Shown here piece after piece: positions 1 to 43,311 of a DNA stretch of 43,311 bases. The notes below the pieces were generated by a model, which worked only from the letters and a program-made list of their open reading frames with translations, was not told the origin of the DNA and searched no databases. A program made the translations under genes and the position numbers. This stretch comes from Octopus bimaculoides (taxonomy: Eukaryota). Within the stretch, counting starts at the first letter, position 1. Each line of letters opens with the position of its first letter. The DNA lies in the NCBI RefSeq assembly GCF_001194135.2, contig NC_068998.1, forward strand, positions 47,172,320-47,215,630, written 5' to 3'.

Positions 1-159
1 CAATGGGCTTCTTCCAGTTTCCGTCTACCAAATCCACTCACAAGGCTTTGATCAGCTTGAGGCTATAGTAGAAAACACTTCTCCAAGGTGTCATGCAGTG
101 GGACTGAACCCGGAACCATGTGGTTGGGAAGCAAGTGTCTTACCACACAGCCGCGCCTG
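1..159 (-). mobile_element. SINE family A, 5' part
   Basis: Reverse complement of the tRNA-like head GGCTGTGTGGTAAG...GGTTCCGGGTTCAGTCCC and the CORE-like GGCACCTTGGGCAAGTG. Confidence 0.85.
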
Positions 160-491
160 GGAGTTTTTGCCTACTGATTACTTGGATAATCTCAACTAAT
201 TGAACTTTATCGATTCGCTATATTGCATATATAAGACCCTATTACATTAAATATGGCACCAATAGTGTGTGTGTGTGCGTGTGCGTGTGTGTGTAGATAT
301 TTGAAGACAGTAGTCACAATAGCAGTTTTAGCTGCACTAATTACGTTTAGTACTATGAATACCACCAGCACCACTACTATTGTAGAATTATTTGCATCAA
401 CTCTAATGATTTTGGTAATTGAGACAGAAAGAAGCAAACATTTACAGACATGCATGTACACTCAGAGATACACACACACACACGCTCAGAC

Positions 492-543
<52 letters not shown>

Positions 544-564
544 TTGTATGTGTGCTTCTGTATT

Positions 565-607
<43 letters not shown>

Positions 608-654
608 AATATATGAGTATATGCATATATATGTACATGTATGTATATACGTTC

Positions 655-800
655 ATCTACATGTACATATAGATACATAACTGGGAACATGACGTGGCAA
701 AAGAACAAGGACAAAATGGTAAACAAGGTGCACCAAACAAGCAGGCCACATAGAAACATCCCCTTCATCAGCTGCCACCATTAAAACTCCGGCGTTTCGA
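655..800 (-). mobile_element. Dispersed repeat P
   Basis: The reverse complement aligns collinearly with 30050-30200. Confidence 0.5.
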
Positions 801-802
801 AT

Positions 803-833
<31 letters not shown>

Positions 834-1400
834 TACACACACAGAAATATACATATTCACACAGAAATACTCTCAAAGACAAACAGAAATATATATACAT
901 ATATATACATATATATATATGTATGTAGACGTATACACAAACATATACATGCATTAACAGACAGACACATAAAGACATAAACACACATATGTACATACAT
1001 CCACCCACATACGCATACATTAACGGAAACACACACACACACATAAAAATACACATACACACATATGCACATACATCTACATCCACACACACACACACAC
1101 ACACGCACACACACACACACACACATACACACACACTCACTCACTCACTTAGATTTAATTATTGACCACTTGCTATGTTTACAATTCTATAATTATAGAG
1201 TGTTGTTAAAGTCAATAGTCTTTGTTTATTGCTCCCATTCATTGAGTTTCACTTCAGTAACATCAATGTAGAATGCCTGCAGGCTTGAGATTTCAATACT
1301 CCATGAGATTAGAAATTTCTAAAAATTCTGAAGAAAATAAATATTCTATAAATGGAATTATCTATTTACTCAATGAACGTTGTATTAATTTACATACATA

Positions 1401-1852
1401 GGTGCAGGAGTGGCTGTGTGGTAAGTAGCTTGCTTACCAACCATATGGTTTCGGGTTCCGTCCCACAGCGTGGCACTTTGGGCAAGTGTCTTCTACTATA
1501 GCCTCGGGCAGATCAAAGCCCTGTGAGTGGATTTGGTAGATGAGATGGAAACTGAAAACAGCCCGTCTTATATATGTATATGTGTGTGTGTGTGTGTGTG
1601 TGGGGGGTGTTTGTGTGTGTGTGTTTGTGTGTGTGTGTATGTTTGTGTGTCTGTGTTTTCCCCCTAGCATTGCTTGACAATCGATGCTGGTGTGTTTATG
1701 TCCCCGTCACTTAGTGGTTTGGCAAAAAGAGACTGATAGAATAAGTACTAGGCTTACAAAAGAATAAGTCCCGGGGTTGATTTGCTCAACTAAAGGGCAG
1801 TGTTCCAGCATGGCCGCAGTCAAATGACTGAAACAAGTGAAAGAGTAAAGAG
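1401..1852 (+). mobile_element. SINE family A, full-length (tRNA-derived)
   Basis: tRNA-like head, CORE-like ACTTTGGGCAAGTG, internal (TA)/(TG) tract, 3' GCATGGCCGCAGTCAAATGACTGAAACAAG. Consistent with described octopus tRNA-derived SINEs (OK/OR1/OR2 group); exact family not assigned. Confidence 0.9.
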
Positions 1853-2117
1853 GAAAGATACATTTCCCGTCACCACCGTCAATATTTTCATGTCCACTTT
1901 TCCATGCTTGCATGCGTAAGATGGAGTTTATGGAGGCAAACCTACCACAGCTGGATTCCTTTCCTGTTGTCAGCCATCACCTTGTTTCCCAAGTAAGGTA
2001 ATATTTCGCCATGTCCAGTCATGTTTTTGCTGAATATCATAAACGAATGACACTGCTTCTATGTCAGCAACAATCATTTACAACTACCACATGATGTCTA
2101 GGCACACACACACACAG

Positions 2118-2270
2118 AATAGGCTTCTTCCAGTTTCTGTCTACCAAATCCACTCACAAGGTTTGGGTTAACCTGAGACTAGAGCAGAAGACACTCGTCC
2201 AAGGTGCCACACAGTGGGACTGAACCAAGGACAACACAACTGAGTGGCAAGCTTCTTGCCCATACATGAT
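2118..2270 (-). mobile_element. SINE family A, 5' part
   Basis: Reverse complement of the family A head, degenerate. Confidence 0.75.
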
Positions 2271-2680
2271 AAGCCACGACATCCTGTAACATGTAATTTC
2301 TCTCCCACAGATCTTTGATTCTAATTCCTTGTCTAGGATCAAAGGATTTGAACAAAAATTAAAAATACAGGAGCTATCAAGATAAAGTCAACTGTCTATT
2401 CTTATAACATACTTCAATAAAAGATTGAAGAAGTGGTTCCATTTCTGCTTCGGCTGTCCCAGAAGCCAAGCTGTGGCCAAGACAAAGATCAAAGATGAAA
2501 ATAAAACACAAACATACGAATAAAAGAATTTAAGTCAATCCAAATCAGAGGAAATTTGCAAAGCATAATGTCTTGAATTGTAGGGTTTTTTTTTATATAT
2601 ATATTCTTCTTTCAAATCTTCATCAAAATAATGAGATTTTCAGTTGGGTGTGGGGATGGGGGAGAGATAGATAGATAAAC

Positions 2681-2712
<32 letters not shown>

Positions 2713-2888
2713 CATTTCAACAGACAACAATGAGGAACGTACATGGCAAAGAAATCAATGAGCTAACAACACCGCTAAATGACAGAAATAGCACTGACCG
2801 AAATTGCTAAAACAAGAAATATTGATGAAGGAATGAAGTTGGCTGGGAAGAAGAAGAAGGAAAAAAAAAACGAAAAAGACGCAAAGAA

Positions 2889-2920
<32 letters not shown>

Positions 2921-3111
2921 TAAAAATAGAAAAAACTGAAGCTCTTGAATATTGATTTCTTTATAACCAAGCAACAAGTGGAAGGATAAGGAGAGTGGCG
3001 TGACTAACTTTTAAAAGGGGTGGATGAAGAAATGATAGAACCAAGCCAAGTATATTACTGGTATACATCATCATCATTATCATTATTTTTGTGTCCACTT
3101 TTCCATGACGC

Positions 3112-3326
3112 TGTGGGGTGCTGAAAAGATCCTGGCTTTGGTTAAAAGAAAATACAGGAGGATCAGTTAATTATGATTTTATTGAACATATTCCCCTCTC
3201 AGACTCACACACTTATTACAGTGGTCCTTCAGTTTTTCTAAGCCCTGTAAAAGAACTTGGAAGGGTGAGCCTCCAATCAGGCCTTTCGCGACACCCTTAA
3301 AACCAGGAACTTTTCAGCACACATTT
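3112..3326 (-). mobile_element. Mariner-derived MITE (internal deletion derivative)
   Basis: 22-bp TIRs GTGCTGAAAAGATCCTGGCTTT (3118) and AAAACCAGGAACTTTTCAGCAC (ends 3320), 2 mismatches. The minus strand retains the transposase C-terminus LQGLEKLKDHCNKCVSLRGEYVQ*. Confidence 0.85.
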
Positions 3327-3721
3327 CTACATCTATTGCAGATCTCAAAGTTATGACATCCTGTAATTTATAGTTTCTCTACCACAAATCTTAAAGTTAT
3401 GACATACCATTACCATCAACTGTTAACGTCCACTTTTCCATGCTTGCATGTGACTAAGATGGAATTTGCTGAAGTGGGTTTTTAACTGTCAGATGCCCTT
3501 TCTGTCACCAACCTTCACCTGTTTCCCAGCAAAATAACATTTCCTACATGCCAAGACGTTTTTGCAGAATATTGGAAATGAAAATCATTCCTTCTGTCAC
3601 TAAATGCTGAGCAGATGAGCAGACAACAAACTGTGAATGGCCAGGATCAACCAGTTCGTTTAGTGAACTCTTGCTATCGTCTGTAGTTATAGTATATACA
3701 GATGGCGTGTTTCAGCTAGTG

Positions 3722-3875
3722 GAAGACCATCATCGTCATCATCATTTAACATCCGCTTTCCATGCTAGCATGGGTTGGACGATTTGACTGAGGACTGGCA
3801 AGCCAGAAGGCTGCACCAGGCTCCAATCTGATCTGGCAGAGTTTCTACAGCTGGATGCCCTTCCTAACACCAACC
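3722..3875 (-). mobile_element. Family D, 3' part
   Basis: Reverse complement of the family D tail. Confidence 0.8.
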
Positions 3876-4775
3876 AATGTTACTAAAACCCAGGCCAAGC
3901 ATTCATGACTCGTTGCTCAATCAGGATGTTTGGCAAGGAAGGGTTACACTAGTCCTGATAGGATGCCCCAGCCTGGATGATGGATGATCACATGTGACAC
4001 ACAGAACAGGACAGGCAAAGGGTTAAACAATGAAGCAATAAAACCTTCATAACTTAATAATATTATTTATATTCTAGTCATAATGACCAGAGAACAAATC
4101 TTTATCATATTTCTTGTAACTTAAGGACCGAGGAGAGCAAAACAATTCTTGTGACTGTAAATCATTCATCACTGCCTTCATTTCTATATTGGTGCTATAT
4201 AAGATGACCATTTCCAGATGCCAACTCGGTGAAATTCAATAATTGGAAAACTCAGAGATGAATTAGTTGATGAAGATATAATTACATATGACCATCTGAA
4301 TTCATTGCCTGACGATATGGTAGAGTAGTTCCAAGATAATTATTGCATTGTCTGTTTCAGTGTGGTATAGCAACCTGTTTCAAGTCCAAGTAGTCGATGT
4401 GATGTTGATTATAATTAATAAAGTTACAGTGGTGCCACAATGTGATATCAGTTCCAAGGCTAACAAGATTTGTGCTATTACCAAAGTTTGATGAATTCTT
4501 ACTTTAAAATAAATAGAATCACTTCAAGTTAATTCCATTTACTTTCTCAACATCCAACTTGGTAGAGACTGGTTCTAGCCATGTCAATACCTTGTCATCT
4601 GTACAAAGCAGTAGTTTGGGTAAAAGCAGGTGAAGATGACTGATTTTAAATCCATTGTGACTACATTAGCATAATAGTCAAAAGGGTCACACTGGTATCA
4701 AAAAATAGCACCTGTGTACCAAACATAGAGTGTTATGTACTTTGCAGTGCTTTCATTAAGGAATCTTGTGATGCT

Positions 4776-4826
<51 letters not shown>

Positions 4827-5199
4827 TTTCGCTATTTTCCAAGAATTAACCATTTTCTTCTTTTTCTATTTTTTAAAATATCCATAGTATAGGTGAGCAG
4901 TTAAAGAATTTTCCACATGATAGCAAAATGGTGACCCCCTAAAAGGTTGAGAATTCCTGTTTTAGAACAAAGCCTAACTAGTTGTTATTGTTTAACTCTA
5001 AATCAGCCACAACTGAACAGATCCATAATCGAAGACATTCCAACCATAACCATCCTGTCAATAACTACATCGTCCAATGTGTCCTTCTTCTTCCTATAAA
5101 GGCATGATGTGACTTGAGGGAGATTCGGTTAGTATTTCTAGCAGGCTGACTACAGGTTCTATGCTAGAGATTATACTAAACACATGGTCTGCAATATAT

Positions 5200-5410
5200 T
5201 ATGTTAATCCGTCATCTGGTTTAATGCCAAATGGTGTTGGCGCTGCAGTAAAAATGTGGTTGAGATTAGGAACAGCATCCAGCTGTAGAAACCATGCCAA
5301 AATAGACACTGGAGCACAATGCAGTTATCTGACTTGTCGCATCGTCTCAAACCATCAGACTCATGTCAGCATGGAAGTCAGACATTAAATGATGATGATG
5401 ATGATAATGA
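5200..5410 (+). mobile_element. Family D, degenerate
   Basis: TAGGAACAGCATCCAGCTGTAGAAACC...GCATGGAAGTCAGACATTAAATGATGATG. Confidence 0.7.
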
Positions 5411-5600
5411 TGACCTGACCTCAAACCAAATTCTTGAATTACTATGCCAATCAAGGAAACAACTTGGGAGTTTCCTATCACCAACAGACAACCGCTTTGA
5501 CCTCAACACAAGATCTGCGACATACAAAGAACTGCTCAAAACCCCCAAAACAAGACCTCGGACTTAACAAAGAACTGTCTCCGCACTGTTAGATACCATT
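5410..5600 (+). mobile_element. Possible decayed LINE (L2-like) 3' coding remnant
   Basis: QLGSFLSPTDNRFDLNTRSATYKELLKTPKTRPRT*QRT loosely resembles the L2-type ORF2 end (LHxLLP...YNLR...PxxRTxRYxxSF). Confidence 0.3.
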
Positions 5601-6040
5601 TGTGTTGTTATGACTTGGTGAATCACTATCTTTCAAACAATTCTGTCATCAGATGCCAAACGAGCCATGTTTATGTACATGGAATGCCACAATTTTATAA
5701 AACAAATATCCATCAAAATCAGTTACATTTGGGACTATTGAGGCTGATTTTCTAGGGTCGGATGCCCTTCTTGTCAACCGTCACTTGTTTCTAAGGAGAG
5801 GTAATATTTCTGTGTGGCCAGGCATCTTTTTCATAGAAGATTGGAAACAAACAACACTCCTTGTATGATGGTGATGCTTATTTGCACCCATCATGTGATG
5901 TCAAGACAAGGGTATACACACACACACACATACATACAGATTGATGTAGGTATAGATGTACATACATACACACACACATATAGATAGATGAATATACACA
6001 TACATACACATATATAGATAGATGTAGATATACATACACT

Positions 6041-6303
6041 GCCAGTGCCCCTGGACTGGCTTGTGCGGGTGGCACATAAAAGACACCATTTCGAGCGTGG
6101 CCGTTTTCGTGCGGGTGACACGTAAAAGCACCCACTACACTCTCTGAGTGGTTGGCGTTAGGAAGGGCATCCAGCTGTAGAAACTCTGCCAAATCAGACT
6201 GGAGCCTGGTGTTGCCATCCGGTTTCACCAGTCCTCAGTCAAATCGTCCAACCCATGCTAGCATGGAAAGCGGACGTTAAACGATGATGATGATGATGAT
6301 GAT
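6041..6303 (+). mobile_element. SINE-like family D, (GAT)n tail
   Basis: GTTGGCGTTAGGAAGGGCATCCAGCTGTAGAAACTCTGCC...CCATGCTAGCATGGAAAGCGGACGTTAAACGATGATG. The last ~45 bp is repeated at 6354-6395. Confidence 0.85.
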
Positions 6304-6398
6304 GACACACACACATACACAACACACATAGATATACACACACACATACACAACATGCTAGCATGGAAGGCGGACGTTAAACGACGATGATGATGAAA

Positions 6399-6460
<62 letters not shown>

Positions 6461-7127
6461 CACTCACAAGATGGTCTTCTTTTCAGTTTGTTTACCAGAT
6501 CCATTCACAATGCTTTGATCAATCCCTATTGCAAATAATTTTTAAGCAACTTTTTTTCTTTTTTTCTGACGAGTAGGAAGAGGAGGAAGATAAAATAATT
6601 AACTTCTCGTTATGGAATGATGTGTGAAACATAATTTAATAAAATGCTATTACATCTAATTTTAATGAGCTGTCTTAATCTAAATATGCACACATTGACA
6701 CAGACAATTTGGCGTTGTAGAACCAGCAATTATAGCAGAAGAAACAAAAGATTCTCGTTAACCTAATAAAATAGATTAGACAGTTGTCAATTGAAGTTCA
6801 TTAAACATTGATTAGAGGAGTGTAACAATGCATCATGATAACAATGACAGGTAACTAGGTAGGTAGGTAGGAAGACGACAGGTAGATATGTAGATGGATC
6901 TTTGTAACACCAATACTTTGATTAGTGGAATGTTACAGTTTAGTGACAACAGTTAGACAGGTGGGTAAATAGACAGGTAGGTAGGTAGGTAGGCAGGTAG
7001 ACAAATAGGTAAGTAGGTGTGTCTTTGTGACTACATACTGATGTTATCTATTGTGCACATCTCATTTCATACTTGAAGCCTCTAGTAGCAGTAGCCATAG
7101 CAGCAGCAGCAACAACAGTAATAATAA

Positions 7128-7187
<60 letters not shown>

Positions 7188-8080
7188 CAGCAGCAGCAGT
7201 AATAGTAGTTGGTTAAACCCTAGGTCAACTCTGACTGAGCAGTCCTACGATCAACACACACTCCAGCCCCATCCACTGTGTCTTATTTACCCAGGGTGGG
7301 ATCTTTGGCACTACACAATGGCACCCTGTTCTGGTGTAAGTATAACTTCCAATGCCAAAGTTTCAGACAAGTCCTTCCAGGATCTTCAAGATGTATATCA
7401 CAGCATATCTTTCCTGTCTTCATTTATTCCTTTTTATTTCTGTTTTTGGTTTTTATTTTACTTGTTTCAGTTATAATACTACGACCATGCTGGGGCACTT
7501 ATTTATTTATCCCAAAGGACCTTTAATCTCCTCCACCCCACCCCATCAATCCATTCTACTGCTATGAATGAAGGTAAAGTTTGAACTTAGAATGTAAAGA
7601 GTCAGAACAGATACCAAAAGGCTTTTTAACAACCTGACACTCTAACAATATCACCAATCCGCCATGACAGACTGGCACCATATTTATCAATCCCTGGAAG
7701 GACAAAAGGCAAAGATACCAAGGCAGGATTTGAACTCACCACACAGAGAGCCAAAACAAGAATCTACAAGATACTCTGTCCACAATCAATTCACAACCTT
7801 CATCTCTCCAGTGTCAGTACAAATACCAGTTAAAAACAACAGGCTTCCATACAGTTTCCATCTATTAAACACAACAGGCTTCCACACAGTTTCCATCTAT
7901 TAAATTCTGCTCACAAGGGTTTGGTCAACTGAAGTTGATAAGATAATGTTAAGAGTTTTTCATTCTTCCAGGCTTGATAAAATAAAGCCTCAGTCAAACA
8001 ATACTAGGGTTGAATTAATTTACTAAAACCCCTCCCCTCAAATTGCTAGCTTTGTGCCTTAATTAGAAATTTACCATCGA

Positions 8081-8389
8081 TAGAAACAATTGCAGCATGG
8101 AAGGCACAAGTTAGCCATTCAGAAACACACAAAGACAAAACTTCACTAAAACATTTATTATTTGTTTATACGGTGTGAACATTTTCGTTGTTCTTAACCG
8201 CAACCTGGTCACTGTCAAGATTGTTGCACACACCTCACCGTGCCCTCCTGATTCTCTCTCCAACAGGTTGCAGCTTGCAGACCTGAAAATGTTCACACTA
8301 TATTACAAACAATAAATGTTTAAGTGAAGTTAACTGTTTTTGTGTTTCTGAACGGCCAACTTGAACCGGCAATGCAACAATGGTTTTAG
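8081..8389. repeat. Imperfect inverted repeat, ~105-bp arms, ~95-bp spacer
   Basis: 8081-8187 aligns with the reverse complement of 8283-8389 (e.g. TTCAGAAACACA, AACTTCACT, AAACATTTATT, GTGTGAACATTTTC). Confidence 0.85.
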
Positions 8390-8451
8390 TTTCAACACAA
8401 CCTCAGATCAAAACACTGGCCATGCAAGAACATCTTTGTATTATCATCAAT

Positions 8452-8698
8452 CATCATCATCATCGTTTAACGTCTGCTTTCCATGCTAGCATGGGTTGGA
8501 CGATTTGACTGAGGACTGGTGAACCAGATGGCGCCACCAGGCTCCAATCTGATTTGGCAGAGTTTCTGCAGCTGGATGTCCTTCCTAACGCCAACCACTC
8601 CGAGAGTGTAGTGGGTGCTTTTACGTGCCACTGGCACGAAGGCCAGTCGGGCGGTACTGCCAACGGCCACGCTCAAAATGGTGTATTCTACGTGCCCC
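8452..8698 (-). mobile_element. Family D
   Basis: Reverse complement, near consensus. Confidence 0.85.
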
Positions 8699-8971
8699 TT
8701 TACCATTTAGATTAGTCTGTCTAATGTAAAGACCTTCTCTGGTCATGAACGAAAATGGGATTGCACCTAGAAAGTTCCCTGCCGATGCACAAGTCTAAGG
8801 AAAGGTTGTTTTGTGGAAGATTAGCAATCACTCATGCATACCAGCCACTCCTTCCTCCGAGGCAAAGGCCAATACAGCTTGGCACCAGTGAGTCACAACT
8901 CATTTCTACAGTTGAGTGACCCAGAGCAACGTAGAAAGAATTATTATGATTATTATTATGATTATTATTAA

Positions 8972-9181
8972 AGCAGTGAGCTGGCAGAATCGTTAGCACG
9001 CCGAGCGAAATGCTTAGCGGTATTTCGTCTGTCTTCACGTTGAGATCAAATGCAGCTGGGGTCGATGTTGCCTTTCATCCTTTCGGGGTCGATAAATTAA
9101 GTACCAGTTATGCACTGGGGTCGATGTAATCGACTCAATCCCTTCCCCCAAATTTGAGGCTTTGTGCTTCCAATAGAAAAG

Positions 9182-9220
<39 letters not shown>
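8972..9220 (+). mobile_element. SINE family B, full-length, (ATT)n tail
   Basis: GAGCTGGCAGAATCGTTAGCACG head, central TTGCCTTTCATCCTTTCGGGGTCGATAAATTAAGTACCAG, tail AGAAAAGATTATTATT. Confidence 0.9.
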
Positions 9221-9223
<3 letters not shown>

Positions 9224-11339
9224 ATAGCTAATTCATTGTGATTTTTCTATTCTAGGTTCAATTCCTGTCGTGTTTTAACTTTGCCTTTCCTGCTTTGAGA
9301 TTTGGGAAGGTTTTACAATAAACAGAAACAAGTACCAGTAGTATACTATTGTCTAAAACAAAAAGGTCAGCTTAAACACCTTGTGTATATGTGTATGTAT
9401 ATATATGTGTGTGTGTATATACATATATATATATATAAACTCATTCATTGGTTTTCAACATATGTGTCTACATGCACATGAGGGTTTATACACATACATG
9501 ATTATATACATACATATATATATATATATTTATGCATGTACCTCTTTATATAGAAATATCTAAGTGTATACAGATATATATATATAAATGGTAACCTTTG
9601 TGTGTGCGTGTGTGTGTATATGTGTGTGTGTATGTATGTGTGTGTGTATATATGTTTGTGTGTGTGTATGTATATATATATATATATATATATATACACA
9701 AATACATACACACACACACACACACACATACACACACTTTCTTCAGCAAAATTTAACCTTGATGTCCTTAGTCTAAAACAAATACATTATATTACTAAAA
9801 CAGACGCAGCACGTCCTGTGATAATAATAATAGTAATAATAATAAGAATAATAATAATAAGGATGATGATGGTGAGGAGGGGGAGGATAATAATAATTAA
9901 TAATAAACCCTAACAAATTGGCGGGAGAAGTGATTGAAGAGAGTTGCCGAGGTAACGGGCTGCAAGCCATCAGTGAAACAGAAATACGAAGAGATGCTGA
10001 AGAAGCAGTAGCGTTACTACAGCTCATCTTTATCCAAACAGATTGGTTACATCAGACATGACGATGGAGGTGGTGGCAGTGGTGGGCGAGAGGGGGATGG
10101 GGGAGATTTCATACAGGAAAGTCAATACAGTGGAACGACGGTTTATTGTTGTTATTGTTGTTGTTGTCGATATTGTTGTTTTTGGTGCTGTTTAACTCTA
10201 GGTCAACCATGGCTGAGCAAAGTAGATGATGAAAGATATTCTATCCCCTTTTTTTCTTCTTCTTGGTTAGTCTCTTCTCAAGTCTGTGAAAGATGAACCC
10301 TCACAGATCAGTCGTTAGTAATTGAGATGTTTGTGCAGTACATGAGCTCATGCCCTTCATCAAATCAACAGGGCCTTCCCAGGTGCACAGTGTGCGACAC
10401 AAGATAAAGAGTTTTGCTATAAAGAGCACAATGCATTGCCTAGTCCAGGGATTGAAACTACGACCTTGCATTCATGGGTGCAACACCTTAACCATTAAAG
10501 CACATGCCCTCGCTTTGTCAAAGAGTGTGTCCTTTTTTTTTTTATCCCAAGACAGTAAGTGTGTGATTTCAGCAAGATTTGGCTGACATTTCTAGCAAGC
10601 AGAGTGACTATGTAGAGGCTCACCCATTAAATCACATAAATGACTAGTAGTAGAGAGGGGGTGGCAGGGAAAGGATGGTGGTAATGGTGGGAGTAGAAGT
10701 GATAAGAAGAAGAAGAAGAAGATGAAGTGAATCCCAGCTGAGGTTAATTTCACTCCACACTGAGAATAAGAAGACACCTGATACCACCTCCTCCTCTCTT
10801 CCCCCCTCTCTCTCTCCCTCACTTCTACTCTGTCTTTCTCATTCCTTTTCTTTGTCTCTCTCTCCCCTCTCTCTCTCCGTTTCTGTCTCTTCCTCTCTCC
10901 TCTATTTCTCTTCCTCTCTTAACCATCCTCATTTCTTCTGTTTCTCTTCCTCTCTCACTCTCTCTCTCATTCATTCATTCCTTTTCTTTGTCTCTCCTCC
11001 CCCTCCCTCACTCATTTATTCCTTCTCTGTCACCTCCCTCTTTCATTTATTCATTCATTGCTTCATCATCATTGTTTTAACATCCACTTTTCAAGGCTTG
11101 CAAGGATCAAATGGAATTTATTGAGAAAGATTTTTTTTCTATGGCTGGATACCTTTACTGTCACCAACCCTCATCTGTTTCCAAGCAAGGTGCTTGGATA
11201 TAGATGACTATAGATGCTTAGATATAGATGACTGGTGATTGGTTGTGCTCAAGAAGACCTGCCCATCACAGCAAAAATGATATCCTAAAATCACCTTATT
11301 TATACATGTACGTATAGGGTGGTAGGTGGCCTTCCCTAC

Positions 11340-11497
11340 TCTTATTTCTTTATTGCCCACAAGGGGCTAAACATAGAGGGGACAAACAAGGACAAAGGGA
11401 TTAAGTCGATTACATCGACCCCAGTGTGTGACTGGTACTTAATTTATCGACCCCAAAAGGATGAAAGGCAAAGTCGACCTTGGCGGAATTTGAACTC
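11340..11497 (-). mobile_element. SINE family B, variant tail
   Basis: Reverse complement of the family B core with a different 3' tail. Confidence 0.8.
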
Positions 11498-12025
11498 CCA
11501 TCACTCCTCTATCTATGGTACTACTCAGCTGCTGTAACCACCTGAGAGCAGAATCAGTACACATTACATCCTCTTTATCCTTTCTTTGCACTTTTAGTCA
11601 CCTCTCCCCCAGGAACCACTTCTATCTCTCTCGTCATCACCTCTTCCCATGTTATTTCCGCCAATCACCTCCTTTATATACCTCCAGCCATTGCTCTCTG
11701 TCCCCTCTGCCATACTCCGTCCTTAACACCTCAAACATTTGCTAGCATTCTCAGGGCCCTCTCATATCCGCCATCACCCCCCCCCAACTTACCACAGTAC
11801 CCACCCACTCCATCCACCCTTATGCACCTCCACATCTCTCTCCCTCCCTACTGTTTCTACACTATGCATATCATCCCCCCCCAACATGTACCCATACATG
11901 CATGTATGGGTACAGGACGTCAAAAAAACAATGTGAACAAAATAAAAAACGAGAACATAAAAAAAACGAAAACATGGAAAACAAACATTTTTTCGAACAA
12001 TGAAAGAAACAAACAGAAATGTTCA

Positions 12026-12048
12026 NNNNNNNNNNNNNNNNNNNNNNN
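12026..12048. other. Assembly gap (N run); others at 17600-17706, 29985-30040, 35505-35682, 41682-41898
   Basis: N characters. Confidence 1.
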
Positions 12049-12115
12049 GTCCTGTACCCATATATGCATGTATATATACATATATATCTAGGTATGTACA
12101 TATATGTATGTATAT

Positions 12116-12418
12116 CATCATCATCATCATCGTTTAATGTCCGCTTTCCATGCTAGCATGGGTTGGACGATTTGACTGAGGACTGGTGGACCAGGAGGTG
12201 ACACTAGGCTCCAATCTAATTTGGCAGAGTTTCTACAGCTGGATGCCCTTCCTAACGCCAACCACTCCAAGAGTGTAGTGGGTGCTTTTACGTGCCACCG
12301 GCATGAGGGCCAGTCAGGCGGTACTGGCGATGGCCACGCTCGAAATGGTGTATTTTACGTGTCACCTGCACAGGAGCCAGTCCAGGGCCACTGGCAACAA
12401 TCTCGCTCGAATGTCTTA
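12116..12418 (-). mobile_element. Family D, longest copy
   Basis: Reverse complement, with internal repeats of GGTG(G/A)CACGTAAAA. Confidence 0.85.
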
Positions 12419-12466
12419 TATGTATGCACATATATCTAGGTATGTACATATATATGTATGTATATA

Positions 12467-12505
<39 letters not shown>

Positions 12506-12527
12506 TATTATTATTATCATATATATC

Positions 12528-12561
<34 letters not shown>

Positions 12562-12957
12562 AAATCTTTACAATCCACCACAAATTAATGTAAATATAAA
12601 CATTGCAAAGAAGCACAGAAAAGTCTATATAAACTGGAATGTAGACACAAGCAGGAGAGTGCATATAGCGTATATTGGCAATTATTGATCAGGAAAGGAG
12701 AACAGCAGAGTTGGAGATATTTTTAATTCACTCTTTTTTTTTGTTGTTGTTATTTTATTGTATTTTTTCATCGCTATCATCATCATCATTATCATCATCA
12801 TTATTTAATGTCTGTAATAATATTGTATGTTGCATACCATGAGAAGTAAATGTGTGTGTGTGTGTGTGTATGTGTGTGTATGAATGTATATAAATACACA
12901 GATTGACCTGTGTATGCGTGAGTGTGCATAAATATATATTTGTGTATGTGTGTGTGT

Positions 12958-13100
12958 GTCTGGCCAGGGAGGAATATTACTTTTGCTTGGAAAGAGATGA
13001 GGGTTGGCAATAGAAGAGCATCCAGACATAGAAAATCTGCCTCAATAAACTCCGTCCAACCCATGAAAGCATGGAAAAGTGGACATTGAAAAATGATGAC
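12958..13100 (+). mobile_element. SINE-like family F (other copies: 1885-2100, 3405-3590, 5735-5905 and 11062-11192 on minus; 21555-21745 on plus)
   Basis: GGAATATTACTTTTGCTTGGAAA...GAGGGTTGGC..AGAAGAGCATCCAG...CCCATGAAAGCATGGAAAAGTGGACATT is found six times. Confidence 0.75.
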
Positions 13101-13200
13101 AATAAGTACAGGCCCGGCTGCACCCTGGATTTGATCTCACTGCATGACACATTGACCAAATATCTTCAACAACAGCCTTAGGTTGAGCAATCTGGTACAC

Positions 13201-13365
13201 GGTGCAGTTGTGGCTGTGTGGTAAGAAGCAAGCTTCCCAACCACATGGTTCCGGGTTCAGTCCTACTGTGTGGCACCTTGGGCAAGTGTCTTCTACTATA
13301 GCCTCAGGCCGACCAAAACCTTGAGAGTGGATTTGGTAGGCGGAAACTGAAAGAAGCCCATCGTA

Positions 13366-13403
<38 letters not shown>

Positions 13404-13700
13404 TGCATGCATGTATGTACGTATGTACGTACGTCTGTATGTATGTATGTATGTGTGTATGTATGTATGTATGTATGTGTGTGTGTTTTTGTGTCTGTGT
13501 TTGTTCCCCACCATCACTGCTTGACAACCGGTGTTGATGTGTTTATGTCCCCGTAACTTAGCAGTTCGGCAAAAGTGACCAATAGAACTAGGCTTTAAAA
13601 AAAAAAACAAGTCCTGGGCTCGATTAGTTCAAATAAAAACCCTTCAAGGTGATGCTCCAGCATGGCCGCAGTCAAATGACTGAAACGAGTGAAAGAATAA
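13201..13700 (+). mobile_element. SINE family A, full-length
   Basis: Same layout as 1401-1852 with an expanded internal (TA)n(ATGT)n tract. Confidence 0.9.
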
Positions 13701-13743
13701 AAAAGTGCTGTCGTAGAGTAAAGTACTGGAACCAAAAAAAGGA

Positions 13744-13786
<43 letters not shown>

Positions 13787-13959
13787 TAAGGAGGTGACAG
13801 GGAAACTCAGTAAGTGATGAGGATGCTGTGTTGAGGAGGATGCTGTCCCAACCAGGCAAGCATGGAGAAACTGACAGAAAAATGACAATCAGAAGGATTT
13901 CATATAAGACCATAGTAAATGCTTTTGAAGGTGACACTTGAATAGTAATGTTAGTAGTA

Positions 13960-14002
<43 letters not shown>

Positions 14003-14516
14003 CAGTATTAGCGGCTACAGTAGGAAGCTGTATACAGCCAGCCTTGCACAGCTATATCCTACATCCACCACCCACCTACATACACACACACACACACACA
14101 CACACATACCTTTCCATCCAAGCAACCACACAGACTTAATACATATATATATATATATATATACATACAGAAGGCTGTATATAGCTAATATCCTCCTGTA
14201 TACCACTAACATGTACATACATACATACATGCATACACACACATACATACATACATACATACCTACATACATACCTACCTACATACATACATGTGTGTGT
14301 GTGTACTTTTGCGATTTGTCCTCTGTGAAGGAGGCAGAAGATGAGTTACATAACATCAATGTACACTTTGATGGACTTGTACATTACAGGCATTTTATTC
14401 AGGGTCCATTCAGAAAGAAGGGGAAGTCACAATGTGCTTGGTTGGCCTCTTTCTTGTGAGATCAATACAAGACAGCATGAAGATCCATAAGACAATGTTA
14501 CCAGGGGAAAAACATG

Positions 14517-14638
14517 GGCGCAGGCTTGGCAGCAGGGTAAGAAGACTGCTTCTCAGCCACAGGGTTCCAGGTTCAGTCCCCAAGCTGACCAAAGCCTTGT
14601 GAGTGGATTTTGGCAGAGAGAACCTGAAAGAAGCCTGT

Positions 14639-14678
<40 letters not shown>

Positions 14679-14880
14679 CGTATGTTTTTGCCAGATTCCC
14701 CCCTGCCCCAATGCTTGGCAACTGGTGTTGGTTTGTTTGCATCCTTGTAACTTGGTAGTTCGGCATAAGAGACCAATAAAATCAGTACCAGGTTTACAAA
14801 ATAAGTACAGGGGTCAATTTTTTTAGCTAAAACCCTGGCATGGCTACTGTCTAATGACTGAAACTAGTAAACAATAAAAG
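14517..14880 (+). mobile_element. SINE family A, internally deleted
   Basis: Head fused to GACCAAAGCCTTGTGAGTGG, then a (TG)n tract and the 3' end. Confidence 0.8.
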
Positions 14881-15042
14881 ATGTCCAGGCTGTCACAGAA
14901 CATAGAAGAGGTACAAACTCCAATCCTCACAGTCGTTACCCTATATGCACAATTATAGCCTCTTGCCCTAACCAAGGCTGTGGAGCACAAACAAAAAAAC
15001 TTTTGACTCAAACTCCTCTACTCTTGGCGACTCCGACTCCTC

Positions 15043-15661
15043 TTTATGTAACTTAGTCGATACAGTTGTCTGACTCATCCCAAAAGATTGTGCAATTGCT
15101 ACCACTTTTTCATCTTTATCATGTTATTTTATCATAGCCAGTTTATCTTCCAGCATTATAGCATGACGCTTAGCTCTTTCGCTATGAATTTTCTTAGGAG
15201 CCATGGGGCAAAAAATAAAGTTACAAATGAACGAAAATGAGTGGCTGATACACAAACATAAACAAATCTGAATTCAAAACAATTGCGGGAATCACAAGTG
15301 ACAATGACGCCTAAGGGTAGATATTGGAACTACAGCGCAATATGAGCTCCGAAAGACCGATAAATAAGACAACACAGCTGATCTCATGATTTCATTCACT
15401 AAGCCTCACTACTTTATGGTGTGTATCTTAACATTTACTGTACATATTTTAATATGATTTTATATGCTTTTATTCTTATTTATTGTACAGTAACATGATT
15501 TTATGTACGTTTAACCGTTTTCTGGTGATTTTACAATTCCAATATTTGTGGCAGACAGACATAAAGTTGAATAAAATGACTTAACTTGATTTTTATTTTT
15601 CCATATATTATTTTTGAAAATCGACATATAATCAAGAACAACTTAAGTCAAGGTATGCCTG
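15043..15661 (-). mobile_element. Tigger/pogo DNA transposon 5' relic (TIR plus CENP-B-type HTH)
   Basis: The minus strand begins TA|CAGGCATACCTTGAC at 15661, like the Tigger1 TIR CAGGCATACCTCG. The ATG at 15204 gives MAPKKIHSERAKRHAIMLEDKLAMIK*HDKDEKVVAIAQSFGMSQTTVSTKLH, a typical pogo N-terminal HTH with an in-frame stop at 15124-15126. Confidence 0.85.
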
Positions 15662-17529
15662 TATATACAATGAGCTTCTTTCATTTCCCATCTAGTAACT
15701 TCATTCCAAAAGCTTTAGTTACCTTGAGGCTATCGTAGAAGACACTTGTCCAATGTGCCATGCAGTGGGACTGAGCCCAGAACTATGTGATTAGGAAGCG
15801 AACTTTTTTTTACCACAGGCCCCCTGTAACTTTTAAACAACATTTAAAATTGATATTTGGCTGTTAGAAGCTACTATACAGTTTCTTGATGTTGTTGCAT
15901 GGTGGAGGGGGAAAACGGAGCCGCGTAGATGACTGGTACTTTATTGAGAGAGGAACAACGAAAAGTTAAAGGGGTCTCAATGGGGAGATTTTAAAATCAG
16001 AACGTTAAAGGAAAGAGTGGTTACAAAGTAAATAATAATGCCTTTAACAAAATGTTATGGTAGAAGAATAAGAAGACAAAAATAGAAAGGTGTGGGGGGG
16101 GGGCGAGTGGGAGAGAGAGAGAGAGAGAAGAAGAGAAGGAAGAATAAAAACAGTGTTTTAAGTTATTGGTTGCTATGTCGGCGGCTGTTAGATAGAAGCT
16201 ATCTTACAACTTCTTAATTGTCTCGATTAAGATAATGAGAAAGAAAGAGAGAGATTGCAAAAAAAAAGTAAGAGAAAAAAGAAAATCAAGAAAGAATAGG
16301 AAGTTACAGAAAACGTAAAAGAGGAATAGAGGGAGAGAGAGAATAACGGTATGACAGATTAGTGGTGAGGTTTTAAGAGAAGAACGAGAATAACGGTATA
16401 ACAGATTAAGATATAATGTATGAAAGAAGTCGTTATAAAGAAACAAAAAGAGAACGATATAAAATAGGTGTGTGTATGCATGTATGTACATATAGGGAGT
16501 GAGAGAGAGGGAGGAGGAAGTTATTAGAGAATAAGGGAATATGAGATTACAGTTTGGAAGGTTGGTTGAGTGAGATGTCGTCTGCCAGAATCAATTGTAG
16601 AGCTTCTCGTTATGGTTGTTGTTGTTGTTGACGTAAGAAAATAGTAGACATAGTGAGATGGTAGCAGACCATAGAACGACGTTGTTAAATAGGTGAAGCC
16701 AAAAAACATGGTATCTCTTCAATTGTCTTTTTAATAAAAGGAGACATAAGGTGGAACGGGGGAGGGGAATGGAAACGTGAGGTTGTTCTCTCGAAGAGAG
16801 AACTGAACTTCAATTCAAAAGTGCTCGGTGGAGGTGGGGACAATCCAAGACAAACACGCGAGTTGAATCTAGTTAACGATTTTATTGTTGCTGTTGTTGT
16901 GGCTTAGTCCAAGTTTAACATAGAAGTAACAACAGCAAGCCACTTGTTGCAATAATAGAGCCATAACTCCCCAATATAGTTTGTCTCCTTGGGGAACAGG
17001 CTGGTTGCCCCAGCGTGCCGTAATAGGTTATTCATGAGGCGCAGTGTTGCAGTTGAGACATATTCTGTCCAATAAGCACACCATGTTATGTCCTGTTTTC
17101 GTGTGAATATGTGGAGTGGGTAGCTGAGCAGGAGAGTCAGTGTCGTAGTGATGTTATTAGAACAGTGTTTCAGTAGTGCAACAGTTAGGGTAGTGTTGTT
17201 AGGGCAGCACTATAGTAGCGTTGTTAGTTAGGATGGTGTGACTGTAATCTTATGAGATGTTAGAATGGTGTGTTGCACTAGTGTTCTGCTGTAACAAAGT
17301 TGTGATGCATCAGAACAAGGTGAAAGGGTCAGTGTTGTTAAGATGGTGTTGAAGGTGACTGTGTATGGTCTGTGAGGTTTAGAGTTTACTTTGGCAACGA
17401 CAAACTGTGTTGCATATGCAGGTGGTCTGTCATTTATTTTATTGTGAATGTAGTCAGCAAAAGTAATTTATGTAGAAGTTGCAATAATAGACACGAAGAT
17501 ATTACATGTTCAGCATTGTTGGTCTAATT

Positions 17530-18235
17530 CAAAGGATTCCCAAACCACCAGGTTGTGGACCAGTATCAAACCATGAATCATTTGGTACTGGGCGAAACAN
17601 NNNNNNNNNNNNNNNNNNNNNNNNNNNNNNNNNNNNNNNNNNNNNNNNNNNNNNNNNNNNNNNNNNNNNNNNNNNNNNNNNNNNNNNNNNNNNNNNNNNN
17701 NNNNNNAAAAAAAAAAAAAAAAAAAATTTTATTCCTGTTTTATTGACTTTTGACTATATAGGTGCAGGAGTGGCTGTGTGGTAAGTAGCTTGCTTACCAA
17801 CCACATGGTTCTGGGTTCAGTACCACTGCATGGCACCTTGGGCAAGTGTCTTTTACTATAGCCTCGGGCCGACCAAAGCCTTGTGAGTGGATTTGGTAGA
17901 CAGAAACTGAAAGAAGCCCGTCGTATATATGTATATATATATATGTGCATGTGTGCTTGTGTGTCTGTGTTTGTCCCCCCAACATCGCTTGACAATAAGT
18001 CCTGGGGTCGATTTCCTCGACTAAAGGCAGTACTCCAGCATGGCCGCAGTCAAATGACTGAAACAAGTAAAAGAGTAAAAGAGTATCACAGTCAGCAGAG
18101 TGTTTTTGTGTCAGATATACGTATTATATATGTAATAATAAAATTATATATATTAAGCATTTTATTATGCTTTGCTGTGGGAATACTGTCTTGCCCTAAA
18201 CTGGTCTGTGCTGCAAAACATGTTGGGGACTGCAG
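17530..18235 (+). mobile_element. hAT (Charlie/MER1-like) MITE split by an N gap and a SINE A insertion
   Basis: Left end CAAAGGATTCCCAAACC...GTGGACCAGTA and right end AAACTGGTCTGTGCTGCAAAACATGTTGGGGACTGCAG resemble MER1-type termini. Confidence 0.5.
17761..18082 (+). mobile_element. SINE family A, internally deleted
   Basis: Near-consensus head and tail; the segment between CGCTTGACAA and TAAGTCCTGGGG is missing. Confidence 0.9.
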
Positions 18236-18392
18236 CTAAAACAATGAGTGAAAGCATGGTACAGCTACCAGGTCATATTCGTTAGCAAATGATCGCCAAG
18301 GTTACTGACTCCTCCTCTTCTGTACACTAGGAATATTGTAGAATTGTTGTATATAATTCCTAATATAAGATGGTTTTGTAAAGTAACAGACA

Positions 18393-18550
18393 CAGCTGTG
18401 CAGCTAAGAAGCTTGCTTTGCAATCACGTGGTTTCAAGTTCAGTCCTACGGCAAGGCACCTGAGGCAAGTGTCTTCTACTACAAATAACTCCAGGCTGAC
18501 CAATGCCTTGTAAATAAATTTGGAAGATGGAAACTGTGTAGAAGCCTGTT
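18393..18550 (+). mobile_element. SINE family A, 5' half, old
   Basis: Degenerate head and CORE-like region. Confidence 0.7.
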
Positions 18551-18571
18551 ATGTGTGTGTGTGTGTGTATC

Positions 18572-18780
18572 ATAATCATTTAATGTTCATATTCCATGGT
18601 GGCATGGGTTGGATGGTTTGACAAGAGCTGACAAGCCAGAAGATTGCACCAGGCTCCGGTCTTCTGTTTTAACATGGTTTCTATAGCCGGATGTCCTTAT
18701 TAACACCAGTCACTTTACAGAGTGTACTAGGTGCTTCTTGTAGTGGCAGCATGGGTGCTCTTTTGCGTGACACCAGCTTG
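18572..18780 (-). mobile_element. Family D, degenerate
   Basis: CCATGGTGGCATGGGTTGGA...GGATGTCCTTATTAACACCA. Confidence 0.7.
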
Positions 18781-18976
18781 GAATTCCACTCAGCGGGAGT
18801 AGAATACTGTAACCGCAGTCACTTACACATCAAGGAGACTGAGTAACAGGCCCCGATGAAACCCTGAGTAAGCAAGAAGTTGTGTGATATATTATGTACT
18901 TTGTATTTTACCAGGGTTTGTTGTAGAGAGATTAGGGGCCCAAGAAGGGATCTACATTTTTGTACACTTTCATTAG

Positions 18977-19140
18977 GAGCAGATGTGGCTGTGTGTTAAG
19001 AAGTTTGCTTCTCAACCAGATGGTTCTGGGTTCAGTCTCACTGCTTGGCAGCTAAGGCAAATATCTTCTGCTACAACCTTCGGCTGTCCAAAGCCTTGTG
19101 AGCAAATTTGGTAGACAGAAACTGAAAGAAGCTTATCATA
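18977..19140 (+). mobile_element. SINE family A, 5' half, old
   Basis: Degenerate head and CORE-like region. Confidence 0.7.
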
Positions 19141-19899
19141 TATGTGTGTGTATGTGCATGTGTGTGTGTGCACATACACAGACACACACTTACATATGAT
19201 AGCTGGAGTAGCTAAAATGAATGGAAATGATAGATTCGGTTGGTACCAAGCTGTAAACTTATTTGCATAAGAGAGAGGTGTCCTCATAGGATCGGAATGT
19301 TTGACCAGATAAAGTTAGACATCTCTGGCTGAGGGTTACCAATTAATTCAGATGCTTTTTTGTTTATACATCAACCAAAAGAGGAATGCACATGGTCTCA
19401 GCAGGCCCTCGAAGACCGGTGATATCAATACTGTTTAAACAGCTGTGGTTTGATAGTTGGATTAAGAGAATGAGGGAAGTGTGTATCATATTTGCCAACA
19501 TGCAAGTTAATGTAGTATACAGTGTAAACATGGAGTGTATAGTATATCATAGAAACATGGTGTAAACATTCAAATGACGTCACTATCTTTCTAAATCCTG
19601 CAGCATTTCACAAGGAATTTTCTGTCCTTCCAGAAATTTGGGTCTGAAAAATTTGACTGGTATGCAAGAAAATATGGTAACTATTTGTTTTAGAGTATGG
19701 TAAATTTTAAAAAGTGAGAGCATGTATGGATGTTTCATCATTGTTATGAGTGTGTTACTTAACTGTTTAGCATTCAAACCGGCCATATCTCACTCAAATA
19801 TTCTAACTGTTTTCTGCTCAAAATGGCCTGATGTGGCCTCTCACACTTATCCAACAATGTCATTCTAAATTCTAAAAATAAACGATAGGCTCAACAAAT

Positions 19900-20265
19900 G
19901 TGGATGTGTGGTAAGAAGTCTGCTTCCCAACCACATGGTTCTAAGTTCAGTCCCACTGCATGGTACCTTGGGCAAGTACCTTCTACTATAGCCTAGGGAA
20001 GATCAAAGCCTTGCAAGTGGATTTGGTAGATGGAAATTGAAAGAAGCCTCTGTGTGTGTGTTTGTGTCCCTACCACTGCTTGACAACTGATGTTAGTGTG
20101 TTTATGTCCCTATAACTTAGCAGTTCGGCAAAAGAGACCAATAGAATAAGTAGCAAAATTTAAAAAATTAAAATTAGTACTAGGGTCGATTCATTTGACT
20201 ACAAATTCTTCAAGGTGGTGTCCTAGCATGGCCACAGTCTAATGAGTGAAACAAGTAAAAGGTAG
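19900..20265 (+). mobile_element. SINE family A, full-length
   Basis: All modules present, moderately diverged. Confidence 0.85.
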
Positions 20266-20282
20266 AAGATAAATCACATTTG

Positions 20283-20445
20283 TAAAGTGGCTGGCATTAG
20301 GAAGGGCATCCAGCTGTAGAAACCATACCAAAACAGACTACGGGACCTGATGTGCCTCCTGGCCTTGCTGGCTCCTGTTGAAACATCCAACCCATGCCAG
20401 CATGGAAAACAGACGTTGAACGATGAGGATCATGATGAAGATGAT
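20283..20445 (+). mobile_element. Family D, 3' part
   Basis: GGCATTAGGAAGGGCATCCAGCTGTAGAAACC...CCATGCCAGCATGGAAAACAGACGTTGAACGATGA. Confidence 0.8.
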
Positions 20446-20679
20446 ATCATCAAAATCTTGAAGCTACGAGATGAGGCATGATTAATTCAAACAATGTTAA
20501 CAAATGAGCATGACATTTGAGAGAGCAATCTGGATAAAGGAAGGGTTGTATATGTATGGCGCTTTGAGTGAGGGCAGTGTGTTGATGCATGTAACTTCAA
20601 GTGAAGGTTGTGTGTTTGTGTGTTGCTTCAAATGAGGGCTGTGTAGGTGTGTTACTTGAATTTAAGAACAAATACTAGG

Positions 20680-20860
20680 TTGTTTTGTTTTAGGCCTTTG
20701 ACCAAGAGTAGTCCAGATGTGACCACCCCAAGCATTAAATAATTCCATTAATCTGATGCACTGCTTTCCTTATTTAAAACAGTAGAACGTGACTTTTGAG
20801 AAATGTGGCTGCTATCTCTGGCATGCCAAGTGACCACATAGAGGCTCCTCCATTAGGTAC
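20680..20860 (-). mobile_element. Repeat family G (other fragments: 4980-5150, 7205-7290, 10185-10245, 10530-10630, 22765-22870, ~39100-39135)
   Basis: Recurrent motifs GTTGTTTAAC..AGGTCA.CC..GA..AGCAGACC.ATGATCAAAG and GTGA.TTGAGGGAGATTTGGCTGCTATTTCTAGCAG. Confidence 0.6.
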
Positions 20861-20953
20861 TAGTAATGTACATAGGGCACTAAGTAACTTTTACCTTTTT
20901 CTCCAAATATTTTGTGCCAATGAGAGAGGTCCTTAATATTATGGTATACATTA

Positions 20954-21510
20954 AGGCACGGGCATGGCTATGTGGGTAAGAAGCTTGCTTCTCAACCCTG
21001 TGGCTTTGGGTTCAGTCCCACCCTGTGACATCTTAGGCAAGCGTCTTCTACTATAAACCCTAGCTGATGAAAGCCTTGTGAGTAGATTTAGTGGACTGAA
21101 ATTGAAGCCTATTATATATGTATATATAGACACAGGCGTAGCTGTATGGTAAGAAGCTTGCTTCCCAACCACATGGTTCTGAGTTCAGTCCCACTGCGTG
21201 GCACCTTAGGCAAGTGATTTCTGCTATAGCCTTGGGCCTACCAAACCTTTGTGAGTGAATTTGGTAGACAGAAACTGAATGAAGTCTGACGTATGTGTGT
21301 GTTTGTTCCCCACCACCACTTGACAACCAGTGGTAGTATGTTTATGTCCCCATAACTTAGCAGTTCAGCAAAAGGGTCTGATGGAATAAGTACCAGGCTC
21401 AAAAAAACAAAAAATAAGTATTGGAGTCAATCTATTCAATTAAAAATTCTTCAAGGAGGTGCTCCAGCATGGCTGCAGTCTAATCATTGACATGAGTAAA
21501 AGGTAAAAGG
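20954..21510 (+). mobile_element. Two tandem SINE A copies (5' half at 20954-21115, full-length at 21133-21510)
   Basis: The head motif GGCTATGTGGGTAAG / GCTGTATGGTAAG occurs twice, about 180 bp apart. Confidence 0.85.
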
Positions 21511-21774
21511 TAAAAGATATATGTGCGTGTGTGTGTGTCCTTGTATTAACATAGGATGATAGCTGTAAACAAGTATTGTTTGTTTCCAATCTCTCATAAA
21601 AACATGTCTGGCCACAGGAAATATTATTACCTTGCTTGGAAGCTGGTGAGGATCAACGACAGAAAGGGCATCTGGCTTCAGAAAATCTACCTCAGCAAAT
21701 TCTGTCTGACCCAACCCATGCAGCCATAGAAATGTGGACATTAGAACAATGATGGTTATTAATATATATTGTAT

Positions 21775-22020
21775 CCAGGGTTATGGAAAGGAGACAAAAC
21801 CTTCAAAGAAATCCGGAGTGGAGGCCCAGTAGGCGGTTTAGCGTTTGACTCGACACTCTTCCGGCAGCTCCTGCAACCAAGCTGGTGCCAAACGTAATGC
21901 TCTGCACTCCTTTGGACTACGTCAGCAAGGTCGGGAGAGGAATCCTGACGATTGGGCTACCCAGGATTTTCTTACATCTAGCCCAGGCCTGCGCAAAACT
22001 GGAGAGGACACTTCAGTGCT
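21775..22020 (-). mobile_element. Probable RTE LINE 5' UTR fragment
   Basis: GC-rich island containing AAAGAAATCCGGAGTGGAG...TTCCGGCAGCTCCTGCAACCAAGCTGGTGCCAAACGTA, recalled from 5' regions of RTE elements. No ORF. Confidence 0.5.
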
Positions 22021-22690
22021 GTAAATTAAGTACCAGTTAAATACTGGGGTGGATGTAATCGACTAATCCCCTCCCCAAAAATTTCTGGCCTTGTGCTGAT
22101 AGTAGAAAGGATTATTATTATTACTATTATAATTATTATTGGGTGGCAAAATGCTTAGCAGAATTCTGTCTGTTCAGAGTTCAAATTCCACCATGATTGA
22201 CTTTGCCTTTCATCCTTTCAGGCCTTGTGCCTATAGAAGAAAGGATTATTATTATTATTATTGCTATTATTATTATTATCAGTATTATTATTAAGGTGGT
22301 GAACTGGCTGAATTGTTTGTATGTCAGACAAATGTTTAGTGGTATTCTGTCTGTCTTAAGGTCCAAAGTTCAAATTCCACCAGGAACAACTATGCTTTTC
22401 ATTCTTGAAAGGACAACAGAATGAATAGCAGCAGTTGAGTAGTGTGTGTGTGTGGGTGGGGGTGGGGGGTGATGTAGTTGACTAATGCCCTCCCCCAAAA
22501 TTTCTGGCATTTCATCTGTCCTTACGTTCTGAGTTCAAATTCCACCGAGGTCAACTTTACCTTTCATCCTTTCGGGGGTCAATAAATTAAGTACCAGTGG
22601 AACACTGGGTCGATATAATTGACTAGTCCCCTCCCCACCAAATTTCTGGCCTTGTGCCTTTAGTAGAAAAGATTATTATTATTATTAACA
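22020..22690 (+). mobile_element. Stack of about 4 partial SINE B copies
   Basis: The tail GGCCTTGTGC..TAGTAGAAAGGATTATT recurs at about 22090, 22225 and 22650; the core recurs at about 22200, 22375 and 22550. Confidence 0.8.
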
Positions 22691-23129
22691 ATTGTTTATT
22701 TATTTATTTTGGGAATATGGGTTGATGGACCCTCCCCCATCAGCTGAACAGATCTCGCCTTGTTATTGTTGTTGGTCAGCCCTGATACAGCAGACCTATC
22801 ATCAAAAGTATTCCAGCCATGGTCATCCCAATATTTCTTCAGACAGTGTATTTACGACAGCAGTAATCAAAATGACCATTGATCAGCTTAATTGAGGATT
22901 GGATTAATTAACACCCACCCTCCTCACCATCAGTTGATTGACAAGTAATCTCATCGACAACAAAAGTTGTCTGCAGTTGTTATTTAACATCAGGCCACTC
23001 CTCCTCATCAAACACATCCGACCACGACCACCACATCGATTCAGTCGTAATTTCTCTAAAAACTACGTTATCCAATGTCCTCTCTTTTGTTTAACAGCAG
23101 ATTTAGTTGCTATTTCTAACAGATCAACA

Positions 23130-23246
23130 GTGGTGGTTGTGGTGGTGGTGGAAGTAGTGGTGGTAGTAGTAGTAGTAGTGGTAGTGGTGGTGGTGGTGGT
23201 GGTGGTGGAAGTAGTGGTGGTAGTAGTAGTAGTAGTGGTAGTGGTG

Positions 23247-23286
<40 letters not shown>

Positions 23287-23290
23287 CAGC
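23130..23290. repeat. (GTG)n/(GTA)n trinucleotide repeat
   Basis: Directly visible; similar (AGT)n tracts at 7085-7200 and 13945-14005. Confidence 0.95.
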
Positions 23291-23834
23291 TTGCAGTATC
23301 AGTAATGTAACACATGTGTGGTTGTTGCCCTTGTGACCAAATGACATATCATTATCAATAATTATGATAATAATGTTTTGCAACAAAGACACACACACAC
23401 ACACAACCAGAAATGTTGTAGGGGAATGTGTGCTGGTGGTGGTGGTGGTGAACGGCGGGGATGAATGGCCATGTTCGATTATACGATTACATATATATGA
23501 ATTCCACCCACCCACACAAACATCACCTCTGCCTGACTACTACGTGATTGGTATCGATTCCCTGCCCTTATCCCCTACCCCCCAGAAAGGTAGGTGTAAA
23601 ATAGTAAAAGCTGACCTCGGCCAGAAGTGTAAGAAACCCATGAGAGTGTGTCGGACACTCAACCGATTCTGAATGTTACAAAAGCCATCGTTGCAATGTT
23701 TATACGCCTCTTCTTTACCATGATCACACAGGATCGAATGTCAAGGCGATATTTCTTCCCACCTGGGCCCAATTTCACACGGGACAATTACTCTGTTATT
23801 AACGTACCTTTATTACTATCATTATTATAATTAA

Positions 23835-23975
23835 TTCTACCGGGGTCGACTTAGCTTTTCGTCCTATCGGGATCGATAACATACGTAGCAGTTAGACATT
23901 GAGGTCGATGTAATCGGCTAGTGCCCTTCCCACGAAATTCCAGGATTTGTGGCTATAGTAGAAAGGATTATTAAT
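23835..23975 (+). mobile_element. SINE family B, 3' half
   Basis: GGGGTCGACTTAGCTTTTCGTCC...TAGTAGAAAGGATTATT. Confidence 0.75.
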
Positions 23976-24149
23976 TGCGTCGTTATTTTTATTAGTATTA
24001 TATTGGGGGTGATCTCGCCACCCCGCTTTTTATTGCAAGTAAATACACCCCACCCCACTGTTCCTTATTTCTCTCTGCATTTCACCTTTCTACTATCGCC
24101 AATGTCTCAGGGCCAACAATAAAAGAAACCACCATTATTATTATTATTA

Positions 24150-24194
24150 TTATTCCTGCTTTGTCAGTCTATTATATATATAAACATACACACC

Positions 24195-24238
<44 letters not shown>

Positions 24239-24625
24239 TATATACGCACGCCTGTGCGTCTACACACCTGAGTGTCTATACATTCAGGTGTGTAGACACC
24301 TTTCACTGGACGGAACCCAATCATTATGACGTTACAGGACAGGAAGCTAACCTGTTTCCAGGACACTGTGCGTGTATGTATATATATATATATATATATA
24401 TCATATGTATTATATATGCACTGTTATAATATATGCGCATATAAAGAGAATATCTATTATGTAAACGCAGAGTCTGTATTGCATGTGTGTGTGTTTATGT
24501 GTGTAATATATGTTCCATCAAATAGGTGTATATGTTTATGCACGTATTACGCCCCATTCAATAAATAATATATATATATATATATACCCACACAATTCAC
24601 TTGTTTACACACACACACACATCTA

Positions 24626-24662
<37 letters not shown>

Positions 24663-24818
24663 TTAAATATATATATACATACCTTCACCTACGAATATAA
24701 ACTCAACACTGTATTGAGTGCTCTTTTTTTTACTTTCATCTGTACACACATTAAGGCGTGTATACATATATATATATATATATATACAGCTGAGACCCTA
24801 ATAGAAAGATCTCCATTT

Positions 24819-24869
<51 letters not shown>

Positions 24870-25840
24870 CTATAGAAAGAAAGACACACATACACGGCCA
24901 TTTATGTTTAGCTGTATGTCAATACGAGTATATATATATATGATAGTAACATAGTAATGTGTACACAACTACATCAATATGTACTATCCCATACACGTAC
25001 AGACCATATAATACACACGCCTGTTTAGACATACACATATCTCTACCTGTGCTTATACATCTACATATTTATACATACATGGCATTGGTCGTTGTATATA
25101 CGTCCATTATTGCTGTATACAGCATTTCCAAAGCGAATAATACGTATATATATATATATATATATAGTCACTTACCTGTGTATATAGATGTGACACCATA
25201 GACTCAGAGTAATCCGACACTGCCATTTTGCCACCAAAATACAGGCAACGTCTCTCAAGCTTTTAATTTACGATATATAAATATATATATATATACAGAT
25301 ATATATATATATATACTTAAATATATATATGGTTAGTGTTTAGTGTGTAGTATATACATCCGCATGTGTGTGTGTATATATAGAAGTACTGTTTCTAGAG
25401 AGAGGGAGTGACTTTCTTCCTAAGCCCTCTCTTCTTCAATGATATGTACAAACAGATATACATGTGTGTACCTGTTGTAGCTGGGATGGATAGTGTGTGT
25501 GTGTGTGTGTATAAATATAATGTGTGTGTGTTTGTGTATATATGTATGTAAATATATATATATGTGTGTGTGTATATATATATATAATGTGTGTGTTTGT
25601 GTATATATGTGTGTATATATGTATGTGTGTATATATATATATGTGTGTGTGTATATACGTGTATGTGTGGTGGTATGTGAAGGTATATTATATATGTCTA
25701 TATGTATGTATGTCGGTTTGTGTATCTGTGTGTATGATAGCTGTCTAATTTGTGTATGTATGTGCGTATTATATCTGTGTATGTGTGTGTATGAGTGACT
25801 GTGCGTGTGTATTATGTGTGTGTATATATGTGTGTGTACT
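24150..25840. repeat. Compound microsatellite field (TA)n/(CA)n/(TG)n
   Basis: Directly visible. Similar fields occur at 460-660, 800-1145, 9380-9740, 12420-12560, 14070-14300, 27000-27260, 39500-39645 and 42825-43311. Confidence 0.95.
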
Positions 25841-27166
25841 TTTATTGGGGGTGGTGGGGGTGGGGTGTCTCGAGATCTTTTGTTTTCTTTTGTTTATTTT
25901 TTCTTTTTCACAAGTTTGACAAGAAAATAATTTTATCAAAAGACAAAAAAAAACAATAATTAAATAAAATGCTTTAAAAAAGGAAGGGAAACAGTAGAAA
26001 AACAAAGAGAGAGAGATAGACAGTGAGAGAGAGAGAAAAGAAAGAGAAAGAAAAAAGAAAGGAGAAAAAAGGAAGAAAGTTAGAAAGAAAGAATGAAAGA
26101 AAAACAGACAGGCAGACAGACAGACAGACAATCAACAAGTTACCACCAGCATCATCATCCTGATCACTACTGTGTTGTCAATGATGATGATGATTGTGGT
26201 GAGTGTTGTAGTGGAGTGTGGTGGTGGTGGTGGTGGTGGTGGAGGTAGCGAAGGTTGATTGATGAATTGGTAAACGGTTTGGTTTGGTTTGGTAAATTCC
26301 AGTCATTAGAATAAATAATTAATCCACTGGTAGTCACAGAAAGGTGTAGGTATTTGTTTGATGGTTTGAAACGATTCCAGTGTTTGTTTTACATTAATAA
26401 CAATTAATTAATTAATTAATTAATTAATTAATTGATCAATCCAATTATAGTACTGCATGCAGTAGAAAGAGTGGTGCCTCTGTTGTTAATGATTGGCTTC
26501 GTTACGTCTCTGTAAGAATGGCTTGGCTTGGTTCGGTTTGGTTCCAGTCCGATATATTATTATTATTATTATTACTATTATTATTATTATTATTATAATA
26601 TTACACGCTGTGGAGTATTTATAATGCGTTAGAGGTGACGATGACAATAATGATGGTAGTAGTGGTGCTGGATGTAGTGGAGGTGGTGGTAGTGGTGGTT
26701 GTCGTTGGTAACAGCAGTTGTTATTTTTTATTGTATGTAGTTTGATGTAGTAGGGGAGACTAGATTGTCGAAATATCCTCTTTAATCCTCCTTTCTCTAT
26801 ATTCTGTTCTTTCTTTGTCTCTTTCTACCTCTCTCAATATAATATAATACAATATTATATATTTCTCTTTCACCGGGATGTTTCTTTAATAACCATAATT
26901 ATAATTGTCAACTCTTGCTGGGTTAATAAATGAAACATAACTATTTTAATTAATAATAACAATACTAGTATTATTATTATTATGTCTAGAATATCACATG
27001 GTATATATATACATATATTTATATATATACACACACTTTTGTGTGTTTCTATGTCCAGGAGAGATTGCTTTTTGGTGTGCTCCGATATTTTCAATGAATG
27101 AAGAAATATCAATGAACGAAGAGAAGCAACAGTGTGTATATATACATCTATATATACGTGTGTGTA

Positions 27167-27201
<35 letters not shown>

Positions 27202-27599
27202 TATATATATACAGATATATTTATATATATATATATATTGATATGTATGTATATGCCTGTGGAAAGTTTATTTACGTAGACACCAGTGGTATCAACATCA
27301 TTCAGTATAATTTTCTTTCCTTCTCAAACACGCATTTTTTTTTTATCTGGCTATTATAAATATATATGGATGTATATTTATGGATTTCTGTATAAATTTG
27401 TGTTTGTGTCTCTGTAGGAATGTATTGCGAGACAGAAAAAGAAGTCAACTTTCCATCAAGCTTGACACTGTAGCCATTTTTTTGTGTGCCTCTCTTTCTC
27501 TTTCTCTCTCTCTCCTCCTCTCTCTCTTAGTGAATGGCCAGAGCGAGGCTGGGAGCGAGCGGTATGAGGTGTGGACAGAGGTATATTGAGATAGAGAGG

Positions 27600-28740
27600 G
27601 TTGGCAGGTAGATAGATAGGAAGTAGTGAGTAAATGAGAGCGAACACAGAGAGAGGAAACAGCGAGAGAGAGAGACTGAGAGTGAGAAGCAACTATCCAA
27701 GAGAAAAACAGAGGGAGAGAAGGGAGTGTAAAGGTATAGAAAGACGAAATCAGAGAAGGGAGAATGAATGAGTGAGTGAGAGAGTGAAAGGGAAGTAACT
27801 ATGTGAGAGAGAGAGAGACAACTATGTAAGAGGGAAAGAGAAAGAGAGAAGCACTATGTAACAGAATGAGAGAACGAAAGAAGTCGAAAAGCTGATATTT
27901 TGAGAGAGAGAGAGAGAGAGAGAGAGGGAGAAGCAAGTATGTGAGGGAGTGCGAAAGGAAATGGGAAGCTACGTAGAAAAAGAGATGGAGGAGATAGAAG
28001 CAAGCATGTGAGGAAGAATGGGAAGAATAGAAAGGCTAATAAGAAAGAGCGAGAGAGAGAAGTAAGTATTTGGAAGGGAGTGAAAAGAAAAGAAAGATAG
28101 AAATGAGAGAGGAATAAGGGAAGGAGTGTGAGAGATATAGAAGGAAAGGAAAGTGGGGGGGATAGTGAAAGGAATAGAGAGTAAGGTAGTATGAGGGGGA
28201 GAGAGATTGAGTAAGCGGAAAGAAAGGGAAGGATAAGAAAGGTAAAGCGTGGTTGGGATGGAGATAAAGTTGGAGAACGTAAGAGGAAGGGAAGAGTATA
28301 TTAAAGAGAAAGTAAGCAGTGAGAGGGGGGAAGAAAGTGGAGAGAAGATAGATATAAAGGGAGAAAGAGAGAGTAGCTGTCAGAGGAAGGGAAAAGAATA
28401 GAGAGAGAGGTAGAGATGCAGAAAGAGTAAAAGAGGGGAAGAGAGAGGGGAGAAAAAGTAGAGAAAGAAACGGAGGGGAAGAGGAAGCACGAGAGGGAAA
28501 GAGGGAGGGAGGGAGAAAAATGAATCTTAAGGAGGGTGACAAGGTAGAAATAGTTGAGGTAGAGGGGAGGAACGAAAACAATGAGAGAGGAACGAGAGGA
28601 AATAATGTAGAAGAGGAGGAGAAGGAGGAGGAGAACAATAGAGGGGGTCGGATTAGGAGTAAATAAAGAAAAGAGGTTGAAATAGAGGGAGATTGTGTGA
28701 GAGAGAGGGGGGAGGGAAGAGGAGAAATAACAAGTGACAT
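27600..28740 (+). repeat. GA-rich polypurine low-complexity tract
   Basis: About 1.1 kb almost entirely A/G on the plus strand; it generates the spurious 234-aa S/L/P/F ORF. Confidence 0.9.
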
Positions 28741-29034
28741 AAGTATAGGGAGACGTTATTTAGTAGTTTTAACCAGTGGACTGCGGTCATGCTGGAGCAC
28801 TACTTTTAATATAATCACATCGATCCCAGAACATAGAATGATAACTCATTTTATGGATCTCTATTTATCCAATGTCTGAGGTCACCGTATTTGAATGATG
28901 TCCCTTTTAATGGTGTAAATACCACAAGGTATACATCGGTATAACACAAACTGATTAGTTTTCTTCTTCTTCTTCTTCTTCTTCTTCTTCTTCTTCATGA
29001 AGTGCTGACAGCGCAGTCACAACGCTAAATCCTC

Positions 29035-29295
29035 AATTTTTTTTTTTAATACATACTCCTGTCTCCTCAGGAGTATAAAACGATGTTCTGGAGTTACTGG
29101 ATGTCAAAGAACCCCCCGGAATGGGTGGTAAAGTATCGGCTAAATGCGGTCCATGCTTGGCCTCCATACAACAGTGTCTAGAAACACAGACAGGTCTGTA
29201 GGCGACGGCCTTGTTGCTATGGAGGCCGAGAAGGGTATTTCTGAAGATACTTTTTCTGAAACAGCCAAAGAATACAGAAACTTGTCTGTGACGGT
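29035..29295 (-). mobile_element. RTE-clade LINE fragment, RT C-terminal region
   Basis: FGCFRKSIFRNTLLGLHSNKAVAYRPVCVS, frameshift, then TLLYGGQAWT; matches the RTE consensus AFGRL..RVF..R.L...TK.AVYRA...STLLYGSEAWT. Confidence 0.8.
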
Positions 29296-29296
29296 T

Positions 29297-29350
29297 TAGA
29301 ACAGGGGTTCTCAACCATTTTTTACCTTTCGACCCCTTTGATTACTATTT
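29297..29350 (+). mobile_element. hAT/Charlie-like MITE left terminus
   Basis: CAGGGGTTCTCAACCATTTTT...GACCCCTTTG. A complementary right-end-like fragment GGTTGAGAATTCCTG lies at about 4945-4960. Confidence 0.5.
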
Positions 29351-29484
29351 TATTCTGGTTGAGAGGTTGAAAAGCTTACTTCTGAACCATATGGTCTTAG
29401 GTTCAATCCCACAGCTTAAGCAAGTATCTTCTATTATAACCGCGGGCCGACCAAAGCCTTGTAAAATGGATTAGAAGCTGAAAG

Positions 29485-29650
29485 AGGTTTCCCATCCTTA
29501 TTGCTGGAGAAAACAGATTGGTCACCCTTGATTTTATTGCTGGTCAACGATGTCCGCATCCTTCCAATACTGAGGCACATTGCCTACATAAGGTGTCTGT
29601 TTCTGCTATAAGATGCAACGCACTCATAGTTGAATACTTGAGTATCAAGC
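29485..29650 (-). mobile_element. RTE-clade LINE fragment, start of RT domain
   Basis: VGNVPQYWKDADIV, frameshift, then KIKGDQSVFSSN (~GxVPQDWKDAxIVxLYKxKGDRSDCxNYRGISLL). Confidence 0.7.
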
Positions 29651-29680
29651 CCCAGCTTCATCGGAGCATGTCTATCTGTC

Positions 29681-29760
29681 TTTCCGTCCGTTGGATCGTC
29701 CGTCCGTTGGATCGTCCGTCCGTTCGATCGTCCGTCCGTCCGTTCGATCGTCCGTCCGTC
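29681..29760. repeat. CpG-rich minisatellite, ~16-bp unit TCCGTCCGTT(G/C)GATCG
   Basis: About 4.5 tandem units. Confidence 0.85.
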
Positions 29761-29942
29761 TATCTGTCTGTATGTATGTCTCTTCTATTTCTTAATTATT
29801 ATAAATCTTCCACTGAGGAGGGAGCCGGTTTCCAACAAAAATACAAATGGCTCTATCTTTGATATTCACCTGATATTGTTTGGATATACAAATTAGATCG
29901 ATCAAACAAGGTGTCTCAATTTAAGTACCTAATTTAACTGAA

Positions 29943-29984
<42 letters not shown>

Positions 29985-30040
29985 NNNNNNNNNNNNNNNN
30001 NNNNNNNNNNNNNNNNNNNNNNNNNNNNNNNNNNNNNNNN

Positions 30041-30230
30041 TATAACTCTTCGAAACGCTTAGTTTTAGAATGGTGGCAGCTGATGAAGGAAATGTTCTCT
30101 ATGTGGCCTGTGTGTTTTCTGTACTCTGTTTACCATTTTGTCCACGTTTTTTTGCAACGTCCTGTACCCAGATATGCATCTATATATACATGTAGATGTA
30201 GGTATGCACATACATGTACGTATATATGCA
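30041..30230 (+). mobile_element. Dispersed repeat P, putative Penelope-like terminal region
   Basis: CGAAACG...AATGGTGGCAGCTGATGAAGG...TATGTGGCC...TTTACCATTTTGTCC...ACGTCCTGTACCCAG; homologous to the reverse complement of 655-800 and to 11887-12110. Confidence 0.45.
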
Positions 30231-30419
30231 TATAATCATTTATTATTTATATTATATATATATATATGCATATACACGACGGGACCCCTTCAGTTTCTGT
30301 CTACCAAATCCATTCATAAGGCTTTGGCTGCCCTTCGCTATAGTAAAAGATACTTGCCCGGAACCATATAGATGGGAAGCGAGCTTCTTACCACACAGCC
30401 ACAAGAACATTCAATATTT

Positions 30420-30720
30420 GTTTAATTTAGAGTGTGTTGGCCAAGGTGACCACAAAGCCCTTCCAGTGATCTGAGAAGGCTTTGGAACAAAAGATTTCGG
30501 AAAACTGATGTTGTACCTGTATGACCTTGGTGTGAACCTAGCTCTAAAATATAAAGAATAGACAGGAGTTCTCTACCCTGATTGTTGGAGAAAACAGATT
30601 TGTCACCCTTGTTCTTGTTAACCGGTAAATCAAGTCAATACCCTCTGAAAGCTGCGGTACATCACCAAGGCAACAGCGGTTAAGCCGCTTCACATTATAC
30701 TAAATGTGACCACATGCAAT
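30420..30720 (-). mobile_element. RTE-clade LINE fragment, start of RT domain (second copy)
   Basis: GDVPQ...NKNKGDKSVFSNNQGRELLSI and downstream KAF..SLEGL (~KAFDTVSREGLW), frameshifted. Shares about 36 bp with 29495-29530. Confidence 0.7.
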
Positions 30721-31764
30721 TGTTATCTCATTGGAATGCCATATGAGGGATGCATAACCACACAAGAACTCTCCCATCTCAGTCATACTTAAGGACCTTT
30801 TTAATGAGAAAATAACGTACAGGGAACAACCTACCATACACAAAAGAACTAGGTACAAGTGTGTGGTGTGTGTGTGTGTGTGTGTGTGTGTAGCCGAAGA
30901 AAATACTATGAAAATTGTATTTTATAGCTAATAAATAAGTGAAGGCGTTTTCCCCCCACTTTTTCGATGCAGTTATGGGGACAGAAGATATTGTCACTGA
31001 GTTGTAAGATTTTACACCAGTTATTTTGATATCCGTTCACAACTTTTCCGCACTACCCCAACCACGAAACCGAAAATCGTGAAAATACCCTCCACCCTAA
31101 TGTACTGGCTGTACGCGTTCTTGTGCGTGTCAGTGTGATTTGAATTTAAATTGCATGACTTATGCCCAGAATTTAAAACACTGTCACCTTTATACACCAA
31201 AGGAGAAAACTGCGAGGAGAATTCGTGTATTGCAATCCAAGTTTCCTTTTACTGGTTTCCATTGTAAGAAAGATCACTGAGAACATATAGAAAAAAAACA
31301 AAGCAAACGAACAACCAAAAAAAGATCAGGAGATTCAGTTCATATTTATTTAGTCATCTTACACGTATTTCATTAACAATAATTATAGTATCCGTTGTAT
31401 AAAGAAAATCTTATGAGCAAACTATATTATCAAATCGCCAGAGATTACGTAACACTCGTAAATATCGTTTAAGATTTATTCATTGACTCCGAACAGTGTC
31501 ATAGTTTTTATGACCATAGCTACTATGTTAAACTTAATTTTCTTAAATACCCAGTAAAGAGAATATTCCTTATCGTAGTAGAAAAGGAGGTTAACACCTG
31601 TATTTCCAGTGAGTAGAGGGATATATCGGTTACAGAAATCCTAGCGGGACTTTTCTAAATTTCATTTCTCGCGTTTGGCAACTATGCTGTTAATTTCCAT
31701 TATCAGCGAAACATGTTGGAGTGAAAGGTCTAGAGACACTGATCTTAAACTACACTGGAAGCCA

Positions 31765-31820
<56 letters not shown>

Positions 31821-31823
31821 CTC

Positions 31824-31887
<64 letters not shown>

Positions 31888-31970
31888 CAGGTAACAAAAA
31901 AGAAAAAAAAATGAATGTAGAACACAATAAGTTACTAAATCGAACGATGGAAAGTATAACCTTATGCAGA

Positions 31971-32869
31971 CGAAATTTTTTCATATAATTCTTTAATTTT
32001 GTTGTATCTTGGGAGGGTCATTATATCAATAATAAACATACGCACTGGTTCTATTTCACTTCTTTATTATTATTTGTCAGTTAATTAGCTATTTAATCTA
32101 CTAACTAATTGATTGTTTGACTAATCATTCGGTTAAACAATCAATCAGTTATTTTTGTCAACGTCTTTTCGTTGCCATTCGCGATTTCTTCAATGACATA
32201 CCTGAAGCCTACCTGAAGTAGAGAGGGCATGTCATTCAAGAGGTCATGAATGGCAAAGAAAAGACTTTGACTAACGTAAGTGACTGAGGGATTAAACGAA
32301 TGATTAATCGAACAATCGATTAGCTAGACGGTTAAATAGCTAACCAACTAACAAATACTAAAGAAGTGAAATGCAGCCAGTGAATGTGTTTCTTATTGGC
32401 ACTAATTGTTGTTGTTGGCACTCTGTCGCTTACGACGTCGAGGGTTCCAGTTGATCCGATCAACGGAAGAGCCTGCTCGTGAAATTAACGTGCAAGTGGC
32501 TGAGCACTCCACAGACACGTGTACCCTTAACGTAGTTCTCGGGGGATATTCAGCGTGACACAGAGTGTGACAAGGCTGACCCCTTTGAATTACAGGTACA
32601 ACAGAAACAAGAAGTAAGAGTGGGAGAAAGTTGTGGTGGAAGAGTACAGCAGGGTTCGCCACCATCCCCTGCCGGAGCCTCGTGGAGCTTTAGGTGTTTC
32701 TGCTCAATAAACACTCACAACACCCGGTCTGGGAAACGAAACCGCGATCCTATGACCGCGAGTCCGCTGCCCTAACCACTGGGCCATTGCGCCTCTACAT
32801 TGGCACTAATACCCTCCCGAGGTAGAACAAAATCTGCTTCGATACAAGAGTTCACATTAAGAATTTCGC
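31971..32869. repeat. Long imperfect inverted repeat (fold-back), interrupted by SINE C
   Basis: Core arms 32043-32203 and 32225-32382 are about 79% complementary around a 21-nt spacer; complementarity resumes beyond the SINE. Confidence 0.85.
32407..32798 (-). mobile_element. SINE family C, full-length and young
   Basis: tRNA-like head (A box TGGCCCAGTGG, B box GGTTTCGTTTCC), 3' stem-loop CGTCG-TAAG-CGAC and (AAC)n tail. Perfect 12-bp TSD ATTGGCACTAAT at 32395-32406 and 32799-32810. Confidence 0.95.
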
Positions 32870-33094
32870 AAATCAAACACAAAAACGAAATAAATTCTAT
32901 AAGAAATCTTCCGTAATCCGACCTGTGTGGGACTGTGAAGAAGGCCTAGTGGCGAACGATGTTGTATCGAACACACGTTTAATATACGAAAGTATTACGA
33001 ACAAAAAAAAAAGAAATAAGTTACGATTAACATGTTTAATGCATGGAGGATTAAGACAGCTAAAATACATTAATGTTGTCATATTTAATTCTCT

Positions 33095-33405
33095 TACTCT
33101 TTACTCTTTTACTTGTTTCAGTCATTTGAATGCGGTCATGCTGGAGCACTGCCTTTAGTCGAGAAAAACGGTCCCCAGGACTTATTCTTTGTAAGCCTAG
33201 TACTTATTCTATCGGCTCCTTTTTGCCGAACCGCTAAGTTACAGGGACGTAAACACACCAGAATTGGTTGTCAAGCGAAGTTGGGGGGGACAAACACAGA
33301 CACAGACACACAAACACGCATACATATCTATATATACATATATACGACGGGCTATAGTGGAAGACACTTGCCCAAGGTGTCACGCAGTGGGGACTGAACC
33401 CGGAC
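33095..33405 (-). mobile_element. SINE family A, internally deleted
   Basis: Reverse complement of the family A tail, middle and partial head. Confidence 0.85.
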
Positions 33406-33484
33406 TATCCACCTCCCATCAAATTTCCCGTTTCTTTAGAAAAAAAAAATTTATTTGCCTTTAACAGAAAGGATTATTTCAGCG

Positions 33485-33705
33485 GGGTCGGAGCAATGAA
33501 CTTCTAATTGTTTGATCGTAGGACAAAAATGCCGTGTTCGTTTCTTACAGCTGTTTACGTTCTGGCTTCGAATTTTGCTGCGATCATCATTAATCTTTTC
33601 GGTGTCTGATAAAACATAGCAGTAATGAAATACAGACGTCGATGCTATTGACTAACTCGTCTCCTCAAAATTGCTGGCATTGCGCCTAAATAAATGATAA
33701 TAAAA
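33485..33705 (+). mobile_element. SINE family B-like, degenerate
   Basis: TTTACGTTCTGG...AATCTTTTCGGTGTCTGATAAAA...GTCGATGCTATTGACTAA...AAATTGCTGGCATTGCGCC. Confidence 0.6.
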
Positions 33706-33989
33706 AAAAGACCGCTTTTAATTCAGTATTAAACCGTTATTTATTCAATGAATCTGTTTTACCGGTAAAGTCATAATAAGCAGGAGTTGCCTCCCTTGCA
33801 TGATTAGAAAAAGCAGGTTTGTCTCAAAACCTTATTTTTCTACTAACATTCTTAATGCTTTTTCTCAAATTTCTTTCTTTCTTTTTTTTTTTTTACTTAA
33901 CTAGTTTCAGCTCGACAGCTGCGGCCATGATGGGGCACCACCGTTAGCCTTGCTACATTTTCACTACTTGTGAAACCTCCTCTGATAAT

Positions 33990-34260
33990 GTGGCATTTAG
34001 TGAATGAGGGAGTTTGATGTTGCTGCCCTCTTCCGCTTTTCTTGCCGCGAGGTAGGTTCATCCAGAACTCTTGACAGGAGGAGATCCAGTTTTCTTTCGA
34101 AGACGCCTACATCCACCACACGTAGATCTCCAGAGCTTTGTGGAAGGCTATTGAAGAGCTGTGAGCCTTTGAAATCCAAGCTGTTACAGTATCTATTCCT
34201 GTAAGCTGATAGCAATGTTAGGATTTTTGAGACCATGAAGTGGCGCCCCGTATTTAATAC
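33990..34260 (-). mobile_element. CR1/L2-group LINE 3' end fragment
   Basis: RNRYCNSLDFKGSQLFNSLPQSSGDLRVVDVGVFERKLDLLLSRVLDEPT matches the CR1/L2 ORF2 C-terminus pattern (xWNxLP...FKxxLDxxL). Confidence 0.75.
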
Positions 34261-34424
34261 TCCATATATGGAATATAAAATTTTATTTATCATAGCAATT
34301 TCAATTCTCCATACATTATATACCGGTCCGACATCGATTTTCTGGAATTTTTGGTTTCAAATCCTTTCTGGATTTGTTGATTTTTCGGAACCATAAATGG
34401 TCGCCTCTAAATTAAACAATTATT

Positions 34425-34635
34425 GGTTTCAAATTTTAGTACTAGGCCAGCAATTTCGGGTGAGTGGGTAAATCGATTACATAGATCCATTGTTTAACTA
34501 GTACTTATTTCATCGACCCTAAAAGGGATAAAAGAAAAAGTCGACCTCTTCAGAATTTGAACTCAAAACGTAAAGATAGACAAACTGCAGCTATGAGTTT
34601 TACCCAAAGTGCTAACGGTTCTGCCAGCTCACTGC
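34425..34635 (-). mobile_element. SINE family B
   Basis: Reverse complement of the core and head. Confidence 0.8.
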
Positions 34636-35192
34636 TTTGAAATAAATATTAAATTAACTTTAATTAAAGGAAATATAGGTACCTATACATTAGTGTAAAT
34701 GATACAAATGTATTAATACTGTTCTGTGTTAGGTACTAATCGGTGTAAGGTACCAGTAAACTAGTCTGGCGGCCGCAGGAACTTGAAGTTCCCGCGCGTA
34801 AATTACGCTTTGTAGGAACTTGTATGCCAAAGACTTGACCCAACGTTTCTTCTGCGTGTTGTAAAAAGCGATTAAAAGAGGTTGAGGTAGAAAATACTCA
34901 ACTTTCTCGTAAAACCCTCACCAGTAACGACTATCCAAACAGACCCCATGGGTTGGAGGGTTGTCACTCGAGTGGTGCAAAGGTGTCACCCACCAGGAGT
35001 AGGGCATCACCAATAAATGGTGGATGCAGCAACATGCTGCTACAGCGCATTATTCCATACTACTACTACTACTACTACACGTAAATTAGCAAGGATTATA
35101 AGAGGTTCCGAACCATCAGTGTCCGGGAAGTCGGTGTTGTACGTGCAAAGTAACCCTAACTTATTTTGGCTTTTTTTCTTTAAATAATCTCA

Positions 35193-35504
35193 GCATGGCT
35201 GTGTGGTAAGTAGCTTGCTTACCAACCACATGATTCTGGGTTCAGTTCCACTGCGTGACAACTAGGGCAAATGTCTTCTACTATTGCTTCGGGCCGACCA
35301 AAGCCTTGTGAGTGGATTTGGTAGACGGAAACTGAAAGAAGTCCGTCCTATATATATGTATATATATATATAGATGTATGTGTGTTTGTGTGTCTGTGTT
35401 TATCCCCCCACCATCGCTTGACAACCGATGCTAGTGTGTTTACGTCCCCGTAACTTAGCGGTTCGACAAAAAGAGACCGATAGAATAAGTACTAGGCCTA
35501 CAAA
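35193..35504 (+). mobile_element. SINE family A, truncated by an N gap
   Basis: Near-consensus head and middle. Confidence 0.9.
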
Positions 35505-36299
35505 NNNNNNNNNNNNNNNNNNNNNNNNNNNNNNNNNNNNNNNNNNNNNNNNNNNNNNNNNNNNNNNNNNNNNNNNNNNNNNNNNNNNNNNNNNNNNNNN
35601 NNNNNNNNNNNNNNNNNNNNNNNNNNNNNNNNNNNNNNNNNNNNNNNNNNNNNNNNNNNNNNNNNNNNNNNNNNNNNNNNNNAGTATTTATTTCATCGAC
35701 CCCGAAAGGATGAAAAACCAAATCAACCTCAGAGAATTTGAACTGCTAGGTATTTCGCGGTAACGATTCTGCTTTGTTCGTCGTCTGATCTTGTTAAAAT
35801 AATGGTGAGAGACCCACAAAAGCGCGTACATTTGTTGGCAACGAGAAGAAAAATCTTTGGACAAATCCGTTTCACCATTACAGTCTGTTGCGAAGATTGG
35901 TCCTTTACAGTCCACCTCATATTCTTTCAACTGAGTTTTCCACAGGCATTTGTAAACTTACCGAAATATTCAATCAGACCCAGTATAATTACTGGTGCAA
36001 TCCATCCTCTATGTTATTCACAGATATTTCTACTCTTAACGTTGAACTCGGCCAAATTCAAAAGGATACAGGGACAAAGTCAGTTCTTTGAGTTACAGGG
36101 ACAGAGTAGGGGAAGTTTTCGCACAGTGTCTGTCTCACGTTGTGGAATCATTGTGGCCGAGTATTCTAAATACATTAGTCCTCTTCTTCTTCATGGTAGT
36201 CTGTGGTAGTCGGAGAAAGACGATTCCGCAATTTCTTGCAGAACAACCTGCGCAAGAAATTCGTGACCAAATGTATGGGCTGTACATTAGCTCACTCAC

Positions 36300-36497
36300 T
36301 CACTCCCTCCATCAGATCGGCGTTACCTGAACAGGTGCACAGGTGTGTCACACGTCAGGTGTCGAAGTGATCGCAGGGCAACGTGAAATGAAGTGTTTTG
36401 TTCAAGAACACAAACTACTGTCCGGTTCGGGAATCGAAACCACGATCTCGCGATCGTGAGTACAACACCCCTAACCACTAGGCCACGATCCCTCACG
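36300..36497 (-). mobile_element. tRNA-derived SINE family I (related relics at 8705-8935 and 10385-10510)
   Basis: Minus strand TGGCCTAGTGGTTAG (A box) and GGTTTCGATTCC (B box), then GTGTTCTTGAACAAAACACTTCATTTCACGTTG, a V/Meta-type central-domain-like segment. Confidence 0.75.
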
Positions 36498-37760
36498 TAT
36501 CCACTGGCACCTTTAACTTAATATTCATGGATACTCTGTGTGACATAGTAGCAGAGGTAGAGACTTTTAAGCAAGTTTTCAGAAATGTTTCATCTGGTTG
36601 GGGTTGAAGTGAACCTACAGAAGGAGAAATTTCGTTAGGGGACTGCTCAGCTGTCCCCTACCGTGTTATAGATCATGTAAGATTGAACACAACAATAAGT
36701 CACTGATAATCACATCTCATCTCATATCTTCCTGCGGTAGAATGCACACTAACATGGGATAGTTTCCTCCACATTATGAACCTCTGTTAATGCATATGTG
36801 TCATACTTGTTTCATCAGCCATACTCTTCCGTGTCGGCGCAGGACAAGAGGGTATTAATTTTGGAACTTTCCTTCTCCTAGATTGATTGCTTTCACCGCA
36901 GCTAAGGGACTCAATCTACCTATGTAAAAAATCTATTTAATCCGTAGATGCGACCCTAACAAGTACTACCATTTCGGGTAGTAAGTACTGAATTGTTCAA
37001 AGTCAATCTCACGCAACTTGAACAGATACCCACTGATAGTGAGATCAAATCTAACAGTTGGCGATTGCGAAGCTTTTTTTTTGTTTGTTTTTGGTGATTC
37101 GAGAGTATACCCCCACCCCGCTTCCCCATCACCATCCAGCTCCACCATCCGTTACATTCTCACATTCACCTTGTAATCAAAATCAAAGCCCAAATCGAAA
37201 GGACTAAACAGGACCGACCCAATCGATGGACTCTGGTCTAAGTCTTGACATTGCCAGATGATTTCTTACCAATTTCGAACATCAAGGTAAGTTGAGGGGA
37301 TGTAGTGTTCAAAAGATTATTAGGGTCCAATGTGATAGGTCTACGTGATACAGTCCCCTATTGCAGACCCGTCTCTCAGCTGTTTACAAATTCTCATCCA
37401 AACACCTTTGGAGTGGAATAACTACTAATTGTATACGAACCCCTAACCTGGTGCTGTAACTGACTATTTCCCCAGACAACGAAAAATATCTACACTTAAA
37501 AAAAAAAAAAACGATAAAGGAATGCCACTGAGGGAGTCTTAATGAGGTCATTCGAATTGTTAGACATAGCAGCCGCATCGCATTCATAACATTTGATAAT
37601 TCAGTTAGACTATATATCGAAAAGAAAATTAGACATAGTTATCATGGTTGTAACATTTACTAACAAGCTTAGGCTGGCCTGGGGACAAACGACAATTGCG
37701 ATGATGATGACGACGATTAAAACACAAGGAAAATATTTAAAAATTCAATGAAAATTGATG

Positions 37761-38972
37761 CTATATTTTAAGGTTATATTTCCTATCATTCTGAACAATG
37801 CTATTCCACCTTTTCACGTTGCCTTTGTACACCATTTCTGCCACTCTCACCTTTTGTTTCCATTTCTCAATGAGTTCTCGCCACTCTTTATTGTCTTTTA
37901 CTAAAATAATATATTCCAATATGGACGGTACTCGGTAGTTCTCATAAAGCGCTTTCAATCTTTCGTTTTTAACCTTTTCATATTTTTCTCCTACTTCATC
38001 ATTTTGCTGTTTGTTTAATAGGTAGACCAAACTGTGGTTTTCTCGCAGAATTCTCTGACGAAATTCTTCACCTTGCTTCACGTCATTTTCTAGTTCTTGC
38101 TTTTTCTCGTAAGTGTATCTTTCAATGGGTACAAGAGCTCTTCTTAGACGGGATTTTTGTTTGTTAAGACTATGAATTTCTTCAATAAGTGTCTTTTTTT
38201 CCGTCCATTTGCTATAGAATTCAATAGGATCAACTTCGTCTCGATATTTTTTAATCATTATTTGTTTTTTAATTTTATTTACAAGACTAATATTTCGTAG
38301 TTTAATTAAACAAATTAGACTTTCCCGTTTTGTATCCTTCGTGGCGACGTATTTTTGCCATTTACGCAGAAAAGGAATTTTGCCATTCTCTTTAACCAAA
38401 ATACCGAATTCCATTTCCAGTTCTCGTCTCTCTAACGGAATTTCAGCTAAAGTCTCGTTGTAGTTTTCAAGCAAAGCAAGGTTCAAAGCGATAAAATGCT
38501 GTGATGTTTTTTTCGACAATTTTAATTCTTCTTTCAAAGCCATGATGTAATACCGAGCAACTAGTAGTTTCTGCTCTGTAGTCAAATTGCTTACTTTCCT
38601 AGCTACACCGATAATACCAGGGGCAAATGGTGCCGGTGATGGTGGCTGAGATTTTGCTACTGTCTGTGAACCAAAAACAGAACTTGATTCATTGCTAACA
38701 CCACTACCACTTGCATGCAACTTGTCTTCCAGATATTTCTCAAACATGCTCGTTTCAGTGGACAAAAACCGGTTCCGCTTTTCCGTTTCTTTCACCTTCT
38801 CAGAAAGATCTTCCATTGCCATAAAGCTAAGGGCTCCGATAAGCCACATACGCTTTCTCCTCGATTTTAATGACTGTAAATCTTCATGGCCTGCTTCTCC
38901 ACTGTCTATATCATTGAGATTAGAAGCCAATGCTGGGAAAATTGTTCTAATATTTGAAGGTAACTTCTTCAT
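37761..38972 (-). CDS. CCDC113: Coiled-coil domain-containing protein 113 (CFAP263)-like, single-exon, divergent
   Basis: 403-aa stop-free non-repetitive ORF, by far the longest real ORF. Collinear motifs match recalled human CCDC113: STETSMFEKY~KTETEMFEKY, LTTEQKLLV~LTADQKLEL, IKLRNISL~LRLKNVSL, ENYRVPSILEYI~AEFRAPQVMTYV, KWKQKVRVAEMVYKGNVKRW~MWERKVEIAEMSLKGHRKAW. The ATG has A at -3 and an in-frame stop 14 codons upstream. Confidence 0.85.
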   Translation of the reverse strand: MKKLPSNIRTIFPALASNLNDIDSGEAGHEDLQSLKSRRKRMWLIGALSFMAMEDLSEKVKETEKRNRFLSTETSMFEKYLEDKLHASGSGVSNESSSVFGSQTVAKSQPPSPAPFAPGIIGVARKVSNLTTEQKLLVARYYIMALKEELKLSKKTSQHFIALNLALLENYNETLAEIPLERRELEMEFGILVKENGKIPFLRKWQKYVATKDTKRESLICLIKLRNISLVNKIKKQIMIKKYRDEVDPIEFYSKWTEKKTLIEEIHSLNKQKSRLRRALVPIERYTYEKKQELENDVKQGEEFRQRILRENHSLVYLLNKQQNDEVGEKYEKVKNERLKALYENYRVPSILEYIILVKDNKEWRELIEKWKQKVRVAEMVYKGNVKRWNSIVQNDRKYNLKI

Positions 38973-39565
38973 TTTGCAACTTTTTATCCTTCCCTGGGAC
39001 CGTGAGGAGATTTACATGAACAACAAAGTCATGTACACTTGAAAGATAATCAGTGAAAAAAACTAACGAGGGAAACTTTGTGTTGACATTAGAAATGCTA
39101 AGTATAGCATCCAAACCTCCCTCAAATCACGCTCAAATATTTTCTCTCAAAGTTTACTATAGATGTTTATAACAATAAACGTTTAATATAAAAGTTTACT
39201 TGGGTTGTTTTCTGTAAAAATTCACAACAGGCGATTTCTTTAGGTGCTTACAATATGCTTTCTATATGTTTTCTATACATGTTTTCTGTAATATAACTTT
39301 TCTCTTTATATTTTCCGTACGTTTCCTGTCGATGCTCCATGTAGATGTAATGTGTTGATGTCAAGATAAAATGTGAAATATTGTATGTAGATGTTTTCAA
39401 ACTGTATTATTCAAATACTTAACGCTTTCCTTAAAGCAACGCAGGACATTCATTCACTACCTCTTTCCTGTCTATCTCCTTCACTCATTCGTTCTATTGT
39501 ATGAGCGCGCGCGTGCACACACACACGCACACACACATTTGCGATTGAGTGTGTGTATGTACATA

Positions 39566-39599
<34 letters not shown>

Positions 39600-39643
39600 C
39601 ATACATACATACATACATGCATGCATACATACATACATACATA

Positions 39644-41170
39644 CATGGTGTTCGGGCTAAATTTGGCAATTTTCATGTCTCCTTTTTATCAGGAAGATCT
39701 TGATATATATGGTGAACAATCAGCGGTGTTGGAGAGCAAAAAAGATTAAATTGTAACTGGAAAAAAAACTTAGCTGACATGGAGGACTGGAAGCCATCTG
39801 AATATTGGAAAAGAGTTACCTGCACCATGATGATTCGCGCTGGGTATCGAAATGCTGACATTTTGACTGCTGCTCAATGCTTTGTGAACACTGTAAGGGG
39901 TGTAAGACGTGACATGGACAGCTGCGAAGGACACTGTGAAGCTGTGGCCAACAATAAGGACACAGCAAATTTTCTGACTGCGTCCGCACTCCGGTTTTCG
40001 TTCAACAACTGCAGGACAAGGTGGTGGCAGATCCGAGCAAAGGAATCTGGGTTTTGGCGAGAGAGACGGTTAGCCCTGAAGCTAACCCTGAATGAAGACC
40101 TTCGCTACGACTCATACAAGAAGCGCAAGTGACAAACTCTGACGACCAAACTCTGAGAACTGCTTGGCGATGATAAGGAAACTCCTGTTCAAGCTGAGGC
40201 AACCTGTTGAGCCTGGTTCTACTCAGATGAAAAGAACTTCTGTCAGCACCAGTTGCAAAACACCCAGAACGAGAGGTGACTTGCCTACCATCCATGTGAT
40301 GTCCCACGTATTAAGAAAACCAAGTGGAGGCGCAATGGCCCAGTGGTTAGGGCAGCGGACTCGCGGTCATAGGATCGCAGTTTCAATTCCCAGACCGGGC
40401 GTTGTGAGTGTTTATTGAGCGAAAACACCTAAAGCTCCACGAAGCTCCGGCAGGGGATGGTGGCGAACCCTGCTGTACTCTTCCACCACAACTTTCTCTC
40501 ACTCTTACTTCCTGTTTCTGTTGTGCCTGTAATTCAAAGGGTCAGCCTTGTCACACTCTGTGTCACGCTGAATCTCCCCGAGAACTACGTTAAGGGTACA
40601 CGTGTCTGTGGAGTGCTCAGCCACTTGCACGCTAATTTCACGAGCAGGCTCTTCCGTTGATCGGATCAACTGGAACCCTCGACGTCGTAAGCGACGGAGT
40701 GCCAACAACATATGAAAACCAAGGTCTCCAACTTGTGATGGTTTTCGGGTGTGTCTCTGCCCAACCCCTTATCTTTGAACAGGGCCTAAGCCGCAGTTCA
40801 GACGGCTAAGTGAATCTGCTGGAGACAACAGTCAAACCATGGCTGGAAATGGTTGCTGCTGGAAGGCCATATAAATGACAGCCGGATTCGGCTCCTGGAA
40901 GGAGTCAGAAGCAGTTGTCAGAGAGATTTTCTACCACGACTTCACCAGCCCCAATTTCTGGCCTCTTAGTTCCTTCGATTATAACCCCACGTATTAAGTA
41001 TGTGTGGGGGCGCGGTTGAGAAAGATGCTAACCGTTCTGCATGGAACACCAAGGCCGAGAGCCGGCGGCCTAAAATCAAGGAGGTGTTCGAAGATCACAG
41101 GGGCGCGCGCGCCAGGTTCCGGCGCCGCTTTCAGTCGTCGTTGTGGAAGCTGAGAGCGGGTACTTTGAAC
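39644..41170 (+). mobile_element. Decayed Tc1/mariner transposon, maT/DD37D-like, interrupted by a SINE
   Basis: TA then CATGGTGTTCGGGCTAAA at the left end, ATG at 39779. Frameshifted or stopped transposase motifs: FYSDEKNF (D1), LQNTQNER*LAY, MKTK..VMVFGCVS, QPDSAP (D2), FWPLSSFDYNP (~WPPNSPDxNP, D3), WGAVEKDANR, RFRRR..VVEAESGYFE. No right TIR found. Confidence 0.85.
40325..40710 (+). mobile_element. SINE family C, full-length and young, inside the maT relic
   Basis: About 95% identical to the reverse complement of 32407-32798 (about 16 differences by eye). TSD A(A/T)GAAAACCAAG at 40313-40324 and 40712-40723. Confidence 0.95.
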
Positions 41171-41391
41171 AACCTGGTATCTCCCGGCCATAATCTAGTT
41201 GATATTAAATTTTTTTTTTTTTTTAATACTTTCATTTTTGGATGGAATATTGTATTTTAGTTCATTCTCTTCTGAAAATATTGCATTTTCTTTTCCTTTT
41301 ATGTAAATTGTATTGGCATGTGTATACATACATACATACATACATACATACAAACATAAATACATATATACATACATACATGCCAATATCC

Positions 41392-41435
<44 letters not shown>

Positions 41436-41469
41436 GTCTATCTATCTGTCTGTCTGTCTGTCGGCCTGT

Positions 41470-41660
41470 CTGCTTAGCGGCATTTTGTCCGTTTTTACGT
41501 TCTGAGCCGAGGTCGACTTTGCCTTTCATCTATTTGAGGTCGGGTCGATAAAATAGGTACCAGTTGAACAATGGGGTCGATGTGATTGACTTAGCCCCCT
41601 CACTCGAAACTGCCAGTCTTGTGTCAAAATTTGAAACTATACTACTACTACTACTACTAC
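41470..41660 (+). mobile_element. SINE family B
   Basis: TGCTTAGCGGCATTTTGTCCG...GAGGTCGACTTTGCCTTTCATC, with a (TAC)n tail. Confidence 0.8.
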
Positions 41661-42444
41661 TACGCCGCCGCCCGCCCACCGNNNNNNNNNNNNNNNNNNN
41701 NNNNNNNNNNNNNNNNNNNNNNNNNNNNNNNNNNNNNNNNNNNNNNNNNNNNNNNNNNNNNNNNNNNNNNNNNNNNNNNNNNNNNNNNNNNNNNNNNNNN
41801 NNNNNNNNNNNNNNNNNNNNNNNNNNNNNNNNNNNNNNNNNNNNNNNNNNNNNNNNNNNNNNNNNNNNNNNNNNNNNNNNNNNNNNNNNNNNNNNNNNGG
41901 CTAGAGGACTAATGCTAATCCTGAGTCAGTGCCAATCTATTTTACTCACAGAACCGACCATAGATTCCGGAAAGCAATTTGCAAGAGAGATAACTGTCGG
42001 TATTAGTAAGAGTTGCCTCCCATCAAAAATATTTCTGTTTATATCCGCTAGGATAACCAAACCAACTGACTTCCTTTTATTATCATTTTGATACCTTTCA
42101 TGTGTATTTTCAGAAATAAGGTCGTTGATAGAAAGAAGGAGCAATCTAAATTGCTGCTGATTGATTTTGGTTGAAAGTAGCCGCCTCATTTTAGCACAAA
42201 CTGACCAGTAAAGCCAACTACATCTCACTCACATTATAAACTCAGGATGATGGAGAAAACATATTATGAATGCAACTTTAAACGGAGAAGTCACATTTCG
42301 AATCCGTTTGACTTTACGTCTATCCCATTACAATTGATCCAATGTAACATGTTAAATTTCTTTTAACCATTTGAAGTTTCTCAAATTTTCACCTGAATAT
42401 TAAAAAAAAAATGAAATTTGGTTGTAGTTTTGTAGTCTGATTGA

Positions 42445-42635
42445 CAAAAATTGGTTTCAAATTTCGGCACAAGGCTAGATGAGGGGTAAATCCAATACAT
42501 CGATCCCTATTGTTCAGCTGGTACTTATTTCATCGACCCCCAAAAGGGTGAACGGTAAAGTCGAATTTGAACTCAGAACGTATAGACGGACGAAATACAG
42601 AGAAGAATTTCGCCCTGCGTGCTAACGATTCTCTT
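42445..42635 (-). mobile_element. SINE family B
   Basis: Reverse complement of the core and head. Confidence 0.8.
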
Positions 42636-42825
42636 GGCTTTACTGGTGACGAAAATTGCATTTATCTTTTACTAAAATTTAATAACAAACAAGTTGTGAG
42701 CATTTAAAGTAATGTAATTTTAGCTAATCAGAAGCCGCCATTGCTGAAATTTCGGAACCATAACTAGTATTTCACTGTGCTAGTTGCATTAATAACCGTT
42801 ATATGCGACGAGACCAGAGAGTTCA

Positions 42826-42870
<45 letters not shown>

Positions 42871-43164
42871 TATGAATGCATATATATATGTGTGTACACT
42901 AATACATATACAAACATACATAACATACATACACATGCACGCACACATCCGTCCATCCATCCATCCATCCATCCATCCATCCATACATACATACATACAT
43001 ACATGCATACATACATACATACATGCATGTACATTACAAGTGCAGTCTGTGAGTGGAACAGTAAAGGTATGCAAGACTTTTCTCAAGTTCCTAATGTGAA
43101 TTTCTCTGTGTTAGCTACATCCCAAAGATGGAGACATACATGCATACCTCTCTCTCTCTATCTG

Positions 43165-43311
<147 letters not shown>

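Follow-up and report, generated by a model that had tools for sequence, protein, structure and literature searches.

We identified an intron-free, highly diverged gene for CFAP263/CCDC113 in a 43,311-nucleotide stretch of the Octopus bimaculoides genome (RefSeq assembly GCF_001194135.2, contig NC_068998.1, positions 47,172,320 to 47,215,630), hereafter called the window. Judged from its coding sequence, the gene is functional and under purifying selection. Its probable origin is an ancient retrogene replacement of CFAP263 in coleoids, with sustained fast evolution afterwards, a duplication in octopods, and the axonemal linker function kept. Features of the locus are collected in Table 1 and the evidence is described below.

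The open reading frame (ORF) is intact from its ATG to its stop codon, as the initial annotation had described, and is 100% identical to O. bimaculoides chromosome CM046618.1; the RefSeq gene at this position already bears the name CCDC113. It sits in a stop-free frame of 416 codons (37764..39011). The window has no other stop-free frame above 174 codons, and those that come closest to this length are translations of microsatellites or SINEs. The surroundings are rich in repeats, also as described initially, with microsatellites, recurring SINE-like units, and five assembly gaps.

Table 1. Features of the CFAP263/CCDC113 locus, in positions of the window
Feature	Position	Strand	Evidence and remarks
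Complete intron-free coding sequence, coleoid CFAP263/CCDC113 'A' copy	37761..38972	minus	403 aa + stop, 1212 bp; ORF list
Codons 1-374, first coding exon of RefSeq isoforms X1 (XP_014768696.1) and X2 (XP_052830337.1)	37851..38972	minus	Both isoforms identical to the ORF for 374 residues, then diverge
First ~50 residues, ahead of the part that aligns with conventional CFAP263	38820..38972	minus	Coding, constrained; homology begins at about residue 40-59
Ser/Pro/Gly-rich linker, residues 90-131, predicted disordered	38580..38705	minus	Translation; conventional proteins have their variable basic/Ser-rich linker at the aligned place
Coleoid-specific invariant motif VDPIEFYSK, residues 247-255	38208..38234	minus	Translation; adjoins a 4-residue deletion relative to conventional CFAP263; predicted helix break
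Last 29 codons + stop, VRVAEMVYKGNVKRWNSIVQNDRKYNLKI*	37761..37850	minus	Conserved C-terminal motif of the family; left out of the annotated spliced isoforms
Annotated 4165-nt intron of isoform X1, starting inside the ancestral ORF	33686..37850	minus	GT at 37850-37849, AG at 33687-33686
Alternative terminal coding exon of isoform X1 (AQCQQF*)	33665..33685	minus	Translation; polypyrimidine tract and AG before the exon; X1 gene range ends at 33665

The gene had been called single exon. This is correct for the coding sequence, which is contiguous and intron-free, but not for the two O. bimaculoides RefSeq isoforms (X1, 380 aa; X2, 376 aa), both of which splice out after codon 374 at an internal donor (AAG/GTGAGA, in the context AAACAAAAG/GTGAGA). 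The terminal exon of X1 is apparently species-specific; its counterpart in O. vulgaris lies in the orientation opposite to the gene. The 29 C-terminal residues that these isoforms skip align with the conventional '...KVEIAEMALKTHRKTW' in hhalign, and this end is kept in O. vulgaris, O. sinensis, a third octopod, the second O. bimaculoides copy (Obim-B), both Argonauta copies, and Sepia. The 403-aa read-through protein would be the conserved product, and the spliced, C-terminally truncated RefSeq isoforms a species-specific side product.

The homology to CCDC113 that was proposed initially is real and extends over the full length of the protein. Phmmer against the PDB matches human CCDC113 (8j07_i2) at E 6e-12, with ORF residues 59-392 aligned to residues 29-362 of 377. 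A profile of the coleoid proteins matches a CFAP263/CCDC113 chain at E 1.5e-21, and hhalign against a profile of conventional CCDC113 gives 99.6% probability (E 7e-25) over 335 columns. The significant PDB matches are CCDC113/CFAP263 chains from axonemes of human, bovine, Chlamydomonas, and Tetrahymena origin. The PDB also contains entries of whole axonemes, and neither the ORF protein nor the coleoid profile matches a chain named CCDC96 or CFAP184 in it at E<=1. The named relatives of the ORF protein are all CCDC113/CFAP263, and of the two sister families, CCDC113 and CCDC96/CFAP184, it is closer to CCDC113.

A check against Pfam PF13870 (CCDC113_CCDC96_CC, formerly DUF4201), which the initial annotation had suggested, gives no match to the ORF protein even at E<=1. 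The related coleoid proteins P0002, P0004 (Obim-B), and Sepia P0006 have no match to PF13870 at E<=0.1; oyster, vertebrate, and protist sequences used as controls match it at 1e-27 to 1e-46 (96-157 bits). Because profile methods match the full length, the miss reflects lineage-wide divergence rather than missing homology. Annotation based on PF13870 would call CFAP263 missing in cephalopods, a false 'gene loss'.

Long alpha-helical coiled coils are predicted for the ORF protein, with a flexible linker following the first helix. In the AlphaFold2 model (mean pLDDT 72.7), helices span residues 53-89, 132-196, 201-246, 249-345, and 351-401, with a break at 247-248. Residues 90-131 are predicted to be disordered, and pLDDT is below 50 for residues 90-126. 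Foldseek finds no match for the model in the PDB at E<=0.001, which is expected because the model is an extended coiled-coil monomer with a pTM of 0.27.

Conventional CCDC113 genes are rich in introns. Those of abalone and scallop carry seven coding introns at matching positions, five of the mollusc introns coincide in position and phase with those of Nematostella, and the chiton gene is likewise multi-exon. The coleoid coding sequence lacks all seven ancestral introns. Its ORF is contiguous in genomic DNA for both copies (A and B) of O. bimaculoides and of Argonauta, and in O. vulgaris, the third octopod, and Sepia pharaonis; the intron-free divergent form is common to all of these species and O. 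sinensis. Because conventional mollusc genes carry seven coding introns, the intron-free state is derived, and because the form is common to octopods and Sepia, it predates the octopus-cuttlefish split. The derived state fits the RNA-mediated origin suggested by the initial annotation. Neither a poly(A) tract nor a target-site duplication is visible at the 3' flank of the ORF, as was also recorded then, and neither is to be expected, since the event is older than the split between cuttlefish and octopus. With no such trace surviving, the RNA-mediated mechanism is suggested solely by the simultaneous absence of all introns.

Searches of annotated proteomes with oyster CCDC113 as the query recovered 860 relatives from a collection that includes the proteins of O. 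bimaculoides, O. sinensis, O. vulgaris, Sepia pharaonis, and Argonauta. The best 120 of the 860 span every mollusc class sampled except cephalopods, and no conventional cephalopod CCDC113 is among them. Apart from the query and one fragment, these 120 are at least 49% identical to the oyster protein, and a cephalopod copy below 49% would rank beneath them. An exhaustive HMMER search with the ORF protein returned only 20 representatives, the cephalopod ones all of the divergent type, and a word-indexed search with the coleoid profile added no further cephalopod members, for example from squid or Nautilus. Among the O. bimaculoides proteins retrieved, the RefSeq name CCDC113 is given to only two adjacent divergent genes. 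The earlier proposal of a paralogue retroposed from a surviving multi-exon CCDC113 is thus not supported, since octopods and the cuttlefish Sepia have the divergent form in common, the best 120 of 860 relatives hold no conventional cephalopod protein, and the nearest paralogue is itself intron-free. Loss of the parent is supported at the level of annotated proteomes only. We found no prior description of a CCDC113 retrogene, or of this case in the literature on octopus and cephalopod retrogenes.

The gene also has different neighbours in coleoids. CCDC113 lies head to head with the CK2-alpha gene (CSNK2A) at a distance of ~5 kb in scallop and chiton, and the two are adjacent in human. Around the copies of Octopus, Argonauta, and Sepia, no CK2-alpha exon was found in a range of about 10-17 kb to either side. 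The upstream divergent neighbour in both Sepia and Octopus is a zf-CCHC (zinc-knuckle) gene (64% identity over 98 aa, E 5e-43), and the divergent intron-free gene occupies a syntenic locus in octopus and cuttlefish. Comparison of the coleoid loci with the extended octopus region by tblastx yielded mostly low-complexity matches, from which the zinc-knuckle signal was kept and verified separately. Extensive rearrangement of coleoid genomes has been reported, and it could equally explain the loss of the CK2-alpha neighbourhood.

The description of the protein as highly divergent holds by several measures, in addition to the missing Pfam match. It is only ~25% identical to oyster CCDC113, whereas the oyster protein is 57-75% identical to its sponge, cnidarian, chiton, and scallop orthologues (sponge 58%, chiton 71%). 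It retains 51 of about 142-146 near-invariant family positions (~35%; 51/142 by the lower count), and about 31 survive in all coleoid copies. Conversely, 39 coleoid-invariant residues are absent from conventional proteins. In a neighbour-joining tree of all taxa, which we used for coleoid clade support and branch lengths only, the coleoid clade has 100% bootstrap support and a stem of 1.28 substitutions per site, and conventional root-to-tip distances are about 1.1-1.5. Octopod relationships were taken from a tree of the coleoid-only alignment.

The same gene is constrained within coleoids, in agreement with the purifying selection that had been raised initially as one of two possibilities, the other being recent origin. 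In three Octopus-type species pairs dN/dS is 0.217, 0.228, and 0.196, and between O. bimaculoides and O. vulgaris the coding sequence is 93.6% identical and the flanks 83%. The central part, which the initial annotation had singled out for non-conservative changes (DPIEFYSKW), proves to be the most constrained among coleoids (dN/dS 0.048 for residues 203-303), and the motif occurs in Sepia too. Octopus A, Octopus B, and Sepia all have V247, D248, P249, E251, Y253, and K255 without variation, and none of these residues occurs in 18 conventional sequences. For residues 1-101, dN/dS is 0.16. The N-terminal element K(R/L)MW..(G/S)A(L/V)S is common to the ORF, Obim-B, and Sepia, and L35, K40, and W43 are coleoid-invariant.

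The nearest paralogue of the ORF is Obim-B (55% identity), ~5.9 kb upstream in head-to-head orientation; being intron-free and so placed, it is a local DNA duplication. The head-to-head pair is intact in Argonauta. In the coleoid-only tree, Argonauta A groups with Octopus A at 80% with Obim-B outside, and Octopus B and Argonauta B are not grouped (8% bootstrap). Orthology of the two B copies is assigned by position alone. In O. vulgaris, where colinearity with O. bimaculoides ends ~6.6 kb upstream, no B copy was found within 10 kb upstream, and the annotations of O. vulgaris and O. sinensis contain none. Argonauta also has an additional dispersed copy, P0008.

These observations are consistent with the following history. 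Before the Decapodiformes/Octopodiformes split, a reverse-transcribed copy of CFAP263 would have inserted by the zinc-knuckle gene, away from CK2-alpha. This processed copy would then have taken over the function, and the intron-bearing parent would have been lost. The replacement may subsequently have evolved several-fold faster than is the norm in the family, under a changed pattern of constraint, and in the octopod stem it would have been duplicated in inverted orientation.

Other readings of the locus have to be weighed against retrogene replacement. Flanking repeats and gaps and the lack of a Pfam match might suggest a chance open frame or a decaying pseudogene within repeat DNA. However, with stop trinucleotides as frequent as they are in the window (0.0515), just ~2.4e-5 such stop-free frames are expected by chance, three species pairs have a dN/dS of ~0.2, and intact ORFs stand at seven loci in at least five species. 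We rejected both versions on these selection and conservation data and regard them as extremely improbable. The coleoid genes could instead be retroposed extra copies, fast-evolving and possibly testis-specific paralogues, with a conventional multi-exon CCDC113 parent persisting elsewhere for the housekeeping axonemal job. An intron-free coding sequence with extreme divergence in a conserved family is a pattern typical of testis retrogenes, the search covered annotated proteins rather than genomes, and Argonauta P0008 shows that dispersed copies can arise. We nevertheless consider such a parent unlikely: the best 120 of 860 relatives contain no conventional cephalopod CCDC113, of the O. bimaculoides proteins retrieved, only those of two divergent genes side by side bear the name in RefSeq, and the same divergent intron-free gene stands at the syntenic cuttlefish locus. 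Loss of the seven introns in place, for example by recombination with the gene's own cDNA, with the CK2-alpha linkage broken later and neither retroposition nor replacement, would equally explain one intron-free lineage without a parent. The hallmarks of retroposition are gone, and coleoid genomes are reported to be heavily rearranged. This course of events also seems unlikely, given that the ~5 kb head-to-head pairing with CK2-alpha has been kept from human to chiton and scallop, that Sepia and Octopus carry a different gene at the CK2-alpha position, and that the removal of seven introns in one step is rarer than retroposition.

In motile cilia CFAP263/CCDC113 is a structural hub of deep conservation. 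Its loss impairs the ciliary beat in Tetrahymena and makes male mice and men infertile. In other organisms the protein has CFAP184/CCDC96 as its partner at the base of radial spoke 3 (RS3) and ties the spoke to the N-DRC (nexin-dynein regulatory complex), inner dynein g, and the doublet microtubule (PMC7987202, PMC11643634). In mammals, CCDC113 also acts at the head-tail coupling apparatus (PMC11643634). The coleoid protein would still act as a linker in axonemes, those of sperm flagella and other motile cilia being the most plausible. However, its function could have changed, because ~65% of near-invariant residues have been lost and a proline has appeared in the central coiled coil. In the extreme case, the helical scaffold would have been kept, the linker role at the RS3 base lost, and a new role gained, either non-axonemal or confined to sperm head-tail coupling, to which the new invariant motif and the two octopod paralogues would belong. 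The many changed family positions are compatible with such neofunctionalisation, as are the 39 new coleoid-invariant residues, which include the proline-containing block beside the 4-residue deletion, the undetectable Pfam domain, and the coupling role that mammalian CCDC113 already has (PMC11643634). Yet the end-to-end collinear alignment keeps ETxMFEKYL, LTxEQK, LRN, YRVP, and the C-terminal anchors, and the best 120 of 860 relatives offer no alternative for the axonemal role in cephalopods; we find so radical a change quite improbable. As a more tentative extension of retrogene replacement, the coleoid protein may have been remodelled around a kink at VDPxEFYxK, presumably in co-evolution with CFAP184/CCDC96 and the RS3/N-DRC interface, and the octopod paralogues may have split the job, for example between sperm flagellum and somatic cilia. 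Such a course would mean that the 96-nm axonemal repeat was re-engineered in this lineage, with sperm competition as a possible driver.

If retrogene replacement is correct, it would be a clean, datable example in a lophotrochozoan. Cephalopod sperm and cilia would be a place where the 96-nm repeat may differ in construction. The gene would further serve as a natural experiment to learn which residues the RS3-base linker cannot do without, with about 31 near-invariant positions persisting.

Compared with conventional CFAP263/CCDC113 (human 8j07 chain i2, bovine sperm 9fqr chain Om, Chlamydomonas 8glv F4, Tetrahymena 8tek T), the coleoid protein is similar in length and collinear in alignment, and keeps the N-terminal motifs ETxMFEKYL and LTxEQK, the central LRN, and the C-terminal YRVP and W.(Q/R)KV.(V/I)AEM...W. 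Both have an all-helical predicted architecture with a disordered Ser-rich linker at the same place. In contrast, the coleoid form lacks the PF13870 match, the seven introns, and the CK2-alpha neighbour, and has a new invariant VDPxEFYxK block and a 4-residue deletion; its N-terminus is longer by ~30 residues, and in octopods the gene is present twice. CCDC96/CFAP184 is a coiled-coil protein of the same Pfam family (PF13870) and the same axonemal complex, and is the binding partner of CCDC113 (PMC7987202), but it is not matched in the PDB at E<=1 by the ORF protein or the coleoid profile.

A close parallel is the 'orphan retrogene' SYCP1 of amphioxus (PMC5803294), a retrogene replacement in which a single-exon copy of a multi-exonic gene has no detectable parent, lies in a new neighbourhood, and is under selection. 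The coleoid event is much older and was followed by extreme, sustained rate acceleration and a local inverted duplication, and in this comparison the loss of the CFAP263 parent is supported at the annotated-proteome level only. Within cephalopods, SP6-9b and SP6-9c are tandem intronless paralogues attributed to early cephalopod retrotransposition (PMC7661307). Like the CFAP263 copies they are intron-free, cephalopod-wide, and physically clustered, with synteny conserved across cephalopod genomes. The intron-containing parent SP6-9a is still nearby (PMC7661307), whereas none was found for CFAP263 in annotated proteomes. Finally, the SP6-9b/c copies are arranged in tandem, whereas the two octopod CFAP263 copies are inverted.

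The window matches O. bimaculoides chromosome CM046618.1 at about 47.2 Mb with 100% identity. The ORF of the window gene (copy A) lies in a stop-free frame of 416 codons, more than twice the length of any other frame in the window, and such a frame has a chance expectation of about 2.4e-5 given the window's own stop-trinucleotide frequency. The description in the initial annotation of an intact ORF within repeat-rich DNA is thus borne out. Among the remaining stop-free frames, the longest come from microsatellites or from a SINE-like unit whose many copies in the window give a common translated motif. The gene is already labelled CCDC113 in RefSeq and a DUF4201 protein in UniProt, so neither the gene nor its family assignment is a new finding. 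A ~390-bp repeat pair flanks the gene and its alternative 3' exon on both sides.

Features of the window and of related loci (window coordinates unless an L-number, denoting a compared locus, is given)
Feature	Position	Strand	Remarks
Copy A ORF	37761..38972	minus	ATG to stop, 403 codons
Isoform X1 terminal exon	33685..33665	minus	21 nt, RefSeq isoform
A-rich tract	37072-37093	minus	CCAAAAACAAACAAAAAAAAAGC; ~690 nt downstream of stop codon
Segment inverted between assemblies	~33462-35190		holds X1 terminal exon
SINE-like unit	1411-1581, 13045-13542, 17771-17995, 19015-19314, 21063-21341, 35196-35424, others	both	84-91% identity
N runs (assembly gaps), five	12026-12048, 17600-17706, 29985-30040, 35505-35682, 41682-41898
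GC-rich interspersed repeat, ~390 bp	32410-32803 and 40320-40710	inverted pair	95.7% identical
Third, partial copy of ~390-bp repeat	L001 12189-12362		immediately 3' of copy B
Annotated gene, running from this start toward left end of window	<=25226 (L002 23747 onward)	minus	1852-aa product; no Pfam hit on record
Copy B (P0004)	44906-46093 (window-equivalent)		395 aa, intron-free; beyond window end
Zinc-knuckle gene, Octopus	53554-56093 (window-equivalent; L001 18649-21188)		single ORF
Zinc-knuckle gene, Sepia	L009 2470-4398		single ORF
P0008, third Argonauta copy	L010 5001-8798		Argonauta hians BAAFZT010000065.1

A Pfam scan of the window protein, including the PF13870 (DUF4201) profile proposed as a check in the initial annotation, returned no match at E<=1. 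The protein nevertheless belongs to the CCDC113/CFAP263 family. A single-sequence search against solved structures matched CCDC113/CFAP263 chains in axonemes from human, bovine sperm, Chlamydomonas, and Tetrahymena (E 6e-12, with residues 59-392 aligned to 29-362 of 377), and a profile of coleoid sequences reached E 1.5e-21. The sister family CCDC96/CFAP184 was never matched in the structure searches. Profile-profile comparison with 13 conventional CFAP263 proteins gave 99.6% probability (E 7e-25) over 335 collinear columns. Motifs are retained at both ends and in the middle (ETxMFEKYL, LTxEQK, LRN, YRVP, W..KV..AEM...W). An AlphaFold2 model is all-helical with a mean pLDDT of 72.7 and a disordered Ser/Pro/Gly linker at residues 90-131; Foldseek with this model was uninformative. 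Together with an identity of only ~25% to oyster CFAP263, the structure matches confirm the proposed highly divergent CCDC113 copy.

Exact exon mapping places seven coding introns in abalone CCDC113 (codon/phase 36/2, 138/0, 190/0, 217/0, 269/0, 305/0, and 357/0) and seven with the same phases and spacing in scallop. Nematostella has nine exon gaps, eight of them mapped exactly, and five match mollusc introns in position and phase; this agreement indicates that the introns are ancestral. The chiton gene is also multi-exon. Seven coleoid loci, in contrast, carry the ORF as an unbroken stretch of genomic DNA: O. bimaculoides A and B, O. vulgaris, a third octopod, Argonauta A and B, and Sepia pharaonis. 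The absence of all introns at once points to an RNA-mediated origin. The window gene retains neither a poly(A) tract nor a target-site duplication, as expected given its age. The A-rich tract downstream of the stop codon is, given that age, most likely part of a repeat rather than a remnant of retroposition.

The single-exon reading holds for the genomic ORF but not for the annotated transcripts, because both O. bimaculoides RefSeq isoforms exit the ORF after codon 374, at AAG|GTGAGA, and splicing to the X1 terminal exon removes the conserved C-terminal motif. The counterpart of this exon in O. vulgaris lies in the opposite orientation to the gene, and the O. sinensis and O. vulgaris annotations give a 403-aa read-through, which is therefore the conserved product. 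When the O. bimaculoides and O. vulgaris assemblies are compared, the segment holding the exon is inverted, with an assembly gap (35505-35682) bounding one side and a copy of the ~390-bp repeat (32410-32803) near the other. Either the inversion is genuine or scaffolding has introduced it.

The initial annotation proposed a possible retroposed paralogue with an intron-containing parent. With the window protein as query, an exhaustive HMMER search recovered just 20 representatives out of 1.8 billion, and those from cephalopods are of the divergent type throughout. An oyster CCDC113 query found 860 relatives. The best 120 of these, down to 49% identity, all carry PF13870 and come from bivalves, gastropods, chiton, annelids, brachiopods, nemerteans, deuterostomes, cnidarians, sponges, placozoans, and a ctenophore; none of these 120 annotated proteins is from a cephalopod. 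Proteins of O. bimaculoides, O. sinensis, O. vulgaris, Sepia, and Argonauta were demonstrably present in the searched collection. The RNA-mediated character of the proposal stands. A parent alongside is not supported by these annotated proteins, which argue for the divergent intron-free gene being CFAP263 itself in coleoids rather than an extra copy.

Coleoid and conventional genes have different neighbours. In chiton (L013 1-4915) and scallop (L012 1-5255), CCDC113 lies head to head with CK2-alpha about 5 kb away, and on human chromosome 16 CSNK2A2 adjoins CCDC113 (PMC11245064). The pairing seems to be of ancient bilaterian origin, and the two genes may use a common bidirectional promoter. 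No CK2-alpha exon was found in the about 10-17 kb inspected on each side of the coleoid copies. Instead, the upstream neighbour in Sepia is a divergently oriented, intron-free zf-CCHC zinc-knuckle gene, which was not found near conventional CCDC113 genes. Its Octopus orthologue lies beyond B at the corresponding position (64% identity over 98 aa, E 5e-43), giving the order [ZnK <-][-> gene] in Sepia and [ZnK <-][B <-][-> A] in Octopus. The change of neighbour speaks for insertion at a new location rather than for intron loss at the original one, with rearrangement as a possible alternative. The zinc-knuckle gene encodes five or six CNBP-like CCHC knuckles, 64% identical between Octopus and Sepia, followed by a long Ser/Thr/acidic tail carrying lineage-specific tandem repeats. 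Being intron-free, it may be another old retrogene.

Conventional CFAP263 is unusually conserved: the oyster protein is 71-75% identical to those of chiton, abalone, and scallop, 62% to Nematostella, 57-58% to placozoan and sponge, and 40% to a protist. Identity to the window protein is 91% for the O. vulgaris and O. sinensis orthologues, 85% for the third octopod, 55% for copy B, and 32% for Sepia pharaonis. The Octopus A copies, third octopod, B, two Argonauta copies, and Sepia form a single clade (100% support). Its stem of 1.28 substitutions per site is longer than the entire distance from root to tip for most conventional sequences. PF13870 was not matched by any coleoid protein that was scanned, whereas controls (oyster, fish, shark, protist) scored 96-157 bits. 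Coleoid proteins retain ~35% of 146 near-invariant positions defined on 18 conventional animal sequences, and 75 of the 146 are altered in every one. On these comparisons, strong divergence is not confined to the window copy but is lineage-wide in coleoids. Argonauta and Octopus A copies are 58% identical, versus 74-75% for oyster and scallop; the coleoid gene evolves faster than the family norm.

Divergence is accompanied by constraint. Nei-Gojobori dN/dS is 0.217 between O. bimaculoides and O. vulgaris and 0.228 and 0.196 in the comparisons of each with the third octopod (dS 0.18 to 0.39 across the three pairs). The O. bimaculoides and O. vulgaris CDSs are 93.6% identical and their aligned non-coding flanks 83%. 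These values indicate a functional gene. The N-terminal extension is constrained too (dN/dS 0.16, residues 1-101). The central segment, initially read as non-conservative change, is instead the most constrained part within coleoids, with a dN/dS of 0.048 (residues 203-303) and an invariant block, V247-D248-P249-x-E251-x-Y253-x-K255. This block adjoins a four-residue deletion, where the long helix of the AlphaFold2 model breaks. In all, 39 residues are invariant in Octopus A, Octopus B, and Sepia and essentially absent elsewhere.

Copy B lies ~5.9 kb upstream of A, head to head; one assembly gap falls within this spacer. The two genes are placed likewise in Argonauta, where neither ORF is disrupted, and the Argonauta A copy groups with Octopus A to the exclusion of Obim-B (80% support). 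The inverted duplication is thus older than the split between Argonauta and Octopus. Copies A and B differ by a dS of 1.15. Sepia has one copy only within 10 kb on either side. No B-type paralogue occurs within 10 kb upstream in O. vulgaris (L003 1-10000), and neither the O. vulgaris nor the O. sinensis annotation contains one. As O. bimaculoides and Argonauta retain B, the O. vulgaris group may have lost it or had it displaced. A third, truncated copy in Argonauta sits on a separate contig, within a fused, repeat-rich gene model of 1087 aa. In this model a very divergent CCDC113-like stretch corresponding to residues 54-285 is joined to dozens of 'SHGIDKKIS'-type tandem repeats; the copy is either a dispersed third member of the family or in decay.

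Tetrahymena Ccdc113 and Ccdc96 depend on each other in a complex that connects the base of radial spoke 3 (RS3) with dynein g and the N-DRC (PMC7987202). Mouse CCDC113 binds CFAP57, CFAP91, and DRC2 and is required for the sperm axoneme and head-tail coupling (PMC11643634). Since overall architecture and terminal anchor motifs are kept and no alternative candidate for the role was found, the coleoid protein would still act as an RS3-base linker, with a remodelled central coiled coil.

A literature search found no published description of the gene's intron-free status across coleoids, of extreme, sustained divergence in this otherwise highly conserved family, or of the apparent absence of a conventional copy, the changed synteny, or the octopod head-to-head duplication. 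The window gene is a real, moderately interesting evolutionary variant of a known family. The closest conceptual precedents are the replacement of SYCP1 by a retrogene in amphioxus (PMC5803294) and the intronless cephalopod paralogues SP6-9b and SP6-9c (PMC7661307).
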